Assembly: GCA_963836755.1 (NCBI GenBank)
Contig: CAWIKF010000001.1
Span: forward strand, 416,001-480,000
Source of the DNA: an uncultured Verrucomicrobiae bacterium
GTDB lineage: Bacteria > Verrucomicrobiota > Verrucomicrobiia > Chthoniobacterales > Chthoniobacteraceae
Length of the DNA stretch: 64,000 nucleotides
Direction of reading: 5' to 3'
Of the stretch, positions 1 to 64,000 are shown piece by piece. Position numbers and translations under genes: made by a program. Numbering within the stretch: the stretch's first letter is position 1; every line of letters starts with the position of its first letter. Below the pieces are notes generated by a model. It was not told the DNA's origin. It did not search any database and saw nothing but the letters and a program-made list of their open reading frames with translations.

Positions 1-1
1 G

Positions 2-322
2 CTCGTGAAGGACAGCAACATCGCAACCCGGCCGGACGATGTTACGACGTTGAAAGCGCAAACTCAGCGTGCCGTGCAGTTGTTTGGCGAAATCGTCGGA
101 CACGAGATTGTGGCGGTGAATAATGTCGGCACGCACCTTTTTCGCGTGACCTATCTTTCGCTCGGCAAGGAATATCCGCTCCGCTGGCGCTTTTATTTTT
201 ACCGGTCGGCCGAGGAATGGAAATTGATTGATATCCGGGTCGACGATCGGTTGGTGGATTTGTTTGGCGAGACGCCTACTGCCTCGGATCAGCGGCCGAC
301 GAATTGGCCAAAGTCTCCGTGA
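2..322 (+). CDS. hypothetical protein, 5'-truncated by window edge
   Basis: Frame open from window start. Protein-like C-terminus (YPLRWRFYFYRSAEEWKLIDIRVDD). Stop overlaps the GTG of the next gene (GTGA). Confidence 0.6.
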   Translation, partial: LVKDSNIATRPDDVTTLKAQTQRAVQLFGEIVGHEIVAVNNVGTHLFRVTYLSLGKEYPLRWRFYFYRSAEEWKLIDIRVDDRLVDLFGETPTASDQRPTNWPKSP

Positions 323-1161
323 TCGCGCGGGTTCTCGCGTTCATCCGATTCTCGCACACAGTCTTCGCGCTGCCTTTCGCGCTCGGCGCAATGTTTGTCG
401 CCGCGCGCGGATGGCCGGCGCCGCGCATCTTCGCGCTGATCGTGCTCGCGATGATCTTCGCACGCACCGCCGCGATGCTTTTTAACCGGCTCGCCGACTG
501 GCATCTTGATCAGCGAAACCCGCGCACTGCCGGCCGGCACAAACTTGTTTCACGCGGAGTCGCGGTCGCTTTGCTCATCGTCAGCGCCGCCGCATTCATC
601 GCGACAACATTTTTGATCAACCAACTTTGCTTCGCACTTTCGCCAATGGCGCTGGCGATCGTTTTTTTCTATTCGTTGACGAAGCGTTTTACCTCTCTTT
701 CGCATCTTTTTCTTGGTTTTGCGCTTGCTGTGTCGCCCGTCGGAGCCTGGCTGGCTGTGACGGGAAGCTTGGCGTGGGTGCCGCTGGTGTTGGCATCGGG
801 AGTGCTTTTCTGGGTCGCAGGTTTCGACCTGATCTACGCCACACAGGATTATTCGTTCGATAAAAAGGAAGGGCTCCGCTCGCTCGTCGTGCGGCTCGGC
901 ATCGCGCGCAGTCTCATCCTCGCGCAAATTTTTCACGCGACCATGTTCGTTTTTTTGATCGTATTCGGCGTCGTCGGAAAATTGGGTGAACTCTATTTCA
1001 TGAGCCTCGTGGCGGTGTTGGCAGCTTTGGTCTACGAGCATCGGGTCGCGCGAAAGCTTGATGTTGCGGCGATCAATCGTGCCTTCTTTTTGAGCAACGC
1101 GTTCGTTGGACTCGTCTTCGTAACGAGCATTTTTTTCGAGATGGTTTTGTTGCACTTCTGA
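319..1161 (+). CDS. UbiA-family polyprenyltransferase (4-hydroxybenzoate octaprenyltransferase / MqnP-like)
   Basis: RFSHTVFALPFA, FNRLADWHLDQRNPRTAGR and GFDLIYATQDYSFD motifs; multiple TM helices. Start may be TTG 304 or GTG 319. Confidence 0.9.
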   Translation: MIARVLAFIRFSHTVFALPFALGAMFVAARGWPAPRIFALIVLAMIFARTAAMLFNRLADWHLDQRNPRTAGRHKLVSRGVAVALLIVSAAAFIATTFLINQLCFALSPMALAIVFFYSLTKRFTSLSHLFLGFALAVSPVGAWLAVTGSLAWVPLVLASGVLFWVAGFDLIYATQDYSFDKKEGLRSLVVRLGIARSLILAQIFHATMFVFLIVFGVVGKLGELYFMSLVAVLAALVYEHRVARKLDVAAINRAFFLSNAFVGLVFVTSIFFEMVLLHF

Positions 1162-1207
1162 GTTTGGACCGTGTGGCGTTCATCTCCGTCCACACGACCG
1201 CTTTGAA

Positions 1208-1229
1208 CGCATCTACGCATCATGATGCG
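1208..1229. promoter_or_regulatory. palindromic candidate operator upstream of metH
   Basis: Perfect 14-bp palindrome CGCATCATGATGCG (1216-1229), nested in CGCATC-N10-GATGCG (1208-1229), about 50 nt before the metH start. Confidence 0.4.
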
Positions 1230-1281
1230 ATTATTTGTTCCTTGTCTTTGCTGACGGATTGGTGTTAAGTGGGATCCACCG

Positions 1282-2291
1282 ATGACCGAAGCTGTTTCCC
1301 TTTTACATCCGCTCGAGGCGCTTTTGCGCGAGCGCATCGTCATCCTCGACGGCGCGATGGGGACCATGGTGCAGCGCTACAAGCTGCAGGAAGCCGACTA
1401 TCGCGGCGCGCAGTTCGCGGATTGGCCGAGCGATCTGAAGGGAAACAACGATCTGCTTTGCCTCACGAAGCCGGAGGTCATCGAGGAGATTCACACGCAG
1501 TATCTCGAGGCCGGCGCGGACATCATCGAGACGAATACTTTCAACTCCCAAACAATCTCAATGGCCGACTACGGCATGGAATCGCTGGTGCGCGATCTGA
1601 ACTTGGCGGCCGTCAAAGTGGCGCGCAAAGCGGCCGCGAAGCTTCCGAATAAATTTGTAGCCGGCGCGATCGGACCGATGAGCAAAACGCTTACAATCTC
1701 GCGCGACGTGAACGATCCGGCAAAGCGAGAGGTGAGTTTTGATCAGGTAAAGAATGCATATTACGAGCAAGTTGAGGCCTTGATGGAAGGCGGTGTAGAT
1801 GTGCTGCTGGTCGAGACGATTTTCGACACGTTGAACGCGAAGGCGGCGCTGTTTGCGATCGAGGAATTTTTTGACAAAAACAGCGTGCGCATTCCCGTAA
1901 TGATTTCGGGCACGATTACCGATTTATCGGGACGAACTTTGACCGGCCAAACCGTCGAAGCGTTTTTGATTTCGCTCATGCACGCGCAGCCATTGAGCAT
2001 CGGGCTGAACTGCGCGCTCGGGCCAAAGGAAATGCGGCCTTACATCGAGGAGCTTGCGCACCTCGCGGCGTGTTACGTGAGTTGCTATCCAAACGCCGGC
2101 TTGCCCGATCCGTTGTCGGAAACCGGTTTTCCCGAGACGCCGGAAACGCTTGCTCCGCAGCTTCGCGATTGGGCGCAAAACGGTTGGTTAAACATCGTTG
2201 GCGGCTGCTGCGGAACGACTCCCGCTCACATCAAGGCGATCGCTGATGCCGTGCGCGATTGTCAACCGCGAGAACTTGTGGAGGTGCTGGC

Positions 2292-2295
<4 letters not shown>
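1282..2295 (+). CDS. metH: B12-dependent methionine synthase, homocysteine-binding module (split MetH, N part)
   Basis: [23 protein letters not shown] and GGCCGTTP Zn-binding motifs. Confidence 0.95.
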
Positions 2296-4939
<2,644 letters not shown>

Positions 4940-4958
<19 letters not shown>

Positions 4959-5692
4959 CTCTCGACGCGATTCTTCCAGCCTGCGAGCCAGCGTTCCTCG
5001 TGACGTGCCGGCGGTGAATTTTGCACGCGGCGCGCGAGCACCTTTTTAGCGGCATCGGAAAATGCGCGCACATCGCCGCCGTTCATCGTCTCGAGCACCT
5101 GCAGCAGTCCCCAGCCCGCGCCTTTGTAACGCTCGGTTGCCAGCGTCCCTTCGCCTTTGAAATTTGTGTAGTCAATCAGCGCGAACACCCCGCGCGGAGT
5201 TTGCTTCAGTCGCTCGAATTCGCGCTGCACTTTTTCACGTTTGGATGGATCGGCTTCCGCGAGCATTTTCGGCAGCGACTCTTCCATCCGCTCCACCAAA
5301 AACGCAGTCTGCGCGGGAATCGTGTCGGCCAAAAATTTCCGCAAGAAAGACATCTGGTCGCTCCCAAATCCACGCAGAAACTCGGTGCGGGAATTCCACG
5401 GGCACGGTCCCATCATCCACGCCTCCGTCTTCACGCTTCGCGCAGCGAGGAATCGCATGAGTTTGGGAAAACTTTCGTCGAACGGCCCGCGTTTTCCCGC
5501 CGGATACCAGATGAAATGGCCGATGCCGAGCGACGCGAAATCTTCGCCGGCGTTCCATGAGGTGAGGCCTTTCAACGTGCCCGCACATTCATTTTGCCAG
5601 ACTTTGTGGCCAATCTTCGTCAACTCGGCGGACGACATTTCGCCGCGAGCCGAGAGAGAAAGCAAAAGTGAGCAGAGCAGGAGAAATTTCAT
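4940..5692 (-). CDS. conserved exported hypothetical protein, possibly lysozyme-like
   Basis: Signal peptide [22 protein letters not shown]...[19 protein letters not shown] segment. Confidence 0.8.
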
Positions 5693-5785
5693 GAGGTCAA
5701 ATTGAGCGGACGCCACGAAAGCGCAATGCGAAGAACTTTGGATTGAGCGGCCCAAAGCATATAGCTAATCTCGCATTCTTTCCCC

Positions 5786-7732
5786 ATGAGCCAGAATATC
5801 GATTCCTATCTCGTCGAAAATCGCGTCTTCAAACCGGCGAAGGATTTTTCGAAAAAGGCGCACGTTAAAAGCCTCGCGGATTACCAGGCAAGATATCGCG
5901 AATCGATTGCGAAGCCCGATAAGTTCTGGGCGCGCGAGGCATCGGAACTTTTGTGGCAGCAGAAATGGACGAAGGTTTTGGAATGGAAGGAGCCTTTTGC
6001 AAAATGGTTCGTCGGCGGCAAAATCAACGTGTCGGAGAATTGCCTCGACCGGCATTTGTCCGGCGCGCGGCGGAACAAGGCGGCGATCATTTTCGAAGGC
6101 GAACCGGGCGAAAAGCGGACGCTGACTTATCAGCAACTGCATCGTGAAGTTTGCAAATTCGCGAACGTGCTCAAGCGGAACAAAATCAAAAAAGGCGACC
6201 GCGTCATCATCTACATGCCGATGATCCCGGAGGCCGCAGTGGCGATGCTGGCGTGTGCGCGGATCGGCGCGGTGCATTCGGTCGTGTTTGGCGGATTTTC
6301 GGCGGAGAGCATCAAGGACCGGATCGCCGACAGCAAGGCAACTGCGGTCATCACGGCAGACGGTGGATACCGACGCGGCGCGATTGTTCCGCTAAAACAG
6401 AACGTCGACGAAGCGTTAAAAACCAGTTCAGAGGTGAAACGCGTCATCGTCTTCCGCCGCGTGGGCAACGACATCCACATTGAGGAGGGGCGCGATGTCT
6501 GGTGGCACCGGGAGATGGAATACGTGAACGCGGAGTGCAAGGCGGAGCCGCTCGACAGCGAGCATCCGCTTTTCATCCTTTATACAAGCGGCTCGACGGG
6601 CAAACCGAAGGGGATTTTGCACACGACCGGCGGCTATCTGCTCGGCGCGTATTGCACCACGAAATACGTCTTCGACATGCGCGACGAAGATCTTTACTGG
6701 TGCACCGCCGATGTCGGCTGGGTCACCGGCCACAGCTACGTCGTCTACGGTCCGCTCGCGAATGGTGCGACGACTTTCATGTATGAAGGCGCGCCGAATG
6801 CGCCCGACTGGAGTCGCTGGTGGAAGATGATCGAGGAGTATCGGATCACGATTCTTTATACCGCGCCGACTGCGATTCGCGCCTTCATCAAGGCGGGCGA
6901 CAACTTTGTTAAAGAACATGATCTCACTTCGTTGCGCCTGCTCGGCAGCGTCGGCGAGCCGATCAATCCCGAAGCTTGGATCTGGTATCACGAAAAAATC
7001 GGCGGCGGCCGCTGCCCGATTGTCGACACGTGGTGGCAAACCGAAACGGGCGGGATCATGATCACGCCATTGCCCGGTGCGACGCCGACCAAACCGGGCT
7101 CGGCAACGCTGCCGTTTTTCGGCGTGGATGCAGCGATTGTGGACGACGACGGAAAGGAAGTCGGCCCCAATGTCGGCGGAAAATTGGTCATCCGGAAACC
7201 GTGGCCGTCGATGCTGCGCACGATTTACGGAGATAAAACTCGCTATAAACAAGCGTATTGGAGCGAGATCAAAGGAATGTATCTCGCGGGCGACGGCGCG
7301 CGGCGCGACAAGGACGGATATTTCTGGATCGTCGGTCGCATTGACGATGTGCTGAACGTCGCCGGCCATCGCCTCGGCACCAGCGAAGTGGAAAGCGCGC
7401 TTGTGTCGCATCCTGCCGTCGCGGAGGCCGCGGTAGTCGGGAAGCCCGATGAAATCAAGGGTCAGGGCGTAGTCGCATTTGTGACGGTGTGCAGCGGCGT
7501 AAAAGCCGACGCGGCTTTGCGCGAAGCTTTGCGCAAGCATGTGGGCGAAATGATCGGCCCGATCGCGAAGCCGGACGAAATCCGTTTTGCCGAGGCGCTG
7601 CCGAAAACGCGCAGCGGAAAAATCATGCGCCGTTTGCTCAAGGAAGTCGCTTCCGGAAATTCCGTGACCGGCGACACGACGGCGCTTGAGGATCTCAGCG
7701 TATTGGCGCGCCTGAGCAAGACCGAGGAGTGA
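5786..7732 (+). CDS. acs: acetyl-CoA synthetase
   Basis: [21 protein letters not shown] and [11 protein letters not shown] motifs; 648 aa. Confidence 0.97.
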
Positions 7733-7741
7733 CGCGCGAAT

Positions 7742-8764
7742 TTGCAGACTTCTTTTTTCGTCATCGGGCTGCGTGAAATTGCGCGAAAACTCTTTCGCAT
7801 ATTTTTGCGCATCACACATTTGTTACAGCGGCGAAGACTCAACCGCGCCGAGTTTGACCTCGGTTGGCTTGGATGGCAGCAGGCGGAATTTTTCGGCACG
7901 GAAGTGCAGGCGCAGATCGAAAAAATCCAGCAGTTCGAGAAGGAACAGGCACGTCTTCTCAATCTTTCGGCTGACCACGCGGCCGCTTTGCGACGGCTCG
8001 AAGAACGCCGGCAGGCAGCGCGCGACAACTTTGAAAGCGACGCCGCGGAAAAGAGAACCCAACGCGAGCAGGTGGAAAAACATCTCGCAGAGACCGAACT
8101 CAAGCTTGATGAAAACAAGGCTGCAGCAAAACGTTTTTCCGAGGCGCTGAGAGAATTGGAGAAACTGCCGGACGTTTTAACAGATCGTTACAACGCGCTG
8201 ATGGCAGTCGCGCAAGTCACTGATGAAATTCGCGAGGAGCGGCTGCGCGTGCATGATTTGCGCGCGAACATTCCGTCGGAGCGGCAGGATTTGGCGAAGC
8301 GGGAACTCGCAGTGACGCGGGAAATTTCCCAGCTTGAATCCGGTTTGTCAGCTGCGCGGGCGCAGCGTTCGATGCTTCTCGAGGCGGAGCAAAAGGCGCT
8401 TGAGACGTTTGAAAATGAAGATCGTGAATTCGCCAAGCGAGTGGCCGCAAGCCAGCGCCAGATCAAGGTTTCCGAGCGCCGCTCGAAAACGCTCGACGCG
8501 AAAAAGCGGGAGCCGTTTTTGCTTGTTGGTCGCTGCCTGGCCGATCACGAAATTGCTCCGATGAATCAGCCGGCGACGCTTGAGCGCGTGCATGAATGCC
8601 GGGCGAAAGTGGCTGCCATCGCGGAAAAAATCGCGGCCTCGCGCGCGGAATCTGCGGAAGTGCCGGCGACGTCGTTGGTATATTTCTACGTGCTGCTGAT
8701 CCTCGCGCTCGCTGCGATCATTTTTCTCGCGATGCATGCACGCGGCGGACGCTTTCCTCAATGA
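7742..8764 (+). CDS. coiled-coil protein with C-terminal membrane anchor
   Basis: Long E/A/R/K-rich helical region followed by one hydrophobic helix (LVYFYVLLILALAAIIFLAM). Start uncertain. Confidence 0.7.
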   Translation: MQTSFFVIGLREIARKLFRIFLRITHLLQRRRLNRAEFDLGWLGWQQAEFFGTEVQAQIEKIQQFEKEQARLLNLSADHAAALRRLEERRQAARDNFESDAAEKRTQREQVEKHLAETELKLDENKAAAKRFSEALRELEKLPDVLTDRYNALMAVAQVTDEIREERLRVHDLRANIPSERQDLAKRELAVTREISQLESGLSAARAQRSMLLEAEQKALETFENEDREFAKRVAASQRQIKVSERRSKTLDAKKREPFLLVGRCLADHEIAPMNQPATLERVHECRAKVAAIAEKIAASRAESAEVPATSLVYFYVLLILALAAIIFLAMHARGGRFPQ

Positions 8765-9485
8765 TCGCAACTTGCGCGCGCACACGACGGTCGAGCGCGA
8801 ACTCCGATGGCGTCTCGATCGTAAACGTGCGGTCGGCGTGATGAAGATGCAGATAGGGCGCTTCTGGCAGACCCATTTTTTTGAAAACGCGGAGGGTGAT
8901 TTTGCGACGGAAGACGCCGTTGCGGAAAGGTCGGCCATCGACGCGCGGCCGCGGGTCGATGGGAATAATTTTGCGCGCCGCTTTTAGTAAACCTTCGCCC
9001 CAATGCGGCTTCAGCTTCTGCACTTCGTAAAGGTAAAGCCCCTGCCCGTCAAAGTCCTCGTGCAGCATCAGCGCGAGCGGGAAATGCATCGGCTTGATGA
9101 GCTCTTTCAGCGCGCGTAACGCGGCGATTTTGTCGTCTTGAAAAAGTCGATTCAGGTCGCGGCGCAGATCGTCGTTGCGGCTGTTATTGACAAGTCCCCA
9201 CGGATTTAAACAAGGGAAAATGATGAACGGATGTTGGGCAAACAGCCTCACATTTTTTTCTGCCCATGCGAGGCAAGCTTCAGGGCCTGCGGGCTCGTCG
9301 CCATGGATGCCGGTGGAAATGTAAATCGCCCCGGTTTTCGGCAGACGCTTCGTTTTTAAAAAATAGACCGGATAGCCGCCGACTTCGGCGAAGCGGCGCA
9401 TGATGAGACCGCCCTTGCGCGCGAGTGCGCGCCAACGTTGGATGAGAAAGCGGTAGTCGTGGGCGCGGTGCTTCGTGACGTCCAT
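8718..9485 (-). CDS. M14-family Zn carboxypeptidase/amidase (MpaA / succinylglutamate desuccinylase-like)
   Basis: GIHGDE, NPWG, DLNR, LMLHE and TIETP motifs; ATG overlaps the mpl stop. Confidence 0.85.
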   Translation of the reverse strand: MDVTKHRAHDYRFLIQRWRALARKGGLIMRRFAEVGGYPVYFLKTKRLPKTGAIYISTGIHGDEPAGPEACLAWAEKNVRLFAQHPFIIFPCLNPWGLVNNSRNDDLRRDLNRLFQDDKIAALRALKELIKPMHFPLALMLHEDFDGQGLYLYEVQKLKPHWGEGLLKAARKIIPIDPRPRVDGRPFRNGVFRRKITLRVFKKMGLPEAPYLHLHHADRTFTIETPSEFALDRRVRAQVAIIEESVRRVHASREK

Positions 9486-10870
9486 CAGAGCGCGGCGAGC
9501 AGCTTTTCGTGGATGCCGCCGAAACCGCCGTTGCTGAAAATGACAATTACGTCGCCGCTGCGCGCGAGCGGCTGGATGCGCGCGATGATGTTTTCCACGC
9601 TCGGCTCGTAAAACGCGGGCTTGCCGGCCGCTGAGATCTCTGCGACGACGCCCTCGGGATTGAGCCGCTCGTGCTCGGGAATTTGCTCCAGCTTTGCGAC
9701 CTGCGCGAGGATCACGCCGTCTGCGAGGCCGAGCGCAGCGGGAAGTTGTTTTTGAAAAACGGCGCGTCGGGTGGTGTTCGACCGCGGCTCAAAAATCGCC
9801 CAGATTCGGCTGCCAGAATATTGATGGCGCAGACCGGCCAGCGTTTCGCGAATGGCTGTCGGGTGATGTCCAAAGTCGTCGACAACCTTGATCCCATGCG
9901 CTTCTCCGCGGATTTCCTGACGACGCTTCACGCCGGTAAAACTGGCGACCGCGCGCTGGATCACCTCGAGAGGCACGCCGTAGAAACGCGCGGCCGAGAT
10001 TGCCATTGCAGCATTCCGGACGTTGTATTCGCCGACGCACTGGATGTTGAACTTTGTATCGAAGAGCGTAAACGAAGAGCCGTGCGCATTGTAAGCGGCG
10101 TCGCGAATCTTGTTCGCGGCATTTGGTGAAAAGCCGACTTCCACAATTGGTGCGGGACAAGTTTTGCCGACATCCACGCAGTTCGCGTCATCGCTGTTGA
10201 GCAGCACCATTCCGTTTGACGGCACGATGTTCAACAGTCTGCGGAAGCTGAGCTTGATTGCCGCGAGATCGTCGAAGATGTCGGCGTGGTCAAACTCAAT
10301 GTTGTTCACGATCACCAGCTCGGGCAGGTAGTGGACAAACTTTGACCGCTTGTCGAAAAACGCTGTGTCGTATTCGTCCCCCTCGATCACAAAATATCGC
10401 GAGTCGCGCAGGCATGCGCCCTGGCCGAGATCGCGCGGAATGCCGCCGATCATGTAGCCGGGCGCGAGGCCACCGCATTCCAAAATCCACGCGAGCAGCG
10501 AAGTCGTGGTCGTTTTTCCATGCGTTCCGGTGACGACGAGGTTATGCCGACCGCGCAAGAAAAATTCCTTCAGCGTCTCAGGCAGCGACAAGTAGTAAAG
10601 TTTGCGGTTCAGCACCGCTTCGGCCTCGGGATTGCCGCGCCGGATCGCGTTGCCGACCACGATCAAGTCCGCGTCCGGCGGCAGATTTTCCGCGGCATAC
10701 GGCGTGGTCAGTTTCACGCCTTTCTCCTCGAGAAATGTGGACATCGGCGGGTAAATGTTTTCGTCCGAACCGCTCACAGTGAAATTCCGTTCGCGGAGCG
10801 CCGCGGCGACCGAGCCCATTGCGGTCCCGCAGATGCCGAGGAAATGAATGTGGCGGATCTCGTCTCGCAT
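9485..10870 (-). CDS. mpl: UDP-MurNAc:L-Ala-gamma-D-Glu-mDAP ligase (murein peptide ligase)
   Basis: HIHFLGICGTAMG, GTHGKTTTTS, EGDEYDTAFFDKRSKF, DDFGHHPTAI and FEPRSNT motifs. Confidence 0.93.
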   Translation of the reverse strand: MRDEIRHIHFLGICGTAMGSVAAALRERNFTVSGSDENIYPPMSTFLEEKGVKLTTPYAAENLPPDADLIVVGNAIRRGNPEAEAVLNRKLYYLSLPETLKEFFLRGRHNLVVTGTHGKTTTTSLLAWILECGGLAPGYMIGGIPRDLGQGACLRDSRYFVIEGDEYDTAFFDKRSKFVHYLPELVIVNNIEFDHADIFDDLAAIKLSFRRLLNIVPSNGMVLLNSDDANCVDVGKTCPAPIVEVGFSPNAANKIRDAAYNAHGSSFTLFDTKFNIQCVGEYNVRNAAMAISAARFYGVPLEVIQRAVASFTGVKRRQEIRGEAHGIKVVDDFGHHPTAIRETLAGLRHQYSGSRIWAIFEPRSNTTRRAVFQKQLPAALGLADGVILAQVAKLEQIPEHERLNPEGVVAEISAAGKPAFYEPSVENIIARIQPLARSGDVIVIFSNGGFGGIHEKLLAAL

Positions 10871-10924
10871 GAGAGCCGCACAAATTAAAATAAACGGCGC
10901 GCAAGGGAAGCGCTTTGTTCCAGC

Positions 10925-11905
10925 CTATTTTGCCGGCGCGCCGAGATATTGCACGCCGACGGCGACTGTCAGTGACGCCTCGGTCTTTTGCTGGGGGCGA
11001 GGCGCCCCGAGAAACAGCGCGTAAAAGTCCGGATCAATGTCACTGGTGGTCGCGGGCTTTCCTTTTTCAACGCCAATGCTCGTGGTCAAAGTTCGGAGCA
11101 GAACACGACGCGGCGCCTGCTGCCGGTCGACTGTATAGACAACGACTTGCGGAGTGATTTGAAGCGCGGCACCGGTTTCGAGCAGCTCCGGAGTGATCAC
11201 CAGCTCCGTCGCCGCGGCTTTCCATTCCGGCTCGTTCGCGGGAATCGCCCCGAGGTTGAGCGCGCAGTCATACAAAGCCGTCGGCGCTGCGACGCTGCCG
11301 CAGACCGCCACAATCATTGATTTTCCAGCAGCCGCCGTGGCCGTCAACTTTCGCGTGATGCCGCCGGCGAGCCCCGTTTCGCTCATCCGCACCTCCGGAT
11401 TGACCGTTGCGTAGCCGGTCGGCGCAAGGTTGAGGATCGTGCCGGGCTCCGCGCGGCGCGTCGTAAACTCGCGCGGCGTGCCCGGGACGATCACGACTTT
11501 GCCGCCGGGCTGTGGAAGAATCCGCGGGGCACCATAGATCCGCGGAACCGCTACCTCGTAATCTACGACCGGCTCCTGCGGTAAAACTTCGCGCGTCACG
11601 CGGTGGGTGCCGGCGTTCACGGTGATCGCGACGGAAATCATTGCGGGGGCGTTCCGCGCTTCCTGCAATGCGTGCGCGGCGGCTTCGATTTTTTCTGGAT
11701 TGTCAAAAAGCCGCACCATGCCGTTTGCCAGAATCACGAAGCGGCCTTGTGGCGAAAGAGTCTGGCGCAAAAGTTCGGTCACCGTCGCGGTCGGCAGGTA
11801 ACCGACGGGCGCATCGCGAAAAGTTCCCGCCGCAGCGGCACATCGCAGCGGCAAAATCGCGCAGATCAGCCAGCTCGCGGCGGCGCCGAGCAGAGCTTTC
11901 GTCAT
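10925..11905 (-). CDS. exported protein with NolW/secretin-N-like domain and short secretin-like C-terminus
   Basis: Signal peptide; YLPTATVTELLRQTLSPQGRFVILANGMVRLFDNPEKIEAAAHALQEARNAPAMISV resembles a secretin N3 domain. Confidence 0.55.
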   Translation of the reverse strand: MTKALLGAAASWLICAILPLRCAAAAGTFRDAPVGYLPTATVTELLRQTLSPQGRFVILANGMVRLFDNPEKIEAAAHALQEARNAPAMISVAITVNAGTHRVTREVLPQEPVVDYEVAVPRIYGAPRILPQPGGKVVIVPGTPREFTTRRAEPGTILNLAPTGYATVNPEVRMSETGLAGGITRKLTATAAAGKSMIVAVCGSVAAPTALYDCALNLGAIPANEPEWKAAATELVITPELLETGAALQITPQVVVYTVDRQQAPRRVLLRTLTTSIGVEKGKPATTSDIDPDFYALFLGAPRPQQKTEASLTVAVGVQYLGAPAK

Positions 11906-11966
11906 GCGTGAAAGGTGCGCCCGTTTGCGCCTCGAGACAAGCTCGCGGGGCAAAATCGCGCGCGCG

Positions 11967-12377
11967 TCAGGCGTTGCGCGGCTCGGTTTTCGTGCGGCGC
12001 AATTCAAAAATGCGCACCAGCACAAACGCGATCAAGGCGATGATGAAAAAAACCAGCAGCACCTCGGCGATGCCTTGCAGCACGTCGATGATCGTCCGGT
12101 AAACTTCCAGAATCCAGCGGTCGCGATTCAACTCCACGATCTCCGCGCCCTTCACCACCGGCTTCGTGATGTATTTCTCGAGATCGTAAATGCGGACGCC
12201 GCTGGAGATGCCGACGACGTAGATCGCGAACATCAAATATTTACGCCATGCGGCAAAAATATCGTCGCCGATGATACGCTTCAGGATTTGATCAACCGGT
12301 TTTTTGAAAGCCGCGGCGACGACGACCGAGACGACCGTCGCGATGAGGAAAGTCACGAGCAGGAGCGTGAGGAACAT
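11967..12377 (-). CDS. small membrane protein (3 TM)
   Basis: Three hydrophobic segments; WRKYLMFAIYVVGISSGVRI. Confidence 0.85.
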   Translation of the reverse strand: MFLTLLLVTFLIATVVSVVVAAAFKKPVDQILKRIIGDDIFAAWRKYLMFAIYVVGISSGVRIYDLEKYITKPVVKGAEIVELNRDRWILEVYRTIIDVLQGIAEVLLVFFIIALIAFVLVRIFELRRTKTEPRNA

Positions 12378-12431
12378 GGCTGCTTCTTAGCGCGAGCGGT
12401 CGCGGAGGCGCAAATCAAAAGCCGTCGGCGC

Positions 12432-12462
12432 AAAAAAAGCCCGATCATTTCTGATCGGGCTT
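12432..12462 (-). terminator. intrinsic terminator
   Basis: Minus strand reads AAGCCCGATCA-GAAA-TGATCGGGC-TTTTTTT. Confidence 0.9.
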
Positions 12463-12520
12463 GGCCAAGGAACGAGCGTTTAAGTTTTAGTAGTGTTTTA
12501 AGTGTCTTCCAGGCTCGCCT
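12432..12520 (-). ncRNA. candidate sigma54-dependent small RNA (~90 nt)
   Basis: Lies between a -24/-12 promoter and a strong terminator with no ORF. 5' stem GGCGAGC/GCUCGUU encloses an A/C-rich loop. Confidence 0.65.
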
Positions 12521-12529
12521 TCCTTATTT

Positions 12530-12546
12530 AGCAGCCGCCGTGCCAA
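12530..12546 (-). promoter_or_regulatory. sigma54 (RpoN) -24/-12 promoter
   Basis: TTGGCACG-GCGG-CTGCT versus consensus TGGCACG-N4-TTGCW, with exact GG-to-GC spacing. Confidence 0.75.
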
Positions 12547-12640
12547 GCCGCCGCACGTTTTTTCCCCGGGGAAATTTGAGTGTGCCCGCAGGGTGAAAAC
12601 ATTTGCGGACGAGACGTTGTGGGCTACTTTCGATGCCCTT

Positions 12641-13093
12641 ATGACTTTTCAGGAACGCATCGACAACGATTTGAAGGAGGCGATGAAGGCGAAAAACGCC
12701 GACAAACTCGCCGTCCTCCGCATGTTGAAAGCTGCGCTCAAGAACGCCGCGATCGAGAAAGGCGGCGCCTCCGCGCAGCTCGACGAGGCCGAGGCAGTGG
12801 CAATCGTGCGCAAGCAGGCGAAGCAGCGCCAGGATTCGATCGAAGGCTTTGAGAAAGGTCATCGGCCCGAACTAGCGGAAAAGGAAAAAGAAGAGCTCGC
12901 GTTTTTAAATGAATATCTGCCGCAGCCGCTCGATGCGGAAGCGCTCAGCCAGCTCGTGCGCGAATCGATTGCTGAGGCGGGCGCGACGTCGAAGGCGCAG
13001 ATGGGCGCGGTGATGAAAATCGCCAGCGCGAAGGCGGCCGGACGCGCTGATGGCCGCGCATTGAGCGCGGAAGTCCAGAAGCAGTTGTCTTGA
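12641..13093 (+). CDS. GatB/YqeY domain protein
   Basis: DLKEAMKAK...LRMLKAALKN, KQRQDSIEGF, YLPQPL and MGAVMK...GRADG motifs. Confidence 0.93.
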   Translation: MTFQERIDNDLKEAMKAKNADKLAVLRMLKAALKNAAIEKGGASAQLDEAEAVAIVRKQAKQRQDSIEGFEKGHRPELAEKEKEELAFLNEYLPQPLDAEALSQLVRESIAEAGATSKAQMGAVMKIASAKAAGRADGRALSAEVQKQLS

Positions 13094-13116
13094 AAAAGTC
13101 CGCACCGACGACGCCC

Positions 13117-13800
13117 ATGATCACCGCCGTCATCGTGGCCGCGGGCAGCAGCCGGCGCATGGGTTTTGACAAGCTCCTCGCGCTCCTCGCGGGCAAGCCG
13201 GTGCTGGCGCATTCCATCTCGGCGTTCGAGCGCAGCCCGGAGGTCAGCAGCATCATTTTGGTCACCAAACGGGAGCGGCTCGCGGAATTCAAAGAACTTT
13301 GCTCCGCACAAAAGTTCCGCAAGGTCAGCAAAATCATCGCCGGCGGCGCGGAACGCCATCTCTCTGTCTGGCGCGGCCTCAAAGCGGTGAGCGGCGACAC
13401 GCAGTTCATCGCCATCCACGATGGCGCGCGGCCGCTGACCACGCCGGCGTTGATTCGTGATTGCCTGCTCCTCGCGCAGGAAACCGGCGCGGCTTGCTGC
13501 GCGTCGCAGGTGCCCGACACCGTGAAGCGCGCGGACGACCAGCAATTCGTCAGCGAGAGCGTCGAGCGTTCGGGACTTTGGACGATGCAGACGCCGCAAA
13601 TTTTTTCGACGACGGTCATTCTTCAGGCTTACTCAAACGTCATCGCGCACAAGGAATCCGTCACCGACGAAGTCTCGGCCGTGCAGCGGATTGGCAAGAA
13701 AATCAGCCTGTTGCGCAATGAGGACTGGAACTTTAAGATAACCCTCCCGCGTGACCTCGAGCTGGCCGAGCACGTTCTGGCCTCGCGCGGCGAAATTTAA
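13117..13800 (+). CDS. ispD: 2-C-methyl-D-erythritol 4-phosphate cytidylyltransferase
   Basis: AAGSSRRMG, GGAER, IHDGARP, QTPQIF and NFKIT motifs. Alternative TTG start at 13090. Confidence 0.93.
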   Translation: MITAVIVAAGSSRRMGFDKLLALLAGKPVLAHSISAFERSPEVSSIILVTKRERLAEFKELCSAQKFRKVSKIIAGGAERHLSVWRGLKAVSGDTQFIAIHDGARPLTTPALIRDCLLLAQETGAACCASQVPDTVKRADDQQFVSESVERSGLWTMQTPQIFSTTVILQAYSNVIAHKESVTDEVSAVQRIGKKISLLRNEDWNFKITLPRDLELAEHVLASRGEI

Positions 13801-13802
13801 CC

Positions 13803-15071
13803 ATGGCCTACGAATACCACCTCTCCCGACTGCCGAACGGCATCCGCATCGCCTCGGTCGAAATGCCGCACATGCAGAGCGTCAGCGTCGGCATTTGGGC
13901 CGGCATCGGCGGGCGTTACGAGACTCAGCGGCAGAGCGGCATCTCGCATTTCATTGAGCACCTGATGTTCAAGGGGACCAAGAACCGCTCGGCGAAACAG
14001 ATCATCGAATCGGTCGAGGGAATCGGCGGCTATCTCAATGCCTTCACCACTGAGGACCACACTTGCTATTACGCAAAAGCCGCCGCGCCGCATCTCCCGC
14101 AGCTCTGCGACGTGCTCGCCGACATGTATCGCCACTCGACATTCGAGCCGAGCGAGATCGAGCGCGAGCGCGACGTCATTCGCGAGGAAATCCTGATGTA
14201 TAAAGACAATCCGGCGCAGCACGCGCAGGAACTTTTATCCGAAACAATGTGGCCTGCGCATCCGCTCGGCCGCCCGCTGACCGGCACGGTTGAGACCATC
14301 TCGCGGTTGAAACGCCCGCAGCTGATGAGTTTCATGAATCAGCATTACAACGGCCGCACCACCATCGTCACCGTCGCGGGAAAAGCGAAGCACGACGACG
14401 TCCTCGCCGCATTCGGTTCAAAGCTCGCCGCCGTTCCTGCCGGGCGCACACCGCGCTACGCCCGCAGCCGTTTCCGGCACGGCGAAGCGAAGCTTTCACT
14501 CGTGACGCAGGATACCGAGCAGACGCATTTGGCGATGGGATTTTACGCCTTTGGCCGGTCCGATGAGCGCCGCTTCGCGCTCAAACTTCTCAGCGTGATT
14601 TTGGGCGAAAACATGAGCTCCCGCCTTTTCCAAAAGCTGCGTGAGAAATACGGCTTCTGCTACTCCGTCCAAACCGGCATGGTCTCGCTCGCCGACGCGG
14701 GAATGATCAACATTTACGCCGGGCTCGACACCTCCAAACTCGCCCGCGCCGTCCGCGTCATCATGCAAGAGCTCCAGCGCATCTGCCAGAAAGCCCCCAG
14801 CCGCGGCGAACTTCGCAAAGCGCAGGACTACACCATCGGCCAGACCTTGATGGGGCTCGAGAGCACCACCAACCAGATGATGTGGATGGGTGAATCGATC
14901 CTCGGCTACGGCAAAATCCTCGACCCTGCCGACGTGGAAAAAAGGATCATGAGCGTCACGCCGGAGCAGGTGAAAGAGGTCGCATGTCATTGCCTCGACC
15001 GCGCGCGGCTCGGCCTCGCCATCGTCGGCCCCGTGAAGGATCGCGAGGAAATCCAGAGCTGGGTGGGCTAA
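13803..15071 (+). CDS. M16 (pitrilysin-family) peptidase
   Basis: HFIEH inverted zincin motif, NAFT and SSRLFQKLRE. Confidence 0.93.
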   Translation: MAYEYHLSRLPNGIRIASVEMPHMQSVSVGIWAGIGGRYETQRQSGISHFIEHLMFKGTKNRSAKQIIESVEGIGGYLNAFTTEDHTCYYAKAAAPHLPQLCDVLADMYRHSTFEPSEIERERDVIREEILMYKDNPAQHAQELLSETMWPAHPLGRPLTGTVETISRLKRPQLMSFMNQHYNGRTTIVTVAGKAKHDDVLAAFGSKLAAVPAGRTPRYARSRFRHGEAKLSLVTQDTEQTHLAMGFYAFGRSDERRFALKLLSVILGENMSSRLFQKLREKYGFCYSVQTGMVSLADAGMINIYAGLDTSKLARAVRVIMQELQRICQKAPSRGELRKAQDYTIGQTLMGLESTTNQMMWMGESILGYGKILDPADVEKRIMSVTPEQVKEVACHCLDRARLGLAIVGPVKDREEIQSWVG

Positions 15072-15161
15072 CGCGCTCATTCCCCCGATCCCGCCCGGTT
15101 TTTTCTGCGAGAAGGCTGTTGGCTTTTCGTCCGATGCATCTATTTTAGCGCTCTCTTTTTT

Positions 15162-16472
15162 ATGAATGTCGAAGTCGAAAATTTGCCCCATTGCATCACC
15201 ACTCTCCGCGTCGAGGTGGAGCCTGAAAAAGTAACCCAGACCTGGGATTCCATCGCGAAGGATTACATGCGCCACGCGAAGCTGCCGGGCTACCGGCCGG
15301 GGAAGGCGCCACGGCAGATCGTGGAGCGAAAATATGAGAAGCAGATTCGCGAGGAGCTGCAAAAGCAGTTGCTCTCCGAGAGCTGCCGCGAGGCGATCAA
15401 TGAGAAAAAGTTGCGCGTGCTCTCGCTGGCGGAGGTCGAGGATGTGGAGATCGGCGAGGATAAGACGCTCCGTTTCACCGCTACGCTGGTGACGGCGCCG
15501 GAGTTTGAGACGCCCGATTACAAGAATATCGAGATGACGACGTCGTCGGTGGAGGTGAGCGAGGAGGAGGTGGATGCGGCGCTGGAACGGCTGCGCGAGG
15601 ATTCGGCGGACTTTGTCGACATCTCGGATCGCGGCCTGGAAATGGAGGATTTCGCGGTGATCGATTACACGGGGACGATCGATGGGAAGCCAGTGCACGA
15701 GGTTTTTCCAAAGGCGGGGAAGCCGCTCTCGGGCAACAATGATTTTTGGATTCGGCTGACGGCTGAGGCGTTTTTCCCGGGATTCAGCGAGCAGTTGCTC
15801 GGCGCGAAAGTTAGCGACGTGCGGGAGTTTGAGATCGAGGTGCCGGCGGAGTTTGCGGTCGAGGAGATGCGCGGGCAGAAAATCCATTACGCGGTGACGG
15901 TGCGCGGGCTGAAGTCAAAGCAGTTGCCGGAGTTGAACGATGAATTTGCCGGGAAGATCGTGCGCGGGAAGACTGCGGCGGAGTTGCGCGACGTGGCGCG
16001 CGACGAGCTCCGGCGGCAGAAGGAAAAAGCGGCGGTGCGCGAGCGGAAAAATCAGATCATGCAGGCGCTCTTGAGCCGCGTGGAATGCGAGCTGCCGGAG
16101 AATCTGGTGCGCCAGGAAACCCAGCGCATCCTCGCTGACATCGTGCGCGAAAATCAGGCTCGCGGCATTGCCGAGGAGGTGATTCGCGAGAACGAAAAGG
16201 AGCTGGTTGGCTCAGCGGCTCAGAACGCGCGCGACCGCTTGAAGGGAACTTTTATTTTACTCCGAATCGCGGAGGCGGAAAAAATCGGCGTGACGCAGCA
16301 GGACTTTCAGCAGCGCGTGGCGATGATGGCCGCGAACTACAACGTCCCCTTTGAAAAAATGCTCAAGGAGCTGGAAAAGCGCGATGCGATCGGTCAGATC
16401 CGCGAGGAGATCCTCACGGGCAAGGTGCTTGATTTCCTCGAGTCGAATGTTAGCGTCCCAGCGGCTTCGTAG
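15162..16472 (+). CDS. tig: trigger factor
   Basis: PGYRPGKAP signature, FKBP domain, position upstream of clpPX. Confidence 0.95.
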   Translation: MNVEVENLPHCITTLRVEVEPEKVTQTWDSIAKDYMRHAKLPGYRPGKAPRQIVERKYEKQIREELQKQLLSESCREAINEKKLRVLSLAEVEDVEIGEDKTLRFTATLVTAPEFETPDYKNIEMTTSSVEVSEEEVDAALERLREDSADFVDISDRGLEMEDFAVIDYTGTIDGKPVHEVFPKAGKPLSGNNDFWIRLTAEAFFPGFSEQLLGAKVSDVREFEIEVPAEFAVEEMRGQKIHYAVTVRGLKSKQLPELNDEFAGKIVRGKTAAELRDVARDELRRQKEKAAVRERKNQIMQALLSRVECELPENLVRQETQRILADIVRENQARGIAEEVIRENEKELVGSAAQNARDRLKGTFILLRIAEAEKIGVTQQDFQQRVAMMAANYNVPFEKMLKELEKRDAIGQIREEILTGKVLDFLESNVSVPAAS

Positions 16473-16499
16473 ACACGGAGCGCAGCAGTTTTTTTACCC

Positions 16500-17180
16500 A
16501 TGCCAATTCAATCCAACACTCGCGAAACTCCGCACGATGTGCTCGTCCCGATGGTTATCGAGCAGACCGGGCGAGGGGAGCGCAGCTACGATATTTATTC
16601 GCGGTTGCTGAAGGATCGCATCATTTTTCTCGGCACTCCGATCGACGATCACATCGCGAATTTGGTCATCGCGCAGATGCTTTTTTTGCAAATGGAGGAT
16701 CCGAAAAAAGACATCCACATTTACATCAACTCGCCCGGCGGCTCAGTGACGGCGGGGCTGGCGATTTATGACACGATGCAGTTCGTGACATGCGACGTGA
16801 CGACCTATTGCCTCGGCATGGCGGCCAGCATGGGCGCGGTGCTGCTTTGCGCCGGCACAAAGGGCAAGAGATATGCTTTACCCAACTCCGACATCATGAT
16901 CCACCAAGTCTCGGGCGGCGCGCAAGGCACCGCCAGCGACGTGGAGCGGACTGTCGAATACATGTTTAAATTAAAAAAGCGCCTCATCCAGATCATGGCC
17001 GACCATACCGGCAAGGATTTCGAGACTGTGAAGAACGATTCCGATCGCGATTATTACATGAGCGCGGCGGAGGCGAGCGCCTACGGTCTGGTGGATCAAG
17101 TCGTGCAATCGCGCAAGGAATTGAAGGCCGAGTCGAAGCCCGAGCTGGCGGACAAGCCAGCGGATAAGTCTTCGGAGTGA
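16500..17180 (+). CDS. clpP: Clp protease proteolytic subunit
   Basis: [28 protein letters not shown] and MIHQ motifs. Confidence 0.97.
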
Positions 17181-17261
17181 AATCGGATGAAGTGCCGGAT
17201 GTTTTCTCAGCTTAAAAACCCCGCGAAACTTTCACGCCGTTCCGCGGCAATATTCTAAAAG

Positions 17262-18536
<1,275 letters not shown>

Positions 18537-18584
18537 ACCGCGCGGAATCGCGGCAAACTTTTTTCGCCGTCGCCGGTTTTTCGC

Positions 18585-18618
18585 AAAAAAAAGCGCCGCC
18601 CGTTTCCGAGCGGCGCTT
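18585..18618 (-). terminator. intrinsic terminator of the thioredoxin gene, between convergent genes
   Basis: Minus strand reads GCGCCGCTCG-GAAA-CGGGCGGCGC-T8. Confidence 0.85.
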
Positions 18619-18636
18619 GCAAGTGAGTTGCGTCAG

Positions 18637-19074
18637 CTACTTTTTAAAGCTGTCGAGCTTCGCGATGAATGCGGACGGTCCGCCTTCAAGATAGCCAACC
18701 TGCTGGCCTAAAACATTCCCGTCTTTGTCCAGCAAAACAAACGTCGGAAAACCTTCGACTTTATATTTTTGCTTGAGGTCCCCGTTCTGTTCCTTGACCT
18801 GTTTGGACTGCGGTTTCGAATTTGGAAAATCGACTTCGACAAGCACGAGATTCTTCGTGGCATAGTCTTTGAATTCCTTGGTTTTCAGGACTTCCTTGTT
18901 GAACTTGATGCACCAGCCGCACCAGTCGGAACCGGTGAAATCGAGCAGCACTTTTTTGTCCTGCGATTTCGCCTCGGCCTGCGCCTTTTCGTAATTGGTA
19001 TTCCAGTGCGCTTCCTGCGCGAATGCGGGCAACGCCGCGGCGAGCAGGAGGCTGAGAAGAGTAAGTTTTTTCAT
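18637..19074 (-). CDS. exported thioredoxin-family protein
   Basis: Signal peptide; FTGSDWCGWC and GFPT motifs. Confidence 0.92.
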   Translation of the reverse strand: MKKLTLLSLLLAAALPAFAQEAHWNTNYEKAQAEAKSQDKKVLLDFTGSDWCGWCIKFNKEVLKTKEFKDYATKNLVLVEVDFPNSKPQSKQVKEQNGDLKQKYKVEGFPTFVLLDKDGNVLGQQVGYLEGGPSAFIAKLDSFKK

Positions 19075-19091
19075 CAGTAGTTTTTGGGGAA

Positions 19092-19442
19092 TCAGACCTG
19101 GAATTTCAACGTCGCGCCCGATTGCATCGCCGCGTGTTCGGCATCGGTGCAGGCGGAATTTGTCGGCACGCCCGCAGCTTCATCGCTGCGTTGCACGAGG
19201 CTGTTCCCGGTGAGATACGCCTCGACTTCGTCGCCGCTCACATCGGCGAGCATTGCGCCATTGATTTCGACGCAGGGTGAAAGCGGCTGCCCGCTTTTCT
19301 GCTCCATCTCCCAGCGAAAAGCCGGGTTCGCGATGATGTCTTTTTCGGTGAAAGGCAGATCGTATTTTCGAAGCACGGCGCGCACGCCGTTGCTCCAACC
19401 GCAGTAGGTTTTTAAGTAGGCCGTGATTTGTGGTTTTTCCAT
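19092..19442 (-). CDS. monothiol glutaredoxin-like protein
   Basis: CGWS active site; KSGQPLSPCVEING. Confidence 0.85.
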   Translation of the reverse strand: MEKPQITAYLKTYCGWSNGVRAVLRKYDLPFTEKDIIANPAFRWEMEQKSGQPLSPCVEINGAMLADVSGDEVEAYLTGNSLVQRSDEAAGVPTNSACTDAEHAAMQSGATLKFQV

Positions 19443-19508
19443 AGCGTGGAAAAAGTAGCACACTTGCCGCGCGCTCCCAAGCATCCGTTTTCACAGACGC
19501 GAATTCTG

Positions 19509-19688
19509 CTAGTAAACGTAAACGCGCTCGCGGTGATACGGATAAGGTCCGCGGTCATAATATCCGCCGCTGTAATAGACGTGGTCGTGATACGGATGAT
19601 GGTAATAATGGTGGTGCTCACCCTCGTGCAGGTCTTCGCAGGCAGCGAAAAGGAAAGCGAGTGGGAGGAAGCCGAGCAGAAGTTTCAT
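19509..19688 (-). CDS. small His/Tyr-rich lipoprotein
   Basis: MKLLLGFLPLAFLFAA-C lipobox; 59 aa. Confidence 0.7.
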   Translation of the reverse strand: MKLLLGFLPLAFLFAACEDLHEGEHHHYYHHPYHDHVYYSGGYYDRGPYPYHRERVYVY

Positions 19689-19737
19689 ACACCACTCTAA
19701 TCGCGGCTGCGTGCGCGATTGGGTTTCCCCGCGCATT

Positions 19738-22700
19738 TCAGCTTCGCAATTTCACGAGCAAATCCTTGCTCTCCACCGACTCGCCGGCCTGAACGAAAAT
19801 TTCCACCGCGACGCCATTCGACGGCGCGTAAATCGTCGTCTGCATTTTCATCGCCTCCAGCGTGAGGAGCTTGTCCCCTTTCGCAACCTTCGAGCCGACG
19901 CTGATATTTAGCGCGGTGATCACGCCAGGAATCGGCGCGCCGACTTGCAGCGGATCGCCCTCGCTGGCCTTCACGCGCGCTTTGGTTTTCGGCTGGATCG
20001 ACCGATCCGCAACCGACGCTTCACGCGGGCGGCCATTGAGTTCGTAGGAAAGAATGCGGCGCCCTTCCGCGTCCGGCAGACCGATGTTGATGAGCTTGAT
20101 GAAAAGCGTCTTGCCCTCCTCGATGCCGACCGAAATTTCCTCGCCGGGCTTTAAGCCGTAGAAAAATGCCGGCGTCGGCAGGACGCTCACGTTGCTGAAA
20201 TCGCGGACAAATTTCGCGAAGTCCGCGAACACCTGCGGATACATCAGATGGCTGTAAAGATCATCGTCGCTCGCGTCGCGCTTCAACTTTGACGCCAGCT
20301 CCGCGCGAGTCGCGTTGAGGTCGATCTTTGGCGCCTTCGCGGTATCGGACTTTGTCGTGCCGAGCACCGCGCTCACCAGTTTTTTCGGCCAGCCGCCGAG
20401 CGGTTTGCCCAGCCCGCCGGCGAGCATGTCGCGCACCGATTCCGGAAAATCCATGCCAGGCTCGAGATTCACCACATCGGCCGGTTTGATTCCTTTCGTG
20501 AAAAGAAAAAGCGTCATGTCGCCAACCACTTTGCTCGACGGCGTCACTTTCACAATGTCTCCAAAAAGCTGATTCACCTCCGCGTAGCAGCGCGCGATTT
20601 CCGGCCAGCGATGCGCCAGGCCCATCGAGGCGGCTTGCTCTTTTAAATTCGTGAACTGCCCGCCCGGCATTTCGTGCAGATACACCTCCGCCGAACCGGT
20701 GCGTGGCGCGGTGTCGAACGGCGCGTAATAATTTCGCACCTGCTCCCAATAATCCGAAAACTCGTTGAGCGCATCGAGATCGAGCCCCGTTTCGCGCGGC
20801 GTGTCTTGGAGCGCTGCGACGATCGAGTTCAAATTCGGCTGACTCGTGGAGCCGGACATCGAGGCGAGCGCGAGATCGACGATATCCACGCCCGCATCGC
20901 TCGCGCGCAAAACCGAGCCGGCGTTGATGCCGCTCGTGTCATGCGTGTGAAAATGAATCGGCAGGCCGATCTCCGCCTTCAGCGCTTTCACGAGCGCATG
21001 CGCCGCGTAAGGCCGGCAAAGCCCCGCCATGTCTTTGATCGCGAGAAAATGCGCGCCCATCCGCTCCAGTTCCTTCGCGAGATCGATGTAATATTTCAGC
21101 GAATATTTCGTGCGTTGCGGATCGAGAATATTTCCCGTGTAGCAAATCGCCGCCTCGCAAATCGCGTGCGTCTTTTGCACCGCCTCCATGGAGGCCTTCA
21201 TGTTCGGCAAATAATTGAGCGAGTCAAAAATGCGGAAAATATCGATGCCGCTTTCCGCAGAATGTTTAACAAACCCCGACACAACGTTGTTCGGATAATT
21301 CGAGTAGCCAACCGCGTTTGAGCCGCGCAGCAGCATTTGAAAGCAAATGTTCGGAATCCGCTCGCGCAACTCGCGCAGCCGGCGCCAGGGATCCTCGCGC
21401 AGGAACCGCATCGACGTGTCGAAAGTCGCGCCGCCCCACATTTCCAGCGAAAAAAGTTCTGGTGTGCGCCGCGCGATTGCATCCGCGGTTGCGAGCATGT
21501 CAAAAGTCCGAACGCGCGTCGCGAGCAGCGATTGATGCGCGTCGCGAAAAGTGGTGTCGGTAATCAGCAGCCGCTTTTGCGCGAGCGCCCAATCCGCAAA
21601 TTTTCTCGCGCCAAGTTTCAGCAAAAGTTGACGCGTGCCGTCCGGCGGAGCCTGTTTTCGATCGTATTTCGGAAGTGTGACGGAAGTCAGCGGTGTGTCG
21701 ATTCGCCGGCCCTTCGCCTGCGGGTTCCCGTTCACGATCACATCGCTCAAAAACGCGAGAAGCTTCGTCGCGCGATCGCGCCGCGGTTTGAAAACAAAGA
21801 GCTGCGGCGTCGTGTCGATCAGCCGCGTGGTCGCATCTCCCGAGCGAAACGTTTCATGGCGGATCACATTCTCCAAAAACGGAATGTTGGTTTTCACGCC
21901 GCGAATGCGGAACTCGCGCAGCGCGCGATCCATCCGCTGCAGCGCGATTTTAAACGTCGGGCCGGATGCGGTGATTTTGGTCAGCAACGAATCGTAATAC
22001 GGCGTGATTACCGCGCCGGTGTCGCCCATCCCCGCATCGAGCCGGATGCCGAAGCCGGCGGCGGAACGATACGTGATGATTTTGCCGTAGCTCGGCGTGA
22101 ATTTATTCTCCGGATCCTCAGTCGTGACCCGGCATTGCACGGCGAATCCGTTGCGCGGAATCGCGGCCTGCGCGGGCAGTTCCAATTCCGGCCCGTGCAG
22201 CTCCGCGCCGCTTGCCACCAGGATTTGCGCGCGCACGAGGTCGATGCCAGTGATGAGCTCGGTGACGGTGTGCTCGACCTGAATCCGCGGATTCATCTCG
22301 ATGAAAAACCATTCGTCGCGGTCGAGATCGAGGAGGAACTCGACGGTGCCCGCGTTGTTGTAGCCGATCTCGCGCGCAATCCGCGTCGCCGCCTCGCACA
22401 GCTGCTCAACAATCTGTTTCTTAATGTTCACTGACGGCGCCATCTCGACAACTTTTTGGTGCCGTCGCTGCACCGAGCAATCGCGCTCGTGCAAATGCAG
22501 GACGTGGCCGTGATGGTCCCCGAGAATCTGCACTTCGATGTGCTTCGCGCGCGGGATGTATTTTTCCAAAAAGACCGCCGCGTTGCCGAATGCACGCTCC
22601 GCCTCGCCCTGCGCTTCGTCGAGCAGCGGCGCCAGATCGGCCGCTTTTTCAACCACGCGCATGCCGCGTCCGCCGCCGCCAAAAGCCGCCTTGATGATGA

Positions 22701-23214
22701 GCGGAAAGCCGATTGTTTTGGCAATGCGCATCGCCGCGCTTCGATCGCTCACCGGATCATCGGTGCCCGGCAATGCAGGCACAGAAAGCTTCTTCGCAAG
22801 ATTGCGCGCGGCGACTTTGTCTCCCATCAAGTCGAGCAACTCCGGCCTCGGCCCGACGAAAGTGATGCCGGCTTCCGTGCAAGCCTTCGCGAAGCCAGCA
22901 TTTTCGGACAAAAATCCGTAGCCCGGATGAATCATGTCCACGCCCTTTTCTTTCGCAAGCGCGACGATGCCGTGAATGTCGAGATAAGCGCCGACCGGCC
23001 CTTTTCCTTCGCCGACCAGGTAGGCCTCGTCGGCCTTGAATCGATGCACCGAGAGCCGATCTTCCTGCGCATAAATGGCGACCGTGCGCATGCCGAGTTC
23101 GTTCGCCGCGCGGAAAACCCGAATAGCAATTTCGCTGCGATTCGCGACCAGCAACTTTTTCCCCGCCACATTGATTTCATCTTTGGCGACAGCTGCGCGA
23201 GTGGAGGGAGACAT
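19738..23214 (-). CDS. pyc: pyruvate carboxylase
   Basis: LVANRSEIA, ERDCSVQRRHQKV, FRDAHQS, HEMPGGQ and EAMKM biotinyl motifs. Confidence 0.97.
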   Translation of the reverse strand: MSPSTRAAVAKDEINVAGKKLLVANRSEIAIRVFRAANELGMRTVAIYAQEDRLSVHRFKADEAYLVGEGKGPVGAYLDIHGIVALAKEKGVDMIHPGYGFLSENAGFAKACTEAGITFVGPRPELLDLMGDKVAARNLAKKLSVPALPGTDDPVSDRSAAMRIAKTIGFPLIIKAAFGGGGRGMRVVEKAADLAPLLDEAQGEAERAFGNAAVFLEKYIPRAKHIEVQILGDHHGHVLHLHERDCSVQRRHQKVVEMAPSVNIKKQIVEQLCEAATRIAREIGYNNAGTVEFLLDLDRDEWFFIEMNPRIQVEHTVTELITGIDLVRAQILVASGAELHGPELELPAQAAIPRNGFAVQCRVTTEDPENKFTPSYGKIITYRSAAGFGIRLDAGMGDTGAVITPYYDSLLTKITASGPTFKIALQRMDRALREFRIRGVKTNIPFLENVIRHETFRSGDATTRLIDTTPQLFVFKPRRDRATKLLAFLSDVIVNGNPQAKGRRIDTPLTSVTLPKYDRKQAPPDGTRQLLLKLGARKFADWALAQKRLLITDTTFRDAHQSLLATRVRTFDMLATADAIARRTPELFSLEMWGGATFDTSMRFLREDPWRRLRELRERIPNICFQMLLRGSNAVGYSNYPNNVVSGFVKHSAESGIDIFRIFDSLNYLPNMKASMEAVQKTHAICEAAICYTGNILDPQRTKYSLKYYIDLAKELERMGAHFLAIKDMAGLCRPYAAHALVKALKAEIGLPIHFHTHDTSGINAGSVLRASDAGVDIVDLALASMSGSTSQPNLNSIVAALQDTPRETGLDLDALNEFSDYWEQVRNYYAPFDTAPRTGSAEVYLHEMPGGQFTNLKEQAASMGLAHRWPEIARCYAEVNQLFGDIVKVTPSSKVVGDMTLFLFTKGIKPADVVNLEPGMDFPESVRDMLAGGLGKPLGGWPKKLVSAVLGTTKSDTAKAPKIDLNATRAELASKLKRDASDDDLYSHLMYPQVFADFAKFVRDFSNVSVLPTPAFFYGLKPGEEISVGIEEGKTLFIKLINIGLPDAEGRRILSYELNGRPREASVADRSIQPKTKARVKASEGDPLQVGAPIPGVITALNISVGSKVAKGDKLLTLEAMKMQTTIYAPSNGVAVEIFVQAGESVESKDLLVKLRS

Positions 23215-23310
23215 AACCGCCGGTTTTATAAACAGTGGCCGCGCGTGTGACAAGTGGCGCATCGTGCTCGCCTTTCGCGCGGCGGGCGGGCAAAATGTTC
23301 GGCTTTCATC

Positions 23311-24123
23311 ATGATAAACAAACGGCAGCGCATTGTTTTAAAGTTTGGCTCCGGCGTTCTCGCGAGCGCGCGCGGCAATGCGCTTGAGGAAAAACAATTC
23401 ACACGCCTCGCTACCGAAATTGCGGAACTCGTCCGCGCCGGCCACGAGTGCATCGTCGTCTCCAGCGCCGCGGTCGCCGCGGGCATGCGCGTGCTTGGTT
23501 TAAAGGAGCGGCCCGCCGAGCTTTCCACCGGTCAGGCATGTGCGGCGATCGGCCAATCAAAGTTGATGCAGCTTTACGCGACAAAGTTCGCGGCGCATCA
23601 ACTCAACGTCGCGCAGCTTCTGCTGACGCATGGCGACCTCGACAGTCGCGCGCGCTATCGCAATGCGAAAAACACTTTAAAGCGGCTGCTCGCGTGCCGA
23701 AATGTGGTGCCCATCATCAACGAAAATGACTCCGTCGCTGTGGAAGAATTGCGGTTCGGCGACAACGATCGGCTCTCGGCCGAGGTCGCGATTCTGGCGG
23801 AAGCGGATATGCTCATCATTCTAACGAGCGTAAACGGATTGATGGACGACGCGGGACGGCTGCTGCCGTTCGTGGCGAAGCTGCAGGACGTGACGAAGTT
23901 CGTGCGAAACGAAAAGGGAAAACTCTCCGTTGGCGGCATGGCGTCAAAGTTGGACGCCGTCAAACTTGCCACGAATGCCGGAATCCCGACGGTGATCGCG
24001 CATGGGCGCCGGGCGGGTCTGCTTGCGTCGATCGTCGCGGGAAAGCCGGTGGGAACAAGGTTCGCGGCGCTCGGCGAAAAATTTGACGCTGCTGGCGATG
24101 CCCGCGAACTTTCGGGATCATGA
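23311..24123 (+). CDS. proB: glutamate 5-kinase (no PUA domain)
   Basis: VLKFGS, AAIGQ-like, PIINENDSV, FGDND and GGMASK motifs. Confidence 0.93.
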   Translation: MINKRQRIVLKFGSGVLASARGNALEEKQFTRLATEIAELVRAGHECIVVSSAAVAAGMRVLGLKERPAELSTGQACAAIGQSKLMQLYATKFAAHQLNVAQLLLTHGDLDSRARYRNAKNTLKRLLACRNVVPIINENDSVAVEELRFGDNDRLSAEVAILAEADMLIILTSVNGLMDDAGRLLPFVAKLQDVTKFVRNEKGKLSVGGMASKLDAVKLATNAGIPTVIAHGRRAGLLASIVAGKPVGTRFAALGEKFDAAGDARELSGS

Positions 24124-25386
24124 GCGATCTGCAGCGCGAAATTCTTGATTTTGGAATGCGTGCGCGCGTGGCGTCGCGCACGCTGGCGCGCGCGAAATCG
24201 CCGCAGAAAAATGAGGCGCTGCATGCGATGGCGGATGAGTTAATCGCGCGTAGCGAAGCAATTTTGACGGCGAACGAAAGCGACGTCTCGCGAGCTAAAT
24301 CCGACGTACTTTCGGCTGCGATGATCGACCGCCTGACCTTAAATAGCGCGCGTCTCAAAAGCATGGCCGACGGCATCCGGCAGGTCACAGAACTCGACGA
24401 TCCTGTCGGCAAAATCATCACGGAATGGACGCGGCCAAATGGGTTGCGAATCGTGAAAGTGCGCGTGCCGATCGGGGTGATCGGCATCATTTATGAGTCG
24501 CGACCGAATGTGACGAGCGACGCCGCGGTGCTCTGTTTGAAAACCGGCAACGCGGCGATTTTGCGCGGTGGCTCGGAATCGATTCTATCCAACATCGCCA
24601 TCGCCGAGGCGCTGCAAGCGGGCGCGAGCCGCGCTGGATTGCCGGGCGGACAGCATTTTGCTGATTCCAAAAACGGATCGTGAAGCTGTGCGCCACATGG
24701 CCGAGATGGACAAGTATCTCGACATGATCGTGCCTCGCGGCGGCCATGCACTGATTCAAGCAGTCGTTAAACATGCGCGGATGCCGGTGATCAAGCACTA
24801 CCACGGCGTCTGCATCATTTATGTGGATAAGGAAGCCGACTTGGAAATGGCGGAGCGGATTGTCTTGAATGCGAAAACGCAGCGGCCCGGCGTTTGCAAC
24901 GCGGTCGAAACGGTCCTCGTGCATCGCGATATTGCGGAAGATTTTTGGCGGCGTGCGGGGAAAAGTTTACTCGCTAAAAATGTCGAGATTCGCGGCGATG
25001 AACGCGTGCGGCAAATCGTCGGCGAACAGCATTCCAAGCCGGTTGCCGAGGAAGATTGGACCACGGAATATCTCGATTACATCCTCGCCGCGCGCACGGT
25101 GGCGGACATCGATGAAGCTGTGGAGCACATTGAAAAATATGGCTCGCATCACAGCGACGGAATCGTGACAAGCGACGCGGCTCGCGCGGAGAAATTTTTA
25201 AACGAAGTCGATTCCGCGACGGTTTATTGGAATGCCTCGACGCGGTTTACGGACGGCGCGGAGTTCGGCTTTGGCGCGGAAATCGGGATCAGCACGGACA
25301 AACTTCACGCGCGTGGGCCGATGGCGCTGGAGGAATTGACCACTTACAAATACGTGATCTACGGCAACGGCCAGATCCGCGAATGA
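24120..25386 (+). pseudogene. proA: gamma-glutamyl phosphate reductase, interrupted by a 1-nt insertion (or sequencing error)
   Basis: N half (IYESRPNVT, LRGGSE) and C half (PRGG, CNAVET, NASTRFTDG, KLHARGP) are in different frames. Removing one G at 24644-24646 restores AGLP-ADSILLIP. Confidence 0.85.
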
Positions 25387-25393
25387 ACCGCGG

Positions 25394-25834
25394 TCAGACG
25401 CCGATGTCTTCGTTCCAAAGCGCGGGATTTTCGCGAATGAATTTCGCCATCATCTCGTAGCATTGCGGCAGGTCGAGATCGGTGACTTCGACGCCATGGC
25501 TGCGCATGAAATCGACCGCGCCGGGAAAAGTGCGGCTCTCGCCGACGATGACTTTTTTGATGCCGAATTGCACGACGGCGCCGGCGCAGAGATAGCACGG
25601 CATGAGCGTGGAATAGAGCGTCGTATTGTGGAATGAGCCGAGTCGGCCGGCGTTGCGCAGACAGTCGATTTCCGCGTGCGTCACGGGATCGCCATTTTGC
25701 ACGCGCTTGTTGTGGCCGGCGGCGACGAGCTGTCCGTCGCGCGCGAGCGCGGAGCCAATGGGAATGCCACCTTCCGCCAATCCCTGCCGCGCTTCGGCGA
25801 TCGCCGCTTGCATCATCGAATCGATCTCAGGCAT
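25394..25834 (-). CDS. Zn-dependent nucleoside/cytosine deaminase
   Basis: GGIPIGS, HAE and PCYLC motifs. Confidence 0.92.
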   Translation of the reverse strand: MPEIDSMMQAAIAEARQGLAEGGIPIGSALARDGQLVAAGHNKRVQNGDPVTHAEIDCLRNAGRLGSFHNTTLYSTLMPCYLCAGAVVQFGIKKVIVGESRTFPGAVDFMRSHGVEVTDLDLPQCYEMMAKFIRENPALWNEDIGV

Positions 25835-25914
25835 GCGCGAAAGTAGCGCGCCGAGCGGTGACGAAAAGCCAAAAAGGTGCGGTGCTCGCGCAGAACTTTT
25901 ACGCGATGCGATCT

Positions 25915-26739
25915 CTATTTTTTCGCAAGCCCATCCGCGACCGCGCTTTCAAGTGCTTCACCACGCAGGCCTTTCGCAAGGATGATCCCGTTTTTATCGA
26001 GAAGATATGACGCCGGGATGCTGTTGATGCCGTAGGTTTGCGCGAGCTGGTTTTGCCAGCCTTTGCCGTCAAAGTATTGCGGCCAGGTCATCTTGTTTTC
26101 CTGCAAAAAACTGCTGAGCTTGGCTTTGTCCTTGTCCAGACTCACGCCAATGATATCGAAGCCCTGGTCGTGATGTTTCTGGTAGGTTTTGATCACATTC
26201 GGCAGCTCGCCAACGCACGGCCCGCACCATGTCGCCCAGAAATCGATCATGAGCAGCTTTCCTTTTTCCTGCGCGACTGAGAGCGGTTTGCCGTCGAGAT
26301 CTTTGACGTCAAAGTCGGGAAATTTTGATCCCACTGCGAGGCTGTTTTGGATTTTGCTGGACGCTTCCGCTTGCTGCAGCGAGGCGATGATCTCGTCTGC
26401 TTTTGCAGCCTGCGAAGTTTTTGGAAACTCCGCCTTCATCGTCTTAAGCGTCTCGGTCGCTTTCGGAAAATCGTTGAAAATCTGCGCGTAAAGCATCGCT
26501 TTCATCAGAAAGATTTGCGCGATCGCATCCGTTGTTTCGTCCTTGTGTTCGGCGACCAGCGCGTCAAAAGCCTTCAATTCATCCGTGTAATCGGCTTCGT
26601 TTTTTTGTCCCGCCTGAATCTTCGCCTTTACCTTTTCCACCAGCGTTTGGAGTTCGGCCTGCGGATCAGCCGCAAAGTTGTTCTGCGTGAACGCGAGAAG
26701 CAGCAGGCAGGCAAGCGCGGGGAGGAGTCGGGTCGTCAT
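25915..26739 (-). CDS. TlpA/ResA-family thiol-disulfide oxidoreductase with helical N-domain
   Basis: Signal peptide; DFWATWCGPC, GVSLD and SIP motifs. Confidence 0.92.
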   Translation of the reverse strand: MTTRLLPALACLLLLAFTQNNFAADPQAELQTLVEKVKAKIQAGQKNEADYTDELKAFDALVAEHKDETTDAIAQIFLMKAMLYAQIFNDFPKATETLKTMKAEFPKTSQAAKADEIIASLQQAEASSKIQNSLAVGSKFPDFDVKDLDGKPLSVAQEKGKLLMIDFWATWCGPCVGELPNVIKTYQKHHDQGFDIIGVSLDKDKAKLSSFLQENKMTWPQYFDGKGWQNQLAQTYGINSIPASYLLDKNGIILAKGLRGEALESAVADGLAKK

Positions 26740-26887
26740 GCGCGAAGCTGAGCATTCGCCGCTGCGCGAGGCAAGATAATCGCGCTCGCCGCGCGGGCGC
26801 GCGCGCAAAATCTCGCGTGAAAAAATCAAAAGAGCGGGTTGACATTTTTCCGATGCCGGGGACGCTCCTTTTCCCGCCCGCCCGCCG

Positions 26888-27820
26888 ATGGAACTACGAG
26901 AAAAAATATTCGTCGCTTATTGTTATCCCGACAAAAAGTGGCTCGACCGCCTGCAGCCCGCACTCGCGGAGCTGGCTGTGGCGCCGGACATCATCGTCTG
27001 GGACGAAAGGAAATTGCGCGCGAGCAAACTTTGGTGCCAGGAGCTGCCGCGGATTCTGGCGGAGAGCAAAATCGCGCTGATGCTGGTCAGCGATCTTTTC
27101 TTGGAATCGGATTTCATCCGCGTCGCGAAAATGCCTGCGCGATTTGCTGCCGAGCGCGCGGCTGGTTTGCACGGTGGTTGGGTGCTAATCACACATTGCC
27201 GCTACGAATCTGCAGGGCTCGATGAAGCGCTTGCGGTCAACGATCTCGACCGGCCTTTCGATGCATTGAATGTCGCGCAACGCGAAAATGTGGCAGCGGG
27301 AATCGGGCGAAAGTTGCGCAAGATCGCCGGCATCGTCGAACCCGCGAAGCCGGTAGAAACGCCGGCTGAGCCGAGCTTTTCCAAAACCAAAAAGTCGGTC
27401 GCAGAAAACGCGGAGGAGCCAACTTTGTTTAACGAAGAGCTGGCGAGCGAACCAGAGCCCGCGGCAAAAGCTGCGCCGCAATTTTTGTCCGAACTCAGCA
27501 CGATCATCGCGGCGCGGCGCCAGAACACCGGCGAACTGCGGCGGCTCGCGCGATGGGGAATGCTCGCGTCGCTCGTAGTCATTGCGATCGCGCTGCTGGT
27601 CGTGCTGCTCACCGGCAGCCTTTCGCTGCTGTTGATGATTGCTGGATTTGGATTTTTCATCGCGTCGATGGTTTTCGCCTTGCGAAAGCGCATCGAATTT
27701 CTCGCACAAAGTATCGTCGGCATGCGTTATATCCGCACCGGCATCAGCGAAGGCAGCCTGCCTGAGCGGCAGCGCGCGGCCTTGACGCAAAAGGCGATGG
27801 ACATTGTCGGCGAAACCTGA
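26888..27820 (+). CDS. TIR-domain protein with two C-terminal TM helices
   Basis: KIFVAY...DKKWLDRL...VWDE...W...IALMLVSDLFLESDFI...AVND...RPFDAL matches the bacterial TIR_2 pattern; linker then two hydrophobic helices. Confidence 0.8.
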   Translation: MELREKIFVAYCYPDKKWLDRLQPALAELAVAPDIIVWDERKLRASKLWCQELPRILAESKIALMLVSDLFLESDFIRVAKMPARFAAERAAGLHGGWVLITHCRYESAGLDEALAVNDLDRPFDALNVAQRENVAAGIGRKLRKIAGIVEPAKPVETPAEPSFSKTKKSVAENAEEPTLFNEELASEPEPAAKAAPQFLSELSTIIAARRQNTGELRRLARWGMLASLVVIAIALLVVLLTGSLSLLLMIAGFGFFIASMVFALRKRIEFLAQSIVGMRYIRTGISEGSLPERQRAALTQKAMDIVGET

Positions 27821-27832
27821 GGACGCAATATT

Positions 27833-28678
27833 ATGAGCCAACCAAATCTGCCTAACGCCGATTTCGATCAATCTTTTTCAAAGGCGAGCTTGCGCGAAAA
27901 AAAGCTGCGTCAAAGTGCGACGTTCGCGCTCGTCGTGCCAGCGGTCGTCGGCGCGCTGTGGCTGATTTATTCCGTAAGCCAGGTGACGACGTGGGTTTCT
28001 CGATCGCATGAAATCCGACAGCGCGAAGCTGCCGTCGAGCAGCGCGAAAAAGATGCGAAGCGGCATGTCGCGGAGGCAGATCAGCATCGCGCCGAGGCCG
28101 AGGCGCTCGCGCACACTTCGCAGCAAAAGGCGGCGGCGGCGCAACAGCACGCGGACGATGTGGAGCAGCGGCTTGTCAAGGTTCGCAGTGAAATCGGCGC
28201 ACTCGGGACTTTGATCCCAGACTTCAATTCCGCTCGCGCGAAAGCGGCGAAGCTTATGGCAAGCGAAGCGCTCGAAACGCAGCTCATGGAAATGCGCGCG
28301 GCCGTCGGTCGCACGCTCGGCCGGATGGAGCAGCAGATCGACACGGCGCTGCCGGAGGCCGAGCAAAAAACGCGCGTTTACATTTTTCTCGCCGACGAAA
28401 GCGAGCGCGATAAAGCGGCTGCGCTCAAGACAAAACTCGAGAGCGCTCGATTCGATGTGCCGGCAGTCACCAAAAACACTTCGCGGCGAATCGATGGAGT
28501 CGAAGTTCGATTTTTCCGCGAGCAGGATAAAGCTGATGCCGCGCAGCTTGCCGGACTCGTCGACGAGCAGCTCGCGCTCTCGGGCGATAAGCCGATTTAC
28601 ACTTCGGATTCAGATTTCGCTGCGGGCGGGAAAAAGTTCCAAGTCTGGATTGGGAGAACGGCTGCTCAAACACATTGA
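27833..28678 (+). CDS. single-TM coiled-coil protein with LytR_C-like C-terminal domain
   Basis: N-terminal TM, coiled coil, then RVYIFLADESERDKAAALK...FDVP...EVRFFREQDKADA...FQVWIG. Confidence 0.7.
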   Translation: MSQPNLPNADFDQSFSKASLREKKLRQSATFALVVPAVVGALWLIYSVSQVTTWVSRSHEIRQREAAVEQREKDAKRHVAEADQHRAEAEALAHTSQQKAAAAQQHADDVEQRLVKVRSEIGALGTLIPDFNSARAKAAKLMASEALETQLMEMRAAVGRTLGRMEQQIDTALPEAEQKTRVYIFLADESERDKAAALKTKLESARFDVPAVTKNTSRRIDGVEVRFFREQDKADAAQLAGLVDEQLALSGDKPIYTSDSDFAAGGKKFQVWIGRTAAQTH

Positions 28679-28746
28679 TAGACCTCTGTTTTCGCGCGAA
28701 AGTTCCTTCCTTGATGCAGGCCGCTCCGTTTTCTAATTTCTCGCGG

Positions 28747-29205
28747 ATGAAAATTTTCAGCGCACTTGCTTTTTTGATGTCGGCCATTTCAGCGAGTGCG
28801 GCCAGTTATTCCGATACGGAAGCGGCGAATCACGAAGGCGAAAATGCTGAGGTGCATGGAAAAGTTTTTGACGTGCATGTGACGCAGTCGGGAATGGTGA
28901 TGATCAACTTCGGCGCAAAATATCCCGCGCAAACTTTCACCGCAGTGATTTTTCCGGATCACGCAAATCAATTTCCCGATCCCGAAAAATTCCTTGGCGC
29001 GACGCTTTCCGTGAGCGGCGAAATCAAGTCGCACCATAACAAACCGGAGCTGGTTGTGGATGCGCCAGCGCAACTCAAGGTGCTCGCGGAAGCGCCGGCC
29101 GCCACGCCTGCGCCCGCGCCAGTTGCGGGCGCTGCGGGAAAATCCGCGGAAACGATTGTTGGGCCCGACGGCGTCACTCGCCGCATCGTTCCATTCTCGT
29201 TTTGA
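28747..29205 (+). CDS. exported OB-fold protein
   Basis: Signal peptide; EAANHEGE...VHGKV...INFGAKYPAQTFTAVIF...VSGEI...KPELVV. Confidence 0.8.
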   Translation: MKIFSALAFLMSAISASAASYSDTEAANHEGENAEVHGKVFDVHVTQSGMVMINFGAKYPAQTFTAVIFPDHANQFPDPEKFLGATLSVSGEIKSHHNKPELVVDAPAQLKVLAEAPAATPAPAPVAGAAGKSAETIVGPDGVTRRIVPFSF

Positions 29206-29228
29206 AGTAGAACGGCGCGCGTCGCCGA

Positions 29229-29771
29229 CTACTGGGAGGAGTTCGGATGCTGCTGCAGAAACGCTTTTCGCTGCCGCGTCTCTTCGTCGAGGCGTGCCTT
29301 GTGCGCGAGTTGCTCCGCCGTCGGATTGAGAATCGACGAAGTCGGCGGCACATCCGGCAGCGCCGGATAACCCGGGAGATGCGCGCCTTGCAGCGGCCCT
29401 GAAGCCTCGAGGTGACCAATCTGAAGACCGGTCTGCGATTTTGTTGAAGACGTGGAAGTGGTCGTTAGGTTCGCGGCCGGGTCAGGCTGACTGGCAAGCG
29501 AAAGAGCCGGCCGGTTCTGCTTTGACGCCGGATCATCCGAAAGCGGATCACTGAGTTGATTTAAATAAGCGCGATAACCCTGAAAAATTTCCTCGATCAC
29601 ATTTTTGTGTTCGGTCGCGAATTGCTGGACCTGCGCGGCCGTGGCCGCATCCTGATTTTTTGACGCTTGCGTGACGACTTGCTGAAGCAGGTCATCGTTT
29701 TCATCGGCGCGAACGGCTTCCGATGCAACGCCTGCGAATATGCAGGTGATCGAAAAGATTGCTGCTTTCAT
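29229..29771 (-). CDS. exported hypothetical protein
   Basis: Signal-peptide-like N-terminus; Q/P/T-rich. Confidence 0.6.
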   Translation of the reverse strand: MKAAIFSITCIFAGVASEAVRADENDDLLQQVVTQASKNQDAATAAQVQQFATEHKNVIEEIFQGYRAYLNQLSDPLSDDPASKQNRPALSLASQPDPAANLTTTSTSSTKSQTGLQIGHLEASGPLQGAHLPGYPALPDVPPTSSILNPTAEQLAHKARLDEETRQRKAFLQQHPNSSQ

Positions 29772-29850
29772 CGTCGCGCTTTCTTTCGTGAATCATACGC
29801 CGCTTTGCGCGGGGATACAGCGCAATCCTTCGGCAGGAATTCAACGCGCG

Positions 29851-30997
29851 TCAAAGTTCATCCACGTTTGCGCCAGCGCCTTTTTTCGCGACGAGGCCGC
29901 GCAATTTTCCGTGGATGAATTCACTGATGTCGCCATCCATCACCGCCTGCACATTGCCGGTCTGCACGCCGGTGCGGTGGTCCTTCACCATTTGATACGG
30001 CTGAAAAACGTAGCTGCGAATCTGGTTTCCCCATGCGATGTCGCCCTTCTCGCCGTATTGGCGGTCGAGCTCCGCGCGCTTTTTATCCTGCTCGAGCTGG
30101 AAAAGTTTCGCCTTCAACATGCGCATCGCCAGCTCGCGGTTGCGGCCCTGGCTTCGCTCGGCCTGGCACGCGACGACGATGCCCGTCGGCTTATGCACAA
30201 GTCTCACAGCCGTCTCCACTTTGTTAACATTCTGTCCGCCCTTGCCGCCGCTGCGAAAAGTGTCGAGCTCAATGTCGACGGGATTGATTTCCACCGGTTC
30301 GCTCTCAGCAATTTCCGGCACGACATCGACGCTCGCGAACGAAGTGTGCCGCCGCTTGTTCGCGTCGAACGGCGAAATGCGCACGAGGCGATGCACGCCG
30401 CGCTCGGTCTGCAAATAGCCATACGCGTGCTCGCCTTGCACGAGCAGCGTCACGGATTTCACGCCGACTTCGTCGCCCGTTTGAATATCGACCGTCTGGC
30501 TTTTGTAGCCGTTGCGCTCGATCCAGCGTTGATACATCCGCAGCAGCATGTCCGCCCAGTCGCACGATTCCGTGCCGCCCGCGCCGGAGTGGATCGTCAT
30601 AAAAGCGTTCGCGCGATCATGCTCGCCGCCGAGCAAACTGCTCATCTCGATCGCCTCGAGCTGCTGCAAAACGGCAGCCTGCTCGCTCGCGACTTCCGCA
30701 GTCGCTGAGGCTTGCGCGGCCGGCTCCGTTTCTTCCTCCGCGAGCGATTTTAAAATCTCCAGATCATCGAGCCGCTGTTCCAGCGCAAGCAGCGGCGTGA
30801 TTTTTCCGCGAATCAATGAGACCTGCTCGACCTGCTGTTGCGCGCGATCCTTGTTCGTCCAGAAGTCGGCCGCGCTCATCGCGGCCTCGAGTTCGCTCAG
30901 TTGCGCCTGAAGTTTCGGCAGGTCAAAGATACCTCCGCAGTTCGCCGACGCGGGTTTTGAGAGCAGTGGTGTCGATGGCTTGGAGGTCGGTGGACAT
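29851..30997 (-). CDS. prfB: peptide chain release factor 2 (programmed +1 frameshift)
   Basis: SPF and GGQ motifs. ATG 30997, 24 codons, then GGAGG-TAT-CTT-TGA-C slip site at 30936-30922. Confidence 0.97.
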
Positions 30998-30999
30998 TG

Positions 31000-31365
31000 C
31001 TAATTGTTTTTGCGGAAATTGTTTTTGTCGACCGGCGAAGCGGCGGCGGAATCAAACCGAAAAATCGTCTCGCCGTCCTTCATCAAATCGAGCCGGTCGC
31101 GCGCGATCGTTTCGACGTAGGCGGGGTCATTTTTTAAAAGTTCCACCACGCGCGTGCGCTCGTCGACGATTTGTTTTTCGTGCGCGAGATCGGCGCGAAG
31201 CTGCTCCACACGGGCGTTCTGGTCGCGTTGCAATTTCAGCTCCGGCAGAAATGCGCAGACGATCAGCGTCACAATCGCGAATGCGATCAGCGCCATCATC
31301 AGGCGGTTGAGCGAGTGCCAGACGCCCCGTTCGCGCCGCTGCTGGAAATCGCCGTAGTCGTTCAT
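31000..31365 (-). CDS. septum formation initiator (FtsB/DivIC family)
   Basis: TM, coiled coil, then DPAYVETIARDRLDLMKDGETIF. Confidence 0.88.
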   Translation of the reverse strand: MNDYGDFQQRRERGVWHSLNRLMMALIAFAIVTLIVCAFLPELKLQRDQNARVEQLRADLAHEKQIVDERTRVVELLKNDPAYVETIARDRLDLMKDGETIFRFDSAAASPVDKNNFRKNN

Positions 31366-31446
31366 GAATCCTGCCGCACTTTGACGCGCGCTCGATTATT
31401 TGTCACGAAACCAGCGCGCAAAAATGGTGCGAAAATGTTTCGCGGC

Positions 31447-33162
31447 TTATTCCTGATCGGTCTCGATGATGCTTTCATCCGACTGCGTCACGCGGACGAT
31501 TTCCTCGATCGTCGTCTGGCCCAGCCCCACGCGCCGCCACCCATCTTCGCGCAGCGTGCCCATGCCTTGTTGAATCGCGCGTTGCTTCAATTCGCTGCCC
31601 GGAGCTTTTTTAATGACGAGCCGCCGCATCGGCTCGTTGACGACGCAAAATTCGTAAATCGCCGCGCGTCCGCGATATCCAGTTTGCCGGCAATGATCGC
31701 AGCCGGAGCCGCGGTAAAATTTGAAATCAGGCGGAAACGTAACGCCGAGTTCACGCAAATATTCCACCGGATACGTCACCGTTTTTTTGCAATCGGGACA
31801 GATCAAACGCACGAGCCGCTGCGCCACAAACGCGCGCACGACCGATGCGAGCAGAAACGGCTCGACGCCCATGTCCATCAAGCGCGTGATGCCGCCTACC
31901 GCGTCGTTTGTGTGCAAAGTGCTAAACACCAGATGGCCCGTCATCGCCGCGCGAATCGCGATCTCGGCCGTTTCAAAATCGCGGATTTCTCCGACCATCA
32001 CGACGTTCGGATCCTGGCGCAAAATATGCCGCAGACCTTGCGCGAACGTCAGCCCGATTTCGGGCTTCACATCGATCTGCGAAACCCCGTGAAGCCTGTA
32101 TTCAACAGGTTCTTCGATCGTGATGATGCGGCGCTGCACGGAATTGATGCTGCTCAAAAAAGAATAAAGCGAAGTCGATTTTCCCGAGCCCGTCGGCCCG
32201 GTGACGAGGATGATTCCGTTTGGCTGCGCGAGCAAAGTGTGGACGAGCGCGGCTTGCGGCGGGCTGAAATCGAGTCGCTCGAAACCGAACTGCTGAGTGC
32301 CGCGCGTGAGCAGGCGGAGGCTGATGCTTTCGCCGTTCACAGTCGGGATCGTCGAGACGCGCACGTCGATGCTGTCGCCGCTGCTTTGCAGATTGATCCG
32401 GCCATCCTGCGGCAGCCGGCGCTCCGCGATGTCCATTTGCGCCATCACTTTTAAGCGCGACAAGATCGACGATTGCAGTACGCGCAATTGCGGCGGCACC
32501 GCGACTTCGTGCAGCACGCCGTCGATGCGATAGCGGATGCGCAAATCATTTTCCAGCGGCTCCACGTGTATGTCGGTCGCGCGCTCATTGATCGCTTCGC
32601 GGATGATCTGGTTTACAAATTTGACGACAGAGGCTTCGGGATCCTCCGCGTTCAAGTCCATCGCCTGCAAACGATCATCGGCAGCGTCGAGGGCGCGGCT
32701 CGATTTCAAAATTTCGTCAAAAGTTTCCGCGCCGACGCCGTAAAGCGTCTTGATCGCGCGCAGCAGCTCGTTGCGCGGAATGAGGACCCACTCGATCTTT
32801 TTTCCGAGAAGTTGCGCGGCGAGCTGGCGGGCAACGTTGTTAAACACATCGTAAGTCGCGAGGCGCGCCGTCGTTTCGGTCGCGCTCAATGGCAGGATTT
32901 GATGTTGAAAAACAAAACGGCTCGGCAGCAGGGCGAGGCTCGATCGTTCGATTAATTTCGGATCGAGCGTCTCGACGGGCGTCTTGAAAAGTTTGCCGAG
33001 ATTGAGCGCGAACCTTTGCTCATCAACCTTCCCGGAGTTGAGCACTTGGACGGTCCACGTGTGTCCGTTCTTCGCCGTCGCGGCCAGCTTCGCGGCTTCT
33101 TCCTGATCCGCGCAGCCACTCGCCATCAGCACTTCCACCAATGATTGGCGGAGCGGCGTCAT
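31447..33162 (-). CDS. gspE: type II secretion ATPase GspE/PulE
   Basis: ATDIHVEP, RRLPQDG, GPTGSGKS, LRQDPNVVMVGEIRD, two CxxC motifs. Confidence 0.93.
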   Translation of the reverse strand: MTPLRQSLVEVLMASGCADQEEAAKLAATAKNGHTWTVQVLNSGKVDEQRFALNLGKLFKTPVETLDPKLIERSSLALLPSRFVFQHQILPLSATETTARLATYDVFNNVARQLAAQLLGKKIEWVLIPRNELLRAIKTLYGVGAETFDEILKSSRALDAADDRLQAMDLNAEDPEASVVKFVNQIIREAINERATDIHVEPLENDLRIRYRIDGVLHEVAVPPQLRVLQSSILSRLKVMAQMDIAERRLPQDGRINLQSSGDSIDVRVSTIPTVNGESISLRLLTRGTQQFGFERLDFSPPQAALVHTLLAQPNGIILVTGPTGSGKSTSLYSFLSSINSVQRRIITIEEPVEYRLHGVSQIDVKPEIGLTFAQGLRHILRQDPNVVMVGEIRDFETAEIAIRAAMTGHLVFSTLHTNDAVGGITRLMDMGVEPFLLASVVRAFVAQRLVRLICPDCKKTVTYPVEYLRELGVTFPPDFKFYRGSGCDHCRQTGYRGRAAIYEFCVVNEPMRRLVIKKAPGSELKQRAIQQGMGTLREDGWRRVGLGQTTIEEIVRVTQSDESIIETDQE

Positions 33163-35414
33163 CACTTTTGATAGCGAAAATTTACCGCGCGCGAATCCGC
33201 ATTTTGGTGCGGCACCGTCTGGTCGAGCGTGGCGTCGAGCGTCGGCTGGATCAAGAGCCGGTGCTGCTCAGTGTCGGAATTTTTCACCGCCTCAAGCGAG
33301 CTGGTCGTGACGACGGGCCGGATGAGCACGACGAGTTCTTCGCGGTCATTGTGCTTCGAAGTTTTTTTGAAAAGGTAGCCGAGAACGGGGATGCGGCCGA
33401 GCAGCGGCAGGCCTGTGCCGGTGTTGTTGAGCGAGGTTTTGATTAGCCCGCCCAGGACGACGGTCGCTTCGTTTGGCACGAGGACGTTGGTGCGAATGTA
33501 GCGCGTGTTGATCGTCGGGATGAGGCTGCCGCCAATGTTTGTCGTCTGGCCGCTGAGGTCGTCGAGTTTCTGCAAAATATCGAGCGAGACTTCGCGGTCG
33601 GCATTGATGAGCGGGACGACTTCCAACTGTAAAACAACCGGTTTGTAATTAACGGTCGACTGGACGGCGGCCGTGTTGTTGAGCGCGGTGCCCGCGACCA
33701 AGTTTGAGAGCGTCGAGCTCGGCACGGCGATTTCGGTGCCGGAGGCGATGATGGCTTTTTTGTTATTGCTCGTGAAAACCATCGGGCGCTGCGTCACGCG
33801 GAATCTCCCGGTCGCCTCGAGCGCCTGGACGGTCGCGCTCAACGTGCGCGTGGCGACGACGTATTGTGTGAGGCCATTCGAGGTCATGAGGCTGCCGCCG
33901 TGCGTGGCGAAGGCGGCGGCTGCCGCGGTGGCGACATTCGACGCGCCCGTCGTCGTGCTGGTGCCGGTCGTTCCGGTGGTGCTGCTATTGCTGGTAGTCG
34001 CGGGATTGGTCAGCAGCGCGAGCGGGTCGATGCCAATGTCGAGGTCGTTGTTCAGCGTCAGCTCGCCGATGACCGTGTTGAGCATGACTTGCGGAGCGCG
34101 GACGTCGATGGTGTCGAGCAGGCGAAAAACGCGCTGCTGCATTTCCTGGTTGCCGAGGACGATGATGGTGTTTTCGCGCGGGTCGGCGATGATTTTTGTG
34201 TTGCCGACCGTGACGGCTTTCGGCGTCGTGTCGACGTCCGGCGTATTCAATTCCTCCGAAATATTGACGCCACCGCTGCTGCTGCCGGAACCTTGTGTGT
34301 TGTTGCTGTTTGTCCGCGTGCCGGTGGTCGTGGTCGGCCGTGGCGTAGCGGCGCCCGTCGCGGAAGTCTCATCGGGTTTCACGCCGGGCTCGGTGATCGT
34401 TTTGACAACGATATCGAGCACATCCGAGGCGGAAACAAATTTCAAAGTCCGCTTCGCCGGCTCGCCGAATGGAACGTCCGAGTCAAATTCGTGCACGAGC
34501 TTGCGGACGAATGGCATGTTGATCGGCCGCGTGATGACGTGAATGCGGTTCGTGCGGACATCCGCCGTGAGCCAGATGCGGCCGACGATGACGGAATCTT
34601 CCGAAAGGCCGGTGCCCTGGCGGTCTATCACGACAGTCGCGTTTTGCTGCGCACCGGGCGGCAGCGGAGCGCCGTTGCCGCCGCCGGGACGGATGATGGA
34701 CGTTGTGGTCGGCGTCGTCTGCGGCGGTGCGAAAATTTTCTCGAGCTTGTCGAGCACGTCCTTCACGTCCGCGCGCTCGAGCTTGATGAACTCGCTGACG
34801 ACTTCCGCCGGCGGCACGTCAATCTCGCTGATGACCTTTGCGAGGCTGCGGATCACGCCGGTGCTGTCGGTAATTAAGAGCGCCTGCGCCTTTGGCAGCG
34901 CGACCACGTTTGTGTAAGTGGTCGGCGCGAGATACTGGCTGCCGACGAGCGTTTGCTGCAGCTCCGTCGGATCCGCGTATTGCAATTTGAAGAGAAACGT
35001 GACGATCCGCTCGGTCTCCGGCAGTTGATTGAGGTCCGAATAAATCGGCACCGCTGCCGTGCGCGGATTTTTTTGAAGGCCAACGACCTTGATGATGCTG
35101 TTGTCCTCGGGCACGAGCGAAAATCCGTTGAGCAAAAGATTGATCTCAATGATTTTCACCGCTTCCTCGCGAGGAATTTCCGAGTTTATCACTATGTTAA
35201 CAGGCCCAATAACCGTGTTGTCATAGACGATTTTTTTCCCGGTGAGCCTTTCGTAAAACGCGAGCACGTCTTTGACGTCCGCGTTTGGAAACTGCAGACG
35301 CACCGTGTCGGGCGCGCCCGGAAAATTTCGAGCTGGCGGCGTCGGCGTTGGATTTTGCGCAAGAGCCGATGCACAAAGGAGTCCAAAGAAAAGTGCGGGG
35401 AGCCAGCGTTGCAC
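33162..35414 (-). CDS. gspD: type II secretion secretin GspD
   Basis: N0/N domains, DVRAPQVMLNTVIGE, LEVVPLIN, VVLGGL and PLLGRIPVLGYLFK. Start inferred at GTG 35414, which gives a signal peptide. Confidence 0.9.
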   Translation of the reverse strand: MQRWLPALFFGLLCASALAQNPTPTPPARNFPGAPDTVRLQFPNADVKDVLAFYERLTGKKIVYDNTVIGPVNIVINSEIPREEAVKIIEINLLLNGFSLVPEDNSIIKVVGLQKNPRTAAVPIYSDLNQLPETERIVTFLFKLQYADPTELQQTLVGSQYLAPTTYTNVVALPKAQALLITDSTGVIRSLAKVISEIDVPPAEVVSEFIKLERADVKDVLDKLEKIFAPPQTTPTTTSIIRPGGGNGAPLPPGAQQNATVVIDRQGTGLSEDSVIVGRIWLTADVRTNRIHVITRPINMPFVRKLVHEFDSDVPFGEPAKRTLKFVSASDVLDIVVKTITEPGVKPDETSATGAATPRPTTTTGTRTNSNNTQGSGSSSGGVNISEELNTPDVDTTPKAVTVGNTKIIADPRENTIIVLGNQEMQQRVFRLLDTIDVRAPQVMLNTVIGELTLNNDLDIGIDPLALLTNPATTSNSSTTGTTGTSTTTGASNVATAAAAAFATHGGSLMTSNGLTQYVVATRTLSATVQALEATGRFRVTQRPMVFTSNNKKAIIASGTEIAVPSSTLSNLVAGTALNNTAAVQSTVNYKPVVLQLEVVPLINADREVSLDILQKLDDLSGQTTNIGGSLIPTINTRYIRTNVLVPNEATVVLGGLIKTSLNNTGTGLPLLGRIPVLGYLFKKTSKHNDREELVVLIRPVVTTSSLEAVKNSDTEQHRLLIQPTLDATLDQTVPHQNADSRAVNFRYQK

Positions 35415-35420
35415 CGGCGA

Positions 35421-35449
35421 TATGTAAACGGCACGAGCCATTGGGTCAA
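35421..35449 (-). promoter_or_regulatory. sigma70-type promoter of gspD (probably leaderless mRNA)
   Basis: TTGACC-17nt-TACATA-6nt-GTG. Confidence 0.5.
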
Positions 35450-35511
35450 CTAAAGCCGCCGCGTGTTTGTCATGGACTCCGCGCAGTGCGGCGCGTATGG
35501 AAAAACATCCG

Positions 35512-36063
35512 ATGATGGCACCGCGCCTTTTGCTCCTCGCCTCGCTCGCGCTTTTTCTCGCGGGCTGCACGATTCCCGAACATCCGCCGCTGCTGCATGA
35601 TCTCTCGCCCGCGCCGATGTCGCCGCTCGATTGGGAAAAATCGTGCGGCATTTATGTCGGCCCGATCCGATCGACGAGCTGGCATTTCGGCACCGAGGGT
35701 GTGAGTGTCGCCGAGACGCGGCTGGAGATTTCTGGAACGACGGGAAATCCGCTGATCTATATAAAGATGGAAACTGCCTTCACGAGCGCTGGCAACCGAT
35801 CCGGCAATCGCACGGAAAGTTTCACCAATATCGCGGAGCGGCGCTACGGAACGCCGCAGGGGCTCGTCGCTTCCTCGCACGCTCCGAATCAGCTTTACAT
35901 CAGGCTGCTCGCTTCGGCTTCGTCGCCGAGCTACGGCGCGTTCATGATCGTGACTTTTCACGGGCGAAATCCCGCGCACGTGGAATTTGTCGAGCATCTT
36001 TCGCGGCGCGGCGACGGGATGCTGCAGCACCTGACCGTGCTGAGTTCCGCGCTGCGCGACTAG
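35512..36063 (+). CDS. lipoprotein of unknown function
   Basis: LLLLASLALFLAG-C lipobox; beta-rich mature part. Confidence 0.7.
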   Translation: MMAPRLLLLASLALFLAGCTIPEHPPLLHDLSPAPMSPLDWEKSCGIYVGPIRSTSWHFGTEGVSVAETRLEISGTTGNPLIYIKMETAFTSAGNRSGNRTESFTNIAERRYGTPQGLVASSHAPNQLYIRLLASASSPSYGAFMIVTFHGRNPAHVEFVEHLSRRGDGMLQHLTVLSSALRD

Positions 36064-36100
36064 CGGTTGTTTTTGCGCGCGAGGTCGCTAGTTTACACCG

Positions 36101-36586
36101 GTGCGCACGCGGGCCGGGTTTACTTTACTCGAAGTTTGTCTCGCGGTTTTCATCGCGATGCTGCTGCTCACGCTCGCTGTGCCGAGCTTGAACGGGCTGC
36201 TTGCCGATCAGCGCAGCAAAGCATCTTTCGACGCATTCGATGCGCTCGTGCGGCAGGCGCAAACCAAAAGCATCGCCGACCATTGCGCCTACGTTCTCGC
36301 GTGGGATGCCGGGGGCATTTCGCTCCGGCGCCAGAAATCGGATGAAACCGACGAGACGCCGGCGAGCTCGCCCGCTCCGGAAAATGCAGGGCACGTCGCG
36401 TTCGGGGAAAATGAAAAGTGCGAGCTGCAATTAACCGCGGCACTTTCGACGCCGACCACACAGGAATGGACTTTCTGGCCGACTGGCACTTGCGAGCCTG
36501 CGACGATTGTTTATCAGGGCGGTAACGGAAATTGGACTGCGACTTACGATCCGCTGACAGTGCGCGCGACTTTTACGCAGCCATGA
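36101..36586 (+). CDS. minor pseudopilin GspH-like
   Basis: G|FTLLEV class III signal; FWPTGTCEP. Confidence 0.85.
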   Translation: MRTRAGFTLLEVCLAVFIAMLLLTLAVPSLNGLLADQRSKASFDAFDALVRQAQTKSIADHCAYVLAWDAGGISLRRQKSDETDETPASSPAPENAGHVAFGENEKCELQLTAALSTPTTQEWTFWPTGTCEPATIVYQGGNGNWTATYDPLTVRATFTQP

Positions 36587-36972
36587 AAAGGCATGCAGCG
36601 TTCGTGCTCCTCGAGGTCATGCTCGGTCTCGCGATTTTTTCGATCGGCGTCATCGTGCTCGGACGGAGCGTTAGCAATTGTATCACAGCCGAAAACGCTC
36701 GCGCCGAGGACCAGCGAGCGCGCCTCGCGCTGGAAAATCGCATGGGCGAGATCGAAACTGGCAGCGTCACCCTGAGCGATGCGCAGACCCAAAAACTCAC
36801 CGGCGAGTTTGACGGCATGACTCTCACCGAGACGCAGACTGCGCTCGAATTGAAAAATGAAAACAATCAGGATCTGCCCGGCCTTTATAATATAGATCTC
36901 AAAGTTTCGTGGACCAGCGGACAGCAGCCGCAGTTAAAAGAGCTTTCGTTTTATGTCCTCCGTTCGCAGTAA
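36583..36972 (+). CDS. minor pseudopilin GspI-like
   Basis: A|FVLLEVMLGLAIF; PGLYNIDLKVSW. Confidence 0.85.
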   Translation: MKRHAAFVLLEVMLGLAIFSIGVIVLGRSVSNCITAENARAEDQRARLALENRMGEIETGSVTLSDAQTQKLTGEFDGMTLTETQTALELKNENNQDLPGLYNIDLKVSWTSGQQPQLKELSFYVLRSQ

Positions 36973-37585
36973 TTTTGCGCGGCTGCGTCGCGCATTCACG
37001 CTGCTCGAGGTAATCATCTCCGTCGCGATTCTCTCGTTGATCGCGGCGACGCTTTTTCGCTTTGTGGAATCAACGTTGCGCGCGATTCGCTTTTCATCGG
37101 AGCAAAGTAGCGACGCCGCCGGTTTGACGGGGTTGTTCGCGAGTGTGCAAAGCCAGCTCAATAATTTGCCGCTCGGACAGTCCGGCGTTTTGCTCGGCGA
37201 TTCGCATCAGTTCGGCGACAAATCGAGCGACGAGATGCAGTGGATTTGCTCCGCCGGAAACGGCTTGTTTACAAATTTCGCCGACGGCCAATATCAAGTG
37301 ACGCTCACGCTGCAGCAGGTGCCGCAGTCGGATGCTTACGAGCTCGGCGTGCGCCGCGTGCCGGTGGATCAGCCGACCGCAACCGATGTCCATTGGCTGC
37401 ATCTGCTCGATCATGTGGATGGGCTCGAGATCATGTATTTCGATTCGCGGCTGAACGCGTGGCTGGAAAAATGGACGGATCAAAGTGCGCTGCCGTCGCT
37501 CGTGCGCATCCGCGTTTGGCGGAACGGCGCGAACTCACCAGCCGAAGCGATCCTGATGTTGCCGCTTACGCGATTGCCGATGTGA
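36953..37585 (+). CDS. minor pseudopilin GspJ-like
   Basis: A|FTLLEV; YFDSRLNAWLEKW...LPSLVRI. Confidence 0.85.
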   Translation: MSSVRSNFARLRRAFTLLEVIISVAILSLIAATLFRFVESTLRAIRFSSEQSSDAAGLTGLFASVQSQLNNLPLGQSGVLLGDSHQFGDKSSDEMQWICSAGNGLFTNFADGQYQVTLTLQQVPQSDAYELGVRRVPVDQPTATDVHWLHLLDHVDGLEIMYFDSRLNAWLEKWTDQSALPSLVRIRVWRNGANSPAEAILMLPLTRLPM

Positions 37586-38511
37586 AAAAAGTCCGCACTT
37601 CGCGCGGAAGCGCTCTCATTCTTTCGCTCTGGGCTTTGCTGCTGCTCTCTGCGGCCGTCTTCGCATGGGTGAAAATCATCGAGCAGGACATTGCCGTGAG
37701 CGGCGACGCAAACTCCGCGCTCGACGCCCGCGCTCTCGCCGAATCCGGCGTCGCGATCGCCTTGCACCCGCGCGTGACGCCTTTCACGCCGCTGCTGCAA
37801 AACCAGCTCAGCCCCGGTCACAGCTATGAGGTCAAAATTCGCGGCGAAGCGGGAAAGCTAAATCTCAACTGGCTGCTCCAAAGCTCGATCAACCCGCGCA
37901 GCCGATCGCCCGCGGGCGCGGAAAAAATCGAGATGCTCAAGGACTACTTGCAGCAGCGCGGCCTCACGCTCCAGGAAACCGAGACGCTCATCAATTGCAT
38001 GCTCGACTGGATCGATCCCGACAATACTCCGCGCGAAAATGGCGCGGAAGATTCCGAGAATTATCATCCGCCAAATCGTGGCCGTTTCGTTTCGCTCGAT
38101 GAAATCACGCAGATCAAAGGCTCCGCGCCGCTGACCTCGCTGCCGAACTGGAGAGACGATTTCACCGTGAACTCGCCCGGCCCGATCGACCTGCAATGGG
38201 CTTCACTGGCTGTTCTGCAGGTTTTGCCCAATGTCGGCGACGCGCGCGCGGAGCAGTTTTTGCAAGATCGCCGCGGCGCGGACAAAACAGATTACACGCG
38301 GGATGACCATCTGTTTGCCAACGTCGCGGAAGCGCTTTCGTTTCTCGGATTTGTCGGCGAAACGGGGCGGGCACTCGCCCCTTTCGTCACGCTCAATGAC
38401 CCGACGATGCACATCACCAGCGTCGGCCACGCGGGAAAAGTATATCGACAAATCGAGGTCATTGCCCGGAAAGTGGGCGCGCAACCGCACATACTTTGGT
38501 GGAAAGAATAA
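37582..38511 (+). CDS. gspK: GspK pseudopilin
   Basis: RG|SALILSLW, ARALAESGV, EAGKLNLN, LDWIDPD and GAE motifs. Confidence 0.9.
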   Translation: MKKVRTSRGSALILSLWALLLLSAAVFAWVKIIEQDIAVSGDANSALDARALAESGVAIALHPRVTPFTPLLQNQLSPGHSYEVKIRGEAGKLNLNWLLQSSINPRSRSPAGAEKIEMLKDYLQQRGLTLQETETLINCMLDWIDPDNTPRENGAEDSENYHPPNRGRFVSLDEITQIKGSAPLTSLPNWRDDFTVNSPGPIDLQWASLAVLQVLPNVGDARAEQFLQDRRGADKTDYTRDDHLFANVAEALSFLGFVGETGRALAPFVTLNDPTMHITSVGHAGKVYRQIEVIARKVGAQPHILWWKE

Positions 38512-39737
38512 AGCCCCGCCGTCAATCCCGCCTCGTTTTTCTCAGCCCCGCCGCGCACGGATGGCGTCGGCGCGAAAGCAGTGGTGAAGCGGCTTCGCGG
38601 GAATTTGCGACTTTCGAGGAAGCGATCAACGGCGTCGCATCCGGCACTGCAGTTCATCTCGCGCTGCCGCTTGGAGTGGTGTTGCTCGAGCGCATGCGGC
38701 TGCCGGCGACGGCGCGCGAGGAACTTTTGGGAATGATGCGATTGCAGCTCGAAAAAACGCTCCCATTTTTCGCGGAGAAAACTTCGGGCGACATGGAAAT
38801 CATCTCGCAGAGCGGCACGGAATCTTGGGTGCTCGCGCTTTCGGTTTATCACGAGCAGCTCGAAAATTTCAGCGCGGTGATGCGCGCGCGGCAACTTGTT
38901 CCCGAGAAAGTTTCGCTGTTTGCAATCCACCTCGCCGGCACGGGGAAGCCGGCGGAAACTGACTGCATCATTTACGCGGAGGACGACAAAATCGCTTTCG
39001 CAATTTGCGAAAACGGAAAGCTGAGTTACGCGCAAACCCTTTCCAGCACAGGGCCGGAAGACTTTTGCGAACAACTGCCGTCGGTGCTTTTGAGCGCGGA
39101 ACTTGAGGAGGCGCCGGTGACTTTCGCAACCGTGCGGCTCGATGATTCGCTTGCCGATTGGGAGCCGAAAGTGCGCGAATTTTTTCAGGTGCCCGTGCAG
39201 AAAATTTCTTCCGCCTCGGCGCGGATGGAGAGCAACGAGAATCTTTTGCCATCCACCTGGCGCAGCGAGCGCTCGAAGATCGCGCGCGCATCCGTGCTGC
39301 GCGAGCGGCTGATTTTTGCCGGCATTGGATACGTCGCGCTTGTGGTGCTCGCCGTCGCGACAATTTTTTGGCTCCGATTCCGGCTCGGCAAAATCGAGGA
39401 GCAAGTGCGAACCACGCGGCCGCAGATTGACGCGATCGCGATGGACAAAGCGCGCTGGCTCGCGCTTGCGCCAGCGATCGATCCGCAGCGTTATCCGCTC
39501 GAAATTTTGTGGCAGGTGTGCGCCGGACTTTCATCCGATGACATTCGGCTCACAAAGTTTAACGCCACGACAACTCAGTTTTTGATCGAGGCCGAAGCGC
39601 CGACGGCAAGCGCGGCCGTCGCCTTTGGCGAACGCCTGAAAAAAAGTCCCGGGCTGAATGAGTTCGCGCTGCAAAACAGCCCACCCGCCATTTTGTCGAA
39701 TGAGCACGCGCAGCTCCGACTCACGGGAAAATTATGA
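38496..39737 (+). CDS. GspL/PilM-PilN-like platform protein
   Basis: LQLEKTLPF cytoplasmic domain, one TM, periplasmic domain; operon position. Confidence 0.75.
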   Translation: MVERIKPRRQSRLVFLSPAAHGWRRRESSGEAASREFATFEEAINGVASGTAVHLALPLGVVLLERMRLPATAREELLGMMRLQLEKTLPFFAEKTSGDMEIISQSGTESWVLALSVYHEQLENFSAVMRARQLVPEKVSLFAIHLAGTGKPAETDCIIYAEDDKIAFAICENGKLSYAQTLSSTGPEDFCEQLPSVLLSAELEEAPVTFATVRLDDSLADWEPKVREFFQVPVQKISSASARMESNENLLPSTWRSERSKIARASVLRERLIFAGIGYVALVVLAVATIFWLRFRLGKIEEQVRTTRPQIDAIAMDKARWLALAPAIDPQRYPLEILWQVCAGLSSDDIRLTKFNATTTQFLIEAEAPTASAAVAFGERLKKSPGLNEFALQNSPPAILSNEHAQLRLTGKL

Positions 39738-40255
39738 GCCTTTCCTCGCGCGAAAAAGTTCTTGCCGGCATCGTGATCGGCGCGGCGTTTTTGGTGCTCA
39801 ATCTCGTGCTGGGCAAATCGTTTTTTACGCACCAGGCGGAGTTGCGCAGCGAGATCGCCACGCGCGACGGTGAGTTGAAAACAATGCAAAGTTTGCTCGC
39901 GGAGCGCGATCTGTGGACGAAGCGCGAGGCGTGGCTGACGGCGAAGCAGCCGCACCTGACCGATGAAAACAGCGCGGGTGTGGACTTGCTTCAGCAGATC
40001 GAAAAATCGGCGAAGGCGCAGAACGTCACGCTCGAAAACAAGTCCTTCGGCTCGACGAGCCGGACGCAATGGTATCGCGCGGTCAGCGTGAATCTCGAGA
40101 CGAAATGCGCTTGGACTGCGCTGATCCCTTTTTTAAATGTCATACAACAACCTGATCAGTTTATCGTTTTGGAAAATGTCGACATCGCCGTCGATTCCAC
40201 CGACCAAACGCAGATGCGCGGCAAGTTTCGCATCGCGCGCTGGTTCGCGCCGTGA
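39734..40255 (+). CDS. GspM/PilO-like protein
   Basis: LSSREK plus TM, coiled coil and ferredoxin-like C-terminus. Confidence 0.78.
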   Translation: MSLSSREKVLAGIVIGAAFLVLNLVLGKSFFTHQAELRSEIATRDGELKTMQSLLAERDLWTKREAWLTAKQPHLTDENSAGVDLLQQIEKSAKAQNVTLENKSFGSTSRTQWYRAVSVNLETKCAWTALIPFLNVIQQPDQFIVLENVDIAVDSTDQTQMRGKFRIARWFAP

Positions 40256-40290
40256 TTGAGAATTTTGCAAGCGATGCTAAGATCAGACCG

Positions 40291-40959
40291 ATGACGCGCC
40301 GCGCTCTCTCCGCATCGTTGATTTTTTTGGCGCACGGCTTTGCGCTGAATGCGGCGACGACTGCCGCGAACGATCTGCCAGCGGCGATGCCGCTGAGCCG
40401 CTACGACGCGCTCATGAAGAAATCGCCGTTCGCGCTCGCGACTCCCGCCGGTGCGACCGCTGCCGCATCGACGGCGGGCTTTACGGCGAATCTTTATGTG
40501 TCAGGCGTGGCGAAAATCGATGGCCGCGATTTTGTGACGATTCGATCGAAAGATGGGCAAACGCATTTTTCGTTGATGCCCGGTGAGCTTGGGCCGGACG
40601 GAATCGTGATCACCAGCGTGGACTGGTCGGACGAAGTCGGCAAAAGTAAAGTGACTTTGAAAAAAGGGCAGGAAACTGGCGTCGCGGAATTTGACCAGGC
40701 GGTGCTGCAGGCGCCGCCGCCTCCTGCTGCAGTCGCCAACGAAAGCCCGCAGAATGGGCCTCAACCCGGACGTGGCTGGGGCGGACGAGAGCAGCGATTC
40801 CGCGAGCAGGCTCAAGGCGCTGCACAGGGTTATCAGCGGAATCCCAACTTTAATTACAACCAGCCAAGGCCAAGTGGCAGCGCGTATTCGGGCGGTCAGA
40901 TGACTCCGCAGATGCAGGAGCGGCATCGCACACGAATTATTTACGCGGCGCCGCAGTAG
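40291..40959 (+). CDS. exported protein, possible GspC-like component
   Basis: Hydrophobic N-terminus, KSPF, LYVSGV beta domain, disordered Q/P/G tail. Confidence 0.55.
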   Translation: MTRRALSASLIFLAHGFALNAATTAANDLPAAMPLSRYDALMKKSPFALATPAGATAAASTAGFTANLYVSGVAKIDGRDFVTIRSKDGQTHFSLMPGELGPDGIVITSVDWSDEVGKSKVTLKKGQETGVAEFDQAVLQAPPPPAAVANESPQNGPQPGRGWGGREQRFREQAQGAAQGYQRNPNFNYNQPRPSGSAYSGGQMTPQMQERHRTRIIYAAPQ

Positions 40960-40971
40960 AGCGCGCGGCGG

Positions 40972-41397
40972 TTATTTGTCCCAATTCCCGATGTCGTCGT
41001 CGGTGTCGGGTTTGCGATCCGCGCCGGCTGAGTAGAGATCAAACGAGTTCGGATTGTGCTTGCCGGGCTGCACGTAAATGTAGGCGTTCTGCCACGGGTC
41101 GAGCGGGAGTTTTTCGAAAAGTTGACGCCATTGCCGCGGTTGCGGCTCGCTATCCGGTCGCGTGACCAGCGCCTGCAAACCTTGCTGAGAAGTCGGCAGA
41201 AAACCGTTGAAGGATTCGTAGAGTTTGAGCTGCGTGGAAATGCTCTCGATGTCGCTGTGCACGCGGACGTCCTGCGCGACTCCCACATTGCCGCCCATTG
41301 TATAAATGGCGGCGCCGGCGAGCAGCGCGATGATCATCACCACGAGCATGATTTCCAAAAGTGTGAATGCGGAGCGGGAGGAGCGGCGTCGGATCAT
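40972..41397 (-). CDS. gspG: major pseudopilin GspG
   Basis: A|FTLLEIMLVV, QQGLQALV, LDPWQNAY, DLYSAGAD and DDIGNW motifs. Confidence 0.95.
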   Translation of the reverse strand: MIRRRSSRSAFTLLEIMLVVMIIALLAGAAIYTMGGNVGVAQDVRVHSDIESISTQLKLYESFNGFLPTSQQGLQALVTRPDSEPQPRQWRQLFEKLPLDPWQNAYIYVQPGKHNPNSFDLYSAGADRKPDTDDDIGNWDK

Positions 41398-42401
41398 GGA
41401 GTCACGTATTTGAGTTGCAGTTCGACCGAGCGGATCGCGATGGGATCAGCGGCGGAAGCCTCGATTTTAAGCGCGTTCGCGCCGCTCTGCAAGGCGGAGG
41501 CGGGGACGATTTTCTGGCATTTCAGCCAACCGGAATAATGGAAATTCAAATCACTTTGCATCGGACGCTGCTCCGATTGCCACGCGGGATCAGCGAGATC
41601 CGGCGCCGCCAACGCGGCCGCGCCGAGGTGGTGATTATTCACGGAAATTTCCGGCGGCTCGGAAGGATTTGCGTTGAGGATTTCAAAAGTCACGAGCGCG
41701 AGTTGCGGCTGCGTCGCGAGATCAAAATCAAAAACGCCCGCGCTGCCGCGTTCGGAATTTAGCGCGACGACGCCGCTTTCGAGCGTCGCTTTTACGCGAC
41801 CGAACAAAAGCGCGTCATCGTTGCCGGGCGTTGAGGATGCGCTGTTGTTAAATGGATCGTTCAGTGCGGCGGGCGCGGCGAAATCGAGCGCGGAATGCGT
41901 GGTGGCTTTTTGCAGCGAACTCAGAAACAGGGCGTGAACATTGACGCCATCGCCTGGCGCATCGATGTCGATGTAATCGACGCCGGACATCGGGACGATG
42001 AGCGTTTCCGAGGTCGGGAGATTGAGTCCTTGACCGAGCGTTTTCGGATCCATCAGCCGCGTGCCGATTTCATTCCACGCGGTCACAGTCGGCGAGGCGG
42101 TGTCGGCGAAAAATACGCGCAGGAGCAGCTCGTCATTGAGGCCGGCGAATTTCCGGAAACGCAGGCGGTAGGTGGTTTTGCCAGGAACGCCGGCGGTGGG
42201 ATTCGGCGCGACAATTGAAAAAGATTCGAGCCAGATCGGGAAGGAATGCTGATCGGCGGGCGATTTGGCGAGCGCTGAAAAATCGAGCCACGCGGTGAAT
42301 GGCGTCGGCTGCAGTTTCAATTCCTGCGCGTCGCAAAGTTGAGTGCGGGCGAGAGAAAAAATCGCGACGATTGCGGAGAAAAAAAGTGCGCGGGATTTGA
42401 T
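41394..42401 (-). CDS. exported beta-rich hypothetical protein between gspF and gspG (probable ATC start)
   Basis: ORF extends in frame upstream of TTG 42320 through a signal peptide to ATC 42401, 6 nt after AAGGAG. Stop overlaps the gspG ATG. Confidence 0.75.
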   Translation of the reverse strand: MKSRALFFSAIVAIFSLARTQLCDAQELKLQPTPFTAWLDFSALAKSPADQHSFPIWLESFSIVAPNPTAGVPGKTTYRLRFRKFAGLNDELLLRVFFADTASPTVTAWNEIGTRLMDPKTLGQGLNLPTSETLIVPMSGVDYIDIDAPGDGVNVHALFLSSLQKATTHSALDFAAPAALNDPFNNSASSTPGNDDALLFGRVKATLESGVVALNSERGSAGVFDFDLATQPQLALVTFEILNANPSEPPEISVNNHHLGAAALAAPDLADPAWQSEQRPMQSDLNFHYSGWLKCQKIVPASALQSGANALKIEASAADPIAIRSVELQLKYVTP

Positions 42402-42433
42402 CGGAATCTCCTTTTGCTCCGCGGACTTTTACG

Positions 42434-43675
42434 TCAGTGCATGCGCGTGCGCAAGCCCGACGTGAGATTGAAGACCGCGCTCAAGATGCCGAAAACGACG
42501 AGGCCGACGACGGCGGCGATGGCGATCATGATGACCGGCGGAATCAACGCTGACGTGATTTTGACCTGCTTGTCGAGTTCGCGCTCATAGACGTCGGCAA
42601 TCATCTGCATCGTCTCGCCGAAGCGTCCCGTTTGCTCACCGACAGCCATCATGTCGAGGAATAACTCGGGAAAAAGTTTCGTGCGGCGCAGCGCCATTGA
42701 CAGAGCCGCGCCGTCGATCACCGAATGGCGCACCTCGACCATGATCTGTCGCACCCATTCGTTGCCGGCGATTTCCTCGAGCAACGCCAGCGCGTTGAGA
42801 AGAGTGACGCCATTTTCGACGAGCGTGCCGAGAGTGCGGGCGAATTGCGCGTAAAGCCGGTAGCGCATGATGTGGCCGTAGCCCGGCAGATGCCAGCGGA
42901 AGTAATCCCACGCCTTACGCCCGGCTGCGTCGCGCGTCAAAAATTTCCAGATCCCATAAATGGCGGCGGTGACTGCGACCGCGAGCCACCAGTAGCCAAC
43001 GATGAGGCGATTCGCCTGCAGCAGGATGCGGGTGGGCAGCGGCAAAGCCTGGCCGGTTTGCGCAAAAAATCCGGAAAGCTGCGGCACCATCACCGTCATG
43101 AAAATGATGATCAAACCGATGCCGGCGACGACGAGCACCGCGGGATAAACGAGCGCTTGCTGGACGCGATCGCGGAGTGCTTTCACATCGGCCAGATGCA
43201 CGACGAGCCGCCGCATGATTTCCGGAAGTGCGCCGCTCGCTTCGCCCGCCGAAACCATGTTGACGTAAAGCGGCGAAAAAGTTTTCGGATAGTCGCGCAT
43301 CGCTTGCGAAAGGCTGCGGCCCTCGACCAATGCCTGGTGGAGCCCGTGCGACAAAGTTTGCAAAGCCGGTTGCTTGAGGCGCGTGTTTAAGATTCCAAGC
43401 GCTTCATCCAACGTCATGCCGGCCCCGAGCAAATAGCCAAGCTGCTCGGTAAAAATAAACTTTTGCGTCAGTGGGAGCGATAGGTTTGAAATTCCTTGCG
43501 AAGCTGGCTTCGATTTTTCCGATTCCTGCCGAGGCTTTTCCAGCGACTCTACTTTGATCGGAAAGTGATGCCGTTCTTCGATTTGCAGGATCGCACTCGC
43601 GCGGTCGCCGGAGTCGAGGACGCCTTCCACGAGTTTTCCATCGGACGAACGCGCGGTGTAACGAAACCGTGGCAT
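42434..43675 (-). CDS. gspF: type II secretion inner-membrane protein GspF
   Basis: MPRFRYTA, AGEASGAL, ALVYP and VGEQTG motifs. Confidence 0.95.
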   Translation of the reverse strand: MPRFRYTARSSDGKLVEGVLDSGDRASAILQIEERHHFPIKVESLEKPRQESEKSKPASQGISNLSLPLTQKFIFTEQLGYLLGAGMTLDEALGILNTRLKQPALQTLSHGLHQALVEGRSLSQAMRDYPKTFSPLYVNMVSAGEASGALPEIMRRLVVHLADVKALRDRVQQALVYPAVLVVAGIGLIIIFMTVMVPQLSGFFAQTGQALPLPTRILLQANRLIVGYWWLAVAVTAAIYGIWKFLTRDAAGRKAWDYFRWHLPGYGHIMRYRLYAQFARTLGTLVENGVTLLNALALLEEIAGNEWVRQIMVEVRHSVIDGAALSMALRRTKLFPELFLDMMAVGEQTGRFGETMQMIADVYERELDKQVKITSALIPPVIMIAIAAVVGLVVFGILSAVFNLTSGLRTRMH

Positions 43676-43876
43676 AAAGTCGATGAAACCGAATTCGCTG
43701 AAGCTGTCAATGAAAGTGCTTGCCGCGCCAGCCAGGAACCGCTAACACCGCGCATGTCAGATTCCGTCCTACTCGAAGTCGATGGGGCGCGCCTACAACG
43801 AATATAGATTCTAATCCATTGATAGATTGTTTAAATAAGTATTAAATCTCCTCCGAGCTAAAGCAGCTTTTATAAT

Positions 43877-44347
43877 ATGTCGAAATCGTTTTTCTTTTAC
43901 TTTGGTCTTCTTGCCGTTGCATTCCTAGGCGGCCTGACATTTGCGTTTTCAAAACAAGGCGATCCAAACCACGCACAGGCGATGTTGCTGACGCCGGTTC
44001 CGGCGCAGTCTTCGCTTTACGTTCAAAACGAGGAAATTCCTCCTGCTGCATCGAATCAACCGGCAACGACTGCTGCTGGCGACGGCGGTGAAGCCGCGTC
44101 TTCCGACGGCAAGGAAGTAATGGCGCCCGACGGCAAGGAAGTCCTCGCACCGGATGGCAAAGAGATATTGGGCAAAGAAGTTTTGCCACCCGTTGCCGAA
44201 TTGATTACACCGCAAACGAGCCAAGTTTTCTTCCGGCTTGATGACCCGGCCAATGAATTGCTCAATAATCCCAACCATAGCAATACACACGGCCCAGTCG
44301 TTTCGCCTGATACAAGCACGATTCCGCCCGTCGAAGTGTCGGAATAA
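43877..44347 (+). CDS. exported low-complexity protein with DGKE repeats
   Basis: Signal peptide; DGKEVMAP-DGKEVLAP-DGKEIL-GKEVLPP. Confidence 0.7.
   Translation: MSKSFFFYFGLLAVAFLGGLTFAFSKQGDPNHAQAMLLTPVPAQSSLYVQNEEIPPAASNQPATTAAGDGGEAASSDGKEVMAPDGKEVLAPDGKEILGKEVLPPVAELITPQTSQVFFRLDDPANELLNNPNHSNTHGPVVSPDTSTIPPVEVSE
44105..44190 (+). repeat. 24-bp-period degenerate coding tandem repeat
   Basis: gacggcaaggaagtaatggcgccc / gacggcaaggaagtcctcgcaccg / gatggcaaagagatattg / ggcaaagaagttttgccacc. Confidence 0.8.
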
Positions 44348-44390
44348 TCCCGTCAACGAAAAGAGTGACAGGCCGTTTGGAAAAACGAAA

Positions 44391-45902
44391 ATGATCGATG
44401 TGCGAAAGTATCTAGGACTTAGCTTTGCGATTTCGCTATCGGCATTCTTTAGCACGGCTACCTTTGCAGTTGATACTCCTTCGTTAAACGTTGCGGCAAA
44501 TTCCGCTCCTGCTGATGGCACCTCGACCGGCGAAGATTCTCCGGACCCACAAGCCAACTCCTCAGGAGATTCAGACGCTGCGACAACGCCTACGAAAAAA
44601 GGTCAGTATTCAAATCCGGACACCTTCACTGATCAGGAAGATCGCGCTCCCGTAAAACCCGCCAATCCCGAGTATCCGACTCCGCCTTTGCCAGCGACGG
44701 ATACGACCGAGACATCCGAGGTTTCGCCTCCCATTGAGCTGCCGCTGCAATCGACTTTTTCGCAATGGGATTTTGCCGGCTTGGAATCCCCGTTGTATGG
44801 CGCCGAAGATATCACCGAGTTCAGCGAGAGACCGCTTTCCCTGACGGAGAAATGGGACATAAAGCCGCATGTAAGTGTAGCTGCGCTCTTCGACGACAAC
44901 ATCTACCTTTCGAGTCACAACGCCAAGAGTGACTTTTTGACGAGGATCGCGCCTGGTGTTGGTGTGAGAATAGGCAATTCCTCAAGCATGTTCTATCTCA
45001 CGGGAGACTACACTGCTGGAGCTGAACTTTTCCTCGAACACGGCGGTGCGGATACTTTCGATCAAAATGCAAAGCTGAGTCTGCAATGCAGTTTGCCGAA
45101 GCTGACGCTCGGGCTCTTCGGCGGATTAGTGGCTGACACCGGCACGAGCATCGACGTAAGCAACCGCGTCCATCGCGAGCTCTATCAAGTCGGGGTCACA
45201 TCGCACTACACCTTTAGCGAAAAGACTTCGATCGATGTCAATGGGATCTATAACTTTGACACTTATCATGGCTTAATTGACTCGAGTCAAATTGCGGGGC
45301 AAGTCTATGCCAACTATGAATACTCGCCAAAGTCGACGGTCAGCTTGGGAGTCACTACGGGCTACGTCGATGTTCAGGATGGAGATAATCAGGTTTTCGA
45401 GCAAGGGTCATTGCGTTTGACTTATCGCATCACCGGAAAGTTAACTTTGATTTCAGACACCGGTGTGGAGTTTCGGCAGTTCAGTGACGGTGCCAACGAT
45501 TACGTCACGCCCGTGTTCAGCTTGGGCGCGACATGGAATGTGACGGCGCGCTCTCAGATCAGTCTCACCGCACGCAGGCAGGTGTTTCCATCTGCGATTT
45601 TGGCCCAGCAGGATTATGCAGCAACGAGTGTCGATATGACATTTCGACAGAATATTACGGAGCGTGTGGCCGTCTCTATTTCTGGCGGTTACGAAAACTC
45701 GTCTTATACAGCGACGGCCAGCGGAGTCACTGCGACAAGGGAGGACAATTTCTTCTATGCGCGCCCGAGCGTGCAATGGCATGTGCGTCAATGGCTTTCC
45801 CTGGGAGCATTCTATGAACGGAGTCAAAACTTTTCCACAGGTGAAGGCGCCCGCAGCTTTGGGCGCGATCGTGTTGGCCTGCAAGCTGCTCTAGCATTTT
45901 GA
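44391..45902 (+). CDS. outer-membrane beta-barrel protein (polysaccharide-export associated)
   Basis: Signal peptide, disordered N-terminus, FDDNIY, amphipathic strands, terminal Phe (VGLQAALAF). Confidence 0.85.
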   Translation: MIDVRKYLGLSFAISLSAFFSTATFAVDTPSLNVAANSAPADGTSTGEDSPDPQANSSGDSDAATTPTKKGQYSNPDTFTDQEDRAPVKPANPEYPTPPLPATDTTETSEVSPPIELPLQSTFSQWDFAGLESPLYGAEDITEFSERPLSLTEKWDIKPHVSVAALFDDNIYLSSHNAKSDFLTRIAPGVGVRIGNSSSMFYLTGDYTAGAELFLEHGGADTFDQNAKLSLQCSLPKLTLGLFGGLVADTGTSIDVSNRVHRELYQVGVTSHYTFSEKTSIDVNGIYNFDTYHGLIDSSQIAGQVYANYEYSPKSTVSLGVTTGYVDVQDGDNQVFEQGSLRLTYRITGKLTLISDTGVEFRQFSDGANDYVTPVFSLGATWNVTARSQISLTARRQVFPSAILAQQDYAATSVDMTFRQNITERVAVSISGGYENSSYTATASGVTATREDNFFYARPSVQWHVRQWLSLGAFYERSQNFSTGEGARSFGRDRVGLQAALAF

Positions 45903-45905
45903 AGA

Positions 45906-46535
45906 ATGCTTGCTCCTTTCTTATGCCGGTGGATGAGTGTGCTGGCGGCGACTGGAGTTCTGATTTCTCCAGCATTCGCTGAACCGGAGGCTCTTCGCGC
46001 TACACCGGTCGAAAAACCTGCCCGCGTGCCAGCGGATCCGGATACTTACCTATTGACGCCGAGAGATGTCGTCCACATCAAGGTATTTCAGGAGGAAGAG
46101 CTGGAAACGACGGCGAGGATCGGCAAGGATGGAACCATTCCGTTCCCGCTTCTGGGCTCGGCGAAGATTGGGGGCGAGACGTTGCATCAGGCAACCAGCA
46201 CCATGGAGCAGCTATTGCACAAGTATCTCATCCAACCTCAGGTGGACCTCTCCATCGTCGAGTATTCGAAGCGTCATTTCACCATCCTCGGACAGGTAAA
46301 CAAGCCGGGAACGATCGACATGCCAGATGATACGACGGTGAATTTATTGGAGGCGATCGGCATGGCCGGAGGTTATACACGCATCGCAAACCCGTCGAAG
46401 GTCACCGTGAAACGACTGGTGCAAGGAAAGGAAACTATTTTTAAGTTGGACGGCAAAAATATGCTGAAAGAGACCGGGCCGAGATTTGAGGTGGAACCAG
46501 GAGATACCATCTACGTGGGAGAGGCACTTTTTTAA
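45906..46535 (+). CDS. short polysaccharide export (OPX/Wza-like) protein
   Basis: YLLTPRDVVHIKVF, DGTIPFPLLG, GQVNKPG and LLEAIGMAGG (Poly_export + SLBB). Confidence 0.9.
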   Translation: MLAPFLCRWMSVLAATGVLISPAFAEPEALRATPVEKPARVPADPDTYLLTPRDVVHIKVFQEEELETTARIGKDGTIPFPLLGSAKIGGETLHQATSTMEQLLHKYLIQPQVDLSIVEYSKRHFTILGQVNKPGTIDMPDDTTVNLLEAIGMAGGYTRIANPSKVTVKRLVQGKETIFKLDGKNMLKETGPRFEVEPGDTIYVGEALF

Positions 46536-46538
46536 AGG

Positions 46539-48713
46539 ATGTATCCTAACAAGCAACCCATAGGAATTCCGCCCGATACTTCGGAAAGTTCTCTTAACCT
46601 GGAGCAAATCACGCATGTGCTTCGGGAAAAGGCATGGCTGATCACGCTCTTCGGCGTTATCGGAATATTTGCGGGTCTCGCCTACATCCATCAAACTCCT
46701 GTGACCTATCAAGCGCAGGCGGTGCTGCAGGTGGATCCGGAACAGGTGCGGGTTACAAATTTTGAGGATGTGCAGCAGACTACTCGGGACCCAATCAGTG
46801 ATGAAATGGGACAGACTTTGCTCGCAGTTTTCAAGAGTCGCTCTTTTGCGCAAAAGGTGATCGAAAGGTATAACCTTCTCAAGAATCCTGAGTTCCTCAA
46901 TGCGGCCAAGCCGCACTCCATGGAAGAAGCCATAAACGCCCTCGTCGGCATGTCGAATGTTGCGATTAGGCATGGAACGCGTTTTATCGACGTCGCAATC
47001 CAGTGTGGAAATCCGGGCTTGGCGAAACAACTCGCGGATGCGTTGGCCGATACATTCATTCAGCAACTCGTAGATCAGCGCGCAAACACTTCTAAACTAG
47101 CCATTGATTACCTCCTCGAGGAAGCAGCGAAGACCAAGGAGAAGTTGCAACACAGCGAGACCGCGCTGCAGGACTATGTCGAGAAAAACGACTCAATTTC
47201 ACTGCAGGAGAATCAAGACACTGTTGTTGCAGAACTAAAAAATCTCAGCACGCAGCTCGGCGTGGCGCGAGCGGCGAGAACGAGATTGGAGACGGATGAT
47301 GAAGCTATCAAAAAGCATCTAAACGATCCTACCGCGTTGCTCGCGATTCCAAGCGTGGCGAATCACCCGACCATTGCCGCGAGCAGACAGGAGATTGGGG
47401 AGCTGGACGCAAAAATTTCGACTCTGAGCCTTCGCTATACGAATGAACATCCGAAGATGATCCAGGCGAAGGCGCAACTAGCGGAGGCGAAGCAGGCGTT
47501 GAGTGAAAATGTGCTTAAAATTCCGCCAATCATTCATGCCTCCTATGAACAAGCAGTGGCGACTGAAGAAAAGTTCGCTCGAGCGCTGACCGATCAAGAA
47601 AAGGTGGCGATGGCTTTGAACAAGCAGAGCATTGGATACAACGTCCTTTCCCGCGATGTCGAAACTGACAAGGCTCTTTACGAAGCAGTGCTTACTCGGT
47701 TGAAACAAGCAAAAATCGCAACCGGGGTCGAGCTGACCAATGTCCACATTTTTGAACGGGCGGTCTGGCCGGGCGCGCCGCTGCAGGCGAGAAAGTCGCG
47801 CGTTCTTTCCATCAGTCTCATCGGCGGTCTTTTACTCGGCGTTGGGCTGAGTTTGGGACTCAACGCGCTCGATAGCTCTGTCAAAAGCGTCGATCAAGCG
47901 GAGCAAATCTACGAACTGACAGTGCTTGCGGCAGTTCCGCGGGAGTCACACGGCTCCTCAAAATATCCTGTCCTATCCATAGTCATGGCGCCTAGTTCCG
48001 TCATCGCCGAAGCCTTTCGCTCATTGCGCACTGCGCTTTATCTGGCCGGTAGGAACAAAGGTCGCAAGATCGTGTTATTTACAAGCGCACTTGCAGGTGA
48101 GGGAAAAACATTTTGCTCACTCAACTACGCGGCGGCCTTGGCGCAGCAGGGATTGCGAACCTTGTTGATCGATGCGGACTTGAGAGCCCCGATGGTGGGA
48201 TCGATTCTAATGCCCGGCGTGGAAAGCACGGGCTTGGCTGAGCTTCTAGAAAATAAGTCAGCCGAGATGCATGCGACGGATATCGAAAATCTGATGGTAT
48301 TGCCGGCCGGGAAGCCAGTGCCCAATCCCGCTGAAGTCTTGGCGGGGCCAGGCTTTGGGAGAGTGATCGCGGAACTCGAACGAAATTTTGATCGCATCGT
48401 CATCGATACCGCGCCTGTCACGGCGGTAAGTGACACCTTGCTGCTGGTCGAGCACGCGCAAGCAGTCTGTCTCGTCGCGCGTGCTGGCAGAACGCCTCGG
48501 AAGTGGACTTTGCGTGCAATCAGGCTGCTCACCGATGCTGGTGCGAAACCCACAGGCTTGATTTTGAATCAAGTCCCGATGCACATGTCGCACGCGTATA
48601 GCTACTACCCCGGAAGCTATGGGGATCCCGGTGTTTATGGTTCAAATGTTCCTGGAAGGTCGGGTGAGAAAAAGGAAGGAACTGCCGCAGTCGAGATCAC
48701 GCCTCGGAGTTAG
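46539..48713 (+). CDS. polysaccharide co-polymerase / tyrosine autokinase (Wzc-like)
   Basis: Two TM helices, EAFRSLRT, GEGKT, IDADLR, IDTAP and a Tyr-rich tail. Confidence 0.93.
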   Translation: MYPNKQPIGIPPDTSESSLNLEQITHVLREKAWLITLFGVIGIFAGLAYIHQTPVTYQAQAVLQVDPEQVRVTNFEDVQQTTRDPISDEMGQTLLAVFKSRSFAQKVIERYNLLKNPEFLNAAKPHSMEEAINALVGMSNVAIRHGTRFIDVAIQCGNPGLAKQLADALADTFIQQLVDQRANTSKLAIDYLLEEAAKTKEKLQHSETALQDYVEKNDSISLQENQDTVVAELKNLSTQLGVARAARTRLETDDEAIKKHLNDPTALLAIPSVANHPTIAASRQEIGELDAKISTLSLRYTNEHPKMIQAKAQLAEAKQALSENVLKIPPIIHASYEQAVATEEKFARALTDQEKVAMALNKQSIGYNVLSRDVETDKALYEAVLTRLKQAKIATGVELTNVHIFERAVWPGAPLQARKSRVLSISLIGGLLLGVGLSLGLNALDSSVKSVDQAEQIYELTVLAAVPRESHGSSKYPVLSIVMAPSSVIAEAFRSLRTALYLAGRNKGRKIVLFTSALAGEGKTFCSLNYAAALAQQGLRTLLIDADLRAPMVGSILMPGVESTGLAELLENKSAEMHATDIENLMVLPAGKPVPNPAEVLAGPGFGRVIAELERNFDRIVIDTAPVTAVSDTLLLVEHAQAVCLVARAGRTPRKWTLRAIRLLTDAGAKPTGLILNQVPMHMSHAYSYYPGSYGDPGVYGSNVPGRSGEKKEGTAAVEITPRS

Positions 48714-50061
48714 CGGGAAGGTTGTCGATCGACCATAATCGGCAGCTCCATGCGAAGCCCATGTAGGTCACGACGTAAAGTTGTAGCGAGGCGATTTGCA
48801 ACGGAAAGTCTACGAGCGCATGCAGCGCCACACCTGCGAGCGCCAAGCCGCTGGTGAACAGCAAAACGGGGTCGGACGTGCTTGAGCGTCGCGCTTTTCG
48901 CCAGTTGGAAAAGAGTTTAAAGATTGCGCCGAAAAAGAGGATCGCCCACGGCATGGCGCCTAGCCATCCCCACTCGATGATCGTCTGCAAGTAATCGTCG
49001 TGTGCATATTTCCAAATTCCGGCGATGGCATCGCCGAAAGCATTTGTGTAGTGCGGGAAAGCAAGCATGAAAGTCCCGGGGCCGAAGCCGTGCCAGCTTG
49101 CGGTCGGGATCATCTTCAGGCAAACCTGCGTGGAGATGAGCCTCTTGTTGTCTGAATTCAATTGGCTTTCGAGCAGCGCCCATTTTTTCGCGGGCCGCTC
49201 CCAACCGGCGAACGCTACTAAGCATACCAAGGCGACGATCATGATCGCGCCATAAGCAGCTCTCAGCTTGCGCGGCGGCAGAAGCGTGCCGCGGCTGGAA
49301 CGATCGAATTGCCAGGCCAGCAGCGAGGCGCATAACAGCGCTGTGATTACCATCCCTGTGCGCGACACATTCACGAACGCCCCCGCGGCGCAAATAAAAA
49401 AGCCGGGCGCCCAGATTGGCCGAAGGCGAGCGGCGGCATTTCTTAAAGTCAAGGCTGCCAAACCAGCAACGAGCGGCAGCACCAGATTGATGTAGGCGCC
49501 TGCGTTTCCGTGGTAGTAGTAAGTGGCGAAAAACGGGACGTTTGCATCCTCCGTCACCGAAAAAATCAGCGGTCTGGACGAAGCGCTTTGCACCAGTCCG
49601 AAAAGCACCAGCGCAATCCCGGTGCTGGCAATCGTCCACCAAATCCGCCGCCGCCATACCCGGCGTGCAGCGAGATCGCAGACAAAACAGAGGATTCCAA
49701 GCAGCGCGCTGACTCGCAGCATCTGCTCGGTAGAAGTGCCCGCGTCCACCGACCCCGGCAACGACGGAAAGCGGGCGGCGATCGGTTCAAAGCGGAAATG
49801 CCCAATGTTTCGAAAATGAGGATTGAGGGTCATTCCCCAACCTTGAAGTAAGATCACCGCTCCACACCAGAGAACCAGTGGATGGATGCTCGGCTTCATT
49901 CTGCGGGCGGCGCATCCGATTGCCCAAAGGAAAAGGATCGCGAACAAAAGGATTTCGAGCCAATGAATGATCGATGGCGGCGTGCTGCCGTAAGCCCATG
50001 GCGCAAAAATCAACGCGGCCAAAAACATCCACCGCGGAATTTCAATAAATATACGAAGCAT
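48697..50061 (-). CDS. O-antigen ligase family protein
   Basis: Multi-TM; SRTG, GFGPGTF, YAHDDYLQ and HALVDFPLQI motifs. Confidence 0.88.
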   Translation of the reverse strand: MLRIFIEIPRWMFLAALIFAPWAYGSTPPSIIHWLEILLFAILFLWAIGCAARRMKPSIHPLVLWCGAVILLQGWGMTLNPHFRNIGHFRFEPIAARFPSLPGSVDAGTSTEQMLRVSALLGILCFVCDLAARRVWRRRIWWTIASTGIALVLFGLVQSASSRPLIFSVTEDANVPFFATYYYHGNAGAYINLVLPLVAGLAALTLRNAAARLRPIWAPGFFICAAGAFVNVSRTGMVITALLCASLLAWQFDRSSRGTLLPPRKLRAAYGAIMIVALVCLVAFAGWERPAKKWALLESQLNSDNKRLISTQVCLKMIPTASWHGFGPGTFMLAFPHYTNAFGDAIAGIWKYAHDDYLQTIIEWGWLGAMPWAILFFGAIFKLFSNWRKARRSSTSDPVLLFTSGLALAGVALHALVDFPLQIASLQLYVVTYMGFAWSCRLWSIDNLPANSEA

Positions 50062-50373
50062 CACAACCCGAAGGGAGTCGATAAGCACTGTTCAAAGTGC
50101 CGTCAATGCCTTATTTACAAGCTTTGAACCTGTAGGAGGAAGGACGACAAAGACAATGCCAGAAGTCCCATGCTGCTATCAGCAGCACTCTAATTGCCAC
50201 GGCTGCGACCAACCGCTACTTTGGGGCGCTATCAGAGGGACCTTTACCGATCTGGAACGCTGCGAATGGCATTGCGAGACACGAGCAATGACCAAGTGCG
50301 GCAGCATGGAGTGATTTCTCAAGCTGTTTTTTTTGATCTGTTGGTTCATTTTTCTTTGAAGTAACTGAAGATT

Positions 50374-50925
50374 TTGACATACCAAACCTCACCTACTCAG
50401 GTTGATCTGCCCACCGTCCCGGAGTTTCCGAGATCTCTCTCGCATCTCTCGGAGCTGGAAGCTTCAACCATCGATATCTTCGTCCATATCGCTCACCTCT
50501 TTGGCGTCTCAAAGTCCGTCGGCGAAATTTATGGACTCCTTTTCCTGACTCCTTCACCAGTGACCTTCGATTACATACGCGCGAAGCTTGCGATGAGCAG
50601 CGGCTCGGCCAGCCAGGGCTTGCGACTGCTTCGCACGGTAGGTGCAGTCCGCGTCGCCTACGTGCGCGGGGAGCGCCGCGATCATTTTTTAGCCGAAACG
50701 AGGCTGCGCAAAATCGTTAGCGGCTTCCTGCGCGAAAAAGTAGCACCCAACCTTACCACTCACGAAGAGCGTCTCGAACAGCTCTCCACGTTGCTGCCGG
50801 AAATCCCCAGCACTGATAGGGCATTGATAGAGGATCGTATCCAGACTTTGCACAATTGGCGCAAGCAAGCACGCGCCGTGCTCCCGATGGTCATCAACGG
50901 CCTCGAAATGGAAAACAAATCATGA
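50374..50925 (+). CDS. GbsR/MarR-family transcriptional regulator
   Basis: FGVSKSVGEIYGLLF, SSGSASQGLRLL and GERRDHF motifs. Start uncertain. Confidence 0.85.
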   Translation: MTYQTSPTQVDLPTVPEFPRSLSHLSELEASTIDIFVHIAHLFGVSKSVGEIYGLLFLTPSPVTFDYIRAKLAMSSGSASQGLRLLRTVGAVRVAYVRGERRDHFLAETRLRKIVSGFLREKVAPNLTTHEERLEQLSTLLPEIPSTDRALIEDRIQTLHNWRKQARAVLPMVINGLEMENKS

Positions 50926-51476
50926 GCGACGCGCTTCAAAACCCGGCATGGTATTGTGTGCGTTCACAGCCAAAGGCCGAGCATATTGCGGCCGGTTGCC
51001 TTCACGTTCTTGAAGGAGTCGAGGCATACTGTCCCCGGATTCGCTATAGACGCATGACGCGCCGCGGACCGGTCTGGTTTTCCGAAGGCTTGTTTCCTGG
51101 CTATCTATTTTCGCGATTCACGCCGGCCCAGTCTCAAAAGGCTGTCACCTATGCCCGTGGCGTGAAGAACCTCGTGCGTTTCGGCGAGGAACTCGCGGTG
51201 ATTTCCGATAACACGATCTCAGATCTTCGGGCCAAAATGGGCGAGGAAGATTGCAAGGTCATCGATGCCGAAGTGCGAGAGGGCGACACCGTAACGATCT
51301 CCGACGGCATCTTCAAGGGCCTCACGACCGTAGTTACGCAGCTACTGCCGGCGCGGGAGCGCGTGAGAGTGCTGCTGGATTTTCTTGGCGGGACTCGAGA
51401 GGTGGAAGTTAACGAGGAACATCTCATTTCCGAGCGAGCTCATTTCTTGTCAGTGGACAACGGCTTATCTTCATGA
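50922..51476 (+). CDS. NusG-family antiterminator paralog (RfaH/UpxY-like)
   Basis: WYCVRSQPKAE, LFPGYLF, RGVKNLVRFG and KOW domain (GDTVTISDGIFKG). Confidence 0.9.
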   Translation: MSDALQNPAWYCVRSQPKAEHIAAGCLHVLEGVEAYCPRIRYRRMTRRGPVWFSEGLFPGYLFSRFTPAQSQKAVTYARGVKNLVRFGEELAVISDNTISDLRAKMGEEDCKVIDAEVREGDTVTISDGIFKGLTTVVTQLLPARERVRVLLDFLGGTREVEVNEEHLISERAHFLSVDNGLSS

Positions 51477-52393
51477 ATCCTGAAACTGTCGCCTCTGTTC
51501 CGATCGATGGGTTGACCGGACTTCAGTCCGTGTCCTCGGCGAATACTTTGTCTCCTTACAAAGTTGTTCTCACTCCTGACACCCGTTGGCTAAGTCTGGA
51601 GTTGAAAAGTATCTGGCATTATCGCGATCTCCTTTCACTGCTGGTATGGCGCGACTTTGTGGCCAAGTATAAGCAGACAATCCTCGGACCTCTTTGGTTT
51701 ATCATTCAGCCGGTTTTGCTGACCCTCGTCTTCACAATCATTTTCGGAAAGGTCGCAAAGCTGCCAACCGATGGACTGCCTCCACTTCTGTTTTATCTTT
51801 GTGGACAACTGGGCTGGAGTTACTTTGCGCAGAACTTTGCGTCAAACTCCGCGACCTTGGTCGATAACTCTGCCCTGTTCAGCAAAGTTTACTTTCCCAG
51901 ACTGGTCGTGCCGCTTTCCGCGGTAATCTCAAACCTATTCGCATTTGTCATTCAGGCTTTGACCTTCATGGCATTTTTTCTCTACTTCAAGTTCGTTTTA
52001 AAAACCGGCGGGTTTGGTGTTGATTGGCATGTAGTTTTTCTTCCGCTTTTGATTTTGCAGGTTGCGGCGTTCAGCTTTGGCGTCGGATTAATCATGTCGT
52101 CAATCACTGCGAAATACCGCGATTTGACCCACCTTTCCGGCTTGATCATTCAAGTATGGATGTATTCGACCACTGTTATCTACCCGCTCTCGAAGTTCCC
52201 GCCCCAATGGCAGTGGCTCGTCGCGCTGAACCCCATGACCTCAGTCGTCGAATCATTTAGACTTATGCTGCTTGGAACAGGCACGGTTATTCCACTCTAT
52301 CTCGCTCTTTCGATCGTCGTAACTTTGATTGTTTTAATCGCCGGGCTTTTGCTTTTCTCGAGAGTAGAGAAGTCCTTCGTTGATTCCGTATAG
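51473..52393 (+). CDS. wzm: ABC-2 polysaccharide exporter permease Wzm
   Basis: YRDLL...RDF..KYKQTILG.LW, KVYFPR and NPMT motifs. Confidence 0.93.
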   Translation: MNPETVASVPIDGLTGLQSVSSANTLSPYKVVLTPDTRWLSLELKSIWHYRDLLSLLVWRDFVAKYKQTILGPLWFIIQPVLLTLVFTIIFGKVAKLPTDGLPPLLFYLCGQLGWSYFAQNFASNSATLVDNSALFSKVYFPRLVVPLSAVISNLFAFVIQALTFMAFFLYFKFVLKTGGFGVDWHVVFLPLLILQVAAFSFGVGLIMSSITAKYRDLTHLSGLIIQVWMYSTTVIYPLSKFPPQWQWLVALNPMTSVVESFRLMLLGTGTVIPLYLALSIVVTLIVLIAGLLLFSRVEKSFVDSV

Positions 52394-52415
52394 CGCTACA
52401 TCAAGGCAAAACGTC

Positions 52416-53738
52416 ATGAGTGAACCAATCATCGAAGTTAAAGGCTTGTCGAAAAGATATCGGCTTGGCGAAATAGGGTCGACTTCGCTCAAAGAGGAAG
52501 TGGAACGCCTGTGGAATCGAGCGCGGGGGAAGGATAGTGGTAAGATAAGCAAGGACTTCTGGGCCTTAAAGGACGTATCGTTTAAGATTCAGCCGGGTGA
52601 GGTGGTCGGAGTAATTGGTCGAAATGGAGCGGGGAAATCAACTCTTCTAAAAATACTTTCGCGTATTACTCAACAAACCACTGGCGAAATTACTTTGCGT
52701 GGGCGAATTGCAAGTCTCCTGGAAGTCGGCACCGGATTTCATCCTGAGCTTAGTGGCCGCGAGAACATTTTCCTCAATGGCGCCATACTCGGTATGACAA
52801 AGGGGGAAATCCGTAAGAAGCTCGATACCATTGTTGATTTCTCGGGAGTAGAGAAGTTTCTCGACACTCCGGTTAAGCGCTATTCGTCGGGGATGTATGT
52901 TCGCCTTGCATTCGCGGTCGCTGCACACCTTGATCCGGAAATCTTAATCGTAGACGAAGTGCTGGCTGTCGGTGATGCTGAATTTCAAAAAAAGTGTCTG
53001 GGAAGAATGAAAGACGTCGCCACCGGTGGACGGACGGTTCTTTTCGTAAGTCACAACATGAATGCCATCGAGTCTCTCTGCGGGCACATCATTCATTTGC
53101 AGGCGGGACAAGTGCGCGAACAGACTCATGCCGTCAAAGAAGCGATTAGTCACTATATGTCCTTCGGTCGCGATGAAACGACTCAGAGTGAATGGTCCAA
53201 TTCTTCGGGCTCGTTGGAAAATCGGTGGTTTAGACCTTCACGATTTTATTTGGCCGACGAGGCTGGGCGAGTAGCAAAGATGCCGGTTCGCAACGACAGA
53301 CCGCTCTATGTTTACATCGAGGGCGATGTTGAGGAGCGCGAAAATGCACTAAACATAGGCTATGCACTCTACGACGAAGCTGGCTCGCTTCTCTTTTGGT
53401 CGTGCAACACCGATGTCGCTGAACAACAATGGGCCAAGTTGGAACCCGGCCGCAACACTCTGAGATGTGCGATTCCTCAACGATTGCTCAACCAAGGGAA
53501 TTACCGCATGGAGTTGATCGTAGCGCTTTATCAGCGGCAATGGATTAGTTGCCCTGGCTCGAATGCACCCGCGATTACGCTTTCAATCCAGGGAGGATTA
53601 AGTGATTCACCGTATTGGATGGAGCGTCGCCCAGGAATTCTGGCCCCGGTCTGTGGCTGGACCCGCGCTGATGCTGATAAAGGCTCGGGGTTTTGTATCG
53701 AAGAGCCAGAGGAACTTGAAGTAAGCAACAGTAACTAA
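52416..53738 (+). CDS. wzt: ABC polysaccharide exporter ATPase Wzt with C-terminal domain
   Basis: GRNGAGKS, YSSGMYVRLAF, DEVLAVGD and a C-terminal beta-sandwich extension. Confidence 0.93.
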   Translation: MSEPIIEVKGLSKRYRLGEIGSTSLKEEVERLWNRARGKDSGKISKDFWALKDVSFKIQPGEVVGVIGRNGAGKSTLLKILSRITQQTTGEITLRGRIASLLEVGTGFHPELSGRENIFLNGAILGMTKGEIRKKLDTIVDFSGVEKFLDTPVKRYSSGMYVRLAFAVAAHLDPEILIVDEVLAVGDAEFQKKCLGRMKDVATGGRTVLFVSHNMNAIESLCGHIIHLQAGQVREQTHAVKEAISHYMSFGRDETTQSEWSNSSGSLENRWFRPSRFYLADEAGRVAKMPVRNDRPLYVYIEGDVEERENALNIGYALYDEAGSLLFWSCNTDVAEQQWAKLEPGRNTLRCAIPQRLLNQGNYRMELIVALYQRQWISCPGSNAPAITLSIQGGLSDSPYWMERRPGILAPVCGWTRADADKGSGFCIEEPEELEVSNSN

Positions 53739-53741
53739 GCT

Positions 53742-54398
53742 ATGGGCAATATACGATTCGGAGCACCTCGAGAACTTGTTTTGTGGTTGCGCGACACCTT
53801 CAAAGTCAAGACCTTTGTCGAAACTGGGACTAATCGTGCGGATACCACGGTATGGGCATCGGGAGAATTTGAGAAGGTGATTACAGTCGAAGGATTCGAG
53901 CCGCTTTACCAGGAAGCTGTAAACAACTTCGGCGAGCGCAAAAACATTACATTTCTACTCGGCGACAGCCGTGACCACATTCGCGATTTGTCCAACACCA
54001 TCACCGAACCTGCCATATTCTGGCTCGACGCGCATTGGTGCGGCGAACATACGTTTGGTAGCTCGGATGAATGTCCGGTGATGGATGAACTGCAAGCATT
54101 GATTAGAAGCGCGGTTCCTCATTTTATACTTATTGATGACGCGCGCCTTTTCCTGGCTCCGCCTCCCCGGCCTCACCAGGCGGATCATTGGCCTGACATA
54201 GCTAGAATCTGCGAGGTGCTCACCCAACCTAGCGCCAACTGCTATGTTGCGGTGCAAGACGACGTCATTATCGCCGTGCCAGCTTCTGCAAAGCTGGAGA
54301 CAATCGAGTTTCTTCGTGATCACGAGACACCGAAGGCTACAGTTGAGCTCAACCAACCAAAGTTGCGTCACAGGATTCGACAGCGCCTCGGCCTGTAG
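53742..54398 (+). CDS. class I SAM methyltransferase-like protein
   Basis: FVETGT, GDS, FWLDAH and ILIDDAR motifs. Confidence 0.7.
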   Translation: MGNIRFGAPRELVLWLRDTFKVKTFVETGTNRADTTVWASGEFEKVITVEGFEPLYQEAVNNFGERKNITFLLGDSRDHIRDLSNTITEPAIFWLDAHWCGEHTFGSSDECPVMDELQALIRSAVPHFILIDDARLFLAPPPRPHQADHWPDIARICEVLTQPSANCYVAVQDDVIIAVPASAKLETIEFLRDHETPKATVELNQPKLRHRIRQRLGL

Positions 54399-54431
54399 AC
54401 CCAGATCATTGCACCAAATTTAGCGGATCCT

Positions 54432-55178
54432 ATGGCAAATACTTTCATGAAGGGGGTTGTGAAAAAGGCGTTCAACACCTGCGGTTTTGAGGTGGCTCGA
54501 AGACAATCCGGGACTAATCGGCACGAAATCTCGTATCCGCCTACTACGTGGCTTTCTAAGTTTAATGTGCGCACAGTATTGGACATAGGTGCTAACGAAG
54601 GTGATTTCGCCCGCGCGATTGGAGGACGCCTTCCTGCTGCGAGGATCTATTCGTTTGAACCCTTGGCTGGCGCGTATGCAAAGCTCTGTGAAAAGACAAA
54701 CGGCTTCGCCCAATACAAGGCCTACAATTTTGCCTTGGGAGACGTCAGCGGCCAACTTGAGATACATCGCAACGCTTATTCGCCAAGCTCCTCGATCCTC
54801 CCGATGAGTGCGCTGCATCGGACGTCATTCCCCATCGCTTCACACGATGCAGGCGTCGAAAAAATTGAGATTCGACGACTTGATGATATCGCAGAGGATA
54901 TGGGTTTTCTCGATGACGTATTTGTAAAAATCGATGTTCAAGGTTTCGAGGCGAACGTGATTCGCGGCGGACAACAAGCATTGAAGCGCGCCAAGGTAGT
55001 GATCGTGGAAACGAGTTTTGATCTGCTGTATGAGAACCAGCCTTTATTCGACCAAATTTATGGAATGATGAAGGAGCTCGGCTTTCTATACAGTGGGAAT
55101 TGGGATCAACTTATCGATCCTGCGAGCGGCCGCATTTTACAGGCGGATGCGATATTCATTTCTCGATCGCTTTCGTAG
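54432..55178 (+). CDS. FkbM-family methyltransferase
   Basis: LDIGANEG, SFEP and KIDVQGFE motifs. Confidence 0.92.
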   Translation: MANTFMKGVVKKAFNTCGFEVARRQSGTNRHEISYPPTTWLSKFNVRTVLDIGANEGDFARAIGGRLPAARIYSFEPLAGAYAKLCEKTNGFAQYKAYNFALGDVSGQLEIHRNAYSPSSSILPMSALHRTSFPIASHDAGVEKIEIRRLDDIAEDMGFLDDVFVKIDVQGFEANVIRGGQQALKRAKVVIVETSFDLLYENQPLFDQIYGMMKELGFLYSGNWDQLIDPASGRILQADAIFISRSLS

Positions 55179-55199
55179 ACAAGGTCCGAACTTTTCAAA

Positions 55200-55964
55200 A
55201 TGGCGACCTTCAGCATCATAACTGCGAACTATAATTCCGGGGACAAGATCCGCCGGACGTTCGACTCGATGCAGGGGCAGGACGTGGACATTGAATACGT
55301 AGTGGTGGATGGAGCCTCCACAGATGGCAGCTTGGAAATCGCGAGATCGTTGAAACCAACGGAGAATATTGCCGTCAAAATCGTCTCCGAACCTGACGGC
55401 GGGGTTTATGAAGCAATGAATAAAGGAGTGAAGTTGGCAAAAGGCCGCTATCTCTATTTTCTCGGCGCCGGTGATACCCTTCACCCTGGATCATTGCAGG
55501 AGGTGCAGCGCCGACTTCCGTTTCATGACTGCGGCTTCCTTTACGGCGACGTCATCTATAAAGGAGAACGCTATGACGGTATCTTTGATCGGGCCAAACT
55601 AAGTCATCAAAATATTTGTCATCAGTCTATTTTTTACGGACGCGAAGTGTTCGGTCTTTGCGGCGAATACAATCTGCGGTATCGACGGCTTGCTGATTGG
55701 GAGATGAATATGAGGTGCTTTTCAGATAGGAACATTTCGAAATCTTATATGGATTTCGTGGTTGCCAATTTCGAAGAGGGTGGAATGAGCCACCTCGGAG
55801 ATACAGAATTCGATCGTGATCAGCTCGACCTAATTCGCCGATACTTAGGCTTGCAATGCTACTGGAATAAAAGATGGCCAGCGATTGAGGGAGCTTTGAA
55901 GGAGAAGTTCCAGCGAGTCAGGGCAAAGTTCGTGAGTCATCGCAAGGTCGCTCTCAAGCCATGA
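55200..55964 (+). CDS. GT2 glycosyltransferase (WcaE-like)
   Basis: VVDGASTDG, SEPDGGVYEAMNKG and ICHQS motifs. Confidence 0.92.
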   Translation: MATFSIITANYNSGDKIRRTFDSMQGQDVDIEYVVVDGASTDGSLEIARSLKPTENIAVKIVSEPDGGVYEAMNKGVKLAKGRYLYFLGAGDTLHPGSLQEVQRRLPFHDCGFLYGDVIYKGERYDGIFDRAKLSHQNICHQSIFYGREVFGLCGEYNLRYRRLADWEMNMRCFSDRNISKSYMDFVVANFEEGGMSHLGDTEFDRDQLDLIRRYLGLQCYWNKRWPAIEGALKEKFQRVRAKFVSHRKVALKP

Positions 55965-56917
55965 CTCCGATTGTTTCCATCATTATTCCGACGTATAAGC
56001 ACCGAGACTATATCTTGGATGCGTTGAACGGAGCGTTCGCACAGACCTTCAAGAATTACGAGGTGATCGTAGTCAATGATGGATCTACTGATGATACAGC
56101 CGAAGTATTGCGACCTTTGATAGAGACCGGTAAAATCCGTTACATTGAGCAACCGAATGCCGGTCAGGCAGCCGCGCGCAATCGCGGATTAGCAGAAGCC
56201 AAAGGCAAATTTGTTGCACTTCTCGATGATGATGATCGATGGCCATCAGACAAACTCGAATGGCAGGTGGAGTGTCTATCGGCGCACCCAGAGAGCGTCC
56301 TCGTTTACGGATTGGGACAGGACCTAGGCTCGCCAGAAAACATTTTCCCGATCGGCACCGCACCTTCTGGGGATGTTCGGCTTAAATTCGCCGAGGAAAA
56401 TCACATTCGTTCACCAGGTGTTACTCTCATCCGCACTGAAGCTTTGCGTGCGGTTGGAGGCTTCGATGAGACAATCTGGGGAGTCGATGACTGGGATCTC
56501 TATCTCAGACTTTCGTGCATAGGCGACTTTTCCTACTTGCCGAGTCTGGCTCTTTACTATCGAACTCATGAAGGCAACGCATCGCACGACATTTTGCGGC
56601 TATACAAAAACGCAGTGCTGCTCTGCAAAAAACACGCGCGACTTTTCTCGTCACTTGGCATCTCCGGCAGCATGCCATCCCGGATGAAACGATACTTCGT
56701 CAATGGTTGCATCACGGAGGCAATCCATGCGCGTGAGTCAGGCGATCTCGCACAAGCCCGGCGTCTGTGGGTGGCAGCGATGCGGTTGGATGTGCTTGCA
56801 TGTTTTAAAGCATATTTTTTGAAAGAGTTGCTGCTTGTTTTTGCGCCATTCTGGTCACGCCCGAGCTTACTATTTGTTGGAACATGGCTCCGGAAACAGC
56901 GAGCGGATGGTGTATGA
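55961..56917 (+). CDS. GT2 glycosyltransferase
   Basis: VSIIIPTY, VNDGSTD, ARNRG, LDDDD and DDWDL motifs. Confidence 0.92.
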   Translation: MTPIVSIIIPTYKHRDYILDALNGAFAQTFKNYEVIVVNDGSTDDTAEVLRPLIETGKIRYIEQPNAGQAAARNRGLAEAKGKFVALLDDDDRWPSDKLEWQVECLSAHPESVLVYGLGQDLGSPENIFPIGTAPSGDVRLKFAEENHIRSPGVTLIRTEALRAVGGFDETIWGVDDWDLYLRLSCIGDFSYLPSLALYYRTHEGNASHDILRLYKNAVLLCKKHARLFSSLGISGSMPSRMKRYFVNGCITEAIHARESGDLAQARRLWVAAMRLDVLACFKAYFLKELLLVFAPFWSRPSLLFVGTWLRKQRADGV

Positions 56918-57933
56918 GTGCCGCTCTATCCAACGGGGATACACGGATGGGGTGGAACGGCAGCAATGATATCCTAGATGCTGATGCGGAGAAGCTCGAA
57001 GCGGAGCCACTGGTTAGTTGCATCATTCCCAATTACAACAATGCGGAACTCATCGGGGAGACTATAACGTCGTGTCTCGAGCAAACTCATGCCAAGCTGG
57101 AAATCATTGTCGTGGACGATGGCAGCACGGATGGCTCCATTGATGTTCTTCAGCGTTTTCAGGGACAAATAAAAGTTGTTCGCCAAAAAAATCGGGGAGT
57201 TAGTGTGGCCAGGAACATTGGAGCACATTATTCGTCTGGCTCCTTGCTTTGCTTTTGTGATTCGGATGATGTTTGGCTTCCGACAAAGTTGGAGCGGCAG
57301 ATTGCTTTGATGGCGCAGAACATGTCAGCATCAGCGTGCCACACGGACTACGAACCTTTCGGATCTGCAGTTGAGGGAGTGAATGGTGTTAACGAGAGTA
57401 GACGGCGGTATGCAGTTGATCCCTCGAGCTTGCTACAGCAAAATCGCGTCATCCTCAGCTCACTCATGATGCGGCGAAGCGCATTCATACGAGCCGGAGG
57501 TTTCCGGGCGGGACTATTCTATCCGGCTGACTGGATGCTATGGACTGCCTTGGAGGAGTTGGGACCTATTCTCTATCTGGATCAGGTCTTAATTAAGTAT
57601 CGAATGCATGGCAACAATTCGAGTGTTCAGGCGCGGTTGCCGCACGTTCTCGAAGCTGTCGCGGCAAAGTTTTTTCATCGCATTATGATCGCTGCCAAGG
57701 GAGCGGCTGGGGCAGCCGGTGAGGCCGAAGTCCGCCACGCGTCTGAACATATCGACCATGAAATCGGGCAGGTCCTTTCATTGCTGAATCGCGAGAACGC
57801 AATGCATCAAGCGATCCGCCGGTTCATGCTACAACTTAGATGCGGCTTTCGTCTTCGTTGGTGCGTTGAGACGCTTCCGTATCTGTTGAATAAGCGGAGC
57901 CTGCACAAAAGCATCGGGGTGAACTCCAAATGA
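56914..57933 (+). CDS. GT2 glycosyltransferase
   Basis: VSCIIPNYN, VDDGSTD, ARN and DSDD motifs. Confidence 0.92.
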   Translation: MSAALSNGDTRMGWNGSNDILDADAEKLEAEPLVSCIIPNYNNAELIGETITSCLEQTHAKLEIIVVDDGSTDGSIDVLQRFQGQIKVVRQKNRGVSVARNIGAHYSSGSLLCFCDSDDVWLPTKLERQIALMAQNMSASACHTDYEPFGSAVEGVNGVNESRRRYAVDPSSLLQQNRVILSSLMMRRSAFIRAGGFRAGLFYPADWMLWTALEELGPILYLDQVLIKYRMHGNNSSVQARLPHVLEAVAAKFFHRIMIAAKGAAGAAGEAEVRHASEHIDHEIGQVLSLLNRENAMHQAIRRFMLQLRCGFRLRWCVETLPYLLNKRSLHKSIGVNSK

Positions 57934-59171
57934 GGCTCGCTTTTATCAGCTATGAGTATCCGCCGGATACGGCAGTTGGCGGAATAGCCACCTATATCGA
58001 ACAAGCGGCGCGTTTGATGGTCTCGCGCGGCCACAACGTCGAAGTGTTCTCAGCAAGCCTTCGAAGCGACAGAGTCCATGAGGAGAACGGGATACTCATT
58101 CACCGAGTTTGTGAGGCGAGCCGTGAGAACTTTGCCCGGCGAATTGCTCCCGTCTTTCAGGCCAGACATGCAGTCATCCCTTTTGACGTGATTGAAGGCC
58201 CTGAATACTATAGCGACGCACGTGCGATTACCTCATTGGTGCCTGAGATTCCATTGGTTGTGAAGCTCCATACCCCCTCGTATCTGATATGGAGGATGAG
58301 TTACGGCCAAAGCTGGGTGAACAACGTCCGGCACTTCTTCGGCTCACGCCTCCGTGGAACAAAGCCGTGTTGGGATCCGATGTCTAACTTCGAATGGACT
58401 CATGCTCTCGATGCCGATGAAGTAACAACTCCTTGTGCTTCCTTGGGAGACGTGGTCACACAGGATTGGAATCTGGATCCAAAGCGAACCGATCTTGTCC
58501 CGAATCCATTCGTTCCACCAGCGGCGTTCCTCGACCTACCCGCTACCACTGGGAAGATTGTCACCTTTATCGGCAGACTGGAAGTTCGAAAAGGTGTCCT
58601 GGATTTTGCGGCGGCGATTCCGGCGATTCTACGGAGGCATCCGGACGCTCAATTTAAACTTGTAGGTCGGTCTGTGGAGATAAAGCCTGGGGTAGATATG
58701 CTGGAGGTTTTGAAACGAAAGCTGAAAAACTACTCAAGCGCCGTTGAGTTCACTGGATCGGTAGAACAAGATCGTCTTCGCTCGATCCTTGCGCTCACAG
58801 ATATCTGCGTGTTCCCGAGTATTTGGGAAAATTTTCCGAATGTGTGCCTCGAGGCGATGGCAGCGGGAAAGGCTATCGTCGCGAGCAGCGCGGGCGGAAT
58901 GGCGGAAATGTTGGATAACGGAACCTGTGGCTTCCTTGTGAAACCGCGGCGACCACGCGAGTTGGCGGATGCCGTGAACTCTCTTTTGGATGACCCACCC
59001 TTGCGACAGAAGTTGGGGCATAGCGCGCGGCAGCGCGTGTTGTCAGAGTATAGCGCGCTGCGAATTGGCGAGTTAATGGAAGAGTCGTATCATCGCGCAA
59101 TTGTCAGGCGACGAAACTTGGGCCCTAGGCTTGGTGCCAAGATACAGGATAGAAAATCCATCCATGCGTGA
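57930..59171 (+). CDS. GT4 glycosyltransferase
   Basis: YEYPP...GGIATY, GRLEVRKG and ENFPNVCLEAM motifs. Confidence 0.92.
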   Translation: MRLAFISYEYPPDTAVGGIATYIEQAARLMVSRGHNVEVFSASLRSDRVHEENGILIHRVCEASRENFARRIAPVFQARHAVIPFDVIEGPEYYSDARAITSLVPEIPLVVKLHTPSYLIWRMSYGQSWVNNVRHFFGSRLRGTKPCWDPMSNFEWTHALDADEVTTPCASLGDVVTQDWNLDPKRTDLVPNPFVPPAAFLDLPATTGKIVTFIGRLEVRKGVLDFAAAIPAILRRHPDAQFKLVGRSVEIKPGVDMLEVLKRKLKNYSSAVEFTGSVEQDRLRSILALTDICVFPSIWENFPNVCLEAMAAGKAIVASSAGGMAEMLDNGTCGFLVKPRRPRELADAVNSLLDDPPLRQKLGHSARQRVLSEYSALRIGELMEESYHRAIVRRRNLGPRLGAKIQDRKSIHA

Positions 59172-59234
59172 TTCTATTTCCAGCTCTCTCGTCCGCTCGT
59201 CTCCTTTTCCGGCGTTCAGTTTGAAGCAGCAGTG

Positions 59235-60224
59235 ATGGAGGTATCAGTCATCATCATAACTCTAGATAGGCCCGACTACTTGCGGCGCTGCCTGGAGTGT
59301 CTTCGAGCACAGACTGAAATGCCGATGGAAATCATCGTCGTTGATGCTTCGAAGCAAACCGCCACTGCTACGATGCTTCAAGAAAGGTTCCCGCAGGTGG
59401 TGTATTTGCGCAACGAACAAGGCTATGGGAATATGCCCATGTCGCGCAACATCGGCCTCAGGTCCGCAAAAGGTGAGGTCATAGCTTATCTCGACGATGA
59501 TGCGTATGCGGAGCCGCAATGGCTGGAAGAAATAGTCGCGGCTTATGCCGATGAACATGTAGGAGCAGTGGGAGGTCGCGCTAAGAACGGCCAGCCGGGA
59601 GAATCGAGCCGAGGAGCCAATGAAATCGGTAAAATTCTGCCCAATGGTTTGATCACACAGAACTTTGGCGCCGATCCGGGAACGATTGTCGAGGTGGATA
59701 TAGTTCTGGGATGCAACATGTCCTTTCGCCGAGATGTGCTCGCACGGCTCGGCGGATTTCGTGAAAATTACACCGCCACCTGCAACTGCGAAGAAACCGA
59801 CATGTGTTCCCGCGTCAAAAAGTTGGGGTTCAGCATTAGCTTCAATCCCAAAGCCTGCGTAGAGCATGTCGGCGCCCCGCAAGCAAAAGGCCGCCGGATG
59901 GATCTGCGGTATGACATTTTTGGCTGCCGGAACTATTTGATGTATCTCGTAATAAATTACGGGATATTCTCGAGATTCTTCTACCTCGCCCTGGGCTATC
60001 TACTATATAGCTCCGCAAAGGATTTCGCGAGAAAGGCGGGAGGCGCTGGCTTGTCGATGATCTGCAGAGTCATCGGAGTAGCAACTGGTCTCTGCATGGG
60101 GCTGGTCCTTCGTTCCATGCATGGTTCTGCGCCTGAAAGGCGTGATGAGGAAGGCGAGAAAATACGCCGCTTACTTTCAAGCTCACCGTCGCCGTTGCTT
60201 CCGGAGGATGTGAGAACGGGTTAA
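59235..60224 (+). CDS. GT2 glycosyltransferase
   Basis: VSVIIIT, SRNIG, YLDDD, GCNMSFRR and EETD motifs. Confidence 0.92.
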   Translation: MEVSVIIITLDRPDYLRRCLECLRAQTEMPMEIIVVDASKQTATATMLQERFPQVVYLRNEQGYGNMPMSRNIGLRSAKGEVIAYLDDDAYAEPQWLEEIVAAYADEHVGAVGGRAKNGQPGESSRGANEIGKILPNGLITQNFGADPGTIVEVDIVLGCNMSFRRDVLARLGGFRENYTATCNCEETDMCSRVKKLGFSISFNPKACVEHVGAPQAKGRRMDLRYDIFGCRNYLMYLVINYGIFSRFFYLALGYLLYSSAKDFARKAGGAGLSMICRVIGVATGLCMGLVLRSMHGSAPERRDEEGEKIRRLLSSSPSPLLPEDVRTG

Positions 60225-60225
60225 T

Positions 60226-61470
60226 ATGGAATGCACTTCCCAAATCCAGCCTTCACTTGAGCATTTCGAGCGAGAGGAGCACACGATGCATATTTGCTTC
60301 CTGAACATGCAAATCGAGTATTACTCGCCTATTTCTGGAGGGGCTATCGCCACGGGCATCATGCAGCATGCGCGAAACTTTGTTAATCTCGGACATCAGG
60401 TGAGCGTTCTGACGATTACTAGCGCAGACGAAACCTATGCGGCGGGTGAGGTGATTCCGCTCGACGGCCGAAGCCGTGAAAGCCTCAACTTTGTGCAGCG
60501 CCGCCTCTCGAGTCTACGTCGCCGCTTGCAGAGCTGGGATTATCCCTACTATGAATACTATTGGAGATCCTGCAGAAAGGCCCTCGAAAGGCTATGTCCT
60601 GCTCCAGATGTGATCGTTCTTCACAATGACTTTGTAACTCCCAGATACCTAAAACGAATCTTGCCAAACACAAAAGTCGTCTTGGTTTTGCATAACGAGC
60701 AGAGGACCAGCTTACGCGACAAGGCCCGAGCAACAGAAAATGTGGACCTCTTTCTCCCAGTGAGTCGCTACATTCAGGAATGGACGGCGTCAAATTACCC
60801 AATCCCGCCCGTAAAGTTTGGTTCTTCGTGGAATGGCGTCGATCTCGAAGCATTCACTCCCCGAGTCGATTTTCTCGAACCCTCAATTCCGCTTCGGGTG
60901 CTTTTCATCGGCCGCATCGATCCGAACAAGGGCCCTGACATTGCCGCAGATGCTGTGACCGAGCTTCGAAAAGAAGGTATACCAATTTCGCTGACAGTTG
61001 CTGGTGGTCTCTGGTTCTATGGACATGGAGACGAAATGAATGACCCATACTTCCGGCTTCTGAAATCAAAGATGGACGCAGCAGAGGCATCTTGCCTCGG
61101 ACATGTAGTCAGGGCCGATGTGCCGAAGCTCATTCGAGACCATGACGTCGTTTGTGTTCTTTCGCGGTCGCAGGAGCCCTTCTCGCTCGTAGCCCTTGAA
61201 GCGATGGCTTCAGGGTGCGCAGTCGTTGCATCGAATCGCGGAGGATTGCCCGAAGCTTGCGGTGGTGCGGCCGTTCTGCTGGATCCGGATGATTTTTCGG
61301 AAGTAGTTAATCAATTAAGATCACTGGCAACGGATCCGAGCCGGTTGAAAGCATTGAAGATGAAGTCTTATGAGCGTGCGCAAGCTGAGGCTTGGTCTGC
61401 GAAAACGGAAGCGCTCGAGGCGGTGCTGAAACGAGAATTGGAACTGACAAGGGCTACCTCATTCCTGTGA
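60226..61470 (+). CDS. GT4 glycosyltransferase
   Basis: NGVD, FIGRIDPNKG and EPFSLVALEAMASG motifs. Start may be the later MHICF Met. Confidence 0.92.
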   Translation: MECTSQIQPSLEHFEREEHTMHICFLNMQIEYYSPISGGAIATGIMQHARNFVNLGHQVSVLTITSADETYAAGEVIPLDGRSRESLNFVQRRLSSLRRRLQSWDYPYYEYYWRSCRKALERLCPAPDVIVLHNDFVTPRYLKRILPNTKVVLVLHNEQRTSLRDKARATENVDLFLPVSRYIQEWTASNYPIPPVKFGSSWNGVDLEAFTPRVDFLEPSIPLRVLFIGRIDPNKGPDIAADAVTELRKEGIPISLTVAGGLWFYGHGDEMNDPYFRLLKSKMDAAEASCLGHVVRADVPKLIRDHDVVCVLSRSQEPFSLVALEAMASGCAVVASNRGGLPEACGGAAVLLDPDDFSEVVNQLRSLATDPSRLKALKMKSYERAQAEAWSAKTEALEAVLKRELELTRATSFL

Positions 61471-62507
61471 CAACATTGACCAATCAACCGGTGCCTGAAG
61501 CCAGTTCTATCAGTGCCAACACTTGCCCGATTTGCGGCAGCGGCGAGTTTGAGCCGTTGTTTCAAGTTCCTTTCCCGAAACATACTTCTTTCGAAGGCAA
61601 GGGCTTTCCGCTGAGTTTTAAGCTCGATGTTCCTTCTTGGAGGATCGTGAAGTGCAAAGGTTGTTCCGTCCGTTATCCAAATCCCTATCCGTCTAAAGAA
61701 TCGATCGTTCGGTATTACGCCGATCAACTCGAGCCAAGCGACTGGGAAATGGAACACTATGTCGATATCCCTCAAAAAGGACGCGAGTCCTGGGCGCGAT
61801 TCGCACGCAACCTTACGCTGTTGAATAAGGGGCCAGGCTCAATGCTCGAAATAGGCTGCGCTGCCGGATGGGTCTTGCACGCCGCTCGTGAACAAGGTTG
61901 GGACGCGCATGGTATTGAAGCCTCGCCAAAGTTTCAGAAGTATGCGGCGACAACGCTCAAACTTCCTGTGAGACTAGGGACGATCGAGGATGTCGACTTT
62001 GAAGAAAAGAAATTCGACGTCATTATCAACACCGATGTCATAGAACATCTCTTCGATCCAGTTGCAGACTTGCAACGACTAAGGAAGATGATCAAGCCAA
62101 ATGGCTATCTTGTGATGGCCACGTGTGACATTGGAAGCGCCTGTGCATCATTCTGGGGTCTGGGCTGGCGTCAGCTTGTGATCAGTCACACCGTTTATTG
62201 GACTAAACACTCGATGGCTGTCGCGCTAAATCGAGCCGGGTTTCGGGTGGAACGCTACTCTGAACCGCGATACTGGCATCCAGTCTGGTGGAAGGAGATT
62301 CTCTTGCAAGTTCGTGAAATATTCAAATTGGTCGCACGTTACTTCCTGCTAAAAACCTATGTGCCAATAGTGAACAGGAGCCAATGGCTGCAAAAGCTCG
62401 TCGAGGTGCTTTCTCTCGGAAAGCTGGACCATTCGGGAATGCTCTATAGGATCGGCGATCAGCCAGTGCTCGGTGATGTGATGCTAGTTGTTGCCCGGCC
62501 AATATAA
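61467..62507 (+). CDS. class I SAM methyltransferase with N-terminal Zn ribbon
   Basis: CPICG...CKGC, LEIGCAAG and DVIEHL motifs. GTG overlaps the upstream stop. Confidence 0.88.
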   Translation: MTTLTNQPVPEASSISANTCPICGSGEFEPLFQVPFPKHTSFEGKGFPLSFKLDVPSWRIVKCKGCSVRYPNPYPSKESIVRYYADQLEPSDWEMEHYVDIPQKGRESWARFARNLTLLNKGPGSMLEIGCAAGWVLHAAREQGWDAHGIEASPKFQKYAATTLKLPVRLGTIEDVDFEEKKFDVIINTDVIEHLFDPVADLQRLRKMIKPNGYLVMATCDIGSACASFWGLGWRQLVISHTVYWTKHSMAVALNRAGFRVERYSEPRYWHPVWWKEILLQVREIFKLVARYFLLKTYVPIVNRSQWLQKLVEVLSLGKLDHSGMLYRIGDQPVLGDVMLVVARPI

Positions 62508-62534
62508 TACAGCGATGAAATCAGAAAGACTACT

Positions 62535-63290
62535 ATGTTGAGATCCGTTAAAAACCAAATCCTCAAGGTTCCCGGCGTTGGGAAATTAACTCACGATTTG
62601 AAGAAAATCATGCGTGGGGATCCACCTATAACTTCGGGATCTATCTATGACGAGAATGTGCTGGCGCAATTGATCGGCAAAGATGATCCAATCATTCTTG
62701 ACATCGGCTGTAATGACGGAAGCGACACCTTGTGGCTTCTTGAACTATTTCAGCGGGCTCGAATCCATAGCTTCGAGCCCGACCCTCGAGCCAGAGCGAG
62801 ATATCTTAAACAAGTCTTGGACAAGAGAGCGACCTTGTCAGCCGTGGCAATTTCAAACAATGACGGCGTCGCCGAGTTTCACACCAGCAATGGAACAAAT
62901 CCAGTCGCAGAGGGACGGGAAAAATGTGAAAGCGGATGGGACCTTTCTGGGTCGTTGAGAAAGCCAAAGGAACACGTGGAAGCGCACCCTTGGTGCACCT
63001 TTGACAACACCATCAAGGTAGAGACAAAAAAACTGGACACTTGGGCTCAGGAAAACGGTATCGGAGCGATCGACTTAATATGGGCAGATGTGCAGGGAGC
63101 CGAGGCGGACCTCATTGAAGGTGGCAAAGAAGCTCTGCAAAGGACGCGGTATGTCTATACCGAATACAACAATCAGGAGCTTTACGAAGGCCAGGTAAAC
63201 CTTAGTCGATTATTGAAGTTGGTGCCTGACTTTGAAGTCGTTCACAATTATGGAAACGACGTGCTTTTACGTAATAAGCGTCAAGCGTAG
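62535..63290 (+). CDS. FkbM-family methyltransferase (NoeI-like)
   Basis: ILDIGCNDG, SFEPDPR, SGSLRKP and IWADVQGAE motifs. Confidence 0.9.
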   Translation: MLRSVKNQILKVPGVGKLTHDLKKIMRGDPPITSGSIYDENVLAQLIGKDDPIILDIGCNDGSDTLWLLELFQRARIHSFEPDPRARARYLKQVLDKRATLSAVAISNNDGVAEFHTSNGTNPVAEGREKCESGWDLSGSLRKPKEHVEAHPWCTFDNTIKVETKKLDTWAQENGIGAIDLIWADVQGAEADLIEGGKEALQRTRYVYTEYNNQELYEGQVNLSRLLKLVPDFEVVHNYGNDVLLRNKRQA

Positions 63291-63357
63291 AGAAGGCATG
63301 GCTGTCGGCATTAGTCTCTCCTGTCGGTGTTAACGGGCAATCTCGCGCGGGTCAATT

Positions 63358-64000
63358 GTGCCAAAGATCGCATTCATTTCCCTTTACCTTCCGAGCGGGA
63401 GTAAAATCGGGGTAGGCTATCAAGCTCACGCGATGGCCAATGTATTTGTCGGACGTGGATGGGAGGTTACCATGCATAGCCCGTGCGAGTGTCCAGAAGA
63501 TGCGCTCTATCATCACATCAAGGTTCCGGTTGGTGACTCAATGCGGACGTTTCGATTTGCGTGGGAATTGGGGCGATTGGACTGGAGCAGCTTCGACGTC
63601 GTGCATGCGCATGGTGATGATTATTTCCTTTGGATGAAAACGCCGGTTCACGTTCGCACAATGCACGGTTCGTGTCTTGCGGAAGCGCTGCACATCACGG
63701 GTGCGAAGAACAAGCTGCGGATGCTGGGATTGGGTCTTTCTGAGGTAGTCGCCGCGGCCGCAGCTCATCGCACTGTGGGCGTGTCGGAGAATACTTTACG
63801 AAGCTATCCATGGATTCATCAGATGATTCCAAACGGGGTGAACCTCGAGAAGTATTGTCCCACCGAGCAAAAGGAATCTGTTCCGACGATCCTTTTCGTC
63901 GGCACCTACAAAAATCGCAAACGCGGCGAACTTTTAATGAAGGTTTTCGAGGATTGCGTGCGACCCGCGTTGCCAGATGCGAAGCTTTGGATGGTCTGCA
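63358..64000 (+). CDS. GT4 glycosyltransferase, 3'-truncated by window edge (absent from ORF track)
   Basis: Manual translation: VPKIAFISLYLPSGSKIGVGYQAH...FDVVHAHGD...IPNGVNL...ILFVGTYKNRKRG; frame open to the end. Confidence 0.88.
   Translation, partial: MPKIAFISLYLPSGSKIGVGYQAHAMANVFVGRGWEVTMHSPCECPEDALYHHIKVPVGDSMRTFRFAWELGRLDWSSFDVVHAHGDDYFLWMKTPVHVRTMHGSCLAEALHITGAKNKLRMLGLGLSEVVAAAAAHRTVGVSENTLRSYPWIHQMIPNGVNLEKYCPTEQKESVPTILFVGTYKNRKRGELLMKVFEDCVRPALPDAKLWMVC

What the first reader, a model, noticed from the sequence alone, without database searches (positions are those of the whole stretch)
12432..12546. Unannotated sigma54-dependent small RNA with repeated A/C-rich loop motifs
Seen on the minus strand: a near-consensus -24/-12 promoter TTGGCACG-GCGG-CTGCT (12546-12530) with predicted +1 near 12520. 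A 5' stem GGCGAGC/GCUCGUU closes an unstructured loop CUGGAAGACACUUAAAACACUACUAAAACUUAAAC, which has three ACU(U)AAA(A)C repeats and is very AT-rich for this genome. A 9-bp GAAA-loop terminator with U7 follows, and there is no ORF. Established: sigma54-driven sRNAs such as Qrr, CrcZ and GlmY act by base-pairing or by titrating proteins. Inference: a complete ~90-nt regulatory RNA gene I cannot assign to a known family. The repeats suggest a sponge for an RNA-binding protein or a multi-target seed.
Basis: partly seen in the sequence, partly recalled or inferred. Interest (0 to 1): 0.78.

Follow-up and report, generated by a model that had tools for sequence, protein, structure and literature searches.

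The report
New sigma54-driven small RNA family
This is a predicted ~88-base non-coding RNA gene, conserved across Chthoniobacterales bacteria with a sigma54-type promoter, a hairpin holding an A/C-rich loop and a terminator, that likely acts as a decoy for an RNA-binding protein in bacteria whose genomes mostly show neither of the usual small-RNA partners, Hfq and CsrA.

Summary
The element is real and belongs to an undescribed RNA family of Chthoniobacterales (82 aligned copies; no Rfam match). Promoter, hairpin and terminator travel together. A promoter+terminator pattern recovered the unspecified core in 48 of 48 Verrucomicrobiota-titled loci. A core-only metagenome pattern gave 35 hits with both promoter and terminator, 44 with neither and 3 with one, of 82. 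Neighbours vary and downstream genes are mostly convergent, so it is not a leader.

What the family keeps is a 17-42 nt G-poor loop of variable sequence, with no common seed and no excess complementarity to this genome's start regions.

The genome shows RpoN and four activators, but no Hfq, CsrA, ProQ, RapZ or cold-shock domain. It shows three RRM proteins, KhpA and bS1, and scarce Shine-Dalgarno sites. The loop resembles, by composition only, the start regions of groEL, tuf and pilin.

Best reading (0.5): a CrcZ-like protein decoy for an RRM protein or bS1. Transcription and partner are untested.

The parts
12530..12546 (-). sigma54 -24/-12 promoter box (GG at 12544-12543, GC at 12532-12531)
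   Evidence: Sequence. Exact box in 80 of 82 aligned copies (most were selected by it). Found independently upstream of all 15 model hits of 44 bits or more (2 of 15 with a variant first base, read by eye) and 0 of 42 hits under 39 bits.
12524..12529 (-). A/T-rich stretch just after the -12 element, likely the melting region
   Evidence: Not part of the search pattern, yet T 73, A 64 and A 72 of 80 at three positions after the GC.
12432..12519 (-). predicted ~88-nt RNA (+1 at 12519-12520, inferred from sigma54 spacing)
   Evidence: Inference from box position; model R2 70.4 bits and the only strong copy in the genome.
12507..12514 (-). 5' strands of outer stem P1 (12514-12512) and inner stem P2 GGAA (12510-12507)
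   Evidence: Consensus folds and pair counts.
12473..12506 (-). 34-nt apical loop with a 28-nt G-free A/C/U core (12505-12478) holding the three repeats
   Evidence: Mean unpaired probability 0.83. Family loops are 17-42 nt with core A 43%, C 28%, U 25%, G 4.6%.
12464..12472 (-). 3' strands of P2 UUCC (12472-12469) and P1 GGC (12466-12464)
   Evidence: G-C pairs kept in 61 and 58 of 63 rows; the adjacent pair changes on both sides in 24 of 63.
12432..12460 (-). intrinsic terminator: 9-bp hairpin with GNRA loop and U7
   Evidence: 99.6% of cells paired, 8 of 9 pairs with compensatory changes.
12641..13093 (+). divergent neighbour yqeY, not a conserved partner
   Evidence: Pfam YqeY. None of the yqeY loci from relatives showed the element beside it.
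11967..12377 (-). downstream 136-aa hydrophobic ORF, not a conserved partner
   Evidence: No Pfam family; not among the recurring neighbours of 78 loci.

Best explanation
A predicted ~88-nt sigma54-promoter small RNA of a conserved Chthoniobacterales family that likely works as a protein decoy: its stem would hold open a G-poor A/C/U loop that likely imitates mRNA start regions and so would titrate a single-strand RNA-binding protein. Shown here: the promoter box, the two-part stem, the G-poor loop, the terminator, their joint conservation, paralogues with different loops, and no detected Hfq, CsrA, ProQ, RapZ or cold-shock domain in this genome. Inferred: transcription is switched on by one of four REC-AAA-HTH activators; the loop is read by composition and shape, not by base pairing; and releasing the protein changes translation of mRNAs with similar start regions. 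My split for the partner, by inference only: an RRM protein about 55%, ribosomal protein bS1 or the 30S subunit about 30%, KhpA/B about 15%.
For: (1) The loop keeps composition, openness and length range but not sequence: core G 4.6%, best shared 7-mer in 18 of 79; loop middle over 0.7 unpaired in 58 of 80 and P2 probability over 0.5 in 74 of 80. (2) No seed targets: the best loop duplex with this genome's start regions was weaker than in 15 of 15 shuffles, and seed counts in start regions and non-coding DNA sat at the shuffle median. (3) Shine-Dalgarno sites are scarce (AGGAG before 27 of 2051 genes against 22 in a control window), as reported for other Verrucomicrobia (PMC10783764, passages). 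A loop-trained score exceeded 4 in 1.8% of sense -25..-1 windows against 0.2% antisense and 0.1-0.5% elsewhere. The top 20 include groEL, EF-Tu, atpA, the Amuc_1098-family pilus secretin and a pilin-like gene. (4) AUG occurs in 2 of 79 loops against a shuffle mean of 17. (5) Paralogues occur with different loops: 4 of 16 carrier genomes have two copies, and there are tandem copies (L168; L115/L116). (6) RRM genes are in 150 of 150 genomes of the order, Hfq over cut-off in 1 of 150, CsrA in 1 of 16 carriers. (7) The same logic is established for CrcZ, an RpoN-promoter RNA that titrates Hfq with A-rich stretches like those at its targets' ribosome-binding sites (PMC4063720, passages).
Against: There are no expression or binding data. 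The likeness to start regions is compositional only: among 162 G-poor start regions the real order scored lower than the shuffled order under the loop model (mean -0.83), so no shared motif is shown and the loop may simply be how unstructured RNA looks in a 58% GC genome. The RNA has one loop, whereas CrcZ has six A-rich stretches in 407 nt. The loop's 5' edge is moderately conserved (C 55, A 57, C 46 of 59), which could be part of a seed. RRM genes are universal in the order while the RNA was found in 16 of 150 genomes, so the profile does not single them out. In Bacteroides the RRM-bound FopS RNAs act by base pairing (PMC11697453, passages). No shared upstream activator site or IHF site was found (0 of 77). 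The AUG shuffle test is inflated by G sitting at the loop edges and by kinship.
Confidence: 0.5

Rival explanations
1. A trans-acting base-pairing sRNA: the loop edge (UCACUUA-like), or a strand freed from the stem, pairs with mRNAs, helped by an RRM or KhpA/B chaperone, as FopS does in Bacteroides.
For: Most bacterial sRNAs of this size work this way (established knowledge). The loop's 5' edge is partly conserved (CACU in 48 of 79). RRM and KhpA are present. FopS are multicopy RRM-bound base-pairing RNAs.
Against: No 7-mer is in more than 18 of 79 loops; there is no excess complementarity in start regions; a G-poor loop pairs weakly with A/C-rich start regions; paralogues differ in the loop. 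Only one genome and only -60..+30 windows were scanned.
Confidence: 0.25
2. An RNA sponge (AgvB- or SroC-like logic, recalled) whose C/A-rich loop traps a G/U-rich sRNA that normally silences A/C-rich start regions.
For: The loop mimics start-region composition. A sub-threshold AgvB match overlaps the element (16.8 bits against a gathering score of 56).
Against: Complement counts in non-coding DNA sat at the shuffle median and the longest match was 13 nt in a repeat-like region. Loop sequence drifts between paralogues.
Confidence: 0.08
3. A 5' leader or attenuator of the downstream gene.
For: In this window the next gene starts 55 nt after the U-tract on the same strand, and this copy has two folds of equal energy.
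Against: 22 of 26 Pfam-confirmed downstream neighbours are convergent, and neighbours differ by clade. No strand competes with the terminator in the consensus fold.
Confidence: 0.04
4. A chance meeting of an ordinary terminator with a promoter-like word; no functional RNA.
For: Similar terminator hairpins end many genes in the phylum (42 weak hits), and strict sigma54 boxes are only about twice the control count.
Against: Three searches that each left out a part recovered the missing part. Compensatory changes exceed all 500 shuffles and all slid controls on an alignment not fitted to the structure.
Confidence: 0.03

Closest known systems
CrcZ (Pseudomonas)
   Same: RpoN-dependent promoter switched on by a response-regulator activator; A-rich single-stranded stretches like those at ribosome-binding sites; decoy logic (PMC4063720, passages).
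   Different: CrcZ is 407 nt with six A-rich stretches and titrates Hfq. This RNA is ~88 nt with one A/C/U loop, has no Rfam match, and Hfq was not found in this genome or in 148 of 150 of the order.
FopS / RbpB (Bacteroides thetaiotaomicron)
   Same: Paralogous short RNAs with an open region and a terminator, in a lineage that lacks Hfq and CsrA and has RRM proteins (PMC11697453 and PMC13370968, passages).
   Different: FopS share a conserved seed in a 5' single strand and repress by pairing. Here the open region is an apical loop without a common seed, the promoter is sigma54-type, and there are 1-3 copies, not 14.
CsrB/RsmY/RsmZ-type sponges (recalled)
   Same: Hairpin loops presented to a protein; paralogues.
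   Different: GGA lies in the stem and occurs in only 3 of 79 loops; CsrA was found in 1 of 16 carriers.
GlmY and Qrr (recalled)
   Same: Short sigma54-promoter RNAs with intrinsic terminators.
   Different: RapZ and Hfq were not found; no Rfam match; no conserved seed.

Membership tests
Any Rfam 15 family | Covariance-model score at the gathering threshold | tested here: not met
   Best scores over the element were 18.1 bits or less. On 7 homologue loci the best were mmgR/suhB 27.5 against 41 and ncS025 28.8 against 46.
CrcZ/CrcY | RpoN-type promoter | tested here: met
   Box conserved; RpoN present. Function of the promoter not assayed.
CrcZ/CrcY | Hfq partner in the genome | tested here: not met
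   Not found in G000 (96% complete); over cut-off in 1 of 150 genomes, which is not a carrier.
CrcZ/CrcY | About 400 nt with several A-rich stretches | tested here: not met
   About 88 nt, one loop.
CrcZ/CrcY | Acts by titrating a protein | not testable with these tools
   Inferred only.
CsrB/Rsm sponges | Repeated GGA in hairpin loops | tested here: not met
   GGA in 3 of 79 loops.
CsrB/Rsm sponges | CsrA in the genome | tested here: not met
   Not found in G000; in 1 of 16 carriers.
GlmY | RapZ partner | tested here: not met
   PF03668 not found in G000.
Qrr and other Hfq- or ProQ-dependent base-pairing sRNAs | Conserved seed and chaperone | tested here: not met
   No common 7-mer; Hfq and ProQ not found.
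FopS | Conserved seed in a 5' single strand | tested here: not met
   The 5' end is paired in the consensus fold.
FopS | Bound by an RRM protein | not testable with these tools
   Three RRM genes are present; binding is untested.
5' leader / riboswitch | Fixed position upstream of same-strand, related genes | tested here: not met
   22 of 26 Pfam-confirmed downstream genes are convergent.
Toxin-antitoxin RNA | Conserved adjacent toxin ORF | tested here: inconclusive
   No universal neighbour among ORFs of 70 aa or more; shorter ORFs were not examined.

The most novel reading that the evidence does not exclude
The RNA is a sigma54-controlled decoy for the ribosome's own mRNA-capture site. In bacteria that start translation without Shine-Dalgarno pairing, an AUG-less 'super start region' held open by a stem binds bS1 or the 30S subunit and throttles or redirects translation of the strongest mRNAs. 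It scored 13.2 on the loop model against 8.7 for the best natural start region, that of groEL.
Probability: 0.15. Interest if true: 0.85.

Novelty: new variant of a known kind. Interest (0 to 1): 0.62.

Why it matters
Chthoniobacterales include very common soil bacteria (recalled), and my searches found no paper describing a regulatory RNA of this kind for them. A compact conserved RNA gives bait to find which protein runs post-transcriptional control where Hfq and CsrA are missing and Shine-Dalgarno sites are scarce. That makes testable what RRM proteins or bS1 recognise in such bacteria, and what sigma54 controls in this phylum. If the partner is the ribosome, it would be a decoy acting on translation initiation itself.

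Tried and rejected
Expression: no RNA holder was listed; this is no evidence either way, and no reads could be laid.

Synteny with yqeY: not kept. Two further yqeY regions gave no model hit, but I fetched only one side of them.

Linkage to an ABC-F gene (15 of 78 loci) or msrA (11 of 78): clade-local, in differing orientations, and weakly similar (32% in two loci) to the best G000 match; rejected as a functional partner.

Likeness of the 5' part to the 16S rRNA 3' end, seen by eye: the 16S end was not among 317 profile hits in the genome; rejected.

Pairing of the loop with the conserved leader of the RRM genes: G000 percentiles 0.53-0.58, inconsistent across 13 of 16 planned rows (the script stopped early); rejected.

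Shared activator or IHF sites: none found.

A loose promoter+5' pattern over 150 genomes matched about as often as its control and was uninformative. The viral scan gave 1 match, not a member. The phylum-wide scan found no hit above 39 bits outside the order, and the weak hits are ordinary terminators; that scan scored only 28 of about 1000-2000 candidates per genome, so this is 'not found', not 'absent'.

Loop-like start regions behind sigma54 boxes: 4 of 7 in the top decile (P = 0.004); post hoc, and two of the four are pilin paralogues, so kept as a lead only.

Look-ups in this scan's earlier findings returned nothing.

Full report
Observation. The promoter box (12546-12530), loop, three repeats, 9-bp GAAA hairpin and U7 are all on the minus strand as described. 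The region folds better than all 200 shuffles (z -3.94). No Rfam family reaches threshold. The genome (G000, 3.18 Mb, 58% GC, 96% complete) holds one strong copy. It encodes RpoN and four receiver-AAA-HTH activators.

It is a family. BLAST of relatives found homologues at unrelated loci. Three searches each left out a part and recovered it.

Model R1 scored 69 of 121 at 38 bits or more. Among the 80 loci with titles, 48 of 48 Verrucomicrobiota-titled loci carried the unspecified core, against 1 of 32 others (a short contig titled Acidobacteria).

(b) Model R2 has no promoter. Over 150 genomes of the order it found hits of 44 bits or more in 16 genomes, from three families. All 15 such loci examined had the box at the right distance: 13 by regex and 2 with a variant first base read by eye, and 8 of the 15 were not training sequences. 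None of 42 weaker hits had it; those are ordinary terminators.

(c) A core-only pattern in metagenomes gave 99 matches, 82 after dropping cut and duplicate rows: 35 had both promoter and terminator, 44 neither, 3 one.

No hit above 39 bits was found outside the order in a 150-genome phylum sample, but that scan is lossy.

Structure. The consensus is a long irregular hairpin (outer stem RAGCY/RGCUY, inner stem GGAA/UUCC) closing a large loop, then the terminator. On a 63-row MAFFT alignment not fitted to the structure (63 of the 82 copies), 93.6% of cells pair and 14 of 19 pairs change on both sides, above all 500 shuffles and all slid controls (the model-fitted alignment agrees). Most compensatory changes are in the terminator. 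In the 5' hairpin the clear one is the pair next to GG/CC (24 of 63). RNAalifold itself called only the inner stem on this alignment, and kinship inflates these counts.

Context. 22 of 26 Pfam-confirmed downstream neighbours are convergent. Neighbours are clade-local (ABC-F 15, msrA 11 of 78 loci) with none universal. Four of 16 carriers have two copies with different loops, and tandem copies exist. This is the pattern of a free-standing RNA gene.

The loop. 79 distinct loops (81 of 82 copies parsed) are 17-42 nt with core A 43%, C 28%, U 25%, G 4.6%. The commonest 4-mer is in 48, the commonest 7-mer in 18, two ACU[A/U]AA in 11, and AUG in 2 against 17 expected. The repeats are therefore this copy's version of a compositional feature. 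The loop's best duplex with G000 start regions (-60..+30, my own gene calls, about 2500 genes) was weaker than in 15 of 15 shuffles. A fairer test on the G-free core gave seed counts at the shuffle median in start regions and non-coding DNA.

Candidate partners. Not found in G000: Hfq, CsrA, cold-shock domain, RapZ, ProQ. Found: three RRM proteins, KhpA and bS1. Across 150 genomes: RRM 150, Hfq 1 over cut-off, CsrA 36 but only 1 of the 16 carriers.

Start regions. AGGAG precedes 27 of 2051 genes, in line with SD-scarce Verrucomicrobia (PMC10783764, passages). A model trained on the loops, with this copy left out, scores sense -25..-1 windows above 4 in 1.8% of genes against 0.2% antisense. groEL ranks first, and EF-Tu, atpA and pilus genes are in the top 20. 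Against my reading, the likeness is composition only: among 162 G-poor start regions the real order scored below the shuffled order.

Mechanism. Shown: anatomy, joint conservation, paralogy and the partner inventory. Inferred: activator-driven transcription, an open loop read without base pairing, and titration of an RRM protein (likeliest), bS1/30S or KhpA/B, changing translation of mRNAs with A/C-rich start regions. I give this 0.5, base pairing 0.25, RNA sponge 0.08, leader 0.04, chance 0.03, and leave about 0.1 for mechanisms not considered. That it is a functional sigma54 RNA gene I put above 0.9.

Comparison. It would work like CrcZ (PMC4063720, passages) but fails membership on length and Hfq. 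It shares a setting with FopS/RbpB (PMC11697453 and PMC13370968, passages) but lacks a common seed. CsrB, GlmY, Qrr and AgvB features are recalled.

Literature. Six searches pairing Verrucomicrobia, Chthoniobacterales, Udaeobacter or Chthoniobacter with sRNA, ncRNA, sigma54 or RpoN terms returned 1-3 papers each, none about such an RNA by their listings. A decoy/S1 search listed 13 papers, seen as listings only. Supplements of RNA-motif catalogues and subscription journals were not seen and could hold this motif.

Verdict. A real, apparently undescribed sigma54-promoter small RNA family; a new variant of a known kind; partner and expression untested; interest 0.62.

Noticed in passing
L197 and L198 (G000 RRM gene leaders, about 100 to 30 nt upstream of the start); L424-L440, L442, L443: Two RRM gene paralogues share a conserved leader motif across Chthoniobacterales genomes (19 of 20 loci fetched, by eye). 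No Rfam match on 7 loci. A candidate undescribed cis-regulatory RNA, perhaps autoregulatory or cold-responsive.
   Followed up: partly
L066, L075, L088, L108, L109, L131, L136, L143, L145, L156 and similar loci: Devosia-type loci share a different conserved element behind a sigma54-like box. Three tested gave sub-threshold matches to flg-Rhizobiales RNA (31.5-40.5 bits against 55).
   Followed up: partly
order-wide: The RNA and CsrA rarely co-occur: CsrA is in 36 of 150 genomes but in 1 of 16 carriers. Kin are not independent.
   Followed up: no
window 12561-12574: A perfect 14-bp palindrome lies just upstream of the -24 box, between it and yqeY. No shared upstream word was found among homologues.
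   Followed up: partly
G000:C1 near 29870 and G000:C2 near 713650: Two arrays of 20-bp tandem repeats with the same unit.
   Followed up: no
G000:C2:45946-46345 and C2:2075703-2076102: Two pilin-like paralogues sit behind strict sigma54 boxes and have loop-like start regions.
   Followed up: partly
window 15162-18536: A trigger factor, ClpP and ClpX gene cluster, named from the translations by recall.
   Followed up: no
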